A stretch of DNA of 64,000 bases. Source: a virus. Taxonomy: Duplodnaviria > Caudoviricetes. A program made the position numbers and the translations under genes. This document shows positions 1-64,000 of this stretch, piece by piece (positions within the stretch are counted from its first letter, which is position 1; the number at the start of each line of letters is the position of its first letter). The stretch is from positions 47,561 through 111,560 of IMG/VR virus record IMGVR_UViG_2671180612_000001; one strand, written 5' to 3'. The notes beneath the pieces are model-generated. The model worked only from the letters and a program-made list of their open reading frames with translations. It made no database searches and was not told the origin of the DNA.

Positions 1-90
1 CTGGAACCGGGACAAGGTGCAGCGCTTGCTAGGCGCGTCCGAGGACGAATCTGGCTTGCCTGATAAGTAAGCGTTCGTTTAAGGAAGACC

Positions 91-342
91 ATGAACCGAT
101 ACACCAGATCCAGGGCGCAGTTCGGCGCAGCCGTCTTTCTGTCTGCCATGCGTCGCGAGTGGGTGAAGCTTCATCCGGATCGCGAATGTCCGGTGAAGGC
201 GCTCGACGCCTACGACGAGGACAGCCGGAATGCCCTGGTCTCGGCGTGCCTGTCGGTGATGAAGGCGTCAAAGCCCGAAAGCGATGTCGCCTACCTGGGC
301 TTCATGTCCGAGCGCGAGGAGATGGCCGATGGAGCCGCATAA
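91..342 (+). CDS. hypothetical protein
   Basis: ORF with AAGGAAG RBS after a degenerate AGTAA box. Confidence 0.7.
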   Translation: MNRYTRSRAQFGAAVFLSAMRREWVKLHPDRECPVKALDAYDEDSRNALVSACLSVMKASKPESDVAYLGFMSEREEMADGAA

Positions 343-715
343 GTTCGCCAAGTTCGATCCGGACAACCCGCTCTTCCAGGAGAAGGCGTCCGAGATCATG
401 GCGCAGGCCGTGGCCTCGATGGAATGGGACATGCACGCGGCTCTCATGGGTGTGCGGGCGGACACGATGGTCCGCGACTTCCTCGCGACCTCACGCCAGG
501 GGGCCGAGGAGGAGGGCATGACGGAAGCCGAGACCGTCGAGCACCTCAAGGCCCACGTCCACGAATGGACGGACGACGACATGATCGCCGCGAAGGAGAC
601 CTTCTACGGCGACAGCGAGATCGAAACGGAGATCCGTGAGCGAATTCGCGCGGAGCGGCGCCGGCGCGAGATCGTTCGCGAATGCTCCGAGAACGAGAAT
701 TTCGGCATGTTCTGA
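329..715 (+). CDS. hypothetical protein (ends ENENFGMF)
   Basis: ATG at 329 after GAGGAG; codon usage typical of the window. Confidence 0.7.
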   Translation: MEPHKFAKFDPDNPLFQEKASEIMAQAVASMEWDMHAALMGVRADTMVRDFLATSRQGAEEEGMTEAETVEHLKAHVHEWTDDDMIAAKETFYGDSEIETEIRERIRAERRRREIVRECSENENFGMF

Positions 716-773
716 CCGATTTCGCTTGCCTCACATAGTAAGTAAACGCTTACTCACATCGAAAGGAACCGCC

Positions 774-1022
774 ATGACGCCCGCCGACCTCATCCGTAAC
801 GTCCAGATTCTCGGCCTCATCGCCATGGATCAGGGCTTTCTCGAAATCCGGGAAGACCGCACGCACTGCCGCCTCATCGTGAAGGTGCTCGGCGCGCGCA
901 TCCCGATCGCCACCTACCAGAAGCAGAAGGATCTGAATGCCGTCAGCAACGACCAGCCCGCAGCCGAACCCGCGACCGCGACCGCCCCGAAGCACGAGCC
1001 CCCTCGTCTTAGAATCGTATGA
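774..1022 (+). CDS. hypothetical protein
   Basis: GAAAGGAA RBS, downstream of the box at 741-754. Confidence 0.65.
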   Translation: MTPADLIRNVQILGLIAMDQGFLEIREDRTHCRLIVKVLGARIPIATYQKQKDLNAVSNDQPAAEPATATAPKHEPPRLRIV

Positions 1023-1293
1023 CGCCGACACGACCTTCGCCCGCGTCTTCATCGACGAAACGGCGTTGGTGAAGGGCCTGTCCGGCTACCTCGACGAGGC
1101 GATCGAGGTCTTCAAGAAGAACGTCCGGCCCGGCGACCTGCCACCTGGCTTCGGCCTGACGATCAAGACGCAGGACAAGGCCCTCTACGAGCGCGTCTCG
1201 ATGGGCGTCTACGCCGAGATCTCCGAGCGGTTCATGCCGGTCGATCCGGACGAGCCCTGCGAGCTCCTCGAGGCGTTCTGCGCCACCCGCTAA
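937..1293 (+). CDS. hypothetical protein (start uncertain)
   Basis: Coding-like ORF followed by a hairpin. Confidence 0.55.
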   Translation: MPSATTSPQPNPRPRPPRSTSPLVLESYDADTTFARVFIDETALVKGLSGYLDEAIEVFKKNVRPGDLPPGFGLTIKTQDKALYERVSMGVYAEISERFMPVDPDEPCELLEAFCATR

Positions 1294-1297
1294 AACG

Positions 1298-1320
1298 AGA
1301 CGCCTACGGGCGTCTCCCTT
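1298..1320 (+). terminator. hairpin GAGACGCC-TACG-GGCGTCTC, putative terminator
   Basis: Perfect 8-bp stem directly after a stop codon. Confidence 0.45.
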
Positions 1321-1343
1321 CCTCACGACGAAGGAGAGCGTCC

Positions 1344-1670
1344 GTGAAGCCCTTCCAGCAGGAGATCAATCTCCAGCAGCCGACCCTGGCGCTGGTGCGC
1401 GATCTCGTCCACGCCTTTCGCCTGTCGGACACGCCCGATGTCTCGAGCCGCCTCGAGCGCCTCGATGCCGACCAGACCGAGGCCATCCTCTATTCCAACG
1501 TCGTCCTGACGATCGCACGGGCGAACCTGCCCGACACGCTGGTCGTCCACGCGCTGCGCACCATCGCCGGCTCGTGCAAGGAGCGCCTCGACGCGCTAAC
1601 GGCTGAATACGAGGAGAAGGTCGCCGGCGAGGTCTACTACGCGACCCTCCCGACCTACGCGATGTTCTAG
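1344..1670 (+). CDS. hypothetical protein (ends LPTYAMF)
   Basis: AAGGAGAG RBS, GTG start. Confidence 0.7.
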   Translation: MKPFQQEINLQQPTLALVRDLVHAFRLSDTPDVSSRLERLDADQTEAILYSNVVLTIARANLPDTLVVHALRTIAGSCKERLDALTAEYEEKVAGEVYYATLPTYAMF

Positions 1671-1692
1671 AAATCCGGATTTCGCGATTTCC

Positions 1693-2061
1693 ATGGCCCT
1701 TTCCCTTCGCATGTCCGGCGTCGTCGACGTCCTGATCGACCACGTCCTCGCCAACAACACGCAGCGCTTGGAGCTCGACGTGCGCCAGCTCGCGCCGCGC
1801 CAGCTCGCCAGCCTCAACGTCGAGGAGGAGGTCCGCGCCTACGTCGTGTCTGTGAACCGCTCGGAGCACCCGAACTCGGTGGCGTCATCCATTCTCCAGG
1901 TAGCGGCCAAGGAGCGGGATCGACGGGAGGCCAGCGAAGAACGCCGGCGCCGCAACCGCGAAGCCTTCGAGCGGGACAAGGCGATGCGCGCGGCCGAGGC
2001 CGCGATCGCAGCCAACGAGGTCACGACGGCGCAGTCGAACGAGACGTTCGGCATCTTCTAA
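1693..2061 (+). CDS. hypothetical protein (ends NETFGIF)
   Basis: ORF in co-oriented run. Confidence 0.65.
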   Translation: MALSLRMSGVVDVLIDHVLANNTQRLELDVRQLAPRQLASLNVEEEVRAYVVSVNRSEHPNSVASSILQVAAKERDRREASEERRRRNREAFERDKAMRAAEAAIAANEVTTAQSNETFGIF

Positions 2062-2139
2062 ACGCCGCGCTCTCCCGCGTGTAATCCACTGATATTACTG
2101 AGATATTTGATTATCGAAGCGACACAGAGAGACGACGAC

Positions 2140-2550
2140 ATGAACGTCACCCGACAGCAGCACACGATGATTTCCTCGCGCATCGAGAGCGCCCTTGCGG
2201 ATCTCGGCAAGGAGCTCGGCTTCCAGTTCACCGCGGCAGGTGGACAGTATGGTCTCGAAGCCTTCATCAAGATCGCCGCACGCCCGATCGACGCGAACGG
2301 CAAGGTCGCCGATCCGGAAGCCGACAACTTCGCGCTCTTCTGCGGCACCTACGGGCTCAAGCCGACCGATCGCGGGCGCACCTTCGCCTCGAACGGTATC
2401 CGCTACGAGGTCGTCGGCATCGCGCCGAGCCGCCCGAAGTTCCCGATCTCCTGCAAGCGCGTCCACGACGGCAAGGGGTTCAAGTTCCCCGCCGCGAACG
2501 TCCTGAACGGGCTCGCCCTCGAGCCGCCCGTCGTCGCGCGCGCCGCCTGA
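2140..2550 (+). CDS. hypothetical phage protein
   Basis: ATG at 2140 after an AT-rich promoter-like stretch. Confidence 0.7.
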   Translation: MNVTRQQHTMISSRIESALADLGKELGFQFTAAGGQYGLEAFIKIAARPIDANGKVADPEADNFALFCGTYGLKPTDRGRTFASNGIRYEVVGIAPSRPKFPISCKRVHDGKGFKFPAANVLNGLALEPPVVARAA

Positions 2551-2577
2551 TCCATTCCAGACACGAAGGAGCCGCCC

Positions 2578-3234
2578 ATGCGCGTCCACCTCGCTTCCAT
2601 CACCCATCGTCACGGCACCAGCCAGTATGCCGGCAGCTCGCGCGAGGAGCTGATTGAGAAGCTCGGCGTCTACTGCCGGGAGAACGACGAGAACAAGCTC
2701 CTCGACCACGCGGTCAGCGACGAGGAGATCGTGTCCCGCTACTTCTCGGAGGAGAACTACGGCTCCAACGAGTATGTGGACTTCGCCGACGACGAGGAGA
2801 TCACCGTCGACGTCTCGACCATGGTCCGCATGTTCGCCGCTCTCGGCAACCCCGGCATGGCGGAAGGTTCGGTGGATCTCCACGACGCGATCGCCAAGGC
2901 GACGCTGCTTTCCGAGCCGATGATCGACTACGAGGGCGCAGCCCGCGCGCAGGGATGGCAGCTTCTCGACATCGCGGGCGGCGGGCAGACGTTCCTGCGC
3001 GAGAGTCAGGTCGGCGGCGACACGCAGATGGACCGCTGCGCTCCCGACTGGTCGAGCCTATGCGGAAACCACGACATCGGCACCGATGATTTCGAGCAGC
3101 AGCCGACGGGCTTCTTCGCGATCTCGCAAGGGCTCGCCGACTGCCTGCCGCTGGAGGAGCGTGTCGTGCGCGACCTCGCCGGCATGATCATCTGGGCGCG
3201 CGCTGGGGAGACGGTTCGTGGTCTCGCGCGCTGA
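2578..3234 (+). CDS. hypothetical protein
   Basis: AAGGAG RBS. Confidence 0.7.
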   Translation: MRVHLASITHRHGTSQYAGSSREELIEKLGVYCRENDENKLLDHAVSDEEIVSRYFSEENYGSNEYVDFADDEEITVDVSTMVRMFAALGNPGMAEGSVDLHDAIAKATLLSEPMIDYEGAARAQGWQLLDIAGGGQTFLRESQVGGDTQMDRCAPDWSSLCGNHDIGTDDFEQQPTGFFAISQGLADCLPLEERVVRDLAGMIIWARAGETVRGLAR

Positions 3235-3526
3235 CCTGGCGCCCCACGAGATCCACGTCGTCCTGACCGGGCGTGTCTACCACGACGCCGAGGCGAAGAC
3301 GCTGAAGGATGGTCCGGTGGACACCTTCCACAGCGTCTACCTCGATCGGAAGATGGCGCTGAAAGCCTGCGTCATCCTCAAGCACGAGGACGAGATCAGC
3401 GGCGACAATTTCAGCCTCTACCGGGTCGCCGACGACGTGACCCAGACCGAGCTGCCCGAGCAAGACCCCGGCATGTGCCCGATGTCCGACGCGGAGCTCG
3501 AAGAAGCGATCCAGGAGCTCCTCTGA
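3218..3526 (+). CDS. hypothetical protein
   Basis: Overlapping, operon-like ORF. Confidence 0.6.
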   Translation: MVSRADLAPHEIHVVLTGRVYHDAEAKTLKDGPVDTFHSVYLDRKMALKACVILKHEDEISGDNFSLYRVADDVTQTELPEQDPGMCPMSDAELEEAIQELL

Positions 3527-3831
3527 TGGCCTTTCGTCTCAACCCACCCCGCATCCCGCTCGACAAGCTCGTCTGGGACGAGATCGGCGAAGACGACAAC
3601 CCGCGCTCCCGGCTGCTTGCCCATATCGAGATTGGCCCGGTCAGCCTGCACCTCGAGGCGTGGGAGGTCACGGAGCGCGACGACGGCAACGGCAGCGAGC
3701 AGGTGGCCGTCGAAGGCTCCGCGCGCACCGACGACCTCGACCGGCTCCAGACCATGATGGACTGCGCCTTCACCACCCTCGACATGAACGGGCGCTCCTA
3801 CGTGCTCGTCGCCACACCCTACGGAAGCTGA
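3526..3831 (+). CDS. hypothetical protein
   Basis: TGATG coupling, AGGAG RBS. Confidence 0.65.
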   Translation: MAFRLNPPRIPLDKLVWDEIGEDDNPRSRLLAHIEIGPVSLHLEAWEVTERDDGNGSEQVAVEGSARTDDLDRLQTMMDCAFTTLDMNGRSYVLVATPYGS

Positions 3832-3832
3832 C

Positions 3833-4222
3833 ATGCGCGTTATCGAACTCCAGGCGCTCCTGCATCACCACGTCCAGGTCGATGCGTATCCGCACCAGTC
3901 GCCGGCCTACAACTCGGCGATCGCCACGCTGATTAACAAGGGCTTCATCGAGCGCGGGCCGGAAGGCATCACGACGTCCAAGGCCGGCGCCGCGTTCGTC
4001 GAGCAGCTCAAGGCGGTCGGCGAGCCGCAGACGCCGGCGCAGGCCGCGCTGTTTCCCGCACCCGAGATCACCAAGGCGCAGCTCCGGAAGGCTGACCAGG
4101 ACGCGCGGTCGATGACGGTCGGCGAGGCCGTGATCGGGCTGTTCCGCATCATGGGCGGCACGCTCCTCGTCATCTTCGTCATCGTGGCCTTCATCTCATT
4201 TCTGCAATGGCTGCACCCATGA
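3833..4222 (+). CDS. hypothetical membrane protein (C-terminal TM helix)
   Basis: Hydrophobic GGTLLVIFVIVAFISFL segment. Confidence 0.65.
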   Translation: MRVIELQALLHHHVQVDAYPHQSPAYNSAIATLINKGFIERGPEGITTSKAGAAFVEQLKAVGEPQTPAQAALFPAPEITKAQLRKADQDARSMTVGEAVIGLFRIMGGTLLVIFVIVAFISFLQWLHP

Positions 4223-4518
4223 GAGAGAAGCCCGAAATCATCGTGGTCGGCGCCTGTTCGGTGCTGGGCCATCTGGAAGCCCTCCAAGCCCTCGTCGATC
4301 GAGGGACCGGCGTTGGCGTCATCGTCTGCGACCTGGAGATGACGCCTGACGAGGTCGCCGCGCGCTTCGGCCAGGAACACGAGCGCGTCAGCCATCCGCC
4401 GCTGCCTCCCGAGCCGGTTGAGATCGAGCTGAAGCCGCTTTACGATCCCGTTTTGTTCGATCGGCCGGCGCCGACCCATCCGACTTCACCGCGCGCATCA
4501 TGGAGGCGCAGACGATGA
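4219..4518 (+). CDS. hypothetical protein
   Basis: ATGA overlap with previous gene. Confidence 0.5.
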   Translation: MREKPEIIVVGACSVLGHLEALQALVDRGTGVGVIVCDLEMTPDEVAARFGQEHERVSHPPLPPEPVEIELKPLYDPVLFDRPAPTHPTSPRASWRRRR

Positions 4519-4823
4519 CCGACATCCTCATGTTCCGGCTTGGCGAACGCGACACGCAGCGCACGGCATCGGTCCACGACGAGATCCGCGAGAAGGGCAC
4601 GTCCTGGGCCGCTGACGAGATCGCGCGCCTTCGCCTGCTCGAGGGTCCGCCGTCCTATCGGGACGTCGAGAGCGACCCGCAGACGCTCCGCTCCTACGTC
4701 TTCTACAAGCTGCGCACGTCCATGGCGATGCAGCGGCTTGTGGACCTGCTGCGGGAGAAGAACCTGTCGGCCGACGAGATCGTCGACCACGTCATCCACT
4801 CGGCGGGAGCGCGCGGGCTGTGA
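4515..4823 (+). CDS. hypothetical protein
   Basis: GGAGG RBS, ATGA overlap. Confidence 0.6.
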   Translation: MTDILMFRLGERDTQRTASVHDEIREKGTSWAADEIARLRLLEGPPSYRDVESDPQTLRSYVFYKLRTSMAMQRLVDLLREKNLSADEIVDHVIHSAGARGL

Positions 4824-5017
4824 GCACGCCGCTCGCACGTCACCTCGACGCGATCCTCGAGATCGTCGCCAGCTCCGGCCAGGCCGAGCTATCGGACCAG
4901 CTCGCGGACTACCGGAGCCGCGGCGAACTCTACGACGACTTCCTGACCGACCTCGCCAACCTGATCAACGCCTCGAGCGCCGAGTGGGACGAGAGCATGA
5001 GAGGAGACCCGCATTGA
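4820..5017 (+). CDS. hypothetical protein
   Basis: GTGA overlap. Confidence 0.55.
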   Translation: MSTPLARHLDAILEIVASSGQAELSDQLADYRSRGELYDDFLTDLANLINASSAEWDESMRGDPH

Positions 5018-5217
5018 GCCTGAAAGCTCGCCTGCGCTACCGAGGGTCTGAAGAGTCGATCGAGGTCAATCTCCACCTTCTCCCGCGGAAGGGGGACATC
5101 GTGCGCTACGACGGCATGGATCCGAACTTCATCCACAGCGTCGCCTATTTTTGGCACACTTTCACGGCGTCCGGACAGGAGGTCGATATTTTCCTGCTTA
5201 AGACGCCGAGGACGTGA
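5014..5217 (+). CDS. hypothetical protein
   Basis: GAGGAG RBS, TTG start overlapping previous stop. Confidence 0.5.
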   Translation: MSLKARLRYRGSEESIEVNLHLLPRKGDIVRYDGMDPNFIHSVAYFWHTFTASGQEVDIFLLKTPRT

Positions 5218-5236
5218 GCATGAGGGGAGATCCGCG

Positions 5237-5587
5237 TTGACCCAGACGACTTCGAACGAGCTCCGCTACGCCCGCAAGCACGCCGTCCTCAAGGCGCTGC
5301 GCGAGCATGGGTTAGACACCGACGACGGCTCCAAGAACGACGACATCGCCAACGTCGTGGTCGATGCGCTCTTCCCGTCGGCCGGTCCCATCACGGGCGC
5401 CGAATACACGATCCAGGCCGGCGACACGCTGCGCGGGATCGCGGCACGCCTGCCGGCCGGCATCGACTGGACCTGGCTCTTCAAGCGCAACCGCGAGGTG
5501 CTCACGAAAGCCGCGAAGGAGCGCGGCTTCCGGGAGGCGGACTGGAACAAGATCTGGCCCGGCACGACGATCCGCGTCACTGCCTGA
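5237..5587 (+). CDS. LysM domain protein
   Basis: YTIQAGDTLRGIA...N...IWPGTTIRV fits the LysM pattern. Confidence 0.75.
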   Translation: MTQTTSNELRYARKHAVLKALREHGLDTDDGSKNDDIANVVVDALFPSAGPITGAEYTIQAGDTLRGIAARLPAGIDWTWLFKRNREVLTKAAKERGFREADWNKIWPGTTIRVTA

Positions 5588-5758
5588 CCAGGCGGATCGA
5601 GGCGCGCCGCTCCTGGCGCACCAGATAGGCTTCGGTCATCTTCATGGCGTCCTCGTAGAACTCCAGCTTGTCGACCGCCTCGCGCATGAGTGCGGCCGTC
5701 TCGGGCGAGGCATTGTGGGTGGCATCCTTCAGACGGTCGATCAGTTCCGGCCGGGCCA
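5577..5758 (-). CDS. small hypothetical protein (MARPELIDRL...)
   Basis: AAGGAGAG RBS on minus strand; coordinates approximate. Confidence 0.55.
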
Positions 5759-5770
5759 TTCTTCTCTCCT

Positions 5771-6040
5771 TCAGTATCGCCGGACCATGCCTGGTCTGGG
5801 CTTCCATTGCGCCAGTGCCTCGCGCGGGAGGATGTCGAGGATGGCGTAGCGAACGTATCGGGAGAGCTTGCCGCAGGTGGTGCAGCGCCACCGGAGATCC
5901 TCGATCTCGGCGCCGCCCTGGATGTAGCCCATGAAGTCGTAGCAGCGGTAGATCACCTCTTTTCCGCAGCCGCGACACACGATCCGGATGCCGAGGTTCT
6001 TCCGTAGCCCCTCGTCGAAGCTTCTGACCCTCTGCACCAC
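5771..6040 (-). CDS. Zn-ribbon protein (CxxC...CxxC), candidate SOS-induced factor
   Basis: CRGC and CTTC motifs; GGAGAG RBS before GTG; LexA-type box upstream. Confidence 0.6.
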   Translation of the reverse strand: MVQRVRSFDEGLRKNLGIRIVCRGCGKEVIYRCYDFMGYIQGGAEIEDLRWRCTTCGKLSRYVRYAILDILPREALAQWKPRPGMVRRY

Positions 6041-6068
6041 TGCGAATCTCTCCGTTCCGTTCGTAGGA

Positions 6069-6083
6069 GAACATACCCAGAAC
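6069..6083. promoter_or_regulatory. alphaproteobacterial LexA (SOS) box GAAC-N7-GAAC
   Basis: GAACATACCCAGAAC exact match; degenerate GAAG-N7-GAAC at 6097-6111. Confidence 0.6.
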
Positions 6084-6183
6084 AAAACGGTTGCGGGAAG
6101 ATCGCAGGAACAAATTCCTGTGGACGCACATCGACTCGCATCCCGACCAGGGGTCGTCTATATTCAGCATCAGGAGAGCAATC

Positions 6184-6567
6184 ATGAGCGCAGAAGAGAA
6201 GCCAAACCTCGGGAACCGTCGTCGTGGCCGCATCGGCAATGAGATCACGGGTCCGCGTGGCGCCGCCGCGGTGATCGGCACCAAGGACGGCCAGGTTTCG
6301 CCGCGCACCTACGTCGTTGAGACGCGCGACCTCAATGCCGGCCCGCGCATCGTGGTTGAAGGGACGTCCCGTCACCTAGCGATGGACCCGTATCCGCCCG
6401 AGAAGATGGACCCGCAGTCCTCCAAGCTGATGGCCGCTATCTTCGGCGAGAAGGAAGCGCAGACCACGCAGCGCGTGGCGCGCGCCGATGACGACCAGGT
6501 GCGCTCGGCCGCGAAGCGCCTCCTCAAGAAGCGCATGGGCCTCATGACGGCGCTCGCCCACCGCTGA
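6184..6567 (+). CDS. putative antitoxin of the Doc toxin
   Basis: Coupled upstream of doc; C-terminal helix AAKRLLKKRMGLMTALAHR resembles Doc-binding antitoxin tails. Confidence 0.55.
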   Translation: MSAEEKPNLGNRRRGRIGNEITGPRGAAAVIGTKDGQVSPRTYVVETRDLNAGPRIVVEGTSRHLAMDPYPPEKMDPQSSKLMAAIFGEKEAQTTQRVARADDDQVRSAAKRLLKKRMGLMTALAHR

Positions 6568-6992
6568 TGATCTTCCTCACTGTCGAACAGGTCATCGGGG
6601 CTCACGACATGATCCTCGAGGCGACCGGCATAGGTGTGCCCGGCGTCAAGGATGCCAACACGCTCGCATCGGGCGTCGACCGGGCCGAGACCCGCGCCTA
6701 TTACAACGAAAGCGCTGACGCGGCTTCCCTGGCCGCGGCAGTGTGCTTCGGCATTGCCAAGGCGCATGGATTCAACGACGCCAACAAGCGCACCGCGGCC
6801 TTCTGCTGCGAACTCTTCCTGAACCTCAATGGGCTGGATCTCGATCTCTCGGACAACCTGTTCGAGGACATGATCGTGAACCTCGCGGCCGGCGCGCTCA
6901 ACGAGGAGGGCTTCGCCAACATGATCCGCCCGCTGCTACGGCCGGCGAGCGACGACCTGGAAGAGGTCGAGGATCACGCGCCCGGCCCGTGA
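6567..6992 (+). CDS. doc: Doc/Fic family toxin
   Basis: HGFNDANKRTA matches the Doc motif HxFxD[AG]NKR. Confidence 0.88.
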   Translation: MIFLTVEQVIGAHDMILEATGIGVPGVKDANTLASGVDRAETRAYYNESADAASLAAAVCFGIAKAHGFNDANKRTAAFCCELFLNLNGLDLDLSDNLFEDMIVNLAAGALNEEGFANMIRPLLRPASDDLEEVEDHAPGP

Positions 6993-7313
6993 CCCCTCAT
7001 AGGGTCCGTCGAAGAGATCGCCGATCGCCGCGCGCTTGAACCAGTTGAACCAGCGCCGGCGAATGTGCTCGGGCGCGTCGTGCAGCATGTGGCAGCGCTG
7101 GCAGAACGCGCGCAGGTTCGCCGGATCGTTGTTCGTCGGGTCGTGGTCCACATGGGCGCAGGCCAAGCGCACCGTGTAGGTCTTGGAGATCTCGGTGCCG
7201 TGCGCGACACCACAACCCTCGCAGCAGCCGCCCGCGCGCTTGAACCGAATGGCCCAGGAGAGCTGCGGCCAGTCGACGGGGTAGAGGTCGCGGTCTTCAG
7301 GACGGATCGGCAT
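6936..7313 (-). CDS. HNH-like Zn-binding protein
   Basis: CEGC...AHVDHDPTNN...CQRCH pattern. Confidence 0.7.
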   Translation of the reverse strand: MPIRPEDRDLYPVDWPQLSWAIRFKRAGGCCEGCGVAHGTEISKTYTVRLACAHVDHDPTNNDPANLRAFCQRCHMLHDAPEHIRRRWFNWFKRAAIGDLFDGPYEGSRAGRVILDLFQVVARRP

Positions 7314-7753
7314 GTAAGAATCGTAGCGAGCGCGGGACTCGCCGTCGAGACCGCACGGTCAGCCAAGGCCGCTATGCCGTAGGACGATCTCGTAGATCAC
7401 ATCCATTGCTGCGAGCACTTTCGAGACCTCGATCACGATTGTCGCGAACTGGCGCCAGCGGTTCTTCTTGGGGGAGGGGTTCTCGGGCATCGACGGACTC
7501 CTTCATTGATGAAAAGGAGATCCGGTCCGGTCTGATGATGTGGGCCTATCGCGGAGGGCTTGTAAAGACCCTAAACTGCGGCTGGCACAGCCTGTGCTCC
7601 ACCCGCGTTAAAACGATGGGGAGTTCTCGGGATAACCTGTTGATCTTGCAGGCACGTTAAGCGACCCGCGCTTCCAAAGTTTCACCCGCGAGTTGGGAAA
7701 GCAGGTGTCGTCAAGGGCTCTTTTGACCCCGACTCGCTCAATGGTGTCGAGCT

Positions 7754-7780
7754 GAAAGCCCGGCACGAGGCCGGGCTTTC
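7754..7780 (-). terminator. intrinsic terminator of the SGNH operon
   Basis: GAAAGCCCGGC-acgag-GCCGGGCTTTC just past the stop at 7787. Confidence 0.65.
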
Positions 7781-7786
7781 CAAGTT

Positions 7787-9172
7787 TCAGGCGGCAATCA
7801 GCGCCATGTTGAGGACGTCGATCGTGCCGCCGATCGTCCTGCCGTTCAGCGCCCGCGCGCCGAGAATGATGCGGGGCGTTGCCGCCGTCAGCACGAAGGC
7901 CGGGGTCAGCATCAGGCCCGGCCCCACGCTCGCCGGCAGGTTGCCGGACGGGTTGTCGTTCGCCGAGCGGTCCGCCGCGTGGGCGTCGATGTAGCTCATA
8001 TCCGCGACGCCGCCCGAATAGACGGACGTATTCGGGTTGATGCTCGGGCTGATCGCCTCGACGTTCTGGACGCCCGACCAGCCGTCGAACTCCACTGCGA
8101 GGCGCACCCGGTCGCCCACCGAGCGGCCGGAGAGGTTCATCAGGAGGAGTGCGAACTCGGCGTTCGACATCATCGTCCCGCCAAGCACGATGCGCTGGAC
8201 CGGACGCCCGGTGTTCGGTCCCGTCACCTTCGAATAGGCGCGCGTGTGGCCTGTGTCCGCACCGTGGCCGCCGATCCATCCGGACGCGACCGTGCCGCTG
8301 CCTCCCGTGCCTGGCGTCCCGCCGCTCGAATCCAGCGCAGGGTTCGAACTTCGACTGCCGCTCGGATTGTAGACTGCATCGAAGCTGTCGGTGTTCGTCA
8401 TAGCGGTGAGGCCAGCCGAGATTGGGAAGCGAGCCTGGAACACCGGGAGAAGACGAAGAGCGCGCTGATACGCGCCAAGGCCCGTTGTGTGCAGAGGCGC
8501 GGCCGCGACACCGCCCGCCCGGCTTGTCACCATACCATCGAGAGCGCGCCCATCGCCGGAAGCAGGGTTCGCATAGCCCGGCTCCATATCGACCACGCAG
8601 ACGCCGGGCTTGCCTCGGTAGATCTCGCGCATAGCTCGACGGACGTGAAGACGGGCACGGTTCATGTTGGCGTTCGGAAAGACGCTGCCGCTGCTGTCAC
8701 CGCCAGCCGAGGGGGTCTCCAGGATCAGAAACCGTCCTGCGGCGCGGCAGAGCTGATAGGCAGTTTCGATCGCCCCAAGTTCCTCGGATACGACGTTCGG
8801 ATTGTTAGCGAGGAAGCCATTGATCGAGGACGGCATAACGATCGTATCGGCGTCGTCTTTTGCCAGAATGCCACGAAGGCGTGCAACGATCTCGGGCGTC
8901 TTCTGTCCGACGATGCCATAGTTGCCGGTGCCGTCGAAATCGAAGGACTGGTGCGTGAGGTAGCGCAACCAGTTGAGCTCCCCGACTACAAGATAGCGAT
9001 TGCCGCTCCCTCCCGCCGCACGGTTCCAAACGCCGCTCCCGGACGAGAACGTGTGCCGGAACATGAAGCTGTCTCCGACAACAATCACTCGTCGGTTGCG
9101 GGCGGCGTCCAGCGCGAGTGAAGAGACGCCGCTACCGGAATTGCCGCCGATGAAAAGACCAGTGCCGATCAT
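7787..9172 (-). CDS. SGNH/GDSL hydrolase domain protein, possibly virion-associated
   Basis: VVGDSF block I, GIVG block II, SING block III, PLH block V; beta-rich C-terminus. Confidence 0.7.
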   Translation of the reverse strand: MIGTGLFIGGNSGSGVSSLALDAARNRRVIVVGDSFMFRHTFSSGSGVWNRAAGGSGNRYLVVGELNWLRYLTHQSFDFDGTGNYGIVGQKTPEIVARLRGILAKDDADTIVMPSSINGFLANNPNVVSEELGAIETAYQLCRAAGRFLILETPSAGGDSSGSVFPNANMNRARLHVRRAMREIYRGKPGVCVVDMEPGYANPASGDGRALDGMVTSRAGGVAAAPLHTTGLGAYQRALRLLPVFQARFPISAGLTAMTNTDSFDAVYNPSGSRSSNPALDSSGGTPGTGGSGTVASGWIGGHGADTGHTRAYSKVTGPNTGRPVQRIVLGGTMMSNAEFALLLMNLSGRSVGDRVRLAVEFDGWSGVQNVEAISPSINPNTSVYSGGVADMSYIDAHAADRSANDNPSGNLPASVGPGLMLTPAFVLTAATPRIILGARALNGRTIGGTIDVLNMALIAA

Positions 9173-9173
9173 G

Positions 9174-10811
9174 TCAGCGGTTCCACGCCGGCCGCGGGCT
9201 CGCCACCTTGCGGAAGACGAGCGGCGAGACCTTGATCTGGAACGCCTTGGACGCCTCGCGGCGCCAGGACATCGCGAGGTTGAAGAGGTCCATGTAGGAG
9301 CTCACGCCCGTCGCAGCGTCGAGACCCTCCATCTTGTGCGGCAGGGTGCGCAGCAGGAGCTTCTCACCGTTGCGGAACGGGATCGGCACGCTGTTCTCCG
9401 CGCCCCGACGGTTGACGCCGCCCGTGACCGGCATCGTCAGCCCGCCGCGGTAGCGGAGCTGCAAGGACGCGCCGACGAAAATCGTCTCCTCGGACAGAAG
9501 CTCGACCTCGCAGAGCGCTTCCATCCAGTCGCCGGCGACGATCCCGAGGGCCGAGTAGCTCGGCATGACCGGCGTGAGCGACAGCGAGTTGACGCCAGCA
9601 GCCGGAGCGGCCGGGGTGATGGTGAAGACCTGCTTCTCGGCAACGCCGGCCTCGATCACCTCCTTCGAGGCGACGATCGCTTCGGTCTGGCCGGCACCGC
9701 GGTTCACCGTGACGCTCGTTGCGACGCTGCCGGTGATCCCGCCGTTCTTGGTGCCGTTGGTGCCGAGGAACCCGCCCGTCGCGAGCAGATTGCCGGCGCG
9801 CGAACGATCCACGAAATCGCCTGCCGTCACCATGGAGCGCAGCACGTCGAGGAGCATCCCCGGTTCGGAGTTGCGGATCCAGTGACCGACCGACGTCATG
9901 TGGATGCCGTCCTCGAGGATCGGCTGGCCGGACGCGATCGCGTCCCGGATGAGCTTGCGATCATCGACGACCTTCACGCCCTCGCGAGAGCCGAGCGTCG
10001 CGCACCAGGCGCCGAAGTTTTCGAGCGTCACATGGCGCGGATCGCCGACCTTCCAGTCGGTGCGCGGGGTCGGCATGAGGACCACGGCCCAGATGCCGGC
10101 ATAGCGGAGCATGGTGAGGATGCGATCGAGCCGGAGCTTCAAGGTCTCGAGCGTGATCGGGGTCTTGCCGTCGGCCTGGCGCCGGCTGTTCACGTCGTTG
10201 GTGCCGATGTCCACGACCACGATGTCGGGCCGCATGTCGATCGTGCGCTTCAGGCGCTCGTAGCCGCCGTTGAGGTCGTCACCGCCCAGACCTGCCTGCG
10301 ATCCGGCGAAGCCCTTGGCGTCGCCCGCGCGGTTCTGCGCATAGTCCTTATCGAACCAGGAGTTGACGTTGAAGCGCCCGTCCATGGACTGAAGAAGGCC
10401 CATGTCGCCGAACGCCGCGCCGGTGTTGATGTCGATGCGGTTGTGGAGCGCCGGCGGGACCGCGTTGCCGAAAGCGTAGCCCGAGCGCGCGATGAAGCTG
10501 TGGCCGAGACCCATGACCTTGGCGCCGGTCTTCAGTGGAAGAGCGGGAAGAGTGCGCGGGGTCGCGAAAGGAGCGCTGGTCGGCAGAACCTCTGCGGTGA
10601 GAGACGCGCCGTCGGGATCGGCGGGAAGGGTAAGCTTCCAGAAGCCGAACTCGTCGGCATGAATCGTTCCGGCGAGCGAGGCGCCGGCCTTGACCGTCAC
10701 CGGCACGCCAGCACGCGCCCGGCCCGAGACGACGAACGTCTTGACGTCATAGGCGTCGATCGTGGGAACCGTATCAGCGGGGATCTTCGAGTAGGGACCG
10801 TATCCGGACAT
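9174..10811 (-). CDS. SGNH/GDSL hydrolase with Ig-like N-terminus
   Basis: GHSF, GTND and DGIH motifs. Confidence 0.75.
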   Translation of the reverse strand: MSGYGPYSKIPADTVPTIDAYDVKTFVVSGRARAGVPVTVKAGASLAGTIHADEFGFWKLTLPADPDGASLTAEVLPTSAPFATPRTLPALPLKTGAKVMGLGHSFIARSGYAFGNAVPPALHNRIDINTGAAFGDMGLLQSMDGRFNVNSWFDKDYAQNRAGDAKGFAGSQAGLGGDDLNGGYERLKRTIDMRPDIVVVDIGTNDVNSRRQADGKTPITLETLKLRLDRILTMLRYAGIWAVVLMPTPRTDWKVGDPRHVTLENFGAWCATLGSREGVKVVDDRKLIRDAIASGQPILEDGIHMTSVGHWIRNSEPGMLLDVLRSMVTAGDFVDRSRAGNLLATGGFLGTNGTKNGGITGSVATSVTVNRGAGQTEAIVASKEVIEAGVAEKQVFTITPAAPAAGVNSLSLTPVMPSYSALGIVAGDWMEALCEVELLSEETIFVGASLQLRYRGGLTMPVTGGVNRRGAENSVPIPFRNGEKLLLRTLPHKMEGLDAATGVSSYMDLFNLAMSWRREASKAFQIKVSPLVFRKVASPRPAWNR

Positions 10812-10814
10812 CGA

Positions 10815-11093
10815 TCAGCCCTTCGTCACGATTGCGGAGCCCGGCAGACGCTTGGCGCGGGCATAGACGGTCTCGGTGGTGAGAGAGCCGAACGAGAAGG
10901 AGCGATGCGCGCCGGCGCCGACCGTATGGGCCTCGTCGTTCTGCGGATCGGGAAGCTCGCTATCGAGGCGAACGAGGATGTCGGTGCCCTCGCTCTCGAC
11001 CAGGAGCTCCGAGACGCCAGAGGCAATCTCGGTCCACTCGTCGCGGGTGAGGTTGAAACGCTTGGTCGGCTGGAAAGCCATGATGAACTCCAT
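10815..11093 (-). CDS. small beta-rich hypothetical protein (start may be 11081)
   Basis: First gene of the reverse operon, downstream of the box at 11119. Confidence 0.6.
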   Translation of the reverse strand: MEFIMAFQPTKRFNLTRDEWTEIASGVSELLVESEGTDILVRLDSELPDPQNDEAHTVGAGAHRSFSFGSLTTETVYARAKRLPGSAIVTKG

Positions 11094-11118
11094 TGGGAAC
11101 AGGAGCCACCATCATAGC

Positions 11119-11134
11119 AAGTAAGCGCTTACTT
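11119..11134. promoter_or_regulatory. perfect palindromic copy AAGTAAGCGCTTACTT of the window-wide operator-like box
   Basis: One of 21 intergenic copies of AGTAA-N4-TTACT; lies between divergent genes. Confidence 0.8.
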
Positions 11135-11204
11135 AACCAAGGGGAACCATATGGAAAGAGGGAAGAAGGCAGGCTGCGCGGGCACCAGAATCAGGAGAGA
11201 CCCG

Positions 11205-11402
11205 GTGAGCAAAGACCTGGACGAGTTCGATCGCCTTCTCGCGGCCTACACGGAAGCGGCCTACAAATACGGAGCTGCCGAGGAGAGCAAGAAGATCAAG
11301 CGCCTGGCGGACGCATCACAGGACAGGGGCCTGACACACAACGAGCTCCGGACATTCGTCGCCGATCGCCTCAAGAGGCTCGAGGAAGCAGAGCGCTACT
11401 AG
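11205..11402 (+). CDS. hypothetical protein
   Basis: AGGAGAG RBS, GTG start. Confidence 0.55.
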   Translation: MSKDLDEFDRLLAAYTEAAYKYGAAEESKKIKRLADASQDRGLTHNELRTFVADRLKRLEEAERY

Positions 11403-12320
11403 CGCTTCGATTAAGGGCGATGGACCTTTACACAGAGGTCCAGTCCGACCCAGGCCAGGCTGACAAGCGTAAACCAGGCGGTTGACGCAAACCCTTGTGA
11501 GACTGGAAACGACCTTTACGCGAGCTTTACGCCCGGAGAACCTGAAACCTCGATTTCGGGAAAGACGTAAACGTCGACCCGATCGCGCGCACAGACCAAG
11601 AGAACAGACCAGCGCAGCGCAAAGAGCACCAGAAACGCACAGAGCAGCTCACCAGCGCGATCCAAGCGTCTGACGCGCACAGAGAGAGCGAAACACTCGG
11701 GAAGCTATTCAGCGACGAACCCTGACGATTTCGAGAAAACAGACCAAACGCATACCCCGCAGCATCGAAAACATATCCGAGATCATCACCCATAGAGAGC
11801 GACAGAGCACGCAGACCCATAAGAGACGCATGAGCACCGGAAAGCAGCACAGCACCCATAGAGAGGGACAAGCGCACGCTTCCGGCATGTGAGAGCAGAG
11901 AGCACGCATAGAGGGGCATAGGGGGAGATAGTGAGCTGGTCTGGTGGGGTTGGCGCCTCGCCACAAACAGCCTCGAACTTCCAGACCGACCACCTCAACC
12001 CGAACGCACGCGCCGTAAGCATCCGCTTTCAATCCACACGCGCTCATGAGACAAACGATCAACGACGCTTGCAGAGCTGGGCGAGCGTTCGTGTGTTGCT
12101 GACGGCAACGTCGAGGTCCACCAGCTACCAGCCGGTCTCCGGCTACCTGATCCGACAACGCCACAATTTCAGGGCTCGCTTGATCCTACGGGGTCGGCGA
12201 GCCTCTTTTTTGGCTGACGGAAAAATTAGGAACGGAGGCACTCCCCTGTAGGAGCATAGCCGTCACGGGGAACCCATGCCCCGCGTCCTTGGAACGCCGA
12301 TCCCCACACGAGCCGGAGAT

Positions 12321-12366
12321 CCATGGGTTTCCACGGCGCCCCGTGGTTTTCCGAGGAGGCCCGCGG
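12321..12366. repeat. 10-bp-phased CCNNGG array (5 units)
   Basis: CCATGG 12321, CCACGG 12331, CCGTGG 12341, CCGAGG 12351, CCGCGG 12361. Confidence 0.8.
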
Positions 12367-12393
12367 GGTTTCCCGTGCCGGAGACGTCCGCCC

Positions 12394-12470
12394 CTAATCG
12401 CCTCTCGTCTACATTAGAAACCTGTCTAGTAGATAACTTACCTTTGTAGGTGAGTGGCATTTAGCTCCGG
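12394..12470. repeat. AT-cored inverted-repeat element, copy 1 (degenerate)
   Basis: TCTACATTAGAA...TGTAGGTGAGTGGCATTTAGCTCCGG, similar to 26741-26833. Confidence 0.7.
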
Positions 12471-12680
12471 CGCGATCCTTTGCACGGAAACGCGCTCACG
12501 CACGACGGCTCCCGGCCCGCTCCTAAGTAATTCCTTCCGTATATCCGCCCGAAACGCGCCGACAAGACCCCGCGACTACACGCTTCAAGCCCATATCGTG
12601 ATGCTTCATATTCACAATGCAAGCAACGAAGAAAACAAGAGCTTGCAAGCGATAGCAACGCACACACAAGGGTTTATCAA

Positions 12681-13550
12681 ATGTCGAAGCGCACCGCGAA
12701 GAACACCGCCGCCCAGATCGAGAACGTCGTCCTCGAGGGCGAGATCATCGCTCCGGTCGTCGAGCAGATCACCGAGACCAACGAGCCCACGGAAGCCGAG
12801 CTCGACGCCATCGAGACCGCCGAGGTCCAGTCCGAAGCCTACCAGGCCCAGGCGTCCGAGATCGACGAGGTCAACCCGGACCAGGCACCGGCAGGCGACG
12901 AGCCCGAGCTCCTCACCGACGAGCCGGAGCAGAAGACGCTCGCCCAGATGATCGAGGGCATCGAGCGCGACCACGCCGTCGCCATGCAGCACCACATCGC
13001 CGCGGAGATCGACGACCGCATGGACTACGAGAGCGACAAGGGGAACGAGACGATCCAGCGCTCCTTGAAGAGCTCCCGCGCGAAGATGACCACCGACCTC
13101 CTCGCCGCCTACGCCTTTGCCGCGACGAGCGTCGACCCGTCGGTCTTCAACGTCGGACGCGCCTCGACGAACCGCTACAACGTCTACGCCATCGACAAGG
13201 TCGCGGACCTGGCGCGCTCGCTCGCCTCGGGGCACTTCATGAAGAACGCCATCAACCGCGCTGTGTGCCGCTCGCTCTTCACGTTCCGCCACTCCGGCGA
13301 GCGCTTCACGATGGAGATCGCCAAGGCAGCGTGCTCCGACAAGATCCGCGTGTCGCCGGCGATCTCGCGCCATCTGATCCGTCACACGGTCTCGGCGTCG
13401 ACCGCGCCCACCCAGGCGTCGTCCACCATGCAGGCCCTCGAGACGCTCGGCATCGTCAAGAACGTCGGCACCGCCCGCGGCGCCGTCTACGAGCTGACCG
13501 ACACGGCGCAGGCGCGCGCCCTCGAGGAGCTCTGCACGAAGGCAGCGTAA
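12681..13550 (+). CDS. hypothetical protein with acidic N-terminus; C-terminal domain paralogous to 15536-16132
   Basis: Long ORF with its own upstream AT-rich region and terminator; manual alignment. Confidence 0.8.
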   Translation: MSKRTAKNTAAQIENVVLEGEIIAPVVEQITETNEPTEAELDAIETAEVQSEAYQAQASEIDEVNPDQAPAGDEPELLTDEPEQKTLAQMIEGIERDHAVAMQHHIAAEIDDRMDYESDKGNETIQRSLKSSRAKMTTDLLAAYAFAATSVDPSVFNVGRASTNRYNVYAIDKVADLARSLASGHFMKNAINRAVCRSLFTFRHSGERFTMEIAKAACSDKIRVSPAISRHLIRHTVSASTAPTQASSTMQALETLGIVKNVGTARGAVYELTDTAQARALEELCTKAA

Positions 13551-13561
13551 GGGAGAGGAGG

Positions 13562-13588
13562 GAAAGGTGCTTCGGCGCCTTTTCTTTG
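13562..13588 (+). terminator. intrinsic terminator
   Basis: AAAGGTGC-TTCG-GCGCCTTTTTCTTT. Confidence 0.7.
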
Positions 13589-13762
13589 CGCCTGGCTCGC
13601 GGGGCGGTTTGGTATGGCTGGGACTAAATGGGAGCCGCCCTGTGTCGCGGGGTTTTTAGGAACGGGGCGCTCCCCTGTGTAGGCGAGGACACCGTCGGGC
13701 CGGCGCGGTAGACAGAGGAAAGCCGTGGGTGCCCACGGGAGCCGCCGAGCCGGAGGAATGCC

Positions 13763-13981
13763 ATGGAACTGATCCTCGACATGCAGGCAGAGGAAGGGGA
13801 ATCGCAGCAGGAGTTGGACGCTCTCATCACCCTGGCCTTCATTTACAAGCTGAAGGTCAAGACGGAAGGAGGCGGGAAAGCAGAGCGCCCCTTCGCACGG
13901 GTTCATGGGGTAATCGACCCTGCCGTCTTGCATCGGATCCTGTCGGAGATGCAGCCGGACCCGAAGCCTGAAAGCCCCTGA
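13763..13981 (+). CDS. hypothetical protein
   Basis: GGAGG RBS. Confidence 0.4.
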   Translation: MELILDMQAEEGESQQELDALITLAFIYKLKVKTEGGGKAERPFARVHGVIDPAVLHRILSEMQPDPKPESP

Positions 13982-14053
13982 ACAAGCGTCTGTGACCCCA
14001 TAGCGAGCAATGCGACTCTCATCGTGTCAGCAACACGAGAGCGAGACATCGCC

Positions 14054-14302
14054 ATGCAGATCGCACAAGCTCCCCAGACGCCCGCCGAGATCGCTGCCCT
14101 CCGGATCTCCCTCGACTTCCTGTCGTTCCAGCAGGGCCACTTCGAGCCCTACAACCCCAAGCGCGTCGCGCGCACCATCGGCGAGATCCGGCGCCGGCGC
14201 GCCCTCGAGCTCCAGACCCAGCGTGCCGCGCACCTCATCAAGCGAATGTGCATGGGACTGGTCCTAGTCCTGGCAGGCGCAGGCGTGGTCTCTCTCCTCT
14301 AG
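14054..14302 (+). CDS. hypothetical protein with C-terminal TM helix
   Basis: TGTCAGCAACACGA leader; hydrophobic C-terminus. Confidence 0.6.
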   Translation: MQIAQAPQTPAEIAALRISLDFLSFQQGHFEPYNPKRVARTIGEIRRRRALELQTQRAAHLIKRMCMGLVLVLAGAGVVSLL

Positions 14303-14584
14303 GCGCCTGTCACAACCTGCAGGCGCTCAACGCGGGCCAGGCGAGTCACCCAACAGCTCGACCTGGTCCGCACCCGTCCAGGCCCGTCCAGGTCCAGTAA
14401 GGCCAGGCACGGGTCTTTTCGCGTCAGGCTGCGCCCCGCGGGCCTCCTCGGCGGCTCCCGGCCGAGCTCTTCCCCACCAGACACCTCTCGACCGCGCTCA
14501 ACGTGCCGTCGCTGCACGCTTATAGCCCGTAAGTCGCTGATTTATATTCATAATTGTCAGCAACACGAAACGAGAGAGTTTCAC

Positions 14585-14923
14585 ATGACCCGCACTGCTT
14601 CGCTCAACGCTTCCGCCTCGATCGTCGCTCGCTTCGCCGATGCCATCGAGCTTGCCGATGCGTTCAAGGTCGATCATGTGCCCGCCAACATCGACGCCGA
14701 CCTGTTCAAGCGCTCGTCCGAGGGAACGCTGCGCTCCGCTGGCGACCGCTTCCGGCTCGCGATCCAGCATTCCGGACTGTCGCCCGACGACATGCCTGCT
14801 ATTCGTGACCAGGGGATGCAGCTCGTCGAGGAGCGCAAGCGCATTCGCCGGGAAGAAGCCGCTCACCGTGCCGCCAAGCGTGAAGCCGCGCTCGCGAGCC
14901 GGGAAGAGCGCGAATACGCTTAG
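14585..14923 (+). CDS. hypothetical protein
   Basis: Same TGTCAGCAACACGA leader, GAGAGAG RBS. Confidence 0.7.
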   Translation: MTRTASLNASASIVARFADAIELADAFKVDHVPANIDADLFKRSSEGTLRSAGDRFRLAIQHSGLSPDDMPAIRDQGMQLVEERKRIRREEAAHRAAKREAALASREEREYA

Positions 14924-15535
14924 ATCCAGCCTAGCGGAGAGCGTCGCGTCACAGCGGCGCTTTCTTGTGGGCTGGGCGAGCGGGACGGGTCGGGGCGGAG
15001 ACGGATCAAGGGGGCGGGGAGGGGACGCGCCTGCCTCGAGGAATTTTGGAACGGCTGGGCTAAATGGGACTCGGGGAAACGACTGCGGGGCGTCGTTTCC
15101 CCTTGTTGCCGCCGGCCCACCTCCGACTGCCCCGTGGGTGCCCGCGGCGAATACCGTGCCAACGGAAATTAGGAACGGGGAGGAAAGGACGTGGGCGCCC
15201 AAGATCCGGACGGGGATGGGCCTATGCGGCGCCCCGAGGGCGCCCGCGGGGCGGGGGCGCGCGTAGGACGCCCCGCGACGGGGAGCAAATCACAAAACCG
15301 GGGCAACGCGTAGCTGACTACGGGTCAGTCGGGGCGCGCGACTAGGACGACGCGCGTCGGGGAGCAAGTCACGAAAGCGGGGCTCACAGGGGCGTGACGC
15401 AATTCATTTTCGTTCGTCGCGACTCATTCCTTTTCGTTTTTGCGTAAGTAAGCGCTTGCTTATTCATGTGCGTCGTATAAATTCATTTGTGTCGCACACA
15501 GACGACATCAGCAACACACAAAGAAAGACACTCAC

Positions 15536-16132
15536 ATGACGCAGATCGCTTCTAACGACTTCGCTGCTAAGCTCGCTGCATACGCTGACGCTGCTAAGCT
15601 CAACATCGTGACGCGCAAAGACAAAGTGTCTGACGCGAACGCTAAGCACTTCGATCGCTCGATCGCGATGCTTGCGAATGAGACGATCGCACAAGCTCTT
15701 ATCGCTGCTGACGTCGATGCGTCGCGCTACACGTCGCAAGTCTATGCGTTCAAGAAAGAGAACGCTATTCTTGACTATCTCTTCAATAATAAGACGATGC
15801 AGAACTATATCGCAGAGATTTTTGTCAGCGCGTTTCGTAAGCATCACGTCAAGAACGCAGCGTTGACGAAGAGCGAAGCGAAGCTTGCGCTTAACAAGTC
15901 TGCGAAGCTTAGCGAAAGCGAAGCAACGTATATCGTGCAACAGTCGAAAATCATCGATGAAAGCACTGTGAACGCGCAGCATAAGACGACGCTAGACGCT
16001 TTCGTCAATCTGCGTATGTTCTCGCAAGTCTCGACGTTCGAAACGCGCGACGCTTACGCAATCAATCTCGAAAGCGACATGACGCAGCGCATGATTGCGC
16101 GTCTTAACATCGCTGATATGTTCGCTGCGTAA
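15536..16132 (+). CDS. hypothetical protein encoded without any GG/CC dinucleotide (no Gly, Pro, Trp); paralog of 12681-13550
   Basis: 198-aa ORF with upstream box, leader motif and downstream hairpin. Confidence 0.85.
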   Translation: MTQIASNDFAAKLAAYADAAKLNIVTRKDKVSDANAKHFDRSIAMLANETIAQALIAADVDASRYTSQVYAFKKENAILDYLFNNKTMQNYIAEIFVSAFRKHHVKNAALTKSEAKLALNKSAKLSESEATYIVQQSKIIDESTVNAQHKTTLDAFVNLRMFSQVSTFETRDAYAINLESDMTQRMIARLNIADMFAA

Positions 16133-16148
16133 ATCGACACAGACGCTC

Positions 16149-16175
16149 GCTGACGCGCTTCGATAGCGCGTCAGC
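16149..16175 (+). terminator. GG/CC-free hairpin after the 15536 gene
   Basis: GCTGACGCGCT-TCGAT-AGCGCGTCAGC, 11-bp perfect stem; no clear U-tract. Confidence 0.55.
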
Positions 16176-16489
16176 TACTCGCGAAGCTCTCACGCTCAAA
16201 CGCTCGCTCTTGAGCTTCTATGACGATCCCAGAGCGTGAGACACCCCAGCCACAGCGCGCGACACTCGCCCAATCCCTCCTCGCGCATCGCGTGACATCG
16301 GGGACACAGCCCCAGGGGACGACGTGTGCTGGGTGGACACACTCTGTTGCACGGGGACCATGTGGCGGGAAGGACACGAGGTCCTAGAAGCCCCGCCACA
16401 GGTCGAAGGGGATGCCTTTTGAGGGCGAGACACTCCCCGGCCTGGACCCTTAATCCTACATCGACTTAGAGTAGATCGGAGGGGCTGCG

Positions 16490-17131
16490 ATGGATGGTTT
16501 GGCATCGCTGTTTAACACGCTGAAGACGCCGTCGTTTGCGGCTGGCTTGGTCTTCCTCATCGGAGGCATATTGGTTCGGTTCGGGATCTACCTCGGCGAG
16601 ATCCAAGAGTCGGCATTCGATGGAAGCATCCGCACCTACGCCGGCATATCGATAGCCCTCGGAGCGACGATCTTCGCCGTTGCGCTCCTGCTCCGAGCCG
16701 CTCACTGGTTGCGAAAAGTGCCCGCGATCAGGGCAGCACGAGCGAAGAACATACGGGAGCGTGAGATCGTCCTGGAGGCCTCGCGCGCACTCAGCATGGA
16801 CGCCACGACGATCCTCTACGGATTGCTGCGAAACGACAGTAGGACATCGCGCGGCTTCAGCGCGCCGGCGATGAACGAGCTTCAGCAGCTCGACATCATT
16901 CGCCCTGCCGGGGACTACAAATACAAGATTAACGAGTCCGTCATGATCGAGATCACCCCTCAAGTCTGGGATCAACGGGATCGGATCAAGCTGGAGCTCG
17001 TAGAAGCGCTCAAGGATTATACGGGTAATCCGCTCTTCGATGACGAGGCATACGAGATCCTCGTCGCTCAGCAGATCGCTGCCAGAGATCGGCAAGGCAG
17101 AGGTCGTCAGCATGACTGGATGGGGTTCTGA
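16490..17131 (+). CDS. SieB-like superinfection exclusion membrane protein
   Basis: Two N-terminal TM helices then a soluble domain (LS..A..IL...L..L.II...ITP.VW); lower GC. Confidence 0.5.
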   Translation: MDGLASLFNTLKTPSFAAGLVFLIGGILVRFGIYLGEIQESAFDGSIRTYAGISIALGATIFAVALLLRAAHWLRKVPAIRAARAKNIREREIVLEASRALSMDATTILYGLLRNDSRTSRGFSAPAMNELQQLDIIRPAGDYKYKINESVMIEITPQVWDQRDRIKLELVEALKDYTGNPLFDDEAYEILVAQQIAARDRQGRGRQHDWMGF

Positions 17132-17232
17132 TTGCGCTGGGAACGACGCTCTGGGGTAGGCGCCCCGATGCCCCGTGGATCTGACCCTTAATCCGCCGCT
17201 GCCGCGCGCCTGCGGCGCACGGAGCTCGAGGG

Positions 17233-17631
17233 CTACTGCGACAAGGGCATGTCACCGAGGAGCTGGTCGACCTTCTGGCGCGTCTCCATCCGCTTGGCGA
17301 TGTCCTTTGCCACCTCGGCACAGTAGGCGTCCCTGATGCCGACGTCCTTGCCGAACTCGCCCTCGACGTATCGACGCGCGAAATCCCAGTGCTTCTTGAG
17401 ATTGGGCTTGGTCAATGAAGCCGCAACGCGCTTGAAGGTGGTCTCCTTCTCAAACGTCATCATGGCGTCAGTGACGGACAGACCCTGCGAGTTACAGATC
17501 TGGCGCTGCTGGTAGAGGATGAGCTCCCTACCTTGCCATGAAGCTGGCATCTCCTGCGCGAGAACCGTCTCTGCAAGGAATGCGAGCACCAAGAGCGCCG
17601 CGATGGCGCCCAGCACGATCCGTTTGATCAT
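17233..17631 (-). CDS. secreted/periplasmic hypothetical protein
   Basis: Signal peptide, two Cys; paralog of the neighbour. Confidence 0.7.
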   Translation of the reverse strand: MIKRIVLGAIAALLVLAFLAETVLAQEMPASWQGRELILYQQRQICNSQGLSVTDAMMTFEKETTFKRVAASLTKPNLKKHWDFARRYVEGEFGKDVGIRDAYCAEVAKDIAKRMETRQKVDQLLGDMPLSQ

Positions 17632-18008
17632 TGCGGAAGCTCCCCGATTGCGGCCGGGAGTTCTTCCGACACCAGCCTCCTATCGATGAGCGATTGGGCG
17701 AACTCGGCGCAGCGCTCCTTCGGAGACTTCTCCTTGGCGTATTCGGTCTGGCTCGTCCTTGCGGTTTCGGCCCAAATTTTCTGTCGCTGCTCCTGCGAGA
17801 AGTTTGCGAAGAGCCGCTGCTGTGCATCGACGACCTTTCGACGCGACTCCTCGACCATTCCATCGGTGATCGAGAACTTGTCCGCGTTGCAGAGCCTCAT
17901 CACCTGATAGGGCAGGAAGAGCTGACGCAGCATTTCATCGGAGAGCTCTTCGGCGAGCGCCGGGACAGTTCCGGCTAGAATCGCCAGCGCAGCGCCGGCG
18001 ACCCTCAT
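17628..18008 (-). CDS. secreted/periplasmic hypothetical protein
   Basis: Signal peptide ending ALA, two Cys. Confidence 0.7.
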   Translation of the reverse strand: MRVAGAALAILAGTVPALAEELSDEMLRQLFLPYQVMRLCNADKFSITDGMVEESRRKVVDAQQRLFANFSQEQRQKIWAETARTSQTEYAKEKSPKERCAEFAQSLIDRRLVSEELPAAIGELPQ

Positions 18009-18241
18009 TTCATGTGCTCCTTCGCCCAAAGCTCGAGGCTCTGCTCGAGGATGTCCACCATGGGCACGCCCGTCGAGGCCGAGATCATCTTGTAGCGCTT
18101 GTGGAGCTCGGGCGTGACGCGGAACCCGAACGAGATCTTCGCCTCGGACGGACGGGTCATGTTGTCGGCGGGCGCCTGCGGGATCGACAGGTTCGCTATC
18201 GAGCCAGCGCGGGCCTTGGACGGGGGCTTGGGAATGCTCAT
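18005..18241 (-). CDS. ParG-like ribbon-helix-helix centromere-binding protein
   Basis: Small gene coupled to parA; flexible N-tail plus ISFGFRVTPELHKRYK strand-helix pattern. Confidence 0.7.
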   Translation of the reverse strand: MSIPKPPSKARAGSIANLSIPQAPADNMTRPSEAKISFGFRVTPELHKRYKMISASTGVPMVDILEQSLELWAKEHMK

Positions 18242-18894
18242 GCTTGGTCGAGCTCCGGCATCAGGGAGGTGAGCTTCTTGGCGATCTCGTTGGCGACTTC
18301 GGTGGCCCGCTCGTTCAGCGTGCCGAACGTCGTCTCGGCTGCGGACCTGCCCTGGTTCTGGGCGAGCTGGTAGCCGGTCTTGGACGTCAGGTCCGTCTTC
18401 GCCACCTCGTAGCCGCCGCTCTCGAGGAAGGCGCGTGCTTCCTCCGTCGCCGACGTGCCAGGGGCGGTCTTGTTGATCACGAAGAGGATCTTGCGCTTAT
18501 CGATGCCCTTGGCGACGAGCTCGTTGGCGAACATCACCTGGGGCTTGAGATCGTCGAAGGTGGTTCCGGTCGGGACCACGACGAGCCGGGATGCCTTCGC
18601 CAGCTCCAGCGAGGTCTGGTCAGAGTCCGGCCGGCCGTCCGCGACGATGAGGTCGTGCTTCTCGCGAGCCAGCGCGCGCACCGTCGAGAAGGCTTCCGCC
18701 TCGATCTCGGGCTCGATGCCGGCGGCTTTGCGGGACGCGGCCCAATCCACGGCCGTCAACTGCCGCACGTTGAAGTCGGCGATCTTCACGCTCCAGCCGC
18801 CCGCCGAGAACGTCTGGGCGATGAGGCGCGCGAAGGTGGACTTGCCGACCCCTCCCTTCTGGGAGAGGCAGGAGATCATGAGCTGGTCAGCCAT
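18238..18894 (-). CDS. parA: ParA partition ATPase (short, type Ib-like)
   Basis: SQKGGVGKST deviant Walker A; no N-terminal HTH. Confidence 0.9.
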   Translation of the reverse strand: MADQLMISCLSQKGGVGKSTFARLIAQTFSAGGWSVKIADFNVRQLTAVDWAASRKAAGIEPEIEAEAFSTVRALAREKHDLIVADGRPDSDQTSLELAKASRLVVVPTGTTFDDLKPQVMFANELVAKGIDKRKILFVINKTAPGTSATEEARAFLESGGYEVAKTDLTSKTGYQLAQNQGRSAAETTFGTLNERATEVANEIAKKLTSLMPELDQA

Positions 18895-18897
18895 CTA

Positions 18898-18937
18898 GAT
18901 TTCCAGATTTCCAGGTTCCGCGATTTCGAGAAACCTA
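18898..18937. repeat. 8-bp tandem array, candidate centromere/operator
   Basis: GATTTCCA GATTTCCA GGTTCCGC GATTTCGA GAAACCTA directly upstream of parA. Confidence 0.65.
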
Positions 18938-18979
18938 GACGGCAGGGCGGTTAATTTCCAGTGAACGGAAACGGAACGG

Positions 18980-19543
18980 TCATGCCTCCTGTATGCGATC
19001 TGCATGAGCCCGCTCGATTTTGGCGTTCCAGGTATCAGCCAGATCGTCCAAGAGGGCGTTCTCGTTTGGAGTGAGTTCTTCTCGGGCTTGGGCACGCAAA
19101 TGGTCGGCCATCAAATGCGGACGCTCCCGAACAAGGATTGCGGCCTGCGCTCTGAACTGCTCGACCGTCAAAACATTCGTGCCAGTCAGCAGAGCAACGG
19201 CGACCATCCAGCCTACGCCCTTCATACTAAGCTCCGGCGGCATCTGTAGTGTTGCTATACAAATAGCCAAAAACAGAGTGCTGGTGGCGATCAATACGTA
19301 GACCATCGCGCCAACGTTCGCGAGAAGAAGCCGTGTGGGATTTCGATCGACCAACTCGAGCTGGATGCGAAGCGCAACGAGAAGCTTCTTCCTGTATCGC
19401 CTGTAGGGTGTGCCCTTGATCCTGCGGAATAGCTTAGGCGTGGCTGCGAACGCGAGACCTACCAAGACTCCCGCGAAGAGTGGCAGTCCTGTGAGGGACC
19501 GCTCTGCGGCAAGATAGCAGGAAACGATGCTGTCGCAGTTCAT
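18980..19543 (-). CDS. hypothetical membrane protein (lower-GC accessory gene)
   Basis: Three hydrophobic segments. Confidence 0.55.
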   Translation of the reverse strand: MNCDSIVSCYLAAERSLTGLPLFAGVLVGLAFAATPKLFRRIKGTPYRRYRKKLLVALRIQLELVDRNPTRLLLANVGAMVYVLIATSTLFLAICIATLQMPPELSMKGVGWMVAVALLTGTNVLTVEQFRAQAAILVRERPHLMADHLRAQAREELTPNENALLDDLADTWNAKIERAHADRIQEA

Positions 19544-19599
19544 GGGTTCCCGTCCATTCGAGGTCAGAAACCACTAGCAGAGCGCGTTCTCGACCGCTA

Positions 19600-20202
19600 T
19601 CAGGCCGCTTCCGCCCGGCGCATGTCCTCGCCGACCTGGTGCATGAGGTAGGCGACCTTCTGACGTAGATTGTGGAGCGCGTCCTGGGGCCGCAGGCCGT
19701 AGGCGAGGGCGTTGTTCTCGATCCGGTAGTCGACGATCGTCCGGTCGTAGTGGTCGAACTCGTAGGGGCTGTCGTCAGCGAGCGGGTTCACGACCTCGAC
19801 GACGATCCCGCCATGGGCCTTGTAGTAGGCGCCCTGGTCGCGGCGCACCGAGCCGAAGGAGTAGCAGCGGTCGGGCGCAGTGTTCGCCTTGGCGACGGCC
19901 ATCGCGGGGATGCCGTGCATTCCGAAAAGATCCTCGATCCGGTTGCCGATCTGGCCGAGGAGGTCGCGCACGACCCACTCCTTCCCGGCGATCGTCACCG
20001 TCTCGAGCTTGCCGGCCTGCGTGTAGACCTGGCGCTCGTCCAGGCCACAGTGGCGCATGGCGAAGTCCCGGATCGGGAAGCCGTCGTCGTAAGGGCGATA
20101 GTCGAACTCGGCCGAGAGGATGCGCTGCACCTCGCTCTTGCCGGCGCCGGGGTTGCCGCACAGCGCGATGAAACGAGGGCGGTGCTTGTGGGAAGAGAAC
20201 AT
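19600..20202 (-). CDS. deoxynucleoside monophosphate kinase-like P-loop protein
   Basis: IALCGNPGAGKS, R.LLGQIG, SVR motifs. Confidence 0.7.
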   Translation of the reverse strand: MFSSHKHRPRFIALCGNPGAGKSEVQRILSAEFDYRPYDDGFPIRDFAMRHCGLDERQVYTQAGKLETVTIAGKEWVVRDLLGQIGNRIEDLFGMHGIPAMAVAKANTAPDRCYSFGSVRRDQGAYYKAHGGIVVEVVNPLADDSPYEFDHYDRTIVDYRIENNALAYGLRPQDALHNLRQKVAYLMHQVGEDMRRAEAA

Positions 20203-20283
20203 CGGGGCTCCGTTGCAAAGTAAGTGCTTACTTACTAGCGCAGCCCGCGAGCAGCGTCTATCGAGGAGACGCGCTCTGGAGGG

Positions 20284-20553
20284 TTAGTGGCTGGTCGTCG
20301 AGACGTCGCTGGGGAACATCGTCTTCTCGCCCGCCAGGAACTTCCCGATCTTATCGGCGAGGTCGAAGGCGAACGGCGAATGGAACGCCGCCTGGGGCCA
20401 GTCCGTCGGAATGAAGCCGTAGATCGCGTCGCTCTCGTCGGTGTCCCAGCGGCCGACAACGGTTCCGTCCTTTAGGATCACGTCGCCGCCGCCGACGCCC
20501 GTCTTGCCGAAGTCGATGAGGTTGACCGGATGACGAAGAGCCTGCTTTCGCAT
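20284..20553 (-). CDS. hypothetical protein
   Basis: TGATG coupling. Confidence 0.55.
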   Translation of the reverse strand: MRKQALRHPVNLIDFGKTGVGGGDVILKDGTVVGRWDTDESDAIYGFIPTDWPQAAFHSPFAFDLADKIGKFLAGEKTMFPSDVSTTSH

Positions 20554-20738
20554 CAGTGGATCACTCCAGGGGTTTCGGCCCGGTCGGTCTGGCGGATACG
20601 CTCGGCCGCGGAGAGCAGCCGGCGCTTGAGCTCGCGGTTCTCCTCCTCGAGGCGCTCGCAGCGCTCGACCAGGTGCTCCTGCGTGAGCAGGTTCAGCCCG
20701 GCCGAGTTGAAGAAGTTGGCAGCGTCTCGTTGGCTCAT
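20553..20738 (-). CDS. small coiled-coil hypothetical protein
   Basis: Coupled to the helicase stop. Confidence 0.55.
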   Translation of the reverse strand: MSQRDAANFFNSAGLNLLTQEHLVERCERLEEENRELKRRLLSAAERIRQTDRAETPGVIH

Positions 20739-22330
20739 GCAGCCAGATCCTTTCTCTCGAACTGCGACCAGTCGAAGTCCTGGCCGTCAGGCAGAATGTT
20801 CTCCGCGAAGCCGGGCGTGGCCTCGACGATGGCACGCCGCTGGCGCGAGTGATCGCCTAGCGACTTGTTGTTGGAGACCGAGTAGTCGGCGATGAACGCG
20901 ACGTTCGGTCCAGACCGTTTGGCGCGCAGCCCGCGCCCGATCCGCTGGCGCAGCGAAATCTCGGCTTTGTAGCCGCCGGCGAGCTGCACCAGCCCAACAG
21001 AGGGCACGTCAACGCCGACGTCCAGGATGGTCGTGCCGATCACGACGTCGATTTCACCGCGGCCGAGCTGGCGAAGGGCCTTCTTGCGCGCGTCCTGGTC
21101 GTTCTCGCCACGGATGAACTCCACCCGCAAGCCCAGATGCTCCATTTTCGCTTTGAGCGTGTCCCCGTGCTCGGTGCGAACGATCAGGGTCATCACCGGC
21201 AGGCCGAAGCGCTTTGCCATCAGCGCGTCGCGGATGATGTCCTTGTGCATGAAGGGGTTCTTCATGTAGCCGAACTCGTAGGCACGCTGAAAAGGCGAGG
21301 TGCGCCGGAGCTTCTCATGCGGCTTCGATGTCACGAATTTGAACACCGGCCGGGCGAGCACGCCCCGCGCGATCAGCATCTCCTCCGTGATCTGGATCAG
21401 CACCGGGCCGAACGCGGCCATCAGCCGGAGATTGTCCTCGGCGTTCTGGCGCATGAAGGGCGTGGCCGTCAGCGCGACGCGGATGCGAGCCTTCTTGCAG
21501 TGGCGCAGGATCTCGTAATAGCTCGAGCCGCCGGCCTCGTGGGCTTCCTCGCCGATCACGACCTCGACCATGGACAGGAACTCGATCGCCTGGCTCCGGC
21601 GCTTCAGCTTGCGGTCGTAGACGACCTGCGCCTTCTTCGCGGCGATCTCGCGCTGCTTCTCGGGCGCGACGCTCTCGTCGTAGCCCTTGGCGATCACTTT
21701 CCGGATCTCCTTGTCGAGCGAGGGCTCCTCGAGCCGCTTCACGAAGGTCTGCACCATCCCGAGGTTCACGCCGCGCACCAGCTTGAACTCGCCGTCGCCG
21801 ATCTGGCCGGAGTTCATGCCGATCTCGTTGAGCTGGTCCTGCATCTGGTAGAGCAGCACGCCCCGCGTCGTCAGGAAGAGCGTCGGGCGCCGGTAGCGCG
21901 CCATGATGAGCTTGGCGATCTTCGACTTTCCGCCGCCTGTCGCGACCTGGATGATGCCGGCGCCGTGCTTTTCGACCTGCCGCAGCGCCTTGAGCTGGAA
22001 ATCGTAGCGCGGATCGTCGTTTCCGAACTCGTCCACGATCGGACTCTCGGGTCCGAGCGGCTGGGGCAGGGGATCGCGCACCAGATGGACCTTGCGGCCG
22101 GCCTTCACGAGGTTGGCGCGCACGACGTTCACGAAGCCGGCCGGGAACGTGCCGTTCTCGTGGCTGTAGAACGACGACTTGCCCGACCAGGTGCCGGTCT
22201 GGAAGGCGTGCATGAACTCGTGCCCCTCGACCGTATAGGACAGGAGGTCGGAGACGATGTTGTCCACCTCGCGGTCGCGATCGACCAGCTTTGCGACGGT
22301 GGCGTTATGAGCGAGGCGGATATTCTGCAT
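20735..22330 (-). CDS. superfamily 2 (DEAD/DEAH-like) helicase
   Basis: ATGGGKS, EEAH, LTATP, GVDVP, QRIGRGLR motifs. Confidence 0.9.
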   Translation of the reverse strand: MQNIRLAHNATVAKLVDRDREVDNIVSDLLSYTVEGHEFMHAFQTGTWSGKSSFYSHENGTFPAGFVNVVRANLVKAGRKVHLVRDPLPQPLGPESPIVDEFGNDDPRYDFQLKALRQVEKHGAGIIQVATGGGKSKIAKLIMARYRRPTLFLTTRGVLLYQMQDQLNEIGMNSGQIGDGEFKLVRGVNLGMVQTFVKRLEEPSLDKEIRKVIAKGYDESVAPEKQREIAAKKAQVVYDRKLKRRSQAIEFLSMVEVVIGEEAHEAGGSSYYEILRHCKKARIRVALTATPFMRQNAEDNLRLMAAFGPVLIQITEEMLIARGVLARPVFKFVTSKPHEKLRRTSPFQRAYEFGYMKNPFMHKDIIRDALMAKRFGLPVMTLIVRTEHGDTLKAKMEHLGLRVEFIRGENDQDARKKALRQLGRGEIDVVIGTTILDVGVDVPSVGLVQLAGGYKAEISLRQRIGRGLRAKRSGPNVAFIADYSVSNNKSLGDHSRQRRAIVEATPGFAENILPDGQDFDWSQFERKDLAA

Positions 22331-22394
22331 GAAGCCTAGTGGATCTCGTTTGGAACTGTGATAAGTAAATGGTTACTTACCACAGGGATGCCTC

Positions 22395-23162
22395 ATGACG
22401 AAGCCGCAATTCCTGGAGCTCCCGGTGGGCGATCTCGCTCCGAACCCCTGGAACTCCAACTTCCTCACCCCGGACGCTGAAGCCCGGCTCGACGAGAGCC
22501 TGAAGCGTTTCGGAACCTTCAAGCCGATCGTCGTTCGCGAGTTCAACGGCGGATACGAGATCCTCGGCGGCAAGCACCGCTGGGAAAGCGCAGGCCGCAT
22601 CGGCCTCGCGACCGTGCCGGTGATGAACCTCGGACCCTTGGACGACAAGCGCGCCAAGGAAATCTCGCTGGTCGACAACTACCGCTTCGGCACAGATGAC
22701 GCGCAGGCGCTCGCCGAGCTGGTCAAGTCGATTGGCGAAGAAGAGATCCAGATTTACCTCCCGATCGATGAGGACGATTTGTCGATCATCATGTCTACTG
22801 CGCATATAGCGGTGGACGATCTCGATATTGACGAGAATTTCGACAAAGACGTCGATCCGCAGTCCGAAAGCGACGACGACGAGAAGCCCGAGCGCGTGCC
22901 CAAGACGCACACGCACATGCGCTTCAAGCTGACGCTGGCCGACGCCGAGACGCTCACGCGCATCATCGCGGACACCAAGCGCGCCCAGGGCTTCACCGAA
23001 GAAGACGACCTCACGAACGCCGGCGACGCGCTCATGCACCTGCTCGTCTCCGGACATAAGCAAACGGTTACTTCATCCGCTCCGCGGCCCGAGCCGCAGA
23101 CCGAAGAAGACGTCGAGGCGGCGCTCGCCCGGCTCGATGACATCGACGACGGCGATCTCTGA
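22395..23162 (+). CDS. ParB/Srx-like N-terminal domain protein
   Basis: PNPWN, PIVVR, ILGGKHRW. Confidence 0.85.
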   Translation: MTKPQFLELPVGDLAPNPWNSNFLTPDAEARLDESLKRFGTFKPIVVREFNGGYEILGGKHRWESAGRIGLATVPVMNLGPLDDKRAKEISLVDNYRFGTDDAQALAELVKSIGEEEIQIYLPIDEDDLSIIMSTAHIAVDDLDIDENFDKDVDPQSESDDDEKPERVPKTHTHMRFKLTLADAETLTRIIADTKRAQGFTEEDDLTNAGDALMHLLVSGHKQTVTSSAPRPEPQTEEDVEAALARLDDIDDGDL

Positions 23163-23365
23163 TGCCGGCCGTCTTCGACCCCAAGCCGAAGTTCCGGGAC
23201 TGCCGGAGCTGCACCTTCTTCAAGCGCGGCAACACCGCGCCCGAGTGCGGCCTCTGCGACTCCGGCGAATTTTACGAACGCAAGCGCTCCGTCCGCGAGA
23301 TCCGCGAGATGAACGACAGCGAAGCGATGACCTTCCTCCGAAATGAGATGACCTACGATGACTAA
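23162..23365 (+). CDS. small Cys-rich protein
   Basis: CxxC...CxxC; coupled ORF. Confidence 0.6.
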   Translation: MPAVFDPKPKFRDCRSCTFFKRGNTAPECGLCDSGEFYERKRSVREIREMNDSEAMTFLRNEMTYDD

Positions 23366-24023
23366 GATCCCGCAGGTCGAGCTTCGCGATGTTTCCGAGC
23401 TCGTCCCCTACGAGAAGAACGCCAAGAAGCACTCCGAAGCCCAGGTCGGGAAGCTCGTGAAGCTGATCCTCAAGGTCGGCTGGACGCAGCCCATCATCAC
23501 CGACGGCGACATGGTGATCATCGCCGGCCACGGCCGGCGCCTGGCCGCGCTCGAGATCGCGCGCCAGACGGGCGTCTCCAAGATCCCGGTCGTGGTCCGC
23601 TCGGACCTCACCAAGGAGGAGGCCGACGCGCTGCGCCTCGCCGACAACCGCGTCACGTCCACCGAATACGACATGGGCATGATCGAGGAGGAGCTCCGGC
23701 GCCTGGCCGCGGCCGACTTCGACATCGACATCATCGGCTTCGACGCGGCCGAGATCGAGTTCACGACGGCTGACCTTGCCGCCTTCGACGAGAGCGCCTT
23801 CGTCGAGGACGTGTCCTCGGCCGTCGAGAGCCAGCAGGAGGGCAACAAGGCCGCGGCCGAGAAGGTCGACGAGACGGCCGCGCCCGTCGTCGACGCCCTC
23901 GGCTTCAAGCGCATCACGATCGCCGAGAGCCGGCAGCTCCGCGACCTCGTCGGCCGCATGGAGACGCGCACCGGCAAGCAGGGCATCGCCGCTCTTCTCG
24001 AGCACCTGGGAGCAACCGTCTGA
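23358..24023 (+). CDS. ParB/Srx-like N-terminal domain protein
   Basis: PYEKNAKKH, IIAGHGRRLA, LADNR. Confidence 0.88.
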   Translation: MTKIPQVELRDVSELVPYEKNAKKHSEAQVGKLVKLILKVGWTQPIITDGDMVIIAGHGRRLAALEIARQTGVSKIPVVVRSDLTKEEADALRLADNRVTSTEYDMGMIEEELRRLAAADFDIDIIGFDAAEIEFTTADLAAFDESAFVEDVSSAVESQQEGNKAAAEKVDETAAPVVDALGFKRITIAESRQLRDLVGRMETRTGKQGIAALLEHLGATV

Positions 24024-24451
24024 TGAGCGACGACCGCAAGATCATCTCGCTCCGCTCGCGCGAGCCCCTGAAGATCCTGTCCGACGAGGAGTCGGCCGCG
24101 CGCGTCCAGAAGGACATCGACGAGCGGCGCCAGCTCACCATCAAGGCCGAGCTCGCCGCGATCGACGCGCTCCGGCTCCAGGTCGAGAAGGGCGACGCCA
24201 CGGGCATCGTGCTCGTCGCGCGCCACACCCCGACGGGTCTCTTCCACACGCACCTGGTCCCGGACTTCGCCGACCAGCCGGAGGACACGACCGCCCAGAC
24301 GGCCTCGCTCTACGCCGGCGTCTTCACGATGATGCGCGACGAGCTCCTGAACATGGCCTCGGTCGATCCGATCATCCACTTCGAGGAGGACGGCTCCTAC
24401 AAGGAGATCTATCCGCTCGGCGGCGGGGAGATGGAGGACGGCGATGACTGA
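24023..24451 (+). CDS. hypothetical protein
   Basis: TGATG coupling. Confidence 0.65.
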   Translation: MSDDRKIISLRSREPLKILSDEESAARVQKDIDERRQLTIKAELAAIDALRLQVEKGDATGIVLVARHTPTGLFHTHLVPDFADQPEDTTAQTASLYAGVFTMMRDELLNMASVDPIIHFEEDGSYKEIYPLGGGEMEDGDD

Positions 24452-25091
24452 ATACGTCGTCGATCGTCACTTCACCTCGTCCGTCGAGCGCACGGCGCGC
24501 GTCCTGGACCTGGCCGAAGGCTTCGGCCTCGGTCTCTCGGACAAGCGCTTCACGGTCTACGACAACCTCAAGATCGAGGTGCGCGACACGGATGTCGTCT
24601 ACATCACCGGCCAGTCGGGCTCGGGCAAGTCGCTGCTTCTCAAGGATCTGATCGGCCAGATGCGGGCCGGCGGCAAGCTCGTCGCCGATCTCAACGAGAT
24701 CGAGCTCGAGGAGCGCCCGGTCATCGACCTCGTCGGCCAGACCATCAACCAGGCGACCGAGCTCCTCGGTCTCGCGGGGATCTCCGACGCCTATATCTAC
24801 CTCCGGAAGCCCTCCGAGCTCTCGGACGGCCAGCGCTACCGCGTGAAGCTCGCCAAGGTGCTGGAAAGCCCCGCTGACGTCTGGGTCGCCGACGAGTTCG
24901 GCGCCGTGCTCGATCGCGAGACCGCGAAGGTGATCGCCTTCAACGTCCAGAAGGTCGCCCGGCGCATGGGCAAGACGCTCATGGTCGCAACGACCCATAC
25001 CGATCTCGGCGAGGAGCTCGGGCCGGACCTCACCGTCACCAAGCGCTTCTCCGAGCGCGTGGACGTGAAGGTGAAGGAGCGCGTGTCGTGA
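24444..25091 (+). CDS. stand-alone ABC ATPase
   Basis: GQSGSGKS, LSDGQ signature, VADEF, ATTH. Confidence 0.9.
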   Translation: MTEYVVDRHFTSSVERTARVLDLAEGFGLGLSDKRFTVYDNLKIEVRDTDVVYITGQSGSGKSLLLKDLIGQMRAGGKLVADLNEIELEERPVIDLVGQTINQATELLGLAGISDAYIYLRKPSELSDGQRYRVKLAKVLESPADVWVADEFGAVLDRETAKVIAFNVQKVARRMGKTLMVATTHTDLGEELGPDLTVTKRFSERVDVKVKERVS

Positions 25092-25441
25092 GCGGCGGGT
25101 GGATCGGCGTCGATCTCGACGGCACGCTCGCGCACTACGACGGCTGGAAGGGCATCGACCACATCGGCGCGCCGGTGCCGGCGATGATGAAGCGCGTGCG
25201 CGGCTGGCTCGCGGCCGGCAAGACGGTGAAGATCATGACGGCGCGCGTCTGCTCGGCCGCGCCCGACCGCGGCATGGCTCGCTGGCACATCCAGAACTGG
25301 TTCGAGCGCCAGGGCCTTCCCCGGCTCGAGGTCGTGTCCGAGAAGGATTTCGGCATGGTGCAGCTCTGGGACGACCGGGCGATCCGCGTCGAGGAGAACA
25401 CCGGACGCTACTACGACCAGATCTCGGGGTGTTCGCGATGA
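25088..25441 (+). CDS. HAD-superfamily hydrolase-like protein
   Basis: GVDLDGTL, TAR, WDDR. Confidence 0.75.
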   Translation: MSGGWIGVDLDGTLAHYDGWKGIDHIGAPVPAMMKRVRGWLAAGKTVKIMTARVCSAAPDRGMARWHIQNWFERQGLPRLEVVSEKDFGMVQLWDDRAIRVEENTGRYYDQISGCSR

Positions 25442-25550
25442 GCCGCGGCCTGATCCTCGCGCTCTGCGCGCTCCTGTCGTGCTGCACACCGCTCGCACCC
25501 GTCTTTGCGAGCGCTGTGACGCTTGCGGAAAGCGTCTCACATTGACCAGG

Positions 25551-26486
25551 ATGCTCACCAGCGCTGATTTCGAGTTCCCGACGCACACGACGAGCGTCGA
25601 GCGCGTGGACGCGCCCAGCGCCCGTTTCTCGCTGATGGACGATATGTTCGTCGAGCGCGGCACCAAGGCAGATTGGGAGCTGCTGCACCATCTCCACTAC
25701 AAGGCCGAGAAGCTGCCGATGGGCGCGCGCTTCTGGCGCCTCGATCTCCACGGCGAGTCGATCGGCGTTCTCGTGACCGGATGTCCGAAGGGCCTCCTCA
25801 AGGAGCGCCACATCGCGTTCCCGGCGATCAAGCCGACGGGCGGGGACACCAAGCTGACGAACACGAACCGCTACAAGTGGATCAACGCCAACATGCGCGT
25901 CGTCTCCCGCTTCGTGGTCGACACGATGTTCCGCGGCATCGGCGCCGGCTACCGGATGATGAACCTCGTCTCGCGCCTCGAGGGCGCGCCCATCATGGAG
26001 ATCCAGAGCTCCATGTCGAAGTTCAACATTTTCGGGCAGAAGGCCGGCTTCCGGTTCGTCACGCCCCAGAACGCCAACAAGTTCGAGGCGGGGCTCCGGT
26101 TCTTCCGGTCGAACTTCGAGGCGAGCCCGCAGGACTTCGAGGCGATCGTCGCCGAGATCGATGCCATGCCGGAGAGCCAGCGCCAGGCCACGATCGTCAG
26201 GTGCAAGGACTTCTACCTGCGCAACTCGGCGCTCGAGAACACGGGCAAGACGCGCGAGCGCGGCGCATCCCGCGTGGACGCCATGACGGCGCGCGACACC
26301 ATCAAGGCGATCCAGCAGATGAGCCTGGCCTCGCCCATGTATGGCGTCTGGCGCAATCCGGACGCGGGCCGGGAGATGCCTGCCCGCCTGCCGCTGCGCG
26401 CGTTCGACTGGCAGGCGCCGACCGCGCCGATGGTGTTCCAGGGCGGGTTCGTCGAGCCGGGCGCATCCGTGCCGAGGATCGTCTGA
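25551..26486 (+). CDS. GNAT-fold acyltransferase-like protein
   Basis: LHY and SRFVVDTMFRGIGAG (acetyl-CoA motif A). Confidence 0.7.
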   Translation: MLTSADFEFPTHTTSVERVDAPSARFSLMDDMFVERGTKADWELLHHLHYKAEKLPMGARFWRLDLHGESIGVLVTGCPKGLLKERHIAFPAIKPTGGDTKLTNTNRYKWINANMRVVSRFVVDTMFRGIGAGYRMMNLVSRLEGAPIMEIQSSMSKFNIFGQKAGFRFVTPQNANKFEAGLRFFRSNFEASPQDFEAIVAEIDAMPESQRQATIVRCKDFYLRNSALENTGKTRERGASRVDAMTARDTIKAIQQMSLASPMYGVWRNPDAGREMPARLPLRAFDWQAPTAPMVFQGGFVEPGASVPRIV

Positions 26487-26752
26487 TGGGCAAGCCTGCA
26501 AGGACGGACAAGCAGCGCGAGATCGTCGGCGTGATCCTCGCCGCGGCCGACAAGGGCGAGCACCTGACGGTCGGCGAGATCATGAGCCGGTTGAGCTACA
26601 AGCCGAGCCGGCCGGCGTTCTCGTGCTCGCTTCGCTATCTCGAGGGCAACGGCATCATCAGCCGGGAAGGCTGGAACGGGAAGCGCATCGTGAAGCCGAC
26701 CGGAGATGCCTACGCCTGGTTCCGATCGACGCCCCTGACCGGAGGCAGCTAA
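26486..26752 (+). CDS. winged helix-turn-helix protein, candidate regulator
   Basis: TDKQREIV...LRYLEGNGIISRE wHTH pattern. Confidence 0.65.
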   Translation: MGKPARTDKQREIVGVILAAADKGEHLTVGEIMSRLSYKPSRPAFSCSLRYLEGNGIISREGWNGKRIVKPTGDAYAWFRSTPLTGGS

Positions 26753-26833
26753 TTGCCTCCGATCTACATTAGAATCTAACTCTAAGAGATAGATATAATT
26801 TCTAATGTAGGTGAGAGGCAATTAGCTCTCCGG
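26741..26833. repeat. AT-cored inverted-repeat element, copy 2
   Basis: CTACATTAGAA 26764-26774 / TTCTAATGTAG 26800-26810 with outer arms AGCTAATTGCCTC / GAGGCAATTAGCT. Confidence 0.8.
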
Positions 26834-26875
26834 CCCGGAACGCCTGGGTTGCATAATAAGTAAGCACTTACTAAA

Positions 26876-27580
26876 ATGACGAGCATGAGCGCAGACGAAG
26901 AGGACATCACCGGCCCGGAGAACGAGGTCGAGGAGGAAGAGGAGGTCGAGACCGAGGAGTCCCGGTCTGCCGGCTCGCGCCTGTCCGAGGAAACCTGGGC
27001 CGAAATCGAGAACGCCTACGAGCTCGGCACGAAGAAGATGCCCGAGCTCTCCAAGGAGTATGGCGTCTCCCGGCAGTCCATCTCGCGCCGCTTCAAGACC
27101 CGGAATATCTCCTTCGGCACGCGCGCCCATGAGCTGCGCCAGGCGCAGGCCAACGGCGTGAAGGCTGCGGCCGCGTCCAAGGCCGGCCAGGCTGCGATCC
27201 AAGCTGCCGAGAGCTTCGCCGACCAGCGCCGCGAATGGGTCGAGGAGAGCCGGGTCGACGGCTACAAGTCGCTGCACCAGGTCCAGCTCATCGCCAAGAA
27301 GCAGGTCGCCGAGGCGATCCGCAACAACCGGCCGATGGCCTCGATCGACGACGACCTGAAGGCGGTCGCCCGCTACCAGAAGATCCTCATCGACAACGTG
27401 AACACACGCCTTGGCATCCTCAACGCCGATGCGATCGTGGACGAGGCGTCGCTGCCGGAGCTGCTCATCCGCGACATCACGGACGAGGAGATCCACGCGA
27501 TCCAGACCAACGCCGACCAGGACGACGACGACGGCGAGATCATCGACGAGGTGATCGACGCCTCGCTGCGCGACGCATGA
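26876..27580 (+). CDS. putative terminase small subunit
   Basis: HTH (LSKEYGVSRQSI); immediately upstream of terL. Confidence 0.7.
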   Translation: MTSMSADEEDITGPENEVEEEEEVETEESRSAGSRLSEETWAEIENAYELGTKKMPELSKEYGVSRQSISRRFKTRNISFGTRAHELRQAQANGVKAAAASKAGQAAIQAAESFADQRREWVEESRVDGYKSLHQVQLIAKKQVAEAIRNNRPMASIDDDLKAVARYQKILIDNVNTRLGILNADAIVDEASLPELLIRDITDEEIHAIQTNADQDDDDGEIIDEVIDASLRDA

Positions 27581-28839
27581 GCGACCTGATCGTCCATAAC
27601 GGCCAGAAGGAGGTTCTGAACCACAAGGCCCGCTACAAGGTCATCGTCGCCGGCCGGCGCTGGGGCAAGACGCTCTGCGCGCGCACCGCGCTCATGAAGG
27701 CCGCGACGCGCGCCCCGCGCCAGCGCGTCTGGTATGTCGCGCCGACCTACGGCCAGGCCCGCCAGAATATGTGGGACGTCCTGAAGGAGTCGATCCCGCG
27801 CGAGTGGATGCGCGGCGAGCCCAACGAGACCCGGATGGAGATCCGGCTGATCAACGGCTCGGTGATCTCGCTCAAGGGCGCCGACCAGCCCGATCGCCTG
27901 CGCGGCGTCGCGCTCCACTACGTCGTTCTGGACGAGGTCCAGGACATGAAGCCGGAGACCTGGGAGAAGATCCTTCAGCCGACGCTGACCTCGACGCGCG
28001 GCGGCGCGATGTTCATCGGCACGCCCAAGGCGTTCAACTGGTTCTACGACCTCTACATGAAGGGCCAGCGCGGGCCGACCTATCGCGCTGACGACGGCTC
28101 ACTGCGCCGCAACCCCTACATGAGCTGGCAATACCCGACGATGATGTCGCCCTTCATCCCGAAGAGCGAAATCCTCGAGGCGATGGAGAACACGGACGAG
28201 AAGACGTTCAACCAGGAATACAACGCCCGGTTCGAGACGATGTCGGGCCGCGTCTATCACGCCTTCGACCGCAACGAGCACGTCGGCCGCTACGAGTTCA
28301 ACCCCAAGCTCCCGATCTACATCGGCCAGGACTTCAACATCGACCCGATGTCGTCGGTGATCATGCAGATCCAGCCGAACGGCGAGATCTGGTGCGTGGA
28401 CGAGGCGATCCTCTTCGGCTCGAACACCCAGGAGGTCGCGGACGAGATCTCGAGGCGCTACCACCGGCAGATGAAGCAGATCAGCTTCTACCCCGATCCG
28501 GCCGGCGCCAACCGCACGCAGGCGCGCGGCGAGTCCGATCTCGACATCCTGCGCGAGGCGGGCTTCCGACGCATCCTCTACAAGAAGAAGCACCCCGCGG
28601 TCGCCGACCGCATCAACTCGGTGAACCGTCTCCTGCGCTCGGCCGACGGCCAGGTGCGTTTTCGCGTGGATCAGCGCTGCCGGCACCTCATCAAGGGCCT
28701 CGAGCAGACGATCTACAAGGAGGGCTCGCGCGAGGTCGACAAGACCATGGGCGTCGAACACCCGTGCGACGCGCTCGGCTATTTCACGGACTTCGAGTTC
28801 CCGGTGCGCAAGGTCCAGATCCTCGGTCTGTCGATTTGA
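27577..28839 (+). CDS. terL: terminase large subunit
   Basis: AGRRWGKT, VLDE, IGTPK, QEY, GQDFN, HPCDALGY. Confidence 0.95.
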   Translation: MSDLIVHNGQKEVLNHKARYKVIVAGRRWGKTLCARTALMKAATRAPRQRVWYVAPTYGQARQNMWDVLKESIPREWMRGEPNETRMEIRLINGSVISLKGADQPDRLRGVALHYVVLDEVQDMKPETWEKILQPTLTSTRGGAMFIGTPKAFNWFYDLYMKGQRGPTYRADDGSLRRNPYMSWQYPTMMSPFIPKSEILEAMENTDEKTFNQEYNARFETMSGRVYHAFDRNEHVGRYEFNPKLPIYIGQDFNIDPMSSVIMQIQPNGEIWCVDEAILFGSNTQEVADEISRRYHRQMKQISFYPDPAGANRTQARGESDLDILREAGFRRILYKKKHPAVADRINSVNRLLRSADGQVRFRVDQRCRHLIKGLEQTIYKEGSREVDKTMGVEHPCDALGYFTDFEFPVRKVQILGLSI

Positions 28840-28887
28840 GGTTGCAGATAAGTAATCGGTTACTTATCATGCGGGGATGAACACGGA

Positions 28888-30450
28888 ATGGGTCAAAGCA
28901 TGAGCGGAACATCAAATCAGGACGTGCTGACGGCTTTCATTGCACGTCGCCATCCCGATTACGCCGTGATGCTTCCCCATTGGGAGTTCCTCCAGGCAAC
29001 CTACCGCGGTGGCCGGGCCTGGTTCACCGAGAACATCTTCAAGTTCTTCAAGGAGGGCACGGACGAGTTCCGTGACCGCCTCAACCGCGCATATCGCTTC
29101 AACCACACGCGCGAGACCGTCGATCTCGTCACCAAGTATCTCTTCAAGGCCAAGGTCGAGCGCAACGACAACAGCGCCACCGAGGCCGTGAAGCGCTTCT
29201 GGAAGCGCTCGACCAAGTCGGGCATGACGATCGACCAGTTCGCCAAGCACCTCGCCATGTCGACGTCGGTGTTCGGCCAGGTCGGCGTCGTCGTGGACTC
29301 CAAGCCTGTCGACGGCGCGGTCTCGGTCGCCGACGAGAAGAAGGCGCCGAACCCCATCTACGCCTACATCGTGAAGCCGATGGACATCCTCGACTTCGCG
29401 CTTGAGGACGACACCGACGGCAAGCTCCTGTGGATCCTCATCCGCGAGTGGGTGCGCGACGACGAAGACCCGCTGCTCGGCACGGGCCAGCTCAAGCCTC
29501 GCTTCCGCCTGTGGCGCCCGCACGAGTGGGTGCTCTACGAGGAGGTCGACGCCGGCCGGCGCGGCAAGGTCGTGCGCGAGATCTCCCGCGGCGACAACCC
29601 GATCGGCGAGATCCCTGTCGTCTTCGCGCGCCACACGATCGGCGAGAGCCACTATTCGGCGCCCGCCCTTATCGACGACACGGCCTATCTCGATCGCGCG
29701 GTCGCCAACTACCTGTCGAACCTCGACGCGATCATCCAGGACCAGACCTTCTCCCAGCTCGTCATGCCGGCGCAGGGCATCCTGCCGGGCGACGACAAAT
29801 ACAAGCAGCTCGTCGAGGCGGGCACCAAGCGCATGTTCACCTACGACGGCAGTCAGGGTGGGGCAGGGCCGGAATACATTTCGCCCGACGCCGCGCAGGC
29901 GCACGTCATCATCGCGGTCGTCGAGAAGATCATCAACGAGATCTACCACACGATCGGCCTGGCTGGTGAGCGCACCAAGCAGGACAACGCCATGGGCATC
30001 GACAACTCGTCGGGCGTCGCCAAGGCATACGATTTCGAGCGCGTGAACTCGCTGCTCAACGCGAAGGGCGAGGCCCTGGAGAACGCCGAGAACGAGATCG
30101 TGCGTCTCGTCTCGCTCTACGCCAGCGAGCCTGTGCCGGCCGACCGTCTCGTGAACTACCCCGAGACCTTCGACGTCGCGACCCTCACCAACGAGCTCGA
30201 TACCGCCGAGCGTCTCGCCAAGATCCAGGCGCCCAAGGAGCTGCGCCGCGAGCACGCCAAGCGGATCGTCGAGAAGCTGTTCCCGACGCTGAAGGAGGAT
30301 CTGAAGAAGACCGTCCTCGAGGGTGTCGGCAAGTGGCTCGAGGCCGAGCCCTCCCAGCCTGGCGCACCAGGCGCACCGAAATCTCCCGCTCTCCGGCCGA
30401 CCAACACGAACCCGCGTCAGGGTCAGGTCACGCCGCAGACCGGGACATAA
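28888..30450 (+). CDS. portal protein
   Basis: Position after terL, about 520 aa, SGVAK motif. Confidence 0.85.
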   Translation: MGQSMSGTSNQDVLTAFIARRHPDYAVMLPHWEFLQATYRGGRAWFTENIFKFFKEGTDEFRDRLNRAYRFNHTRETVDLVTKYLFKAKVERNDNSATEAVKRFWKRSTKSGMTIDQFAKHLAMSTSVFGQVGVVVDSKPVDGAVSVADEKKAPNPIYAYIVKPMDILDFALEDDTDGKLLWILIREWVRDDEDPLLGTGQLKPRFRLWRPHEWVLYEEVDAGRRGKVVREISRGDNPIGEIPVVFARHTIGESHYSAPALIDDTAYLDRAVANYLSNLDAIIQDQTFSQLVMPAQGILPGDDKYKQLVEAGTKRMFTYDGSQGGAGPEYISPDAAQAHVIIAVVEKIINEIYHTIGLAGERTKQDNAMGIDNSSGVAKAYDFERVNSLLNAKGEALENAENEIVRLVSLYASEPVPADRLVNYPETFDVATLTNELDTAERLAKIQAPKELRREHAKRIVEKLFPTLKEDLKKTVLEGVGKWLEAEPSQPGAPGAPKSPALRPTNTNPRQGQVTPQTGT

Positions 30451-30513
30451 GCCGAGCCGAGTGACTGGCTCACGCAACACGAAGGCCGAGAGACTGGCCG
30501 AAAGGAAGACCAC

Positions 30514-31461
30514 ATGACCGAACTTCTGAACCGCCTGACCAAGACGTCCGGCTCGATCGCATCCATCGCTTCCTTCGGGACGGGCTTCGGCCTTCGCTTC
30601 CCGCAGATCGCGTTCGCTCCGGAAGGTGGGGCGGGCTCGGGCGGCGGCTCGGATGAGGGCGAGGCTGACGAGGGCGACGACGAGGACGAAGACGACGCCG
30701 GCAACGAAGGCGGCTCGGACGAGGGACAGTCCGACGACGACGACGCTGGCAACGAGGGCACTGACAAGAAGCCGACGGATCGTGAGGCCAAGCTCCTGAA
30801 GGAGTCGCTGTCGCGCAAGAAGGCGCTCAAGGATGCCCAGAAGGCGCTCGCCACCGCGAACGCAGCCCTGAAGGCGTTCGAGGGGATCGACCCCGCGAAG
30901 GTCCGCAAGCTGATGAAGGACCAGCAGACGGCGGAAGCCAATGCTGCCGAGGCGCGTGGCGAATACGAGGAGTCCAAGCGCATCCTCCAGGAAGCGCACA
31001 CCGAGGAGCTGAACGCCAAGGACGTGCTGCTCGCCGAGAGCAACACGACGATCAAGGGTCTCCAGGACCGGATCAACGAGCTGACGATCGGCGCCAAGTT
31101 CACGAGCTCCAAGTTCGTGAGCGAGGAGCTGGTGCTGACGCCGACCAAGGCGCGCCAGGTCTACGGTGCGAACTTCGAGATCGCCGAGGACGGCACGCTG
31201 ACGGCCTACGACCGGCCGGCCAGCCAGGAGGGACGCAAGAAGCTCCTGAACAAGAAGAGCGGCGAGCCGGCGACGTTCGACGACGCCATGCGCCAGCTCA
31301 TCGACGCCGACTCGGATCGCGATCATCTCCTGCGCTCCAAGACCAAGGGTGGTGCCGGCTCCGGCACCAAGGAAAACGGCGGCAAGACCCCGGCGAAGGC
31401 ACCCGACACGTTCGGTCTGTCCCGCATCGAGGCCGCGCTTGCCGCTTCGCGGAAGAAGTAA
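30514..31461 (+). CDS. capsid scaffolding protein
   Basis: Acidic N-terminus, coiled coil, GGAGSG; between portal and capsid genes. Confidence 0.7.
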   Translation: MTELLNRLTKTSGSIASIASFGTGFGLRFPQIAFAPEGGAGSGGGSDEGEADEGDDEDEDDAGNEGGSDEGQSDDDDAGNEGTDKKPTDREAKLLKESLSRKKALKDAQKALATANAALKAFEGIDPAKVRKLMKDQQTAEANAAEARGEYEESKRILQEAHTEELNAKDVLLAESNTTIKGLQDRINELTIGAKFTSSKFVSEELVLTPTKARQVYGANFEIAEDGTLTAYDRPASQEGRKKLLNKKSGEPATFDDAMRQLIDADSDRDHLLRSKTKGGAGSGTKENGGKTPAKAPDTFGLSRIEAALAASRKK

Positions 31462-31567
31462 GTAAGCGATTACTCACTTTTTCCTTTGTTGATCGCCGCC
31501 TGCGGGTTATACTGCCCAACAGATTTTCGCAGTCCCGCAGGCGGGCACAGAAAGGAAGAAATCGACC

Positions 31568-32467
31568 ATGCCTCTTCTCGTTGAAGAAGCCGAAAAGCTC
31601 TCCGAGATCGACCTCGTCCGCGGCGTCATCGAAGAGATCATCCACAAGGACGAGCTGTTCGCTCTCCTCCCCTGGGTTCGCACCGAGGGCAAGTCCTACG
31701 ACTACGTCCGCGAGCTGACCATCTCCGAGGGCGAGTTCCTGTCGGCCTACGAGGACGTGCCCGAGGGCGCTGCCACGTTCGACGAGGTCTCGACCAAGTG
31801 CAAGGTGCTGGCAGGCCAGATCCTGCTCGACAACTTCACGACCGAGTCCATGTCGGACCTCAACCCGCAGCTCGGCATCCAGATCCGCTCGAAGGCCAAG
31901 GGCCTGGGCATCAAGTTCCGGCGCACGCTCGTCAACGGCGACTCCAGCCAGAACAAGAAGTCCTTCGACGGCATCAAGACGCTGACGCCGGCCGGTCAGA
32001 CGCTCGTCGCGGGCGCCAACGGTGGTGCGGTTTCGCTCGAGGCTCTCGACGAGCTGAAGGACGCGGTCCTGCTCGGCGCTGACGCCTTCATGATGCGCGA
32101 GGGCACCTGGCGCGGCCTGAAGTCGATCCTGCGCACCTTCGGCGGCAACACCGCGCCGATGATGATGATCGAGAACTTCGGCATGGTGCCGGCGATCGAC
32201 GGTATGCCCGTCATCATCAACGACTTCATCCGCGCGGACGAGGTCCAGGGCACCAACGACAAGACGACCTCGATCTACGCGCTGCGTCTGAACGAGGCCG
32301 ACGGCTTCCACGGCCTCTGGGCCGGCGCGCAGGCGGGTATCCGCTACGAGCATCTCGGCACCTCGCACGTCAAGGACGCCGACCTGCACCGCCTCAAGTG
32401 GTATTGCGGCACGGCCCTCAAGGCCACGCACGCTCTGGCCCGTCTCAAGGGCGTCACCAACATTTAA
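31568..32467 (+). CDS. major capsid protein
   Basis: LVNGD...FDGI, RLKWYCG, LARLKGV; position and strong RBS. Confidence 0.85.
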   Translation: MPLLVEEAEKLSEIDLVRGVIEEIIHKDELFALLPWVRTEGKSYDYVRELTISEGEFLSAYEDVPEGAATFDEVSTKCKVLAGQILLDNFTTESMSDLNPQLGIQIRSKAKGLGIKFRRTLVNGDSSQNKKSFDGIKTLTPAGQTLVAGANGGAVSLEALDELKDAVLLGADAFMMREGTWRGLKSILRTFGGNTAPMMMIENFGMVPAIDGMPVIINDFIRADEVQGTNDKTTSIYALRLNEADGFHGLWAGAQAGIRYEHLGTSHVKDADLHRLKWYCGTALKATHALARLKGVTNI

Positions 32468-32499
32468 GCTTGGTGATAAGTAACGACTTACTTTAGAAT

Positions 32500-32530
32500 G
32501 GGGCAGGGCAATCCTGCCCCTTTCTGTTTG
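32500..32530 (+). terminator. intrinsic terminator after capsid gene
   Basis: GGGGCAGG-gcaat-CCTGCCCC followed by T-rich tract. Confidence 0.65.
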
Positions 32531-32538
32531 AGAAGGTC

Positions 32539-32799
32539 ATGAGCCGCATTATCGAGATCTACGGCCGCAGCAATTGCGGCTTCTGCGCACGAGCCAAGGA
32601 GCTCGTCGCATCGGAGGGCCTGGCCTTCCGCTACCATGACGTCGCCGACCCCGCCTTGAAGGCCGAGATGGACCGGCGCGCGCCAGGCGCCCGAACCGTG
32701 CCGCAGATCTTCGCGGCCGGCGAATACATCGGCGGGTTCGATGATCTCGAAGTCCTGCACCTGACCGGCACCCTCCCGATCACCGACAAGGAAATCTGA
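32539..32799 (+). CDS. grxC: glutaredoxin 3-like protein
   Basis: CGFC, TVPQIF, IGGFDDL. Confidence 0.85.
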   Translation: MSRIIEIYGRSNCGFCARAKELVASEGLAFRYHDVADPALKAEMDRRAPGARTVPQIFAAGEYIGGFDDLEVLHLTGTLPITDKEI

Positions 32800-32801
32800 T
32801 C

Positions 32802-33626
32802 ATGAAGCCTATGCTTCTGCGCCTGAAGAGCGGCGCTTTCACCGGCTACAACGGCCATCTCGGCAACGCCTTCTTCCAGGACGGGACGTCCGTGGACGTC
32901 GTGGCGCCGGCCGTCGCCAACCAGATCGCCGGCATCATGGAAGCCGTGCATGTGGACGAGGACGGCGTCGAGCACCCGGCCGGCCGTCAGCACCAGGTCA
33001 TCAACGGCGTCGCGATCCGCGTGGCCGAGACCGCACCGCTCGCACGCCAGACCGACGCCGAACGCGAAGCCGAAGAGCGCGCCGAGCGCCTGCGCACGGC
33101 CAAGGCCGATAGCGTCACGCTGCGCACCAAGGACGAGCTCGACGCCCTCGCCGACAAGGGCGGCATCAAGGCCGTGCGCGTCGTCGCCGAGGAGTGGGGT
33201 CTCAAGGGACGGTCGATCCCTGCCCTGATCGAGTCCATCCTCACCGCGCAGGCCGAGTTCGTCGAGGCGCGCAACGCTTCCGGCGCGACGCAGATCGAGG
33301 CCCCGGTCGATCCGGTCAAGCCGGAAGGCGAGGGCGCCGAGGAGACGTCGGTGGATGACGACGACCTCGCGGCCAAGATCGCGGCGGCAGCGGCCCGCGG
33401 CATCGCCGACGCCATCAACGCCGAGACGGCCGACACCGACGAGACCGGCACGGGCGGCGAGGGCGGCACCGAGGCCACCGGCGAGGGCCAGGAAGGCACG
33501 CAGGAGAGCGAGGACGCTTCGGGCGAGGGCGAGAGCACCGACGAGACCGAAGACGCTCCCACGGGCTCTGGTGAGGGCGAGGGCACCGGCGAAGGTCAGG
33601 GCGAGAGCGACGAGGGTCGCGAGTAA
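32802..33626 (+). CDS. hypothetical head-region protein with acidic low-complexity tail
   Basis: Position; E/G/T-rich C-terminus. Confidence 0.7.
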   Translation: MKPMLLRLKSGAFTGYNGHLGNAFFQDGTSVDVVAPAVANQIAGIMEAVHVDEDGVEHPAGRQHQVINGVAIRVAETAPLARQTDAEREAEERAERLRTAKADSVTLRTKDELDALADKGGIKAVRVVAEEWGLKGRSIPALIESILTAQAEFVEARNASGATQIEAPVDPVKPEGEGAEETSVDDDDLAAKIAAAAARGIADAINAETADTDETGTGGEGGTEATGEGQEGTQESEDASGEGESTDETEDAPTGSGEGEGTGEGQGESDEGRE

Positions 33627-33629
33627 CCC

Positions 33630-34427
33630 ATGCAGATCTTCCCCGAGAACTACGTCGTCACCTACGACGTCCCGCTGCACGACCTGAACGACAAGCCCGT
33701 CGAGGTGACGGGTGCGAGCGTCTCTGTCACCGACGAGCGTCGCCGGCCGCTGGGCGCGATCGACGCGGTTCTCGGGGAGACGCTGCGCGTCGTGGTGCCG
33801 GCCGAGCTGAACGCGCTCCAGGCGGGCACGAGTGGAATGGAAGGCCGTGTCGTCACGGTCGTCCTTCACACGCCGGGCGGCGACATCACGCGCCAGCTCG
33901 TCTACGCCGTCCAGGGCACGGACTCGCTCGCCGTCCCGAACAACTCCTTCCAGACGATCCACGAGGCGCGCATCAAGGCGTTCGACCTGCCGGGCCTCAA
34001 GATGGTTCACGGCGCGTCCGATCGCGACCTGCGCGCCGCGCTGATCGAAGCCTACGCGCGCCTGACGCGCATCTCCCTCAAGATCATCGACAGCTACGAC
34101 CGCGAGACGCTGATCCTACCCGAGGTCAACTACCGGACCCGCTTCACCTACATCGACCAGCAGCACTGGCACGAGATGGATGTCGCGACCTTCGACGACT
34201 TCCCGGCCTACTTCACGGATCGGCTGAAGCGCGCGCAGATCATCGAGGCCGACGAGATCCTGACCGGCGACATCATCGGCGACAAGCGCCGGGCCGGCGT
34301 CCTGTCGGAGTCGATCGGCGAGAGCTCGATGATGTTCCGCAACGGCGTTCTCGACATGGGCGTCACGCGCGCAGCGCTCGAGGCGCTGACCGGGCTCGTC
34401 CACTACCAGTTCCGGATCACCCGCTGA
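33630..34427 (+). CDS. putative head-tail adaptor
   Basis: Position; SESIGESS motif. Confidence 0.6.
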   Translation: MQIFPENYVVTYDVPLHDLNDKPVEVTGASVSVTDERRRPLGAIDAVLGETLRVVVPAELNALQAGTSGMEGRVVTVVLHTPGGDITRQLVYAVQGTDSLAVPNNSFQTIHEARIKAFDLPGLKMVHGASDRDLRAALIEAYARLTRISLKIIDSYDRETLILPEVNYRTRFTYIDQQHWHEMDVATFDDFPAYFTDRLKRAQIIEADEILTGDIIGDKRRAGVLSESIGESSMMFRNGVLDMGVTRAALEALTGLVHYQFRITR

Positions 34428-34783
34428 TGTTCATCCCGAACCGCAACGGCTCGCTGGCACGCTCGACCGGCTACGACTTCCACGCCCAGCCGTCGTTCGG
34501 TCGGGATGAGGACGTGCGCTACGCCTCGATCCACATCAACCAGATCCTCTCCTCGACAACCGTGCGCGCGGACTCCTCCGCGTCGCGCGGAGCCGCTGAC
34601 GAGATCGTCGCCAAGGCGACGGTGCTCTTCCCGGCCAAGGTCGAGCCGAACGTCAACGATCGCTTCCGCGACCGCGACTTCCCGCAGCTCTTCCGCGTCA
34701 CCAAGGTCGAGCCCCGCTACAACGTCGCCGGTCAGATCGACCATTGGCAGTGCGACCTCGAGCCCTTCGAGGTCGAGGCATGA
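34427..34783 (+). CDS. putative head closure protein
   Basis: Position, size, beta-rich. Confidence 0.55.
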   Translation: MFIPNRNGSLARSTGYDFHAQPSFGRDEDVRYASIHINQILSSTTVRADSSASRGAADEIVAKATVLFPAKVEPNVNDRFRDRDFPQLFRVTKVEPRYNVAGQIDHWQCDLEPFEVEA

Positions 34784-35223
34784 TCGGGTCGCGGGTGAGG
34801 GGAGCCGAGGCGCTCGCCGTGGAGCTGCGCCAGATCGCCGAGCGCGTGGCCGACACCTCGCGCAAGCAGCTCCGGCGCGGCGCCGACGAGATCGTCAAGG
34901 AAGCGCGCCTCAACGCGCCGGTCGACGAGGGCAACCTCGAGGAGTCGATCCGCATCGAGCGCGAATACGAGCCCGGCCGCGGGCGCCTCAAGATCGATGT
35001 CGTCGCGGGCGGCGAGGTCAACGGCGTGAACGTCGAGCAATACGCCCTCTACGTCCACGAGAACTACTCCTCGATGCAGCCGGGTCCGAAGACGCTCGCC
35101 AAGCAGCAGGCCAATCCCTCGCGCATCGTCGGGGAGAAGTTCCTCGAGCGTGCGGCCGAGGCCGAGTTTCAACGCCGCTTTCGCGCTCGCATGATCGCGG
35201 CCATCATGAGGGAAGTCCCGTGA
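34780..35223 (+). CDS. HK97 gp10-like tail completion/neck protein
   Basis: APVDEGNLEESI, YALYVHE, KFLERA. Confidence 0.8.
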   Translation: MIGSRVRGAEALAVELRQIAERVADTSRKQLRRGADEIVKEARLNAPVDEGNLEESIRIEREYEPGRGRLKIDVVAGGEVNGVNVEQYALYVHENYSSMQPGPKTLAKQQANPSRIVGEKFLERAAEAEFQRRFRARMIAAIMREVP

Positions 35224-35621
35224 TCTTCGACATCCTGCGCGACAAGCTCGTCGCGGCCGAGCTGGGCATTCCCGGCAAGACGCTGTTCCTCAACGCCATG
35301 CCGGGCGACGTCGCGATCGGCATCATGCTCAAGAGCCCGATCCAGGGCATCCGCATCGACCACGAGCTGCCCGGCTACTACGACCCGAGCCTTCAGGTGA
35401 TCGTGCGTCACGGCGATCCTGTGAAGGGCGCGGCGCTCGCCGACCAGGTGCAGCGCTGCCTGACGGTCGATAAGCGCGAGCGTCACGATGCAACGGCCGA
35501 GCGGGGCGCCGTCCAGATCAACCAGTTCCTCCCCGCCCACACGCCCATCCAGTTCCCGCGGATGAACGGTGGCGGGATCGAATGGTCGCTGAACTTCCGA
35601 ACGAGCTTCGCGATCGCCTGA
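35220..35621 (+). CDS. putative tail terminator
   Basis: GTG start; LQVIVR, WSLNF; precedes tail tube gene. Confidence 0.65.
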   Translation: MIFDILRDKLVAAELGIPGKTLFLNAMPGDVAIGIMLKSPIQGIRIDHELPGYYDPSLQVIVRHGDPVKGAALADQVQRCLTVDKRERHDATAERGAVQINQFLPAHTPIQFPRMNGGGIEWSLNFRTSFAIA

Positions 35622-35696
35622 AACACCTTGCCACGCCGCGTTACGGCGCGGTATGATAAGTAAACGCTTACTCATTCTGCCAACGAGAGGAAATCC

Positions 35697-36224
35697 ATGG
35701 CATCCGATACCCAGAACGTGAAGCTCGGCGTGTGCCGGCTTTTCTTCGACGACAAGGATCTCGGCTTCACCAAGGGCGGCGTCGAAGCCGCGGTGGAGAC
35801 GTCGACCCAGGAAATCACCGTCGACCAGCTCGGTAACTCGCCGATCGGCGAGCGCATCACGGGCCGCACCTGCACCGTGACCGCGCCGCTGGCCGAGACC
35901 ACGCTCGAGAACCTCGTCGCGATCATGCCGGGCGCCCAGCTCGTCACCGACAGCCAGGATCCGACCAAGAAGAAGGTCGTCGTCCCGGCCGGCGTCGGCA
36001 TCGACCTCCTCGAGATCGCCAAGAAGCTCCGGCTGCACCCGAAGGAGAACGCGGACGACGACACGTCCGAGGACTTCATCGTGCCGCGCGCGGCGACCGC
36101 GGGCGCTGCGACCTTCGCCTACAAGCTCGACGAGCAGCGCGTCTTCAACGTGGTCTTCAAGGCGTATCCGGACGCCGAGACCGAGACGCTCTTCGTCGTC
36201 GGCGACGAAACCGCCAAGGCGTAA
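35697..36224 (+). CDS. major tail tube protein
   Basis: LGFTKGGVE, PLAETT; position. Confidence 0.85.
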   Translation: MASDTQNVKLGVCRLFFDDKDLGFTKGGVEAAVETSTQEITVDQLGNSPIGERITGRTCTVTAPLAETTLENLVAIMPGAQLVTDSQDPTKKKVVVPAGVGIDLLEIAKKLRLHPKENADDDTSEDFIVPRAATAGAATFAYKLDEQRVFNVVFKAYPDAETETLFVVGDETAKA

Positions 36225-36297
36225 TCCTTCCAACCAAAGAAATAAGTAAGCCCCTACTCACGGAGTAGGGGCCTCTGCTTCCCAGGAGACCACCCGC

Positions 36298-36669
36298 ATG
36301 TCCGATACCAATGTGAAGTTCCTCGACCTCGACGAAGTCGCCCCGAAGGTCGGGTTCGCGATCAAGCTCAAGGGCCAGCGCTACGACGGCAAGGAAGCCA
36401 CCGTCGAGGACTTCATCAACAACACGCTCGACATCCAGGCGCTCGGCACGAAGACGACCGCGAAGGAAGAGTTCGACATCACCGTCAAGATGCTGATGCG
36501 CGCATTCCCCGGCCTGCCCGAGACCGACATTCGCAACCTGACGCTCTCCCAGATCCAGGCGTTCGTGCAGTTCGCGCAGCAGAACAACGGCCAGGACGAG
36601 GTCACGAAGAGCGCCGGCGACGACGCCAAGGCCGAGGCCGCGTCCGAGGGAAACGCTCCGGGGGCCTGA
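36298..36669 (+). CDS. tail assembly chaperone (G)
   Basis: Between tail tube and tape measure genes; slippery site near its end. Confidence 0.75.
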   Translation: MSDTNVKFLDLDEVAPKVGFAIKLKGQRYDGKEATVEDFINNTLDIQALGTKTTAKEEFDITVKMLMRAFPGLPETDIRNLTLSQIQAFVQFAQQNNGQDEVTKSAGDDAKAEAASEGNAPGA

Positions 36670-36989
36670 AGGCCCTCGACTTCGGCTTCCTCTTCACCCG
36701 CGTCCACCGCTTTTACGGCTACGCGAACCGCAACGCTCTCCTTGGGGAGTCGGCTCGATACTTTTGGCATCTCCACAAGAGCATCGACCGCATCCTCGCC
36801 GAAGACAGCCTTCGCCAGATCAACGCGATCGCTTCGGCCACCTCTGAAAAGGGGTTCGAGAGCTTCACCAACGCCATGACCAAGCAGATCGGCACGGTCG
36901 CCGAGTTCGATGCTGCCGAGGTCGCACAGGAGGAAAAACTTGATCGAGCGGGCCTCGCGGCCCTGAAAGGCAAAGGCAGACTGAAATGA
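36648..36989 (+). CDS. -1 frameshift extension (T) of the tail assembly chaperone
   Basis: G GGA AAC at 36648-36654; -1 frame open (GKRSGGLKALDFGFLFTRV...) to TGA 36987-36989. Confidence 0.75.
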   Translation, partial: GKRSGGLKALDFGFLFTRVHRFYGYANRNALLGESARYFWHLHKSIDRILAEDSLRQINAIASATSEKGFESFTNAMTKQIGTVAEFDAAEVAQEEKLDRAGLAALKGKGRLK

Positions 36990-39900
36990 AGGGTATCACG
37001 GTAGAGCTGGAGCTGGCTGACGGCTCCTTCACGACGCGGATGCTGCGAGCCGGCCAGACCGTCCAGCAGTTCAACCGGGTCGCGGCCGGCTCGAACCAGA
37101 TGCTCCAGCGCCTTGCCGCCTCCAACCAGTCGGTGATCTCCTCGATCGCGATCGCCGACCGCAACACGAAGGGGTTCGTCGCCACGCTGCGCGACGTCTC
37201 CATCGTGACCGGCGCCGTCACCTTCGCCATGTCCGCCATGACGAGCGTCGCCCACGGCTGGGTCGGCGCGATCCTCGAGGTCAACGCCGAGTTCGAGCGT
37301 CTCACGCACCTCATGGCCGGCATGTCGAAGTCGGAGAACCCCTTCGCCGAGGCGTCCAACAACGTCGAAGTCCTCATCAAGAAGGCCAAGGAGGTGCCGT
37401 TCACCCTGAAGTCGGTGACGGACAACTTCGTGAAGCTGAAGGCCACCGGCACGGACCCGTTCAACGGCTCGCTCGATGCCATCATGGACGGCATCGCGGC
37501 CTTTGGTGGCTCGGATCAGCACTTCAACCGCGCAACCGTCGCCATCTCGCAGATGATGGGTAAGGGCGTCATCCAGATGGAAGAGCTGCGCCAGCAGCTC
37601 GGCGAGTCCGTCCCGTCGGCGATCGCGCTCATGGCGCGCTCCATGGGCCTCTCCATGGGTCAGCTCATCAAGGCGGTCGGCACCGGCACCGTGGAGTCCA
37701 AGCGCGCGCTGGAGATGCTCTACGCCGAGATGGATCGCACGTTCGGTGGGCGTGCGAACGCCATGATGGACACGTTCATGGGTCAGCTCAAGCAGACCGA
37801 GACGCTGTTCCAGACGCTCGCGCGCACGACGGGCGATGCCGGCTTCATGGACGAGATGAAGAAGCAGCTTCTCGACCTGAACCAGGTGCTCGGCTCCTCG
37901 ATCGGCACGTCGATGGCGCAGACGCTCGGCCGCGGCCTGACGACGATCGTCCAGGGCTTCCGGTCGGTGATCGACAACGCCATCGAGTTCCGCGGCTCGA
38001 TCGAGCGCCTGGGCAAGGCTCTCCTGACCGTGTTCGGCGCCAAGCTCGTCTTCGCCGGCATCGGGCAGATCACCACGGCGTTCGGCGCCCTGCGCGCTTC
38101 GCTGACCGCGACCGGCGTCCAGTTCGGCGTCGCGAGCCAGCAGATCTACCTCTACAACGTCGCGGTGAACTCCGGCGCGGCCGCAACGACGCTGATGGCG
38201 CGCGGAACGCAGGTGCTCCTCGCTGGCGTGTCGGGCCTTGCGATGGGCATCACGGCCGTCATGCCGTGGCTGACGGCGCTCGGCTTCGCGGTCTACGCCG
38301 TCGGCGAGTATTTCGACCTCTTCGGCAACAAGGCCAAGGACGCCTACAAGGAGCTCGAGCAGTTCGGCGCGCGCTCGCGCGAGGCGTTCAACATCGCCGC
38401 GACTGCGGCCGACGCGCAGGTCGGCAAGCTTGAGAAGCAGATCGCCGCCATCAACAAGGCGTTCAATGCCAAGGATCGCGACGAGGTCGCCGCGAACTGG
38501 ATGGAGCGCTACGGCTCGATCGGCGATCCGGAAGCTGCCAAGCAGGCACTCGACCGGATGCTCGCCAACTACGACGCCCAGATCGACCCGATCAAGAAGA
38601 AGATCGAGGAGATCCGCGGCGTCATGTCGAAGGGCGAGACGCAGCTCCTCGAGGACGAGGAGCGCGCGAACCTCCAAGCCTTCCAGACGATGCTCGACAA
38701 GGAGATCACCTCCTACAAGGCCGCATACGACAAGCGGGCGGTCCAGATCTCCGAGGAGTCCGACGCGCAGATCCAGTCGGCCAACGAGACCGGCCGCACG
38801 CTCCAGGCGATCACCAAGGAGCGCCAGGAGAAGACGCTCGCCAACCAGCTCGGCCTCTACAAGCGCGAGGAGGACTTCCTGCGCGCCAAGATCGCCGAGG
38901 AAGCCAAGATCATCACGGAGTCGGCCGACGAGGTCGCCAAGGATCTGGCGCAGAAGCGCACGGCCGCGCTGAACGCCCGGCTCGTCGAGACCCTTGCGGC
39001 CGCAGACCGCGCCAAGGGCATCGATTGGGGCGCGCCCATGGTCGATAACGTCGACGATGGTCAGAAGGCATACGATCGCGGCCAGAAGCGCCTCGAGAAC
39101 CTGAAGGCCGAGATCTCCGGCATGAAGGCCGAGCTCAAGGGCGCGAACGCCGAGGTCGTCGAGCTCCAGACGCGCATCGCCACCGGCCAGTATGGCAACA
39201 TGGGTCTCGAGGAGGTCCAGAAGCTCACGGACGAGCTCGTCCAGGCGCAGGCCGAGAAGGAAGCGCTGGACGAGCTGATGAAGGGCTCGCGCGCTCTCGA
39301 CGCCGACATCACGAGCGCCCGCGTGCGCCTCGCCAACGAGGAAGCCGACCTCAAGACCAAGCTGCGCGGCGAGGAGCTCTCGGAGGCCGACAAGATCCGC
39401 AACAAGTGGATCGAGGGCGGCTACCAGGGCCTCGGGCCGAACTCGCCGATGCAGGTGGGTCTGCGCGACATCACCACGCTCCTGAACACGACCGGCACCG
39501 TGACGGACGGCGTGGGCAACGCGCTGCGCAACAATGCCTTCGGCGAGCAGACGGCCGGCCGCATCACGACGATCACCGATCAGCTCCGCGAGATGGGGAA
39601 CCTTCTCGGGATCATCTCGACCAACGCGAACGGGATCTCCTTCGGGGATGTCGCGCGCGGCGGCGCGGGCTTCCGCACGCTCTCCGGTCCGCTCGGCGCC
39701 GGGATGCGCGACCTCATCGGCTACGCGGAAGGCACCGACAAGGGCCGGGGCTACAACGAGACGCTCGGCTACGGCGCCTACACGGGCGGCGATCGCAACC
39801 TCGTCGGCATGACGCTGAACGAGATCCTTCAGCTCCAGAAGCAGATGCTCGCCCATCCGGCGAACGGCTACAACTCGTCGGCGCTCGGCCGCTACCAGAT

Positions 39901-41653
39901 CGTCTCCAAGACCCTCAAGGGTCTCATGGAAGAGATGGGCCTGTCGGGCGGCGAGCTCTTCAACGAGCAGATGCAGGACGCGATGGCCGACCGGCTGATC
40001 GCGCGCCGCGCCGGCCAGGGCGTCGACGGCTATCGCAACGAGTGGGAGGGCCTGCGCCGGATCGACCCGCAGACGATCCTCGCTGCGCTGTCGGGTCAGA
40101 ACCGTCCGGGCGCCCCGACGATCGAGAACGCCAAGCGTCTGGAAGCGGGCGGCAACGTCCCGTCGTTCTCTGCCGGCGTCGTCGCGACGGCCGAGCAGGC
40201 CGCGCAGCGCGTCGCCGACGACAAGGCGGCGCTCGAGAAGATGCTCACCCCGATCGTCGAGGCCGAGGCGCGCAACAAGGGCCTCAAGGGCGAGGTCGCG
40301 ATCAAGAACTTCGTCGATGGTCAGATCAACGAGATCGAGAAGATCAAGGAGGAGATGGGCGGCACGGCCAAGCGCCTGGCCGCGACCCAGAAGGCGATCC
40401 GCGACGGCAAGATCATCGGCGACAACCGTGATCCGGAGAGCGCCGTCTACAAGGAGATCATCGAGAACGCGAAGAAGCTGGACGCGGTCGAGGCCGAGAA
40501 CGCCGCGAAGAAGAAGTCGCGCCGGCAGATCGAGCGTGCCGAGGCCAAGTTCGAGCAGCAGGAGGAGGAGATCCGTCGTCGCGCCGAGGAGGCGTCGATC
40601 CGGATGCAGGATCCTCTCGAGAAGAAGTCCTCGAACGAGTTCCGCCAGCTCCAGGCCCAGCTTGCGCAGCACATGAAGGAGATGGAGACCTTCTACGGGA
40701 AGGACTCGGCCGAATACGCTGCCGCGCTCGAGCGCAAGAAGGCGCTCCTGCGCGAGTTCACCAACCTCGAGGTCTCCGAGCAGGCCGCGGGATGGACGAC
40801 GCGCGCCCAGGAGATCCGCCGCTCGCTGATGACCGAAAAGCAGGCCCGGCAGGTCGCGCTCCAGGAGGAGATCGGCCGCATCGACAAGATGCTCGCGGAC
40901 TACGTCGGCTCGGAAGAGGAGAAGGTCCAGGTCGTGAAGGCCGCGGAGGAGCTCAAGGCGCAGCTCCGCGCGCAGTATTCGGCCGACGATCCGATCTCCA
41001 AGAAGTTCCGCGAGTGGGGCGATCTCCAGGACAACCTGGCGAACGCCACGACCGGCTGGATGGACTCGGTCGCGGGCGGCATCGCCGGCCTCATTACCGG
41101 CACCGGCGACTTCCGCTCGATCGTGAACGGCATGATCAACGACATCGCCAACATGGGCGTGAAGTATCTGATGTCGTCCATCATGGGCGGCGGGGACAAG
41201 GGCACCAAGGGCACCGCGAAGGGCGTCCTCAAGAAGGGCGCGACCAAGGGGATCGGCACGGCACACACGGGCGGCATCATCGGCTCGTCGAACCTCGCCC
41301 GCTCCTTTGTGTCCTCGAGCCTGTTCGCGACCGCTCCGAAGTTCCACACGGGCGGCGTCATCGGTGGCCGGTCGCTGACCTCGGACGAGGTGCCGATCAT
41401 CGCCAAGAAGGGCGAGGGCGTCTTCACGCCGGAGCAGATGAAGGCTCTCGGCGGGCTGAACGGCGGCGCGGGACCGAGCGTCAGCCTGTCGTCCAGCGTG
41501 ACCGTCAACGCATCGGGAGGCTCGGCCGAGCAGAACGACGACCTGGCGAAGAAGATCGGCCGCGAGGTCGAGAACCACACCCGAACGATTGTAGTCGAGG
41601 AAATGCGCCGGCAGATGCGTCCGGGCGGCATCCTCCCAGGACGAGGACGCTAA
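36986..41653 (+). CDS. tail tape measure protein with internal lysozyme-like domain
   Basis: 1555 aa; KGVIQMEELRQQ tape-measure motif; AEG...YN...ALGRYQ; HTGG at C-terminus. Confidence 0.92.
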   Translation: MKGITVELELADGSFTTRMLRAGQTVQQFNRVAAGSNQMLQRLAASNQSVISSIAIADRNTKGFVATLRDVSIVTGAVTFAMSAMTSVAHGWVGAILEVNAEFERLTHLMAGMSKSENPFAEASNNVEVLIKKAKEVPFTLKSVTDNFVKLKATGTDPFNGSLDAIMDGIAAFGGSDQHFNRATVAISQMMGKGVIQMEELRQQLGESVPSAIALMARSMGLSMGQLIKAVGTGTVESKRALEMLYAEMDRTFGGRANAMMDTFMGQLKQTETLFQTLARTTGDAGFMDEMKKQLLDLNQVLGSSIGTSMAQTLGRGLTTIVQGFRSVIDNAIEFRGSIERLGKALLTVFGAKLVFAGIGQITTAFGALRASLTATGVQFGVASQQIYLYNVAVNSGAAATTLMARGTQVLLAGVSGLAMGITAVMPWLTALGFAVYAVGEYFDLFGNKAKDAYKELEQFGARSREAFNIAATAADAQVGKLEKQIAAINKAFNAKDRDEVAANWMERYGSIGDPEAAKQALDRMLANYDAQIDPIKKKIEEIRGVMSKGETQLLEDEERANLQAFQTMLDKEITSYKAAYDKRAVQISEESDAQIQSANETGRTLQAITKERQEKTLANQLGLYKREEDFLRAKIAEEAKIITESADEVAKDLAQKRTAALNARLVETLAAADRAKGIDWGAPMVDNVDDGQKAYDRGQKRLENLKAEISGMKAELKGANAEVVELQTRIATGQYGNMGLEEVQKLTDELVQAQAEKEALDELMKGSRALDADITSARVRLANEEADLKTKLRGEELSEADKIRNKWIEGGYQGLGPNSPMQVGLRDITTLLNTTGTVTDGVGNALRNNAFGEQTAGRITTITDQLREMGNLLGIISTNANGISFGDVARGGAGFRTLSGPLGAGMRDLIGYAEGTDKGRGYNETLGYGAYTGGDRNLVGMTLNEILQLQKQMLAHPANGYNSSALGRYQIVSKTLKGLMEEMGLSGGELFNEQMQDAMADRLIARRAGQGVDGYRNEWEGLRRIDPQTILAALSGQNRPGAPTIENAKRLEAGGNVPSFSAGVVATAEQAAQRVADDKAALEKMLTPIVEAEARNKGLKGEVAIKNFVDGQINEIEKIKEEMGGTAKRLAATQKAIRDGKIIGDNRDPESAVYKEIIENAKKLDAVEAENAAKKKSRRQIERAEAKFEQQEEEIRRRAEEASIRMQDPLEKKSSNEFRQLQAQLAQHMKEMETFYGKDSAEYAAALERKKALLREFTNLEVSEQAAGWTTRAQEIRRSLMTEKQARQVALQEEIGRIDKMLADYVGSEEEKVQVVKAAEELKAQLRAQYSADDPISKKFREWGDLQDNLANATTGWMDSVAGGIAGLITGTGDFRSIVNGMINDIANMGVKYLMSSIMGGGDKGTKGTAKGVLKKGATKGIGTAHTGGIIGSSNLARSFVSSSLFATAPKFHTGGVIGGRSLTSDEVPIIAKKGEGVFTPEQMKALGGLNGGAGPSVSLSSSVTVNASGGSAEQNDDLAKKIGREVENHTRTIVVEEMRRQMRPGGILPGRGR

Positions 41654-41654
41654 G

Positions 41655-42011
41655 ATGGCACTACGAACCTTCAGGCCGGCGAAGCCGCCGGCCGGCCCGA
41701 CGATGATGAAGCCGAAGTTCAACATCAAGAAGGCCGAGTTCGGCGACGGCTACACGCAGACGACGCCCAACGGGCTGAACCACATGCGCTACACGCTGAC
41801 GCTCCAGTGGGACACGCTTCTCCCGTTCGAGGCCCGGCTCATCATCGCCTTCCTCGAGGAGCACCAGGGGACGATCCCGTTCCACTACCAGCCGGTGAAC
41901 TCGGACAAGGCGCGCAAGTGGACCTGCGAGGACTGGCAGGACTCGGCCGAGCCGGGCGGGTTCCGCAAGCTGTCGGCGACCTTCGTCGAAAGCTTCGACC
42001 TTCGCCGCTGA
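41655..42011 (+). CDS. minor tail protein (lambda gpM-like)
   Basis: FGDGYTQ..PNGLN, FLEEH, ATF. Confidence 0.85.
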   Translation: MALRTFRPAKPPAGPTMMKPKFNIKKAEFGDGYTQTTPNGLNHMRYTLTLQWDTLLPFEARLIIAFLEEHQGTIPFHYQPVNSDKARKWTCEDWQDSAEPGGFRKLSATFVESFDLRR

Positions 42012-42052
42012 AACGGCTGGCGTTTAAGTAAGCAATTACTTATCATGTCGGG

Positions 42053-42763
42053 ATGGCATCCATCACCCCGACACTCCAGAACCTGACGCCTGGCGCGAAG
42101 ATTTCGCTCTACCGCATCGACACGCGCAAGGTCGGCGGCGGGGAGTATTTCTTCTGCCAGGCGTCGCAGTCCGACCAGGCCGTGAAGTTCGGCGGCGTCG
42201 TCTATTCGCCCGTCGACATCGAGGTCGAGGGCTTCGAGGTCACGGCCGGCGGATCGCTACCGACGCCCACACTCCGGATCGCGAACTCGGATCTCACCGT
42301 CCAGGCGCTCGTGAACACGTTCGGCGACCTTCTCGGCTGCGAGGTCCAGCGCGTCCGCACCTTCCACCATCACCTCGACGGCCAGATGGCCGCGGACCCG
42401 ACCGCCTATCTCGGGCCGGACACCTTCGAGATCGAGCGCAAGACCGACGAGAACTACGCCTACATCGAGTGGGAGCTCTCGGCCGCGATCGACCAGGACG
42501 ACGCACTCCTGCCCAAGCGCACGGTGATCCGCGACACCTGCCTCTTCCGCTACCGCAACTTCAACCCGAACACCGGCCGCTTCGACTACTCGAAGTGCCT
42601 CTGCCCCTATGCGGGCGGCGCCATGTTCGACCGCAACGACAACCCGACGAGCGATCCGACCAAGGACGAGTGCTCGCGGCGCGTGGGCGGCTGCAAGCTG
42701 CGCTTCGGCGCGAACAATCCGCTGCCCTTCGGCGGCTTCACCGGCGCGTCGAGGGTCCGCTGA
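42053..42763 (+). CDS. minor tail protein L
   Basis: Conserved Cys, CKLRFG...LPFGGF. Confidence 0.9.
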   Translation: MASITPTLQNLTPGAKISLYRIDTRKVGGGEYFFCQASQSDQAVKFGGVVYSPVDIEVEGFEVTAGGSLPTPTLRIANSDLTVQALVNTFGDLLGCEVQRVRTFHHHLDGQMAADPTAYLGPDTFEIERKTDENYAYIEWELSAAIDQDDALLPKRTVIRDTCLFRYRNFNPNTGRFDYSKCLCPYAGGAMFDRNDNPTSDPTKDECSRRVGGCKLRFGANNPLPFGGFTGASRVR

Positions 42764-43539
42764 TGCTTGGGTCCGAGATCACCAAGGCCGCGCAGGCGCA
42801 CGCCATCGCCGAGTTCCCGCGCGAGAGCGTCGGCTTCGTCGTCGCCGGCCGCTACGTGCCCCTGGAAAACGTCCACGAGAGCCCGACCGAGCACTTCCGC
42901 ATCGATCCCGCGGAGGAAGCGCGCGCGGCCGTCTCCGGCACGGTGGAGTGGGTCATCCATTCGCACCCGAACGGGCCGAACTCGCCGAGCCAGGCCGACA
43001 TGGTCGCGCAGCGCTCCTGGGGCATCCCTTGGGCAATCATCGTGACGGACGGCGAGAGCGCGTCCGATCCGATCATGTGGGGCGACCAGCTCCCCATGGC
43101 ACCGCTTCTCGGCCGCGAGTTCGTCCATGGCCTGCACGATTGCTACGCGCTGATCCGAGACACCTACCGGGTCGGCCGCGAGGGCATGGCCGCGCAAGGG
43201 CTGTCCGAGAACTGGCCGTTCCCCGCGATCGAGCTGCCGGAAGTTCCGCGCGGCGACGGCTGGTGGAGCGAGGGTCAGGATCTCTACGTCGACCATTTCC
43301 GGAAATTTGGATTTCGCGAAATCTCGATCCGCGAGGCGCAGCCCGGCGACGTGTTCCTCGGGACCGTCAGCCATCCGTCGGCACCGACCGACAAGATCAA
43401 CCACGGTGGTCTCCTCGTCGAGGACGACCTGATTTTCCACCACCTCCCCAAGCGCCTGTCGCGCCGCGAGCCGTCCTCGATCTGGGCGCGCAGCGCGAAG
43501 CTGTGGATCCGATATGAAGGAGACGGGTCGGATGCGTAA
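42763..43539 (+). CDS. tail assembly protein K (JAB + NlpC/P60)
   Basis: HSHP..PSQAD; DCY; NHGG; HH. Confidence 0.9.
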   Translation: MLGSEITKAAQAHAIAEFPRESVGFVVAGRYVPLENVHESPTEHFRIDPAEEARAAVSGTVEWVIHSHPNGPNSPSQADMVAQRSWGIPWAIIVTDGESASDPIMWGDQLPMAPLLGREFVHGLHDCYALIRDTYRVGREGMAAQGLSENWPFPAIELPEVPRGDGWWSEGQDLYVDHFRKFGFREISIREAQPGDVFLGTVSHPSAPTDKINHGGLLVEDDLIFHHLPKRLSRREPSSIWARSAKLWIRYEGDGSDA

Positions 43540-44140
43540 GATCCACCTGCACGGTCATCTCGCCAAGTATGGCAAGACGTTCGAGCTCGACGTGCTGACG
43601 GCCGGCGAGGCCATCCGCGCGCTCAACGCCAACTTCCCGCGCTTCCGCGAGGATCTCGAGATCGGCCACTACCGCCTGGTGCGCGGCGACGAGAAGACGG
43701 GCTTTGCGATCGACCTCGAGGAGGTCAACGACTACCGGCTCGGCAACGCGGACCTGCACATCATCCCGGTCGCCGAAGGCGCCAAGCGCGGCGGTATCCT
43801 GAAGGCCATTCTCGGCGTCGCGCTCGTCGGCGCGGCCCTGTTCTTCTCGGGCGGCACGCTGGCCGGCGCGATCGGCGCGTCTGGCACGCTTCTCGGATCG
43901 GTCTCCTGGGCGTCCGTCGCCTTCATCGGTCTCGGCCTCGCGATCGCCGGCGCCTCGAGCCTGATCTCGGACCCCGACAAGAAGGGCGAGGACGAGAAGA
44001 AGACCAGCCATTCGCTCTCGGGGCCGACCAACACCTACGAGCAGGGCAACCCCGTGCCGCTGGTCTACGGCGAGGTCATCACGGGCGGTCAGGTCATCTC
44101 GGCCGGCATCGACATCGAGCAGCAGCTCAACCATGCGTAA
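43532..44140 (+). CDS. tail assembly protein I
   Basis: EAIRAL, IIPV.EG, QGNPVPLVYGE. Confidence 0.9.
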   Translation: MRKIHLHGHLAKYGKTFELDVLTAGEAIRALNANFPRFREDLEIGHYRLVRGDEKTGFAIDLEEVNDYRLGNADLHIIPVAEGAKRGGILKAILGVALVGAALFFSGGTLAGAIGASGTLLGSVSWASVAFIGLGLAIAGASSLISDPDKKGEDEKKTSHSLSGPTNTYEQGNPVPLVYGEVITGGQVISAGIDIEQQLNHA

Positions 44141-47100
44141 CGCCGCTCTCCCCATCGAACGCATCCTCGAAGGCTCGGGCGGCTCCATGAAGGGCGGCTC
44201 GGGCAAGGCCGCGAAGGAGGCGTCGGATACGCTGCGCTCCAACGCGATTGCGCGCATCGCCGAGCTGATCTGCGAAGGCGAGATCGAAGGTATCGTCGGA
44301 GGCCCGCAGGGCGTCTACTTCGACCAGACGCCGCTCATGAACGCCGACGGCACCCTGAATTTCACGGGCGTCGAGTTCGAGCAGCGCGTCGGCACGCCCG
44401 ATCAGGATCACGTTCCCGGCCTCGTTCAGGTCGAGACGCCCTACGACGTGTCGGTCGAGGTGAAGCAGGCCACCGGCCCGGTCACGCGCACGATCGTCGA
44501 CCAGGGCGCCGACGCCGTCCGTGTCATCATCAACATCCCGGCGCTCGTCCAATACACGGACAAGGGCGACATCAACGGCACGCACCTCGTCTACGGCATC
44601 GATGTCCGCCCCTCGGGCGGCTCCTGGGGCCGCGCGGTCCACAAGACGCTCGTCAACGAGAAGACCACGTCCGGCGTCCAGATCGACCATGTGATCGAGC
44701 TGCGCGGCACCGGCCCGTGGGATCTGCGCGTCGTGCGCGAGTGGCCGGACTCGACGAGCTCCAAGCTGTCGAACTCGCTGATCTGGGGCGCCTACTCGGT
44801 GATCCAGCGCGGCAAGTTCACCTACCCCTATTCGGCCTACGCCTACCTCGTCATCAACGCCGAGCAGTTCGGCTCGTCGATCCCCGCGCGCAACTACAAG
44901 GTCCGCGGTCTCAAGATCCAGGTGCCGACGAACTACGACCCCTACACGCGCACCTACTCGGGCATGTGGGACGGCCGCTTCAAGATCGCCTGGACGAACA
45001 ACCCGGCGTGGATCTTCTACGACCTCCTGACCAACAACCGCTATGGCCTGGGCGAGTTCATCGACGCGCAGCGCATCGACAAGTGGTCGCTCTACCAGAT
45101 CGGGCGCTACTGCGACGAGGTCGTGCCGTCGGGCTTCAAGAACCAGCAGGGCGGCGATCTCCACGAGCACCGCTTCACGTTCAACGGCGTGATCAACACG
45201 CGCACCGAAGCCTACACGGTGCTGAAGAACATCACGAACACGTTCCGGGGCATGGCCTTCTGGGCGGTCGGGCAGGTGTATGCGGTCGCCGACATGCCGA
45301 CCGACCCGAAGATGACCGTCGCGCCGGCCAACGTCATCGAGGGGCGCTTCTCCTACTCGGGCACCAGCCGCAAGTCCCGGCACTCGGTCGCGCAGGTCTC
45401 CTGGAACGACCCGGCCGACTTCGGCAAGTCCGCAGTGGAAGCCGTCATCAACGACGAGGCGCTGCGCAAGTTCGGCTGGCGCGAGACGCGCGTCCAGGCA
45501 CACGGCTGCACCTCGCGCGGCCAGGCGCACCGCTACGGCAAGTGGATCCTCGACACCGAGCTCCACGAGACGGAGACGGTCGCGTTCTCGGCCGGCTGGG
45601 ACATGGCCGACCTCAAGCCCTTCGAGATCATCAACGTCCACGACCCGGCGAAGATGAGCGCGCGCACGGCCGGCCGCATCGTCGAGATCTCGGCGAACCT
45701 GCGCACCGTCACGCTCGACGCTGCGTTCGAGCCGGAGAACCAGTTCGCCTATCACCTGTCGGTCGCCATGCCGTCGGGCGTGATGGAGTCGGTGAAAATC
45801 CAGAGCTGGTCGAACGACGGGCGCACCGTCGTCCTCGAGCGCGCCCTGTCGGCCCAGCCGGTCGACCAGACGATCTACGGGCTGTTCTCGTCCTATCTGA
45901 ACCCGCGGCCCTTCCGCGTGCTGACGATCAAGGAGAACGACGGCATCTTCCAGGTGACGGCGCTCCTGCACGACCCGACGAAGTATGCCCGCGTCGAGCG
46001 CGACATCCTGCTCGACCCGATCAACTACACGCGCCCGCCGTCCACGACCGAGGCGCCGATCGCGGCCGAGGCCGTCGAGACGCAGTTCCTCGAGAACGGC
46101 ACGCCGGTCTCGCGCATCCTCCTGTCCTGGACGCCCGGCTCGCCGCTGGCCGTCCGGCACATGGTCGAGGTCGCCGGGCCGCGCGGGCGCGCGACCTTCA
46201 ACAACATCGAGGTGCCCTACCAGGAGATCGAGAACGTCGTGGCCGGCCGCTACACGTTCAAGATCACCTCGTTCGGCATCACGGGCATTCCCTCGAAGCC
46301 CTTCACCTACGAATACGACGCAAAGGGCTGGGGCGAAGCGGCCATGCCGCAGGTCATCGACCTGCACATGCCCGGCGGGCCGGTGTTCAACCGTCCCGAC
46401 GCCGAGATCGCCTGGACGAACGTCCTCGCCGCGCCGCAGTTCTATCTGCGCAACACGGTCCAGGTCTGGGATGCCGAGACCTCGACGCTCCTGCGCAGCG
46501 AAGTCGTGCAGGGCGAGCGCTACGTCTACACTCTGGAGCGCAACAGGATCGACAATCGCGCACAGGGACGCTCACCAGCGCGCAAACTGCGCTTCGTCGT
46601 CACTCTGCAAGATACGCTTGAGCGAACGAGCCCTGAAGCTTCCCTGGCCGTCGAGAACCCGGTTCCGGACACGCCGGCGCCCGAGGTCTATCCGGGCGTC
46701 AACCAGATCTTCCTGAACTGGACGAACCCGGCCGACCTCGATTTCGCCGGCACGCTCGTCTGGGTGACGGAAACGCCGAACTTCGATCCCGAGGTCGAGG
46801 CGCCCGTGGTCGACACGACGTCCTCGATCCTGTCCTACCCGATCTACAGCGGCCGGACCCAATACATCCGGATCGCCTGCTACGACACGTTCGGCAAGAC
46901 GGGTCTCAAGTTCTCGCCGCAGTTCCAGGTGACGCCGCTCGTCTCCGACGTGGACGTCGACCCGCCCATCCGGCCGACCGGCTTCAAGGGCGAGTCCACG
47001 CTCACCGAGGACGGCCGCGCGCGCATCCTGTTCACCTGGGACGAGAACACCGAGGACACGGACCTCGCGGGCTTCCAGATCTCGATCCGCGAGGTGCTCT

Positions 47101-48719
47101 CGGACGGGACGCGCTCGAACTACGTGCCGTATCCGGTCTCCGACAACCAATTCGAGTTCGTCACGATCCCCGGCCTTCGCGTCGAGGCGATCCTGCGCGC
47201 CTACGATCGCCGCTTCAACTACTCGGTGGCGACCGATCCGATCATCGTGGACGCGGCTCGCGACCTCGTGGCGCCGGACGCACCGACGGGTCTGATCGTG
47301 CGCCCGACCATCAAGGCGCTATGGCTCACCTGGGCTCCGAACGAGGAGCGGGACGTCTCGCACTACGAGGTCTATGTCGGTGAGACGCTGGACGTCCTGC
47401 CGAACGCGATCGTCAAGGACAGCGCCTCGACGTCCTTCATCTACTACCCCGAAGGCGCGACGACCAAAGAGACCTACTACATGCGCGTTCGCGCGGTGGA
47501 CGTCTCCGGCAACGCGAGCGACTGGTCGGGCGCGGTCTCTGCCTCGACGCTCGACACGTCCTCGATCATCGACGACCTCGAGTTCGACCTCGAGAGCCTC
47601 AACGGGCAGATCGACGGCACGCAGATCGACAACCTGTCGATCTCGACCCCGCATCTGCGCACCAACGCCGTGGACGCGCGCCATATCCGCGCCTTCGCGA
47701 TCCGGGCCGTGCATCTCGCGACCGAGGAGCTGATCACCAACCGCGCGCAGATCGGCGATGCGGTGATCGACAGCGCGCACATCATCGAACTGGACGCGGC
47801 GAAGCTCCGGGCAGGGACGGCGCTCGCCGGCTCGATCGTCGTGGGCAACCAGACGCTCGCGCAGATCCAGGCGAACTCGCAGGCCGATCCGGTCGATCGG
47901 ATCAATCGCGGCGCGACCTTCATCGATCCGGGCAAGATCCGCATCAAGGGCGCCTCGACGCTCACGAGCTGGATCATGGGCGGCGACTCCACCGAGATCA
48001 ACGGCGGGGCGATCGCGGCCAACACCGTTAAGACCAACTCGCTCGAGGTCGGTCAGCGCGGCATCGCGATCGAGGGCGTGGAGTTCGAGCACAACAAGCC
48101 CTCGCTCAACTACGTCTCGTGGACGGCCGGCACGATCCGCTACATCACCGACGAGGGGATGCTCGCGAGCGTGTCGATCCCGGCCGGCCAGGCGCAATAC
48201 ACGGGCCAGCCGCTCTACCTCGTCTACATCGCCGGCACGGCCGGGGTGAGCTTCTCGACGTCGGTCGCCTACTCGGTCTCGGGCGGGGCGCAGAGCTGCA
48301 TCACGCTCGCCTGCTACCGCGGCAACCTCGACCTCGTGACGAATTGGGGCCGCACGGTCATCGACGGGTCGAAGATCAAGACGGGCACGGTCGACACCGA
48401 CCAGCTCGCCGCGCGCTCGGTGAAGGCCAACAACATCGACGTCGGCGCCGTCAACGCCGGCCATATCCAGTCGCGCCAGATCACGTCCGACAAGGCCGCG
48501 ATCGGCTTCCTCCTGGCCGAGCACATCAAGGCCAAGCAGGTGAATGCCGAGCATATCAACGTGGGCTCGCTGTCGGCGATCTCGGCCAACATCGGCGACA
48601 TCACGGCCGGCGTCGCGCGTTCGGCCAACGGCAAGTTCCGGATCGAGTTCGACAACGCGCGCATCCTGGTCTGGGACGAGAACAACGTCCTGCGCGTTCG
48701 CCTTGGGTTCCTGGGCTGA
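44133..48719 (+). CDS. tail tip / host specificity protein J
   Basis: CEGEIEG, NNPAW, FN3-like repeats, LSAISANIG. Confidence 0.92.
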   Translation: MRNAALPIERILEGSGGSMKGGSGKAAKEASDTLRSNAIARIAELICEGEIEGIVGGPQGVYFDQTPLMNADGTLNFTGVEFEQRVGTPDQDHVPGLVQVETPYDVSVEVKQATGPVTRTIVDQGADAVRVIINIPALVQYTDKGDINGTHLVYGIDVRPSGGSWGRAVHKTLVNEKTTSGVQIDHVIELRGTGPWDLRVVREWPDSTSSKLSNSLIWGAYSVIQRGKFTYPYSAYAYLVINAEQFGSSIPARNYKVRGLKIQVPTNYDPYTRTYSGMWDGRFKIAWTNNPAWIFYDLLTNNRYGLGEFIDAQRIDKWSLYQIGRYCDEVVPSGFKNQQGGDLHEHRFTFNGVINTRTEAYTVLKNITNTFRGMAFWAVGQVYAVADMPTDPKMTVAPANVIEGRFSYSGTSRKSRHSVAQVSWNDPADFGKSAVEAVINDEALRKFGWRETRVQAHGCTSRGQAHRYGKWILDTELHETETVAFSAGWDMADLKPFEIINVHDPAKMSARTAGRIVEISANLRTVTLDAAFEPENQFAYHLSVAMPSGVMESVKIQSWSNDGRTVVLERALSAQPVDQTIYGLFSSYLNPRPFRVLTIKENDGIFQVTALLHDPTKYARVERDILLDPINYTRPPSTTEAPIAAEAVETQFLENGTPVSRILLSWTPGSPLAVRHMVEVAGPRGRATFNNIEVPYQEIENVVAGRYTFKITSFGITGIPSKPFTYEYDAKGWGEAAMPQVIDLHMPGGPVFNRPDAEIAWTNVLAAPQFYLRNTVQVWDAETSTLLRSEVVQGERYVYTLERNRIDNRAQGRSPARKLRFVVTLQDTLERTSPEASLAVENPVPDTPAPEVYPGVNQIFLNWTNPADLDFAGTLVWVTETPNFDPEVEAPVVDTTSSILSYPIYSGRTQYIRIACYDTFGKTGLKFSPQFQVTPLVSDVDVDPPIRPTGFKGESTLTEDGRARILFTWDENTEDTDLAGFQISIREVLSDGTRSNYVPYPVSDNQFEFVTIPGLRVEAILRAYDRRFNYSVATDPIIVDAARDLVAPDAPTGLIVRPTIKALWLTWAPNEERDVSHYEVYVGETLDVLPNAIVKDSASTSFIYYPEGATTKETYYMRVRAVDVSGNASDWSGAVSASTLDTSSIIDDLEFDLESLNGQIDGTQIDNLSISTPHLRTNAVDARHIRAFAIRAVHLATEELITNRAQIGDAVIDSAHIIELDAAKLRAGTALAGSIVVGNQTLAQIQANSQADPVDRINRGATFIDPGKIRIKGASTLTSWIMGGDSTEINGGAIAANTVKTNSLEVGQRGIAIEGVEFEHNKPSLNYVSWTAGTIRYITDEGMLASVSIPAGQAQYTGQPLYLVYIAGTAGVSFSTSVAYSVSGGAQSCITLACYRGNLDLVTNWGRTVIDGSKIKTGTVDTDQLAARSVKANNIDVGAVNAGHIQSRQITSDKAAIGFLLAEHIKAKQVNAEHINVGSLSAISANIGDITAGVARSANGKFRIEFDNARILVWDENNVLRVRLGFLG

Positions 48720-49021
48720 TGGCCGCGTTCGGACTTCAGGTGTGGGACGCCCAAGGGCGTCTCACCGTCAACACCGATCGCCGGCTTGTCTCGATCCTGG
48801 GCTACACCGACGTCGGCAACGACGGCTTCCTCGACCATGGCGGGTTCTTGCGTGGCACGCCCGCCTGGTTCGTGCAGCCGCTTCCCAACGGCCAACCCTT
48901 CAACTTCTCGATGACGCCGCGGATCTGGATGGAAGGCGCGACGCGCCTGCGCTGGGCCTACCAGGGCTCGCCAGCGCTCGGCCAGGCGCGCGCGCATCGC
49001 ATCATCTTTGGAACGCGCTGA
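48719..49021 (+). CDS. tail-associated hypothetical protein
   Basis: GLQVWDAQG motif; coupled to J. Confidence 0.65.
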   Translation: MAAFGLQVWDAQGRLTVNTDRRLVSILGYTDVGNDGFLDHGGFLRGTPAWFVQPLPNGQPFNFSMTPRIWMEGATRLRWAYQGSPALGQARAHRIIFGTR

Positions 49022-49731
49022 TGAGCTATGGCCTTGCAGTCACCAACGACCATGGCACGATCCAGATCGACCAGGACTTCTCGAACCTGGCGCTGCGCGC
49101 GTCAGGGCAGGCGGTCCTCACCGAGCAAGCCGTCGGCGGCACCGGCTACAACGTCTGGGCCGCGGAGATCGTCTGGCACGGCGAGTTCCCGATCATCTTC
49201 TGGCAGAGCTCGCACAACCTCGTTCTCCTGCGCACGCAGATCAACGGATCGGAGCACCGCTTCCTGATCGCCGGCCCGCGCGACGGGGCGAACTACCACG
49301 TCTTCAACTGGTTCATCTACGATCGGCCTCCTCCGAGCGGCGAGCGCTTCGGGCTCCAGATTTGGGACGGCGTCGGGCGGCAGGTGTTCGACAGCGCGCA
49401 CCGCTACCTCGAGATCGTCCATCTGGCCGAGATCGGGCAGTCGTCTCAAGCGGACGCCGGCAACAACCACGACGTCGGGCCTGGCAACTGGATCGTGACC
49501 AACGGCTCTTTCCAGTGGTCGCTGGGCTCGATCCCGGTTCCCCAGCAAGGCGGAAACGGCGGAACGCAGATCGGCGGCTATATCTACTACTGGCGAGCGC
49601 ACGGCATCCGAAACACCGGCATGGGGCTCAACGTGCGCGATATGTTCATCTGGCAGTCTGGCGGGCCGGTGAACTATCAGAACGTCGGCGGCGGGCCGAT
49701 GTATGCGATGATCGCGCGAGCGCCGGAATAA
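49021..49731 (+). CDS. tail-associated hypothetical protein
   Basis: YGL...N..G..QID and FGLQIWDG..VFDS motifs. Confidence 0.65.
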   Translation: MSYGLAVTNDHGTIQIDQDFSNLALRASGQAVLTEQAVGGTGYNVWAAEIVWHGEFPIIFWQSSHNLVLLRTQINGSEHRFLIAGPRDGANYHVFNWFIYDRPPPSGERFGLQIWDGVGRQVFDSAHRYLEIVHLAEIGQSSQADAGNNHDVGPGNWIVTNGSFQWSLGSIPVPQQGGNGGTQIGGYIYYWRAHGIRNTGMGLNVRDMFIWQSGGPVNYQNVGGGPMYAMIARAPE

Positions 49732-49803
49732 TCGATCGACGCGCCTACCGGCGTGCGGTAGGATAAGCAAACGCTTACTTATTTCCGCACGCCTTGAGGG
49801 ACC

Positions 49804-51552
49804 ATGACTACATTCTCCGACGCCCAGGGCTCGATCCTCGACTCGATCAAGGATCGGGCCGAGACCTCGACCACGTCGGCCGAGGAGCTCTCCTACCTCA
49901 CGCAGGCTCTCAAGCAGATCGGCGGCACGGGCAAGCCGTCCAGTCAGGACATCGCCGCGACCCAGACCGCGCTCCTTGAGCGCATCCGCGCGCGCGCCGC
50001 GGAAGCGGGCGTGAAGTCCGAGGATCTGAACAACCTGGGCTCGGCGCTGCGCTACATCGGCATCGAGACCTCGCTGTCCGAGTTCCGGCTCCTCGTCTCG
50101 AAGGCGCTCACCGACCTCAACACGCTCGGCTCGGGCTCCGTCCAGGAGATCACCGATCTCGTCGTCGACGGCACGCTCGCGATCACGCAGCTCCGCGACC
50201 AGACCATCTCGCGCGTCGAGGCCGTCCGGCTCGACACCGAGGATTGGGACTCGCGCATGTCGGCCAACCGACAGGACGCGATCGACGCCGCATCCCGCGC
50301 GGCCAGCAGCGAGGCAAGCGTTAAAGCGGATGCCGACCGCGCCTCGACTGCTGCGACCAACGCCGGCACCAGCGAGAAGAACGCCAAGACGTCGGAGACC
50401 AACGCGGCGAGCTCGGCCTCGAAGGCAAAAACCTCCGAGATCAACGCCAAGAGCTCCGAGAGCAAGGCCGCGACGTCGGCGACGAACGCCAAGACGAGCG
50501 AGACGAACGCAGCCTCGAGTGCCGGCACCGCTGCGACCGATGCCGGCCGGGCCGAAGCTGCGGCGACGCGCGCCGAGGGCGCCGACATTTCGGGCCACGG
50601 GGCCAACACCAACAACCCGCACAAGGTCACGGCCGCGCAGGTCGGCGCCTACTCCAAGGAGGAAGCCGACACCCGAACCGGCGAGCTCGCCTACACCAAG
50701 ACCGCGGCCGACGGGCGCTTCTACACCAAGGAGGAGATCGACGCGGTCAAGACGGCCTGGGACAAGGCGCTCTCGGACCATACGGCCAACAAGTCGAACC
50801 CGCACGCCGTCACCAAGGCGCAGGTGGGTCTGGGCAACGCCGACAACACGTCGGACGCCAACAAGCCCGTCTCGAGCGCTGCGCAGACCGCTCTGAACGC
50901 CAAGGAGGACGACCTTTCCCGGCGCTCGCAGGTCAACATCGCCGGCAACGTCGCTTCGGCCGGGCGCCGCGCGGTCACGCTCTATGGTGGAGCGAACGCG
51001 ACGGGCTACGGCGAGATCGCGCGCGGGTCCGGCTCAAACGGCAACATGAATATCGTGAACACCGGGTCGGGCGACATCGTGCTTCAGCCGCAGACCGGCA
51101 TCATCACGATCAACAACCAAGCCGTGATGTTCAAGCCGAACCAGCCGCGCTGCATCGGGCACCGCGCGCAGGGCCGCTTCGAGGACTTCAGCGGAAACAC
51201 GTCCTACGGCATTCTGGGCGGCTTCGAGCTGAACGTGGGCGGCTTCTACTCGGGCGGTGCCATCGGGCCGAGCGGACAGGCGCTCCATGTCCCGACGACC
51301 GGCCTCTACCTCATCATCCACAAGGTCTATTTCGGCGACAACCAGCAAGCCCGGCGCCTGAACGTCCTCGTCAACAACTCGGTTTCGGTCGGCTTCTGTC
51401 ACAACGTCGGCGCTTCGGGCGGAACCTCGACGTCCGTCTCGATGCGCGCTCTGAACGCTGGAGACTACCTCTGCTACCGGCCCGATCAGAACCCGGTGAA
51501 CGTCTACACCGGGGCCAATCACACCGAAGTTCAACTCTACCTCCTGGGATAA
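49804..51552 (+). CDS. tail fibre protein
   Basis: Stf-like SETNA repeats, NPHxVTxAQVG repeats, beta-rich tip. Confidence 0.8.
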   Translation: MTTFSDAQGSILDSIKDRAETSTTSAEELSYLTQALKQIGGTGKPSSQDIAATQTALLERIRARAAEAGVKSEDLNNLGSALRYIGIETSLSEFRLLVSKALTDLNTLGSGSVQEITDLVVDGTLAITQLRDQTISRVEAVRLDTEDWDSRMSANRQDAIDAASRAASSEASVKADADRASTAATNAGTSEKNAKTSETNAASSASKAKTSEINAKSSESKAATSATNAKTSETNAASSAGTAATDAGRAEAAATRAEGADISGHGANTNNPHKVTAAQVGAYSKEEADTRTGELAYTKTAADGRFYTKEEIDAVKTAWDKALSDHTANKSNPHAVTKAQVGLGNADNTSDANKPVSSAAQTALNAKEDDLSRRSQVNIAGNVASAGRRAVTLYGGANATGYGEIARGSGSNGNMNIVNTGSGDIVLQPQTGIITINNQAVMFKPNQPRCIGHRAQGRFEDFSGNTSYGILGGFELNVGGFYSGGAIGPSGQALHVPTTGLYLIIHKVYFGDNQQARRLNVLVNNSVSVGFCHNVGASGGTSTSVSMRALNAGDYLCYRPDQNPVNVYTGANHTEVQLYLLG

Positions 51553-51555
51553 TCG

Positions 51556-52143
51556 ATGCTCATCGAAATCACCGATGCGGAGATGCGCGCGCTCGAATAC
51601 GAGATCGCTGACCCCGCCTTCCTCTACACCTCGCAGATCCAGGGCCGCGCCAAGGCGCTCGCCGACCAGATCGTCGCGCTTGAGGTCGACCGCTGCCGCA
51701 AGAACGGCATCGCGATCCCGTCGAGCGACGAGGCGATCGTCGTTCAGGCATACGAGGCCGGCACCGTGAAGACAGCCGAGCGGCGCCTTGCCGACGAGCT
51801 CGCCACGCAGCCGCCCATCGACGCGCCGGCCGAGCCTGGCACCCTCAAGGCGATCTCGCGCAAGCAGTTCGCGCTCGCGGTCTGCCAGGACGGGGTGATC
51901 AGCTTCGACGAGGCGCTCGCATGGGCGACTGTCGGCACGCTGCCGAAGATCCTGGCCGGCGTCCTCGACATGATCCCGGACGACCAGGTGCGCCAGGAGG
52001 CGATCATGCACCTGGCCGCGTCCACGCAGTTCGAGCGTTCGCACCCGCTCACTCCCTTCGTCGCCTACCTCCTGTCGAGCGACGAGAAGACCTACGACAG
52101 CGCCGCGCTCGATGAGCTGTGGGCGCGCGCTGCCACCCTCTGA
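51556..52143 (+). CDS. putative tail fibre assembly protein
   Basis: ISRKQF...FERSHP...LDELW pattern, after the fibre gene. Confidence 0.55.
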   Translation: MLIEITDAEMRALEYEIADPAFLYTSQIQGRAKALADQIVALEVDRCRKNGIAIPSSDEAIVVQAYEAGTVKTAERRLADELATQPPIDAPAEPGTLKAISRKQFALAVCQDGVISFDEALAWATVGTLPKILAGVLDMIPDDQVRQEAIMHLAASTQFERSHPLTPFVAYLLSSDEKTYDSAALDELWARAATL

Positions 52144-52168
52144 CCACAGCCACCGAAAGGAAATCACC

Positions 52169-52384
52169 ATGGCCGACACCCCGAAGATGAACATCGCCAA
52201 CTTCGCAGCCGACACCCTCAACGACCGCGTGACCGTCACGGTCATCAGCGAAGGGTCGGGCGGGCATAACCTCGCGATCTACGCGCCCTTCGCCGAGAGC
52301 GCCAAGGGCAGCGTCAAGGAGCAGGTGAAGGCGTCCGCGCTCGCCTATCTCGACCAGGTGCGCGCCGTCATCGCTGCCGCCTGA
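52169..52384 (+). CDS. hypothetical protein
   Basis: GAAAGGAA RBS. Confidence 0.65.
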   Translation: MADTPKMNIANFAADTLNDRVTVTVISEGSGGHNLAIYAPFAESAKGSVKEQVKASALAYLDQVRAVIAAA

Positions 52385-52776
52385 TGAGCGTCTACACCGA
52401 GCCAGGTCTCCGGCTCGATTTCTTCGACGGGCAGGGGAGGGACGCCAAGCTCCTCGAGCCCATCGAATACGAGCGGGAGCACAAGGGATCGGGCCGATGG
52501 GTCATCGTCCCGGTCGGCTTCGTCACCGACGGCGCCACGGTCCCGCGCTGCCTGTGGTGGTTCCTGCCGCCGTGGGGCACGAGGGAGTCGAAGGCCGCGG
52601 TCGTCCACGACTTCCTTCTGTCGATGGGCGTCGAGTGGCGCGAGGCGGCGAGGGAGCTGCGCACGGCGCTGATCGCGATCGGCGTCAGTCCGGTGCGCGC
52701 GGAGATCGTCTATCGGGGCGTCCTCGCCAAGCGTCACATCGACGTATGGGTATCGTTCGCCTCCCGCTTCTGTTAG
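52384..52776 (+). CDS. DUF1353-like protein
   Basis: VPVGFVTDGATVP, AAVVHD. Confidence 0.8.
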   Translation: MSVYTEPGLRLDFFDGQGRDAKLLEPIEYEREHKGSGRWVIVPVGFVTDGATVPRCLWWFLPPWGTRESKAAVVHDFLLSMGVEWREAARELRTALIAIGVSPVRAEIVYRGVLAKRHIDVWVSFASRFC

Positions 52777-52817
52777 GATAAGTAATTGCTTACTTACCTG
52801 CTGGAAGGTCTCTCTAA

Positions 52818-53096
52818 ATGTCGGTTCCCAAGGAAGGCTTCGCGCTCGCTCCGCGGCACCTGACGTATGCAGCGACCCTGATCGGTCTGTTCCTCGCGTT
52901 CTGGAACGGCACTGGATACCTGTCGAACCTCGAATACCGCGTCGCGACCGCCGAGAAGGAGATCGTGACGCTCAAGGCGGACAACAAGGAACTCCGCGTC
53001 GACATCGCCGGCAAGGTTGAGAAGCTCTCCACCCAGATTCACGGGCTCACGATCGCCATCACCGGCCTCGAAGCCCGTCAGCCGGAGAAGCGCTGA
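52818..53096 (+). CDS. membrane protein with coiled coil (lysis-associated?)
   Basis: One TM helix plus coiled coil, before endolysin. Confidence 0.6.
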   Translation: MSVPKEGFALAPRHLTYAATLIGLFLAFWNGTGYLSNLEYRVATAEKEIVTLKADNKELRVDIAGKVEKLSTQIHGLTIAITGLEARQPEKR

Positions 53097-53283
53097 TGTT
53101 CCGTTCCACCAAGCCTTTCCGGACGAGCGACGAGATCGTTCGTCCGGCCATCATGGCATTCTGCTCCTTCGTCCTGATCCTGACGGCCCAGCATCTTGGG
53201 CACCAACTCGCCGGTGCAGCGCAAGCCGCTCCAGAGCCGCATTCGCTCGCGCTGGCGTCTAAGTAAGAGGTTACTTTTTCACC

Positions 53284-53829
53284 ATGAAGACCGTAGACCA
53301 GATGATCGCCGACATCATCCGTCGGGAAGGCGGATACGTCGACGACAAGAACGACAACGGCGGGGCGACCAATCACGGCGTCTCGCTGCGCTATGCCAAG
53401 GGCAAGCCCGAGCTGGACCTCAACGGCGACGGCGTGATCGACGCCAAGGACATCCGGCTCGTCACGCCCGAGATCGCAGCGGAGCTCTACAAGCAGGACT
53501 TCTTCGTCCAGCCGAACATTCACCGTCTGCCGCTGAAGCTTCAGCCGCAGGTGTTCGACATGAGCGTGAACGCCGGCGCCAAGCGCGCGGTGATCCTCCT
53601 CCAGAACACGATCTCGCAGCTCGGCATCCGCATCAACATCGACGGCGCGATCGGTCCCGTGACGATCCGGCTCGCAGAGCAGGCGATCGCCCGCTTCGGC
53701 TTCAAGCGCGTCAACAACGGCTACGTCACCAACCGGATCGCCTTCTACGAGCGCCTGGTCGCGAACGACGCCAAGCAGGGTCGCTTCCTCAAGGGCTGGA
53801 AGAACCGAGCCAACGAGTTCCGCCTGTGA
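53284..53829 (+). CDS. endolysin, glycoside hydrolase family 108
   Basis: EGGY..D..D.GG.TNHG, FDMSVNAG, FLKGWKNR. Confidence 0.92.
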   Translation: MKTVDQMIADIIRREGGYVDDKNDNGGATNHGVSLRYAKGKPELDLNGDGVIDAKDIRLVTPEIAAELYKQDFFVQPNIHRLPLKLQPQVFDMSVNAGAKRAVILLQNTISQLGIRINIDGAIGPVTIRLAEQAIARFGFKRVNNGYVTNRIAFYERLVANDAKQGRFLKGWKNRANEFRL

Positions 53830-54131
53830 GCCAGAAGCCGCGGGCCGGAGACGACAACTGGACGATCAGGCGACGGGTCATGCTCGTCGTCCTCGGCTGG
53901 CTGCTCGGCAACGCCCAATACATCATCCTTTGGGGCAACGAGAGCGCGCTGCACGAGCAGGCATTCCTCGCCCTCATGGGTGTCATCGTGTCGATCGTCG
54001 GCTGCTACGTCTTCGGAGCCGCCTACGACGACAATTCCAAGCGCAAGCATCGCCGCCCGTTCCCGCGATCGCCCTTCGGCGACGACGACGAGCCGCGTCT
54101 TGCCCGTCCTCGAGTGGATCCCGAATTTTGA
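53826..54131 (+). CDS. putative holin
   Basis: GTG overlap; WTIRRR, two TM helices, YVFGAAYDD. Confidence 0.7.
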   Translation: MSQKPRAGDDNWTIRRRVMLVVLGWLLGNAQYIILWGNESALHEQAFLALMGVIVSIVGCYVFGAAYDDNSKRKHRRPFPRSPFGDDDEPRLARPRVDPEF

Positions 54132-54592
54132 CCGTCGTTCTCACCTGGTTGGCCGGGAAGCTTCGCAAGCTCCCCGGTCGAGTCATTTTCACCCTCCTGT
54201 TCGTCGTAGCGCTCTGCCTGGGCGCGTTCGTCGGTGCGATGCACCTGCGCGACCTGAAAGCGACGATCGCGCGTCAGGCGGCTTCTCTGGCCGTCGAGCG
54301 CATCGCCAAGGATCTCGCCGAGCAGGCGAACAAGGAGCTCGAGCTCCTGATCGAGGACCAGACCTGGCGCCTCGAGAAGCTCCAGGACGCCAACCGCACC
54401 ATCACGGAAGGCATGGGTCCGCTGAAGAAGCAGATCGAGGAGCTCACCCGCAAGCCGGCGCCGGTCCCGACCAACCGCCCCAACACCCCGACCCAGACCG
54501 AAAGCGCGCCCGATGCGAACCGCAGCCTTCCTGACCGCCTCAATGCTCTGCATGGCGACCTTAACCGGATGCTTAAGCAGTCGAGCCGGTAA
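54128..54592 (+). CDS. putative i-spanin
   Basis: N-terminal TM plus coiled coil; overlaps a lipoprotein gene. Confidence 0.65.
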   Translation: MTVVLTWLAGKLRKLPGRVIFTLLFVVALCLGAFVGAMHLRDLKATIARQAASLAVERIAKDLAEQANKELELLIEDQTWRLEKLQDANRTITEGMGPLKKQIEELTRKPAPVPTNRPNTPTQTESAPDANRSLPDRLNALHGDLNRMLKQSSR

Positions 54593-54824
54593 CGAACCCC
54601 TGGCGCGTCCGCGCGCCGAGCTCTTCCACCCGGCTCTCCCCGATCCGGTGGATCTGTCGATCGAGCGCTACGAGCTCTGCCCGCACGAAGACCCGGACGA
54701 GTTCGTCTGCCAGACCCCGGAGAACGCGCAGACCGCGCTCCGGAACAAGGCGGAACTGCTCCGGCACATGCAGCAGAGCCGCGCGCTGATCGACTACTAC
54801 CAGACCGCAAGACCCACGAACTAA
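54513..54824 (+). CDS. putative o-spanin lipoprotein
   Basis: LTGC lipobox, Pro-rich, overlaps i-spanin 3' end. Confidence 0.7.
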   Translation: MRTAAFLTASMLCMATLTGCLSSRAGNEPLARPRAELFHPALPDPVDLSIERYELCPHEDPDEFVCQTPENAQTALRNKAELLRHMQQSRALIDYYQTARPTN

Positions 54825-54830
54825 AAGCCT

Positions 54831-54887
54831 TCGATCTACATTAGAACTAAACAATATATCTTAGATATAAGCTCTAATGTAGATCGA
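54831..54887. repeat. AT-cored inverted-repeat element, copy 3
   Basis: Perfect 15-bp arms TCGATCTACATTAGA / TCTAATGTAGATCGA, 27-bp AT-rich spacer. Confidence 0.85.
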
Positions 54888-55045
54888 CGGATCTTCCGGC
54901 TCGAAACCACGATCCCCCGCATAGCTGACCGGCTCGCACGAATTTTTCCGTCTTGCGTCGTTCTAGGCGCCATGCAAGATAAATAAGCGCTTACTCTGTC
55001 GCTATGTTTCACCCATCGACTACCCAACGCATCTGGAGCCCTACG

Positions 55046-55867
55046 ATGCCCAAGCTCAACGCCACCCGGAACCGTCAGCAGGAACGTCGCGATCGTCGCC
55101 AGGATCGCATCCTCGCTCGCCAGGCCGCGGAGCGCGACTTCTCCATGCCCGTCCGTCCCCGCAAGCGCACCGTGACGCACGTCGCCCCGATGACCGAGGC
55201 GCAGGAGGTCTACGACGAGAACATCCGCGACGAGAGCATCGTCTTCGGCATCGGCCCTGCCGGCACCGGCAAGACCTGGTTCGCCGCGATGCGCGCCGCC
55301 CAGGCGCTCGAGGCCGGCGAGATCGACAAGATCATCGTCACCCGCCCGAACGTCGAGGCCGCGGAGGACAAGCTCGGCTTCCTGCCCGGCGAGCTGGACG
55401 AGAAATATGAGCCCTACTTCCGGCCCGTGAAGGACGCCTTCGTTGAGTTCTTCGGCGAGTCCCAGGTCGAGGGCATGATCAAGAGCGGCGCGATCGAGGC
55501 CCGCCCGCTGGCGTTCCTGCGCGGCGCGACCCTCAAGAACTGCTGGGTGATCGCGGACGAGATGCAGAACGCGACCCGCAACCAGATGAAGCTCCTCCTG
55601 TCGCGCATCGGCGAGAACGCCAAGTTCATCGTCAACGGCGATCCCAACCAGCTCGACATCCCGAAGGAGTCCACGGGCCTCGTCGACGCCATGGAGCGTC
55701 TCGACGGCATCAAGGGCGTCGCGGCCGTCATGTTCGGCTACGAGGACATCGTCCGGTCGGGCCTCTGCCAGGCCATCGTGCAAGCTTACGAAAACCCTTC
55801 TGACGATCGCTATATCTACAGCGAGAACGACAACGCCGGTGTGCGAAGGTTTTTGAAAGCATCATGA
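55046..55867 (+). CDS. phoH: PhoH family ATPase
   Basis: GPAGTGKT, LGFLPG, RGAT, DEMQN, GD..Q.D. Confidence 0.92.
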   Translation: MPKLNATRNRQQERRDRRQDRILARQAAERDFSMPVRPRKRTVTHVAPMTEAQEVYDENIRDESIVFGIGPAGTGKTWFAAMRAAQALEAGEIDKIIVTRPNVEAAEDKLGFLPGELDEKYEPYFRPVKDAFVEFFGESQVEGMIKSGAIEARPLAFLRGATLKNCWVIADEMQNATRNQMKLLLSRIGENAKFIVNGDPNQLDIPKESTGLVDAMERLDGIKGVAAVMFGYEDIVRSGLCQAIVQAYENPSDDRYIYSENDNAGVRRFLKAS

Positions 55868-56601
55868 TCGCAGTGCAGGAACGAAACGCGATGTCGGGCC
55901 TCGAGTCCGACATCCTGGCGACCAAGCATATCCGCAAGGAGTTCATCGCGATGGAGGGGAGCCTCTTCACGCGCAAGTGGTTCTCCTACCGCCAGCTCGT
56001 TCCTGCCGAAGCGACCATGGAATACGTCGCCGCGTATTTCCGCCAGTTCCGCATCACCTTCGCCCGCAACATCGACAAGCGCACCTCGACGTTCATCAAG
56101 CCCAAGTTCCTCAAGGAGGGCTACGAGAGCGTCGAGGAGTTCGCGGAAGCGTTCGAGGATCCGAGCGCCAAGAAGAAGCTCGTGTCCTGCTGGCGCGGCC
56201 GTCAGGTCGCCGACGCGCTCGGAATGCCCTACGACGTCTACATCGACCTCGTGATGGGCTTCCGCCTTCGCTACTGGACGCACAGCTACTTGCCCCAGCC
56301 GCAGCACCTCTTCGGGCCGGAGGACGTCGAGAAGACGGCCGAGCGCTGGGAGGAGATGCAGAAGGGGCGCATCTACGTCTGCGACGAGCCCGCCTATCAC
56401 AACGAGAACTACGTCGGCGCCGCCTACCAGAACGACCATCACGAATGGCTCTTCAAGCAGGCGTTCATGCGACAGAACCCCGTCGCCTACCTGACCGACT
56501 TCGTGGGCCAGAACCTCATTCCGATGGAGAAGGTCGCAGCGCGTCTATCCGCGCGGGATCGACAAGCCCTCAACGACAACGTGTCGATACCCAACGCTTA
56601 G
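55864..56601 (+). CDS. hypothetical replication-region protein
   Basis: Long ORF between phoH and helicase. Confidence 0.7.
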   Translation: MIAVQERNAMSGLESDILATKHIRKEFIAMEGSLFTRKWFSYRQLVPAEATMEYVAAYFRQFRITFARNIDKRTSTFIKPKFLKEGYESVEEFAEAFEDPSAKKKLVSCWRGRQVADALGMPYDVYIDLVMGFRLRYWTHSYLPQPQHLFGPEDVEKTAERWEEMQKGRIYVCDEPAYHNENYVGAAYQNDHHEWLFKQAFMRQNPVAYLTDFVGQNLIPMEKVAARLSARDRQALNDNVSIPNA

Positions 56602-56701
56602 TCGCGTATATCTGCAAGCGAGAAGAGCGCGCTTTGACGCGCATTTTTTAGCGCTTCGTGGATAAGTAAACGCTTATTTTCGTAGAAGGAACGGACGCTC
56701 G

Positions 56702-58063
56702 ATGTCAGCCGCAGCCGCAGCCCAGGTCGAACCCGAAGAAGACGAGACCGAAGGCGGACCCGCGTTCGAGTTTGACGACGCCTTCCAGCGCAAGGTGCTG
56801 GCGCTCCTGATGCGCGAGCCGAACTTCGCGTTGAAGGCCCGCGATCTCATCAAGCCCGGCTACTTCACCGAGGCCGCGAACTCGGTGCTCGCGCAGATCA
56901 GCCTCACCTACATCGAGCAGTATCGCGGCGCGCCCGGCGTCTCGCTCTTCCCGGCGCTCCTCAAGGATGCGATCGCCAAGAAGAAGATCCGCTCGGACAT
57001 GATCGACGAGGTCAAGGACGCCTTCCGCGCGATCCTCAAGACCGATCTCTCCGGCCCGGACTACGTGCTCGACAAGGTGATCGAGTTCGCCAAGCATCAG
57101 GCGATCCAGAACGCGATGGTCGATGCGATCGGCGCGCTCGGCAAGCACGACTTCTCCACGATCGAGAAGCTCCTCTCGAGCGCCTTCCGTGTCGGTGCGA
57201 TCGTCGACCGCGGCGAATACGACTTCTGGGAGGAGAGCGCCAACCGCACGCAGATCCGCGAGGACTTCAACGCCGGCAAGATCGTCGCCAACGGCATCAC
57301 GACCGGGCTTCCCTCGCTCGACGCCTACCTGCACCACAACGGATGGGGCCGCAAAGAGCTCTCCCTCATCATGGGCGCCGCGAAGGAAGGCAAGTCCGCC
57401 CTCCTGATCCAGTTCGGCATGGCCGCGTCGCTCGCCGGCTACAACGTCATCCACTTCACGCTCGAGAACTCCGCGCAGATCACGGCCGACCGTATCGACG
57501 CGAACGTCACCGAGACGGCGATCCGCAAGCTCAAGGACGATCCGCAGACCGTCCAGGCTAAGCTCGACAAGGCGCGCGCCAAGGCCGGGCACTTCAAGAT
57601 CCGCGAATACGCGACCGGCACGCTGCGCCCGTCGGAAATCCGGCGCGTCCTCGAGGACTACCGCCAGGACGGCATCATCTTCGACATGATCGTCGTCGAC
57701 TACGCCGACATCATGATGCCGGAGCGCTGGACCGACTCCAACGTCGACAACTCCAAATCGATCTACGTGGACCTGCGCTCGATCTCCTTCGACTACGACG
57801 CGGCCGTGCTCACCGCGACGCAGACCAACCGTGACGGCGCCAAGGCGCACACGGCCAAGGCCACCGACGTCGCCGAGGACTTCAACCGCATCCGCATCGC
57901 CGACATCGTGCTCGGGATCAACACGACGGAGCAGGAACGCATCGACGGCAAGGCGCGCCTGCACTTCGTCGCGGCCCGAAACTCCGAGGACGGCTTCTCG
58001 CTCGAGGTCAACCAGGAGCGCGACAAGATGAAATTCATCTCCAAGGTGATCGGGAGGGCCTGA
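56702..58063 (+). CDS. dnaB: DnaB-like replicative helicase
   Basis: GAAKEGKS, TLE, VVDYAD, ATQTNR. Confidence 0.88.
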   Translation: MSAAAAAQVEPEEDETEGGPAFEFDDAFQRKVLALLMREPNFALKARDLIKPGYFTEAANSVLAQISLTYIEQYRGAPGVSLFPALLKDAIAKKKIRSDMIDEVKDAFRAILKTDLSGPDYVLDKVIEFAKHQAIQNAMVDAIGALGKHDFSTIEKLLSSAFRVGAIVDRGEYDFWEESANRTQIREDFNAGKIVANGITTGLPSLDAYLHHNGWGRKELSLIMGAAKEGKSALLIQFGMAASLAGYNVIHFTLENSAQITADRIDANVTETAIRKLKDDPQTVQAKLDKARAKAGHFKIREYATGTLRPSEIRRVLEDYRQDGIIFDMIVVDYADIMMPERWTDSNVDNSKSIYVDLRSISFDYDAAVLTATQTNRDGAKAHTAKATDVAEDFNRIRIADIVLGINTTEQERIDGKARLHFVAARNSEDGFSLEVNQERDKMKFISKVIGRA

Positions 58064-59146
58064 ATGGACATCGCCGAGATCAAGAAGGAGCTGGAGCTCG
58101 ACTACTTCCTCGAGCGCGAGAGCATTCCGTTCAAGCGCTCGCGCGGGCGCTCCGGGATGCAGCTCAACGTCCAGCGCTGCCCGGCCTGCGACGACGATCG
58201 CTACCGGGTCTACCTCAACGAGGATACCGGGGTCGGCAACTGCTTCGTCTGCAACGAGCCCTTCAACAAGCTGACCTTCATCGCCCACGCTCTCGATCTC
58301 GGCGACAACTGGCGCGACATCATCGCGACCTGCAAGGAGATCCTGACCGAACAGGGCTGGCGCCCGCCGCGCACCGTCACGGCCGCGGTCGAGGTGCCCG
58401 TCAACGTCAAGCTGCCGCTCTCGCTCCAGCTCCCGACCAAGGACGATCAGAACCTCGCCTACCTCGAGAACCGCGGCATCAACGGCGACATCGCCGGCTA
58501 CTTCCACCTGCGCTACTGCCAGGCGGGCTGGTGGAATTTCACCAAGGAGGACGGCACCACCGGCGGGCAGGATTTCGGCGAGCGCGTCATCATCCCGGTC
58601 TTCGATCTCGACGGCGAGCTCGTGACGTTCCAGGGCCGCGACATCACCGGCACCAAGAACGAGCAGAAATACCTCTTCCCAAAGATGCTGCCGGGCACCG
58701 GGCGCTATCTCCTGAACGGTCAGAACGTCCAGCTCACCAGCCGCGTCGCGATGGGGGAGGGGGCTTTCGACATCATGGCGATGAAGATCGCCTTCGACGA
58801 GGCCGTCGACCTGCGCGACGTCGTGTCGGTCGCATCCTTCGGCAAGCACCTCTCCTACGGCGCGGTGGACGGCAACGACCAGCTCGGCTGCTTCCTCAAG
58901 CTGAAGGCTCGAGGCGTGCGCGAGGTGACAATCATGTGGGACGGCTCCACGGACGCCCTCAACTCCGGGCTCGACGCTGCGCGGCTTCTGGTCGGCATCG
59001 GCCTCAAGGTCCGGATCGCGCTTCTGCCCAAGGGCCGCGACCCGAACGAAGTCCCGGCCGACGTCGTGCGCGAGTGCTTCTACAAGGCCCAGGTCTACAC
59101 GCCGAGCCTCGACGTCCGGCTGCGACTGCGTTCGCCTTACGCCTGA
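58064..59146 (+). CDS. DNA primase (Zn finger + TOPRIM)
   Basis: CPAC..CFVC, YLENRGI, FQGR, EGAFD, WDG, DPNE. Confidence 0.88.
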   Translation: MDIAEIKKELELDYFLERESIPFKRSRGRSGMQLNVQRCPACDDDRYRVYLNEDTGVGNCFVCNEPFNKLTFIAHALDLGDNWRDIIATCKEILTEQGWRPPRTVTAAVEVPVNVKLPLSLQLPTKDDQNLAYLENRGINGDIAGYFHLRYCQAGWWNFTKEDGTTGGQDFGERVIIPVFDLDGELVTFQGRDITGTKNEQKYLFPKMLPGTGRYLLNGQNVQLTSRVAMGEGAFDIMAMKIAFDEAVDLRDVVSVASFGKHLSYGAVDGNDQLGCFLKLKARGVREVTIMWDGSTDALNSGLDAARLLVGIGLKVRIALLPKGRDPNEVPADVVRECFYKAQVYTPSLDVRLRLRSPYA

Positions 59147-59224
59147 TCTATCCAGTAAGCGCTTACTGAAAACCGATGTGCGCGCTGCTATAAAGAACTC
59201 ACACAACGAGACACGCGAGGACGC

Positions 59225-59746
59225 ATGAAACAGCTACGTTTCGAGCGGATCACTCTCGACCACAAGAGCGGGACGAAGGACTACCACGTCTATTCGATCT
59301 GCTGTGCCGAGACGAAACGCTCCATCCTGATCAAGCGCTGGGGCAAGGTCGGCGCCTTCGGGCAGATCGATGTCCAGACCTTCGACACCAACGAGGGTGC
59401 GGTCAACGAGTTCTGGAAGGTCGTGCGCTCCAAGACGACGCCCCGCAAGGGCTACGAGGAGGGCGCCAAGAAGGACGATCTCGGCGACGCCGACATGGTC
59501 AAGACCTTCCTCGGGATCGGCGTCTTCACGTCGATCGGCGCCGACGCGCTCGATCACCTCAAGGCCGGCATCGACACGACCGGGTGCAAGCGCGGCGCCA
59601 AGCCCGCGAACCGTGACGACGACGGCAACTGGATCGGCGACCCGCCGCCCAAGCTCGTCGAGGTCGACGAAGCTGCGATCGAGCGCGAGCGCATCAGCCG
59701 CGAGACGGCCGCGAACGCCGAAAACCCCAACTTCGGGATCTTCTGA
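59225..59746 (+). CDS. WGR-domain protein (ends NPNFGIF)
   Basis: K.Y...RWGKVG..GQ...K....KGY. Confidence 0.7.
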   Translation: MKQLRFERITLDHKSGTKDYHVYSICCAETKRSILIKRWGKVGAFGQIDVQTFDTNEGAVNEFWKVVRSKTTPRKGYEEGAKKDDLGDADMVKTFLGIGVFTSIGADALDHLKAGIDTTGCKRGAKPANRDDDGNWIGDPPPKLVEVDEAAIERERISRETAANAENPNFGIF

Positions 59747-59748
59747 CC

Positions 59749-60306
59749 ATGAAGCCGATCGACTCCTTCAAGACGCTTTCCGACCAGAACCAGTTCACGT
59801 TCACCTGTCCGATCTTCGACGCCACGACGCGCATGGTCTCCTGCATGAACCTGCGCGAGCTCGTCTGGTCCGGACGCCGCCCGGAGAAGCGCCAGGGGTG
59901 CCAGGCCGCGCTGTGCGCCGGCAAGTGCCCGATCAACAACATCATCAAGCGCCTGGGCGTCGGCGACTACGGCGATCCCTACGGCTCGTTCGAGCCCAAG
60001 CACGGATCGCTGCGCCGCGAGGATCTTCAGCGCATCCGGCCCGTCATCTGCGACGAGCGGGACATGAAGAAATACGAGGTCTCGGCGCGCGAGCGGGAGC
60101 TCATCGCCACGGCCAACGACCGCATCGACGCGGCCATGAAGTCGGCCCCGCGCACCAAGGGCGCGATCCACATCGAACACGACGAGATGCCCGCGCCTCG
60201 TCGCAAGCCTTCCGCGCCGAAGGCCGCAGCACCAGCCAAGGCTGGGCCGGTCGCCGGCAACGATCTCACCACCGCCATCAACAACGCAGTCAAGGAAGCC
60301 GCATAA
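59749..60306 (+). CDS. Cys-rich hypothetical protein
   Basis: ORF in operon. Confidence 0.7.
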   Translation: MKPIDSFKTLSDQNQFTFTCPIFDATTRMVSCMNLRELVWSGRRPEKRQGCQAALCAGKCPINNIIKRLGVGDYGDPYGSFEPKHGSLRREDLQRIRPVICDERDMKKYEVSARERELIATANDRIDAAMKSAPRTKGAIHIEHDEMPAPRRKPSAPKAAAPAKAGPVAGNDLTTAINNAVKEAA

Positions 60307-60845
60307 TGGGCCATATCGCACCCTCCCTCGAGTCGTTCCTCAGCCAGGCGCTCGGCCTCGATCCCGCCGAGGTCCAGATTCGCGAGGTCCATGTCCGTCC
60401 GGGCGAGGGCATCCAGGACGCCGTCGATCGTTCGATCGAGGAGTTCCGGATCGAGCAGAAGCACGACGCGCAGATTGCCGAGAACCAGATCCCGTCGACC
60501 CCTGCGGTCGATCCCGCGATCGAGGCGCAGCTCCGCGAGGACATGCTCGACGACCTCTACGAGCAGGCGTGCGCAGAGCGCACCGCGGAGCGTCAGCGTC
60601 TCAATCTGAACGAGCCGCCCGAGGAAGATTTCTCGCGCGCCGGCATCGCCCGCACCTGGCTCAAGCAGCGCGGCGCCATGCGCAAGATCGAGCGCTTCGA
60701 GCACCGCGCCAAGGTCGGTCTCGAGCGCGAGGCGAAGGCCAAGCGTGACCGTCTCGCCGCCTCGCTCGCCGAGTTCGCGCCCTTCCGCGGCGTGCCCGCG
60801 GCCGAGGTCGAGCGCATCGCCGACATCATCCTTTCGGTAAAGTAA
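60306..60845 (+). CDS. hypothetical protein
   Basis: TAATG coupling. Confidence 0.65.
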   Translation: MGHIAPSLESFLSQALGLDPAEVQIREVHVRPGEGIQDAVDRSIEEFRIEQKHDAQIAENQIPSTPAVDPAIEAQLREDMLDDLYEQACAERTAERQRLNLNEPPEEDFSRAGIARTWLKQRGAMRKIERFEHRAKVGLEREAKAKRDRLAASLAEFAPFRGVPAAEVERIADIILSVK

Positions 60846-60858
60846 GAGGTTACGGATC

Positions 60859-62232
60859 TTGTTCAGCAATCTCGAACAGGTGGTCGACGAGCTCGACCGC
60901 ATCGCTGCCGAAAGCGGCCGCAACGAAAAGGAGCGCCTCCTCAAGGCGGCGCTCCAGGACGAGCTCTTCCGCAAGGTCGTCGTCTACGCCTACGACCCGT
61001 TCATCACCTTCGGCATCACGCCGCCCGAGAGCGGTGACGTGCGCTTCGGCAAGGGCGATGGTGACATGCGCCGGGTCGAGCCGATGCTGCTCAACCTGTC
61101 GTCGCGCAAGCTCACCGGCTCGGAAGCGGCCACCGAGGTCGAGAAGGTGTTCGGCACGCTCTCCTATCGCGCTGGCGAGGCTCTCCGGCGCATCATGAAG
61201 AAGGATCTGCGCGCCGGCATCAACACGTCCACGATCAACAAGGCGCGCGAGGGCACGATCCCGGTTTTCGCGATCATGCGGGCGCACGTCTTCGAGGAGA
61301 AGCGGATCAAGAGCTGGCCGGTCGCGGTCGAGCCCAAGGTGGACGGCTTCCGCGGCGTCCACATGGCGAAGGGGCAGAAGCCGCAGTTCTACACCCGCTC
61401 GGGCCAGGAGATGACGTCGGCGAACGACCTCGCCGCGGAGATCTATGCCGCGCTCCCGAAGACGAGCTATGACCGTGACGCCATCGCGATCGACGGCGAG
61501 GTGAAGTCCGGATCATTCAACCAGACGAGCGGCGACCTGCGTCGCAAGTCGGTCCAGGCTGACGAGGCGATCTTCTACGTGTTCGACGTTTTCCCGTCGG
61601 CCGTGTTCGAGGGCGAGAAGCCCGCGAGCTATCAGGTGCGGCGCCAGAACGTCGAGAAGCTCGTCAAGGAACTCCATGCCGCAGGCGTCACGCGCGTCCA
61701 GCAGCTCCCGCGCTACTTCGCCAACTCGCACGAGGAGATTTACAACCTCTTCGACAAGTTCGTCGCCCAAGGCCACGAGGGCGCGATGGTGAAGATCCAG
61801 AGCGGCACCTACAAGCGCTCGAAGTCGCACGACTGGCTGAAGGTGAAGCCGAGCGACACGGAAGACCTGCCGATCGTCGGCTTCTTCAACGGCGAGCCCG
61901 GCACCAAGAACGCCGACGGCTTCGGTGGCTTCATCCTCGATCGCGACGGCGTCCATGTGCGCGTCGGCGGCGGGTTCTCGGACGAGCTGCGCAAGGAGCT
62001 CTTCGACGACTGGTGCGAGGACGCCAAGCGGCTCGGCATCGACCCGATGGTCGGCTTCAAGCCCGGCTTCACGGTCGATCCCTCGATCTCGACGGTCGGG
62101 TTCAAGCTGCTCGGCCGTCTCTCCGAGGTCGAGTTCCACGAGGTCACACCCGACGGCTCGCTGCGCCATCCGCGTCATCTGCGGTTCCGCGACGACAAGG
62201 CGGACGAGCAGAGCGTGCCGCTGGCCGCATAG
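60859..62232 (+). CDS. ATP-dependent DNA ligase
   Basis: EPKVDGFR, IDGE, VFD, EGAMVK, WLKVK, SLRHP. Confidence 0.92.
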   Translation: MFSNLEQVVDELDRIAAESGRNEKERLLKAALQDELFRKVVVYAYDPFITFGITPPESGDVRFGKGDGDMRRVEPMLLNLSSRKLTGSEAATEVEKVFGTLSYRAGEALRRIMKKDLRAGINTSTINKAREGTIPVFAIMRAHVFEEKRIKSWPVAVEPKVDGFRGVHMAKGQKPQFYTRSGQEMTSANDLAAEIYAALPKTSYDRDAIAIDGEVKSGSFNQTSGDLRRKSVQADEAIFYVFDVFPSAVFEGEKPASYQVRRQNVEKLVKELHAAGVTRVQQLPRYFANSHEEIYNLFDKFVAQGHEGAMVKIQSGTYKRSKSHDWLKVKPSDTEDLPIVGFFNGEPGTKNADGFGGFILDRDGVHVRVGGGFSDELRKELFDDWCEDAKRLGIDPMVGFKPGFTVDPSISTVGFKLLGRLSEVEFHEVTPDGSLRHPRHLRFRDDKADEQSVPLAA

Positions 62233-62258
62233 CTTTCCGGAAATCCAGAAATCCAGAC

Positions 62259-62286
62259 GGGCGGGCTCACGGGCTCGCCCGTTTTC
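62259..62286 (+). terminator. hairpin between convergent ligase and repC
   Basis: GGGCGGGCTC-acg-GGCTCGCCC-GTTTT. Confidence 0.5.
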
Positions 62287-63358
62287 GCGTGCGCAGCCGT
62301 TCGACCTCGAGCGGAAGCTTGATGCGTCCTTCGGCGATCATGCGGATATAGGCGCGCAGGTAGCCTCCAGGATTTCGAATGCGCCCGGCGCCCGATCGCT
62401 GGTCATCCTCCGCGGCCTGGACGACCAGGAACACCGCGACGGCCGTCCTCCACGGCCCGATCGCCGCGACACCCTCCGTCCAGACGCTCGCGTTCGCCCC
62501 AATCACCCCGCGCAGCTTCGCCGCGGCTGCGATCGCCTCACTCCGGTTGGTCACGGGCTCTATCAGGAAGGCGTTCGCGTCGGGCGCGGCCGTCAGGAGG
62601 TCCGAGACGGAAACGTCCGCACCAGGCTTCTCCTCGAAGCCCTTGTTACAAGAATGCTGGTTTCCATCGTTGTTTGTCTCAATGAGGCGGCAAGGATTGC
62701 CGGCATTGCCCGTCTCATAGAAGGCACGAAGGACGTCTTCCTTGAGGGTCATCCACAGGTCGCGCACGTCGGCAGGCACCAGCCCACGCTTCGGAGTGAC
62801 CGCTTCGGCGTCTCGAAATCTGGAAATCGCGAAATCTAGGCGACGAGGATCGCTCTCCAGCGCTTCCAGCACTGTCCGGCGTGCGATTGTGACCTCCTCA
62901 CGCAAACGCTTGTCAGCGGCCTTCTGTGCGCGTTTGCGCTCGATCAGGAGCTTGAAGTCCTCGAGCCGTTGCACGAGCGGGGCGAGATCGAAGCCAAAGG
63001 CATCGATGATCTGGCCCGAGCTCGAGCGGATCGCGAAGCGCTTCCCGTTGGCCGAGTCCTTCGAGGCGATGAGCTTGGCCTGGATGAGGTCGCGCAGCGC
63101 ATAGCGGATCGAGCGCTCGGACAGACCCGTCCGCTCGCCGAGCACCTCGTTGGACGGCCAAACCAGCGCGCGGCCGGCGATGACCTCTCGAAAGAACCCG
63201 CAGAGCTGCTGGAGCACGGCGCGAGCGGCCGGTCGCAGGTCCAGGGCGAACGACGCATCCCGCGCCGCTCGATAGATCTCCTCCTTGGTGATCGCCAGGT
63301 TGAACGCGATCATCTCGGGCGCTGGCGCGAGGGCGCGCCATCCCGTTCTCTGTCCCAT
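62267..63358 (-). CDS. repC: RepC replication initiator (repABC-type, without adjacent repAB)
   Basis: TGWR N-terminus, VWPSN, KDSANGKRF, AFGFDLAPL, IRNPGGYLR. Confidence 0.9.
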   Translation of the reverse strand: MGQRTGWRALAPAPEMIAFNLAITKEEIYRAARDASFALDLRPAARAVLQQLCGFFREVIAGRALVWPSNEVLGERTGLSERSIRYALRDLIQAKLIASKDSANGKRFAIRSSSGQIIDAFGFDLAPLVQRLEDFKLLIERKRAQKAADKRLREEVTIARRTVLEALESDPRRLDFAISRFRDAEAVTPKRGLVPADVRDLWMTLKEDVLRAFYETGNAGNPCRLIETNNDGNQHSCNKGFEEKPGADVSVSDLLTAAPDANAFLIEPVTNRSEAIAAAAKLRGVIGANASVWTEGVAAIGPWRTAVAVFLVVQAAEDDQRSGAGRIRNPGGYLRAYIRMIAEGRIKLPLEVERLRTRKRASP

Positions 63359-63444
63359 CGGATCCTTTCCGTGGGCGCAAAGGCTCTCAATCGCGCCTAG
63401 GAGGCGCGTTGACACGTCTGATTCGCCATGTCAGAAGAGATCAA

Positions 63445-63510
63445 CCGGCCGCGAAACTGGTGATTCTTCCTGAAAGGCCCTTGGAGTTTCCAGCTCCGGG
63501 GCCTTTTGCC
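63445..63510 (+). ncRNA. putative counter-transcribed antisense RNA (ctRNA) controlling repC; ends approximate
   Basis: TTGACA at 63409-63414 antisense to the repC leader; hairpin AAAGGCCCTTGGAG...CTCCGGGGCCTTTT at 63473-63507. Confidence 0.6.
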
Positions 63511-64000
63511 TTTGGGCCTACATTTCTTCGCTCTCGTTTACGGTTGATTCTGATTCTGGTGCGAAGCGCGCACCAAATCGCACCCCGCACGATTCCAGTT
63601 TCAGAGTCAAAGATTCGGGGCTTGCCGGGGGAGAGAATCAGTGCCATGTTGCAGACATCCACCAAAAATCAGCGCTGGGCCGCCCCTTCAACCAGGGGAA
63701 ACCGGATTTGTGGCATAATTCGTATTATGGAACATAAGTCGAGGCTTACGCCTGCCGAGCGCTGGAGGTGAAATCCCAGGCCCGGCTTAGCATTGCGCCC
63801 ATCATAGATTCGCCAACCTGCTTGTCCAGCGGTGTCATCCAGACTGACGCACAGGCTCATAAACCTGTCGCCAACCTGTCATGGACGCAAAAATGTCAAG
63901 GAAACTGGCGAAAAACCTCGTTCACAGCCCCTATACACCTTGTTGACCCGCTTGACTGCGACGCCAATTCGTCGTCAGTAAGCGCTTATCGAATTCCGAT

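What the first reader, a model, noticed from the sequence alone, without database searches (positions are those of the whole stretch)
12681..16132. The GG/CC-free protein is a distant paralog of the normally encoded gene 2 kb upstream
Manual alignment of 12681-13550 (AATSVDPS..NVYAIDK..L..MKNAI..SLF..TMEIAKAA..STAPTQASSTMQALETL..VGT..Y) with 15536-16132 (IAADVDAS..QVYAFKK..L..MQNYI..SAF..TKSEAKLA..STVNAQHKTTLDAFVNL..VST..Y) shows collinear matches over about 150 aa. The upstream copy adds about 100 acidic residues and keeps Gly/Pro. Inference: one protein family in two versions, one readable under a GG/CC-directed constraint and one not, possibly a two-stage switch. The C-terminus looks winged-helix-like.
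Basis: partly seen in the sequence, partly recalled or inferred. Interest (0 to 1): 0.85.

Follow-up and report, generated by a model that had tools for sequence, protein, structure and literature searches.

The report
Paralog pair, one gene without GG/CC
A family of soil-bacterial phage-plasmids carries two old copies of one DNA-binding-type protein, and one copy sits in a gene from which every GG and CC has been removed on both strands, which points to an unknown factor that reads that dinucleotide.

Summary
P0001 (12681-13550) and the Gly/Pro/Trp-free P0002 (15536-16132) are true paralogs. Directly the pair is marginal (BLASTP E 0.089). Family profiles settle it: hhalign of 18 long against 20 short homologs gives 99.5 % probability, E 3e-22, over 177 columns. 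AlphaFold models show the same order of helices and strands.

The pair is conserved in all 22 related loci examined, from B1VFA/pLM21S1-type phage-plasmids of Hyphomicrobiales. A tree separates long from short by one 100/100 branch.

The short copy lies in a 799-bp stretch with no GG or CC; the next longest such stretch in the window is 79 bp. The avoidance acts on the nucleotides. Synonymous-codon shuffles give about 20 junction GG/CC, and 0 of 20,000 reach zero. The gene is under purifying selection, dN/dS 0.03-0.34.

The fold is a helical domain plus a C-terminal winged helix, with no known family. Function, the proposed "switch" and the agent behind the avoidance remain inferred. I found no description in print.

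The parts
12681..13550 (+). Long paralog P0001, 289 aa, ordinary high-GC coding (GC3 0.96)
   Evidence: Homologs found in 22 of 22 related loci.
12681..12947 (+). Acidic N-terminal extension of P0001 (residues 1-89, net charge -18). Predicted disordered: pLDDT block means are 43-62 for residues 1-80.
12939..13547 (+). Conserved basic domain of P0001 (residues 87-289): helical part plus C-terminal winged helix. This is the part shared with P0002.
   Evidence: (the profile matches residues 94-288)
15429..16228 (.). GG/CC-free island, 799 bp. It starts 107 nt before the P0002 start codon and ends 96 nt after the stop codon.
   Evidence: Equivalent islands occur in relatives.
15536..16132 (+). Short paralog P0002, 198 aa, no Gly, Pro or Trp. 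It is the conserved domain alone.
15446..15461. Copy (1 mismatch) of the genome-wide palindrome AAGTAAGCGCTTACTT. It lies inside the island, 75-90 nt before the start codon, and overlaps a possible -35 hexamer (TTGCTT). The hexamer is my reading of the sequence; the promoter scan found no promoter.
15508..15535 (+). T-poor leader TCAGCAACAC...AAAGAAAGACACTCAC with no GG-containing Shine-Dalgarno sequence. The same leader word precedes ORF starts at 14027 and 14557, and similar leaders precede short paralogs in other loci.
   Evidence: (repeat D2)
16149..16175 (+). 10-bp inverted repeat GCTGACGCGC / GCGCGTCAGC just after the stop codon, with no T-run. A possible transcript end, still inside the island.
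   Evidence: read directly from the sequence; not listed by the terminator scan
15253..15383 (+). Two G-rich direct repeats (52 nt, 83 % alike) immediately upstream of the island.
   Evidence: repeat D1
12226..12235 (+). TTAGGAACGG word, one of 5 copies (at most 1 mismatch) that all lie between 12226 and 15178. The others are at 12517(-), 13656, 15045 and 15169. Candidate operator or iteron, or part of a transcript element.

Best explanation
SHOWN. The two genes descend from one ancient duplication that predates the spread of this phage-plasmid lineage. Both encode a basic domain of about 200 residues: a helical part followed by a winged helix. The long copy adds an acidic disordered N-terminal extension. 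The short copy is the bare domain. Its whole transcription-unit-sized stretch, from about 100 nt before the start codon to past the stop codon, has been purged of GG and CC on both strands, including at codon junctions, while the protein stays under purifying selection. The purge is ancestral to the short clade and has been relaxed secondarily in a few lineages.

INFERRED. Both proteins bind DNA and probably share targets, because the putative recognition helix is the best-conserved piece across both paralogs. The long form would act through its acidic extension, by recruiting a partner or by auto-inhibition. The short form would be an extension-less competitor or stand-in at the same sites, within the lysogeny/maintenance region next to ParA, its ribbon-helix-helix partner and a weakly SieB-like membrane protein.

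The GG/CC purge is best read as selection at the nucleic-acid level against something that reads this strand-symmetric dinucleotide. On duplex DNA that could be a PAM-like or nuclease-type reader; alternatively it could read both transcripts. The effect is that this one gene cannot be targeted. The agent is unknown.
For: Paralogy. The secondary-structure order is the same in two high-confidence models: P0002 pLDDT 91.6, and P0001 residues 87-289 mostly above 90.

Single duplication: the long|short split has 100/100 support, on 44 rows.

Conservation of the pair: 22 of 22 related loci have one long and one short copy, 587-2,746 bp apart.

Island: 12 of 22 relatives, plus the window, have 0 GG/CC in the short CDS; 19 of 22 have 10 or fewer; 20 of 22 have no Gly.

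Nucleotide-level selection: shuffling synonymous codons gives a mean of 20.3 GG/CC, with 0 of 20,000 shuffles at zero; genome codon usage gives a mean of 59.8 and a minimum of 43 in 5,000 trials. The non-coding flanks are also free.

Real gene: dN/dS 0.03-0.34 in 10 pairs.

Derived relaxation: the normally coded L003 and L015 are nested among 0-6 GG/CC relatives, and L020 (30 GG/CC) among 0 GG/CC relatives.

DNA-binding plausibility: the domain has pI 8.0-9.8 in long copies and the extension has net charge -1 to -30. The fold is a winged helix. Four of the 9 invariant or near-invariant columns of the combined alignment (T144, Q148, A155, L156) lie in helix 142-158.

Context: RHH and ParA genes at 18005-18894. 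The lineage relies heavily on sequence avoidance: GTAC 0 against 167 expected, and several 6-mers at 0.
Against: No DNA binding, no targets and no expression were shown.

The putative recognition helix is rich in Ser, Thr and Gln and has few Lys or Arg in the long copies. Winged helices also mediate protein contacts; the top structural rows are MukE.

Short copies of the B1VFA clade are acidic overall (pI 4.8-6.5) because of a C-terminal acidic tail.

The two window proteins are only about 20 % identical, so shared targets are not assured.

A generic anti-restriction reading is weak. The islands keep about 1,100 4-mer palindromes in 12.8 kb, including GCGC 243 and CGCG 202. GGCC is not depleted genome-wide (970 against 978 expected).

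A PAM-type reading does not explain why only about 0.8-1.5 kb of a 110-120 kb element is protected.

B1VFA's island lies about 42 kb from the start of the GenBank record, whose terminal repeats the authors determined (PMC12509600). A 'first DNA to enter' idea therefore has no support.
Confidence: 0.4

Rival explanations
1. The paralogs have diverged to unrelated jobs. The long copy would be a lytic replication or transcription factor. The short copy would be an early anti-defence or establishment protein that no longer shares targets with the long one. The island marks an early or anti-defence operon rather than a switch.
For: Short copies evolve much faster, with long branches. The window pair is about 20 % identical. 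Longer islands in relatives carry extra small ORFs without family matches, as anti-defence loci often do. The orientation of the short gene relative to the long one differs: same strand in 6 of 22 relatives plus the window.
Against: The pair is kept adjacent in 22 of 22 loci. The helix 142-158 motif is conserved across both copies. P0002 does not look like a DNA mimic: pI 8.7, net charge +2. It has no PADLOC or Pfam match.
Confidence: 0.25
2. The constraint acts on RNA. The mRNA, perhaps together with an antisense transcript, must lack GG (and CC) to escape an endoribonuclease or RNA-binding repressor. The comparison is the phage T4 RegB nuclease, which cuts GGAG in early mRNAs (recalled from the literature, not from a call).
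For: The island matches a transcription unit: it starts about 100 nt before the start codon in the window, L001, L002 and L014 and ends after a hairpin. The leader carries a GG-free purine run instead of a GGAG-type Shine-Dalgarno sequence, in many loci.
Against: Avoidance is symmetric: GG and CC are both zero. A single-stranded reader would constrain only one of them unless both strands are transcribed and both transcripts matter. No such nuclease was identified in the element. The island also covers the presumed promoter upstream of any transcript.
Confidence: 0.15
3. The pattern is mutation-proofing. A motif-specific DNA-damaging or editing process attacks GG/CC, and this gene has evolved to contain no target. 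Candidates are a CC-specific cytosine deaminase acting on either strand, or oxidative damage, which concentrates at GG doublets (both recalled, not from calls).
For: The avoidance is strand-symmetric. The flanks are very G-run-rich. Synonymous divergence is higher in the short than in the long copy in all 10 pairs, but that may only reflect the relaxed GC3 bias.
Against: No deaminase was seen in the annotations read. The rest of the genome is full of GG/CC and is maintained. Nothing explains why only this gene would need the protection.
Confidence: 0.07
4. The similarity or the island is chance or a compositional artefact: two low-complexity helical proteins aligning, or a low-GC patch.
For: The direct pair is marginal: E 0.089.
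Against: Profile-profile E 3e-22. BLASTP E 4e-21 within one plasmid. 0 of 20,000 shuffles reach zero GG/CC. The feature recurs in most of 22 relatives that are down to about 20-25 % identical.
Confidence: 0.01

Closest known systems
Winged-helix DNA-binding domains (MarR, ArsR/SmtB, Fur N-domains, linker-histone globular domain, MukE and ORC winged helices)
Regulators that share a DNA-binding domain with a longer effector protein. Examples are phage Mu repressor and the MuA transposase N-domain, Tn5 transposase and its N-terminally shorter inhibitor, and papillomavirus E2 activator and short E2 repressors (all recalled, not from a call).
   Same: The design is a full-length protein with an effector extension plus a shorter version that keeps the binding domain.
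   Different: Here the two are separate genes about 2 kb apart and about 20 % identical, not products of one gene. Competition has not been shown. None of those systems has a dinucleotide-free gene.
Motif avoidance by phages: restriction-site avoidance and genome-wide PAM depletion. Sources are PMC4246573 and PMC12174588 (search listing and start of abstract only). CpG depletion of animal viruses against the CpG-reading protein ZAP is recalled.
   Same: A short word is removed from both strands by selection. This lineage shows classical site avoidance as well: GTAC 0 against 167 expected.
   Different: Known cases are statistical depletions across whole genomes, or avoidance of 4-8-bp sites. 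Here a dinucleotide is absent altogether from one transcription unit, at the cost of three amino acids, while the rest of the genome uses GG/CC freely.
Uncharacterised phage proteins A0A7S5RLS2 and A0A6J7WLV9 (BFVD)
   Same: Full-length structural matches to the P0002 model: TM 0.71-0.78, E 4.5e-8 and 1.2e-5.
   Different: Neither has an annotated function, so they add members and no mechanism.

Membership tests
Winged-helix (wHTH) fold | Three-helix core followed by a beta-hairpin wing | tested here: met
Winged-helix (wHTH) fold | Sequence-specific DNA binding | not testable with these tools
   Only indirect signs: a basic domain and a conserved putative recognition helix.
MarR / ArsR-SmtB transcription regulators | Match to the family profile at or above the curated threshold | tested here: not met
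   No such Pfam hit for P0001 or P0002 or for any of the 38 members scanned. The best PDB sequence hit is NmtR at E 0.2.
Plasmid or phage replication initiators (RepA/Rep_3, RepC) | Family profile match; initiator gene next to its iterons | tested here: not met
   No Rep profile match. In the relatives pAMS5a and the M. oryzae plasmid, repC is annotated elsewhere. Local repeated words exist but are not a regular iteron array.
Acidic DNA-mimic anti-restriction proteins (Ocr/ArdA type) | Strongly acidic protein; family match | tested here: not met
   P0002 has pI 8.7 and net charge +2. No Pfam or PADLOC match.
Motif avoidance under selection (restriction site or PAM type) | Word depleted on both strands beyond what composition and coding explain | tested here: met
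Motif avoidance under selection (restriction site or PAM type) | A cognate reader of the word in host or element | tested here: inconclusive
   Comparison of gene content gave only leads. A GHKL-ATPase gene is present in 7 of 7 complete elements with a depleted short gene and is absent from the single complete element with normal coding. Two generic SAM methyltransferases occur only in that one element.

The most novel reading that the evidence does not exclude
The island is a 'reader-proof' cassette. Hyphomicrobiales hosts, or the elements themselves, would harbour a so far undescribed system that acts on the GG/CC dinucleotide in nucleic acid. The phage-plasmids would keep a stripped-down paralog of an essential regulator in a form that this system cannot touch, so it can still be expressed when the rest of the genome is bound, cut or silenced. 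That would be a bacterial counterpart of dinucleotide sensing (CpG/ZAP) in animal cells, and the first gene known to give up three amino acids in order to hide.
Probability: 0.2. Interest if true: 0.9.

Novelty: new variant of a known kind. Interest (0 to 1): 0.78.

Why it matters
Total exclusion of a dinucleotide from a conserved, selected gene is an unusually sharp signature. Here it costs Gly, Pro and Trp and is kept over divergence down to about 20 % identity. Something in these bacteria or elements must discriminate GG/CC, and the natural 'recoded' paralog offers a direct assay for finding it.

The normally coded long copy is a built-in control, as are the lineages where the constraint has lapsed (M. 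oryzae plasmid, L015, partly L020).

The work also defines a new family of winged-helix proteins: 569 representative clusters at E up to 0.001. It sits at the maintenance/lysogeny region of a poorly known phage-plasmid group.

Tried and rejected
Family and structure searches
- Pfam, PHROGs, PADLOC and PDB-sequence searches gave no family for either protein.
- Foldseek against PDB gave nothing at E up to 0.001.
- The ESM Atlas returned only 'hypothetical protein' clusters.
- Rfam found nothing in 10800-19000.
- The promoter scan found no sigma-70 consensus in 11000-17000.

Homolog and context searches
- The word-index homolog search found only one relative of P0002.
- A single-protein locus search found none.
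- RNA runs: no RNA holder was listed.

Tools not available
- pdb_via_wide is not on the machine.
- pdb_via was busy twice and then answered.
- Supplementary files were not consulted.

Ideas considered and set aside
- Amino-acid-level or tRNA-level explanation: junctions and flanks are also free.
- Generic restriction-proof segment: palindromes are only mildly depleted, and GCGC and CGCG are abundant.
- First-injected DNA: the position in B1VFA does not fit.
- AT-rich silencer target: TA is under-represented at 0.56, and the zero count is too absolute.
- Methyltransferases as the cause of relaxation: they are absent from the partly relaxed L020 genome, and they are generic SAM methyltransferase folds.

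Rows left out
- L001-L003 were left out of alignments A4-A6 because the remote tools refuse them.
- L019 was left out as a near-copy of L018.
- The long copy of L022 is cut by the contig end.
- The L002 short CDS was first drawn from an upstream GTG (6 GG/CC). From the ATG at 9406 it lies wholly inside the island.
Full report
**What is there.** The window is the 3' 64 kb of a 111,560-bp IMG/VR virus record rated 95 % complete. Two ORFs lie on the + strand. P0001 (12681-13550) has 289 aa, 10 Gly, 9 Pro, 129 GG/CC and 67.5 % GC. P0002 (15536-16132) has 198 aa, no Gly, Pro or Trp, no GG or CC, and 50.3 % GC. P0002 sits in a 799-bp stretch (15429..16228) without a single GG or CC. The next longest such stretch is 79 bp in the window and 82 bp in the whole genome.

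**Is the similarity real?** Taken alone, the two window proteins are not significantly alike: BLASTP E 0.089, 22 % identity over 104 residues. The case rests on relatives. DNA searches led to phage-plasmids of about 117-122 kb in Hyphomicrobiales: Rhizobium phage B1VFA, Sinorhizobium pLM21S1, and plasmids of Methylobacterium, Shinella and Rhizobium. A profile search of IMG/VR added 19 loci.

I ran HMM searches over 2,385 six-frame ORFs of these loci. Every one of the 22 related loci has one long and one short homolog, 587-2,746 bp apart.
- An HMM built from 4 long proteins alone hits 10 short ones at E 3.7e-29 to 1.2e-7. These include proteins with no Gly, Pro or Trp, such as L010 and L007. 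It does not list the window's P0002 among its hits (E limit 10).
- An HMM of 5 short proteins hits all long ones at about 1e-8 to 1e-19, including the window's at 5.2e-15.
- An HMM of the 4 GG/CC-free short proteins alone reaches only one long protein (L011, 3.9e-10).

Profile-profile comparison agrees:
- 61.5 %, E 7.8e-5 for 4 long against 4 GG/CC-free short.
- 97.9 %, E 3.8e-13 once one normally coded short is added.
- 99.5 %, E 3e-22 over 177 columns for 18 long against 20 short.

In the Methylobacterium oryzae plasmid both genes have ordinary coding and match directly at E 4e-21 (30 % over 169 aa). A chain of pairwise matches links P0002 to that plasmid's short copy through the B1VFA short copy, and links that short copy to P0001.

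No sequence library names the family. A full HMMER scan of 1.84 billion representatives finds 569 members at E up to 0.001. Most have a variable N-terminal part before the domain. Among the 152 sequences in hand (the listed best rows plus P0002 and P0003), 13 have no Gly, Pro or Trp.

**History.** A maximum-likelihood tree has 44 rows, with the long copies trimmed to the shared domain and L019 left out. It separates long from short by one branch with 100/100 support. The two normally coded short genes (L003 with 71 GG/CC, L015 with 66) are nested among relatives with 0-6 GG/CC. The partly relaxed L020 (30 GG/CC) is nested among relatives with 0. The purge is therefore old and its loss is derived. 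Several short branches are long, so details inside the short clade are unsure.

**The constraint acts on nucleotides.** Twelve of 22 relatives plus the window have 0 GG/CC in the short CDS, 19 of 22 have at most 10, and 20 of 22 have no Gly. I kept the P0002 protein and its codon set and shuffled synonymous codons. This gives a mean of 20.3 GG/CC at junctions, and 0 of 20,000 shuffles reach zero. With genome codon usage the mean is 59.8 and the minimum 43 in 5,000 trials. The same holds in every depleted relative.

The island also covers non-coding DNA. It begins about 100 nt before the start codon in the window, B1VFA, pLM21S1 and pAMS5a, and it runs past a hairpin after the stop codon. Longer islands (up to 1,531 bp) hold one or two more small ORFs without family matches. 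In the islands CG and GC are over-represented (1.75, 1.86) and TA is low (0.56). The gene is clearly functional: dN/dS is 0.03-0.34 in 10 pairs.

**What reads GG/CC?** I could not tell. The lineage is an extreme avoider of restriction sites. GTAC is 0 against 167 expected in all three complete genomes examined, several 6-mers are at 0, and CTCGAG is 0 against 145 in pAMS5a. GGCC is at expectation. The pLM21S1 authors report that they could not identify a DNA methyltransferase gene in it (PMC5537653, passages).

The islands are not generally site-free. Palindromic 4-mers number 1,122 against 1,238±27 expected, and 6-mers 278 against 381±19, with many GCGC and CGCG. A specific GG/CC reader therefore fits better than generic restriction avoidance. 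The symmetry of the avoidance favours duplex DNA. The fit of the island to a transcription unit and its GG-free leader keep an RNA-level reading alive.

Gene-content comparison gave leads only:
- The one complete element with normal coding (M. oryzae plasmid) lacks a GHKL-ATPase gene. That gene is present in G000, pAMS5a and 5 of 5 other complete relatives.
- That plasmid alone carries two generic SAM methyltransferases, which the partly relaxed L020 genome does not have.
- This is a single contrast and proves nothing.

**Likely role.** The shared domain is basic in the long copies (pI 8.0-9.8) and the extension is strongly acidic (net -1 to -30). Short copies of the B1VFA clade carry an acidic C-terminal tail instead. 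Four of the 9 invariant or near-invariant columns across both paralogs lie in helix 142-158, the presumed recognition helix. The genes lie beside ParA, a ribbon-helix-helix protein and a weakly SieB-like membrane protein (19.5 bits, below the cut-off of 26). RepC is annotated elsewhere in the relatives.

My best reading is a pair of DNA-binding regulators with shared or overlapping targets, in which the short copy is an extension-less competitor or stand-in. This is inference. No binding, dimer or expression test could be run.

**Literature.** The B1VFA/V1VFA-S announcement (PMC12509600, whole text read) and passages of the LM21 paper (PMC5537653) do not mention the gene pair or the island. 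Searches for dinucleotide or PAM avoidance in phages returned only genome-wide depletion studies, seen as listings and abstract starts. I found no description of a dinucleotide-free gene.

Noticed in passing
window, 19 sites (e.g. 740, 11119, 15446, 20218, 22363, 28850, 42026, 56664); about 43 in the whole genome: The palindrome AAGTAAGCGCTTACTT (arms TAAGTAA / TTACTTA, variable centre) occurs 19 times in the window against 0.05 expected. Most copies are intergenic, 23-40 nt before + strand start codons. B1VFA has 17 in its first 50 kb. The Methylobacterium elements use a variant with a matched change in both arms (AAGTCAG-NN-CTGACTT). It is a genome-wide promoter, operator or RNA element of unknown reader.
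   Followed up: partly
whole genome G000, and plasmids pAMS5a and M. oryzae unnamed2: Restriction-site avoidance is extreme. GTAC is 0 against 167-184 expected in all three genomes. CAGCTG, CCCGGG, GCATGC, GGGCCC and GTGCAC are 0 in G000. CTCGAG is 0 against 145 in pAMS5a. CTCAG/CTGAG is 8 against 111 in G000. GGCC is not depleted.
   Followed up: partly
window 11500-11930: A non-coding stretch that is T-poor and rich in A, C and G (AT skew 0.40 for 11001-12000), full of CACAGAGA-like words. It is part of a gene-free gap of about 1.2 kb before P0001. A comparable gap precedes the long gene in B1VFA and pLM21S1.
   Followed up: no
window 12093(-), 14027, 14557, 15508: The word TCAGCAACAC occurs 4 times exactly, all in this region. 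Three copies lie 25-30 nt before + strand ORF starts, including P0002. The shuffle control is weak: 10 of 100 shuffles reach the total of 5 matches at up to 1 mismatch.
   Followed up: partly
window 12226, 12517(-), 13656, 15045, 15169; relatives L001, L012, L014, L018, L019 about 400 bp before the long gene: TTAGGAACGG-type words are confined to the intergenic DNA around the two paralogs: 5 against 1.4 expected, and 0 of 100 shuffles reach 5. They recur at matching positions in several relatives.
   Followed up: partly
G000:C1:28280-32457 (outside the window; locus L032): An 805-aa GHKL-type ATPase (HATPase_c_3, E 8.7e-6) sits next to a 587-aa protein of no family. The ATPase gene is present in 7 of 7 complete elements with a GG/CC-depleted short gene and absent from the M. 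oryzae plasmid.
   Followed up: partly
window 16490-17131 (+): The gene just after the island encodes a 213-aa protein with a sub-threshold SieB (superinfection exclusion) match: E 7.8e-4, 19.5 bits against a cut-off of 26.
   Followed up: no
L002 8425-8730(-), L014 9547-9738 and 9799-10179(+), L007 8316-8507(-), L010 10189-10446(-): Longer GG/CC-free islands in relatives contain further small ORFs, also without Gly or Pro, that match no Pfam family.
   Followed up: partly
window 15464-15982 (-): A 172-aa antisense ORF lies inside the island. Such ORFs are expected where stop-prone words are rare. Profile conservation, the confident fold and dN/dS all support the + frame.
   Followed up: partly

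What the first reader, a model, noticed from the sequence alone, without database searches (positions are those of the whole stretch)
15431..16227. About 800 bp gene unit completely free of CC and GG dinucleotides
Seen: a line-by-line scan finds no CC between 15431 and 16227 and no GG between 15393 and 16299. The void covers the upstream region, operator box, leader, a 198-aa ORF and its downstream hairpin, and the protein has no Gly, Pro or Trp. Even at about 50% GC, roughly 100 CC/GG would be expected, and the rest of the window is full of them. Both words are absent, so GG is missing from both strands, which points to selection on dsDNA rather than on mRNA or protein. Inference: the gene must be expressed while GG/CC-containing DNA is blocked, cut or modified. 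Options: (a) the phage's own packaging-linked modification targets GG/CC, so an early gene must stay unmodified; (b) evasion of CC/NGG PAMs (type I-F, Cas9) or of CC..GG restriction sites by an anti-defence gene; (c) escape from a GG/CC-binding silencing protein.
Basis: partly seen in the sequence, partly recalled or inferred. Interest (0 to 1): 0.95.

Follow-up and report, generated by a model that had tools for sequence, protein, structure and literature searches.

The report
Phage gene cassette without GG or CC
One small, self-contained gene unit of a soil phage-plasmid is written entirely without the two-letter DNA words GG and CC, so its protein has no glycine, proline or tryptophan; distant relatives keep the same rule, which points to a still unknown factor that reads this short word.

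Summary
Window 15430-16228 (799 nt) has no CC or GG. About 100 are expected, and the next longest gap in the 111,560-bp virus record is 82 nt.

It is not chance, an artefact or a protein-level effect. I examined 18 distinct loci of the same gene, down to about 25% protein identity. They include three cultured Rhizobium phages (V1VFA-S, B1VFA, RHph_X66) and three plasmids. Of these, 13 have a CC/GG-free stretch of 692-1333 bp, 3 are broken by one CC, and 2 carry several CC but almost no GG. Synonymous-codon shuffles show that codon junctions avoid the words too.

The unit runs from promoter to hairpin and encodes a 198-aa winged-helix protein. A normally encoded paralog lies 2 kb upstream. The flanks are the most G/C-tract-dense DNA of the genome.

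Breaks of the rule are 43 CC against 2 GG on the coding strand.

Best reading: a target-free cassette that stays expressible while an unidentified GG/CC-reading activity hits other nucleic acid.

My searches found nothing in print. This scan has noted the same ban before on other phage DNA.

The parts
15430..16228 (+). CC/GG-free cassette (799 nt), holding a putative promoter, leader, ORF and hairpins
   Evidence: 0 CC/GG against about 100 expected. It is unique in the 111,560-bp record.
15446..15461 (.). 16-bp palindrome AAGTAA-N4-TTGCTT, one copy of a genome-wide motif, lying over the putative -35
   Evidence: 34 copies in the record against 0.85 in shuffles, and 28 of the 34 are intergenic., I10. 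What binds it is unknown.
15456..15483 (+). Candidate host-type promoter read by eye (TTGCTT, 16 nt, TAAATT)
   Evidence: Read. The consensus scan did not call it. The homologous unit in L003 has a 10-of-12 sigma-70-like match, TTGACA-17-TAGATT.
15508..15535 (+). Leader beginning TCAGCAACAC, purine-rich, without a GG-containing Shine-Dalgarno sequence
   Evidence: D4: the same leader word precedes the genes starting near 14055 and 14585.
15536..16132 (+). ORF P0001, 198 aa, with no Gly, Pro or Trp; helical N-terminal part plus a C-terminal winged helix
   Evidence: AlphaFold2 model with mean pLDDT 91.3; winged-helix matches at Z 7-8.2 over residues about 73-198. No Pfam or PHROG family.
16149..16175 (+). 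Perfect 11-bp inverted repeat (hairpin) 17 nt after the stop codon; a second weaker hairpin follows
   Evidence: I19. It has no T-run, so it is not a canonical intrinsic terminator.
14941..15429 (.). Upstream flank: the most G/C-tract-dense 500 bp of the genome, with GG far more frequent than CC on the + strand, including two 52-nt direct repeats (15253-15304, 15332-15383)
   Evidence: 35 tracts against a mean of 11.4 per 500 bp., D3; 46 GG and 14 CC in the last 260 nt.
16228..16489 (.). Downstream flank rich in C-tracts and G-tracts, up to the next ORF
   Evidence: 12-25 CC/GG per 100 nt directly after the void.
12681..13550 (+). Normally encoded distant paralog P0027 (289 aa, 67% G+C, contains Gly and Pro) with an acidic N-terminal extension
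   Evidence: hhalign probability 97.9%, E 3e-13 against the family profile. GG 43 and CC 86; conserved as gp035 beside the island of V1VFA-S.

Best explanation
The cassette is a target-free expression unit. Selection has removed every GG and CC from one complete transcription unit. An unidentified activity that reads this two-letter word, whether a nuclease or nickase, a base- or backbone-marking enzyme, an RNase or a binding protein, therefore finds nothing in it. The winged-helix regulator it encodes can then still be made when other DNA or RNA in the cell is being hit.

The word seems to be read in a strand-linked way. GG in the coding strand (GG in the mRNA, CC in the template strand) is the hard rule. 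CC in the coding strand is a softer rule that two sub-lineages have relaxed. A nick or lesion placed at CC on the template strand would fit, and so would an RNA-level reader of GG.

Shown: the ban, its conservation, its action at the nucleic-acid level, the strand asymmetry, and the fold of the product.
Inferred: that a reader exists, what it is, and when it acts.
For: 1. The ban is complete and unique to this unit in two whole genomes. In the window's record the gap is 799 nt and the next is 82 nt. In V1VFA-S it is 1278 nt and the next is 73 nt.

2. It is conserved. I examined 18 distinct loci: the window, L003-L014, L020-L022, L026 and L027 (L015 and L019 repeat L014 and L011). Of these, 13 have a CC|GG-free stretch of 692-1333 bp, 3 are broken by a single CC, and 2 have 10 and 30 CC with 0 and 2 GG. 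Protein identity falls to about 25%.

3. The 26 representatives found among 1.84 billion proteins hold 2 Gly, 2 Pro and 0 Trp in about 5,200 residues.

4. The constraint is on nucleic acid. With the protein and its codon set kept fixed, shuffling synonymous codons gives 9-15 junction GG and 4-16 junction CC. Observed junction GG is 0 in 14 of 15 loci and 2 in L007. In all 15 loci none of 3000 shuffles came as low as the observed GG count.

5. The ban belongs to the unit and not to one protein. Longer islands hold extra unrelated small ORFs that also lack the words: V1VFA-S gp038, a 61-aa ORF in L003, and about 630 more bp in pLM21S1.

6. The ban reaches beyond the likely transcript. It starts 69 nt upstream of the -35 in L003. 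It runs about 190 nt past a hairpin-plus-T-run in V1VFA-S, read from the sequence printed.

7. Strand asymmetry. Breaks are 43 CC against 2 GG. In L007 and L009 junction GG is 2 and 0 against 11.5 and 12.9 expected, while junction CC is 9 and 5 against 15.7 and 10.7.

8. The lineage does evolve by deleting nuclease words. GTAC occurs 0 times against 129 and 153 expected in the two genomes, and 0 times in the 16 other loci.

9. Precedents exist for readers of very short words and for transcripts that escape by lacking them. CmdT marks GA in mRNA (PMC11618068, passages read). The 14 E. coli mRNAs that lack GCU include ghoT, which MqsR does not cleave (PMC4905990, one passage read).
Against: - I identified no reader of GG/CC. 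In the 40 of 141 predicted proteins that I scanned against Pfam, I found no clear nuclease, nickase, RNase, deaminase or ADP-ribosyltransferase. The rest were not scanned.
- The rest of the phage genome is full of GG/CC and must itself survive, so the model needs a second, unshown protection or a time window.
- The asymmetry rests mainly on two related sub-lineages (L007, L009) plus three single sites.
- If it acts on dsDNA symmetrically, the asymmetry does.
- There are no expression data. No RNA run holding the stretch was listed.
Confidence: 0.5

Rival explanations
1. Self-avoidance by a DNA coat or silencer. The product, or its paralog, is a low-specificity winged-helix protein that binds CC/GG half-sites, for example phased CCNNGG and G/C tracts. 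It loads on the flanks and spreads over GC-rich DNA. Its own gene carries no half-site, so it is never covered.
For: - Winged-helix fold, with linker-histone, MarR and kleisin-type matches at Z 7-8.2.
- The flank is the most G/C-tract-dense 500 bp of the genome.
- Five CCNNGG lie at exact 10-bp spacing at 12321-12366, read.
- The only G4 motif of V1VFA-S lies 68 bp from its island.
- A normally coded paralog is conserved next door.
Against: - A dsDNA binder cannot tell CC from GG, yet breaks are 43 CC against 2 GG.
- DNA binding was not tested.
- Plasmid maintenance genes full of GG/CC must stay expressed in lysogens.
- The genome-wide palindrome AAGTAA-N4-TTACTT is a likelier specific operator for a dimeric winged-helix protein.
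Confidence: 0.15
2. The phage's own DNA mark. Virion or replicated DNA is modified at GG/CC steps, and the mark hinders host RNA polymerase on the template strand. One regulator gene therefore has to be free of sites.
For: - A strand-linked effect is expected for a template-strand lesion or mark (asymmetry).
- An operon with two ParB_N proteins and a small ABC-type ATPase lies beside the terminase (lead e1-6234740).
- A DUF4942 protein is present in the record. That this domain is methyltransferase-like is my recollection and comes from no call.
Against: - The authors found no DNA methyltransferase gene in pLM21S1 (PMC5537653, passage read).
- The lineage relies on word avoidance genome-wide (GTAC 0 of about 130-150 expected), which a heavily modified genome would not need.
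- Illumina libraries of V1VFA-S and B1VFA assembled normally (PMC12509600, whole text).
- The ParB/ABC genes have ordinary partition-like annotations.
Confidence: 0.12
3. Evasion of host restriction enzymes or CRISPR PAMs (option b). Removing GG and CC removes every site or PAM that contains them, which protects an anti-defence or first-needed gene.
For: - Extreme avoidance of GTAC and of many 6-bp palindromes genome-wide shows strong restriction pressure on this lineage.
- Some earlier notes of this scan place the cassette at the DNA end that may enter first. I did not test this.
Against: - One cut anywhere else in the genome is just as fatal, so a local purge gains little unless the rest of the DNA is still outside the cell.
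- Site- and PAM-based targeting is strand-symmetric, unlike the data.
- GCGC, CGCG, TCGA and GATC are abundant in the islands.
- The hosts span several genera, so one shared PAM type is unlikely.
Confidence: 0.1
4. No function. The void is a by-product of a local mutational process (for example CC-directed deamination or GG oxidation), of foreign origin, or of selection for a protein without Gly, Pro and Trp.
For: - G+C drops from 64% to 50% in the island, as hypermutation of CC/GG would cause.
- The cassette's orientation differs between the window and V1VFA-S.
Against: - The ORF is intact and the fold is confident.
- The rule holds at 25% identity in 18 loci.
- Junction avoidance was matched in 0 of 3000 shuffles for GG in every locus.
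- The edges are sharp and abut the densest G/C tracts.
- The normally coded paralog shows that the fold tolerates Gly and Pro.
Confidence: 0.03

Closest known systems
Restriction-site (short-word) avoidance in phage genomes
   Same: A short word is removed by selection. This lineage does it genome-wide for GTAC (0 against 129 and 153 expected) and for several 6-bp palindromes.
   Different: Here the word is only 2 nt. The ban is confined to one 0.7-1.3 kb unit and costs three amino acids. It is stricter on one strand, and no cognate enzyme is known.
Transcripts that escape sequence-specific mRNA interferases or mRNA-marking enzymes (GCU-less mRNAs and MqsR; GA and CmdT)
   Same: These enzymes read 2-3 nt in single-stranded RNA. 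An mRNA without the word is spared (PMC4905990 and PMC11618068, passages read). This fits the hard rule on coding-strand GG.
   Different: Most members also ban CC, and they purge DNA outside the likely transcript. No RNase or ADP-ribosyltransferase with GG specificity was found here or, to my recollection, described.
Frequent-cutting nickases and nucleases of chloroviruses (Nt.CviPII at CCD, CviQI at GTAC).
   Same: They show that enzymes with 2-3-nt specificity exist and that a nick falls on the strand that carries CC. That would make template-strand CC (coding-strand GG) the critical site. GTAC is also the word banned genome-wide here.
   Different: No homologue was sought or found in this record. 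Chloroviruses protect themselves by methylation, not by avoidance.
First-step-transfer (pre-early) DNA of phage T5 and the leading early region of T7. Recalled, and named as closest known in earlier notes of this scan.
   Same: A small set of genes with host-type promoters must act before the rest of the genome is safe. These phages have 3.6-3.9 kb terminal repeats (PMC12509600).
   Different: I could not determine the position of the cassette relative to the DNA ends. T5 and T7 early regions are not known to ban a dinucleotide.
Winged-helix DNA-binding regulators (MarR, Fur, PadR-like, linker-histone globular domain)
   Same: The C-terminal half of the model has this fold (Z 7-8.2, rmsd 2.1-4.3 over 73-98 residues).
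   Different: No sequence family matches. The Z range is common for unrelated helical proteins. Binding and its target are untested.

Membership tests
Restriction-site avoidance | A word is strongly under-represented against composition-based expectation | tested here: met
   0 against about 100 expected in the unit. Junction test: 0 of 3000 shuffles as low.
Restriction-site avoidance | The word is the recognition site of an enzyme of the host or the element | not testable with these tools
   No enzyme with GG/CC specificity was identified. Host genomes were not searched for one.
Restriction-site avoidance | Avoidance is strand-symmetric and holds over the whole exposed DNA | tested here: not met
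   The ban is confined to 799 of 111,560 bp. Breaks are 43 CC against 2 GG on the coding strand.
mRNA-interferase-resistant transcript (MqsR/MazF type) | The word is absent from the transcript's sense strand only | tested here: inconclusive
   GG is the hard rule on the sense strand. But CC is also absent in 13 of 18 loci, and the void reaches outside the likely transcript.
mRNA-interferase-resistant transcript (MqsR/MazF type) | A cognate endoribonuclease is present in the element or the host | not tested
   None was seen in the 40 of 141 proteins scanned. V1VFA-S encodes an RtcB-type RNA ligase, which is only a hint that RNA cleavage matters.
T5-type first-step-transfer region | It lies in the terminal repeat at the DNA end that enters first | not testable with these tools
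   The record has no end repeats. No usable reads were listed. PMC12509600 gives repeat lengths but no coordinates.
T5-type first-step-transfer region | Host-type promoters drive the genes | tested here: inconclusive
   A 10-of-12 sigma-70-like match in L003. None was called in the window or in V1VFA-S; the candidates there are read by eye.
Winged-helix DNA-binding proteins | Helix-turn-helix followed by a beta-hairpin wing | tested here: met
   Model pLDDT 91.3, with helix 142-158 and strands 162-165 and 173-176. Many winged-helix chains match at Z 7-8.2.
Winged-helix DNA-binding proteins | Binds DNA | not tested
   No binding computation or experiment was run.
Anti-CRISPR/Aca operon or PAM-depleted locus | A known Acr/Aca family, or a CRISPR type with a CC/GG PAM in the hosts | tested here: inconclusive
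   No Pfam or PHROG family for the product. The padloc and Acr libraries were not searched. Hosts were not screened for CRISPR.

The most novel reading that the evidence does not exclude
A widespread superfamily of phage-plasmids of about 110-120 kb lives with an undescribed enzyme, its own or its hosts', that acts at a two-nucleotide word: CC on the template strand, or GG in RNA. Candidates are a dinucleotide-specific nickase, a nucleic-acid ADP-ribosyltransferase or deaminase, or an RNase. The switch regulator of these elements has been rewritten in a 17-amino-acid alphabet, so that it is the one gene this enzyme cannot touch. The G-tract and C-tract arrays on both sides act as sinks or barriers for the same activity.
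Probability: 0.35. Interest if true: 0.95.

Novelty: new variant of a known kind. Interest (0 to 1): 0.85.

Why it matters
A complete ban on a dinucleotide over a whole transcription unit, kept for so long that the protein family has lost three amino acids, is a very strong selective footprint. I found nothing like it in print: searches, and the genome announcement PMC12509600 (whole text read) does not mention it.

The footprint implies a reader of a 2-nt word on DNA or RNA that matters for infection or lysogeny in common soil and rhizosphere elements. Such a reader would be new enzymology, and a potentially useful tool as a frequent nickase or marker.

The case is directly testable. Three carrier phages and their Rhizobium hosts are in culture. 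It also offers a natural example of a folded, functional protein built from 17 amino acids.

Tried and rejected
- **Protein-level selection.** Rejected by the synonymous-codon junction test and by purged non-coding parts.
- **Chance or assembly artefact.** Rejected by 18 independent loci, including finished phage and plasmid records.
- **A broader class of GG- or CC-poor genes in this genome.** Not found. Of 141 rough gene calls, only this ORF is at 0. Only the short leaders of three neighbouring genes show GG-free runs of 146-208 nt.
- **Known RNA families in the flanks.** None in window 11000-18000 at E<=1. In relatives only the neighbouring tRNAs scored well. There are no tRNAs in the window.
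- **Function by sequence or fold.** No Pfam or PHROG family. PDB Foldseek gave no match at E<=0.001. BFVD gave two uncharacterised phage proteins. VIA-align gave generic winged-helix matches only. The Atlas gave unnamed clusters.
- **A third paralog suggested by note e1-6234741.** The 551-aa ORF that I took for it gave hhalign probability 4.8%. Not supported for that ORF.
- **Search for a modifying enzyme or nuclease.** I scanned 40 of 141 predicted proteins against Pfam. They gave ParB_N x2, an ABC-type ATPase, ParA, an SF2 helicase, HATPase_c_3, DUF4942, SbcCD-like, RecA, gp32, RNR, dUTPase and CobT/MoxR-like. None is a clear reader of GG/CC.
- **Other banned words inside the islands.** Only GTAC (0 against 12 expected), which turned out to be genome-wide.
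- **Expression data.** No RNA holder was listed, and no run held more than 0.09 of the sampled words.
- **The 'tip of packaged DNA' idea from earlier notes.** Could not be tested. Contig starts relative to the gene differ between records.
- **Not used.** Complex prediction, because I claim no binding. I did not ask for supplementary files, so coordinates of the terminal repeats in supplements or figures of PMC12509600, if any exist, were not seen.
Full report
**The observation**

In the window, a CC starts at 15429 and the next at 16228. A GG starts at 15391 and the next at 16300. The stretch free of both words is therefore 15430-16228 (799 nt). The next longest such gap is 79 nt in the window and 82 nt in the whole 111,560-bp virus record of which the window is bases 47561-111560.

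The stretch is 49.8% G+C against 64.4% for the window. From its own composition about 56 CC and 43 GG are expected, and none is seen. CG and GC are nearly doubled. No other dinucleotide pair shows a comparable gap. Among 141 rough gene calls made by my own simple script, only the ORF at 15536-16132 has GG and CC at zero; all others lie at 0.27-1.09 of expectation. The ORF encodes 198 residues without Gly, Pro or Trp.

**Conservation**

A word-indexed search of 5.8 billion proteins found one relative, P0002 (43% identity). Its DNA (L003) carries a CC/GG-free stretch of 1180 bp. That stretch covers a sigma-70-like promoter (TTGACA-17-TAGATT), the homologue, a second small ORF and hairpins.

A weak tblastn hit (25% identity, E 0.01) led to the cultured Rhizobium phage V1VFA-S. 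There genes 039 (the homologue) and 038 (85 aa, also without Gly, Pro or Trp) sit in a 1278-bp void. This is the only such void in its 118,231 bp; the next gap is 73 bp.

A profile search of 1.84 billion representative proteins gave 26 family representatives. Together they hold 2 Gly, 2 Pro and 0 Trp in about 5,200 residues.

I obtained DNA for 18 distinct loci in all: the window, L003-L014, L020-L022, L026 and L027 (L015 and L019 repeat L014 and L011).
- 13 have a CC|GG-free stretch of 692-1333 bp.
- 3 (L008, pRlX6 = L022, RHph_X66 = L027) are interrupted by one CC.
- L009 has 10 CC and no GG.
- L007 has 30 CC and 2 GG.

The carriers are elements of about 110-122 kb in Hyphomicrobiales. Three are cultured siphophages with 3.6-3.9 kb terminal repeats and parA/parB/repC (PMC12509600, whole text read). 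Others are plasmids of Sinorhizobium, Shinella and Rhizobium, plus a contig of Ancylobacter.

**Level of the constraint**

I kept each protein and its own codon set and shuffled synonymous codons. This gives 9-15 GG and 4-16 CC at codon junctions. Observed junction GG is 0 in 14 of 15 loci tested and 2 in L007, and in every one of the 15 loci none of 3000 shuffles was as low as the observed count. Junction CC is 0 in 13 of 15.

Non-coding parts are purged too, as are unrelated second ORFs in the longer islands. So the rule is on the nucleic acid of the whole unit, and the missing amino acids are its consequence.

The void also reaches beyond the likely transcript. It starts 69 nt upstream of the -35 in L003. 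It runs about 190 nt past a hairpin followed by a T-run in V1VFA-S, read from the sequence; the simple scan only partly captured that hairpin.

**Strand asymmetry**

All breaks of the rule taken together are 43 CC against 2 GG on the coding strand. In L009 the protein is almost the same as in L008, so its 10 CC are mostly silent changes.

At codon junctions alone, L007 and L009 have 9 and 5 CC (15.7 and 10.7 expected) but 2 and 0 GG (11.5 and 12.9 expected). GG on the coding strand is therefore the hard rule, and CC is a softer one. A reader that sees symmetric double-stranded DNA does not predict this.

Two kinds of reader would fit. One is a reader of the mRNA or of the non-template strand. 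The other is an activity that nicks or marks the strand bearing CC, so that only template-strand events stop transcription. The caveat is that the asymmetry rests mainly on two related sub-lineages.

**Anatomy and context**

The unit holds the following parts:
- A 16-bp palindrome (15446-15461) over a by-eye promoter. The palindrome is one of 34 copies of AAGTAA-N4-TTACTT in the record, against 0.85 expected by shuffling; 28 of them are intergenic, and V1VFA-S has 44.
- A leader starting TCAGCAACAC, shared with two neighbouring genes and lacking a GG-containing ribosome-binding site.
- The ORF.
- A perfect 11-bp hairpin.

The 500 bp just upstream are the most G/C-tract-dense of the whole genome, with 35 tracts against a mean of 11.4. 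In 10 of 11 loci the upstream flank has more GG than CC, and in 10 of 11 the downstream flank has more CC than GG. Part of that downstream bias may simply reflect the coding strand of the next gene.

The AlphaFold2 model is confident (pLDDT 91.3). It has a helical N-terminal part and a C-terminal winged helix (Z 7-8.2 to many winged-helix chains). No specific family was found.

Following a lead from earlier notes of this scan, I confirmed that the normally encoded ORF 12681-13550 (P0027, 289 aa, 67% G+C, with Gly and Pro) is a distant paralog (hhalign 97.9%, E 3e-13). Its orthologue gp035 sits beside the island in V1VFA-S. Its family has at least 278 members, on contigs of 104-119 kb among others. 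So the fold tolerates the missing residues, and the cassette gene is a rewritten copy. The cassette's orientation relative to its neighbours differs between the window and V1VFA-S, as expected for a self-contained module.

**What reads the word**

I could not find it. Forty of 141 predicted proteins were scanned against Pfam without a clear candidate. V1VFA-S encodes, among others, an RtcB-type RNA ligase, NAD salvage enzymes, a sigma-70-like factor and ParB-like proteins. The authors of PMC5537653 found no DNA methyltransferase gene in pLM21S1 (passage read).

One finding bears on the question. GTAC is absent from the whole record (0 against 129 expected), from all of V1VFA-S (0 against 153) and from all 16 other loci, and several 6-bp palindromes are also at zero. 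This lineage thus answers nucleases by deleting their words, which makes 'deletion of a word to escape a reader' the natural reading of the cassette as well.

Precedents for readers of 2-3 nt exist. CmdT marks GA in mRNA (PMC11618068, passages read). MqsR cuts at GCU and spares the ghoT transcript, one of 14 E. coli mRNAs without that word (PMC4905990, one passage read). Chlorovirus nickases such as Nt.CviPII at CCD are recalled from memory.

**Verdict**

The best reading (confidence 0.5) is a target-free expression cassette. Its regulator stays expressible while an unidentified, strand-linked GG/CC-reading activity acts on other nucleic acid.

The rivals are:
- self-avoidance by a low-specificity DNA coat encoded by the cassette or its paralog (0.15)
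- the phage's own DNA mark (0.12)
- evasion of host restriction or PAMs (0.10)
- a non-functional by-product (0.03)

I found no description in print. This scan has reported the same ban before on other phage DNA. Some of those notes guess that the cassette sits at the end of the packaged DNA. I could not test that here.

Noticed in passing
whole record (window 1-64000 and upstream); V1VFA-S whole genome; L003-L027: GTAC never occurs: 0 against 129 expected in the 111,560-bp record, 0 against 153 in V1VFA-S, and 0 in the 16 other loci. Several 6-bp palindromes are also at zero (CCCGGG, GGGCCC and CACGTG in both genomes; ACCGGT, CAGCTG, GCATGC and TGGCCA here). CTAG is at about one third to one half of expectation.
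   Followed up: partly
34 sites in the record, e.g. window 740, 11119, 15446, 20218, 22363, 26858, 28850, 32478: The 16-bp palindrome AAGTAA-N4-TTACTT, always with a 4-nt spacer, occurs 34 times (0.85 expected). 28 of the 34 are intergenic and sit before operons of all modules. V1VFA-S has 44. It is probably the operator or promoter element of a genome-wide regulator.
   Followed up: partly
window 12321-12366 (also 13723/13733, 15132/15142, 15234/15244 according to note e1-6234751): Five CCNNGG hexamers lie at exact 10-bp spacing, about 320 bp upstream of the paralog gene. I read these directly from the sequence; the other pairs were not checked.
   Followed up: partly
window 11559-11839, 12514-12670, 13957-14103, 14460-14668: GG-free runs of 139-208 nt on the + strand, with CC present, cover the putative promoters, leaders and first codons of the neighbouring + strand genes and a non-coding stretch. 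This is the same polarity as the hard rule in the cassette.
   Followed up: no
L004 (V1VFA-S record 23562-23594): The only G3+N1-7 x4 quadruplex motif of the 118-kb genome lies 68 bp from the island. In the window's record one of four such motifs lies at 14969-14995, inside the dense flank.
   Followed up: no
L022 (pRlX6) about 4890-5000: The plasmid copy of the cassette gene seems to have lost one A in an A-run near codon 27. The annotated CDS therefore starts later. This is either a frameshift or a sequencing error.
   Followed up: no
window 7787-10811, minus strand: Two adjacent large GDSL-lipase-like genes (461 and 545 aa; PHROG 6102 'lipase', Pfam Lipase_GDSL_2).
   Followed up: no
L004, L010, L014, L020, L026, L027, upstream of the cassette: In the V1VFA-S-like relatives, 2-3 tRNA genes (Met, Asn, and a Trp-CCA called pseudo in two records) lie divergently next to the cassette. 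The window has no tRNA. V1VFA-S also encodes an RtcB RNA ligase and NAD salvage enzymes.
   Followed up: no
window 16490-17131: The ORF just downstream of the cassette has a weak, sub-threshold match to superinfection-exclusion protein SieB (E 8e-4, 19.5 bits against a cut-off of 26).
   Followed up: no
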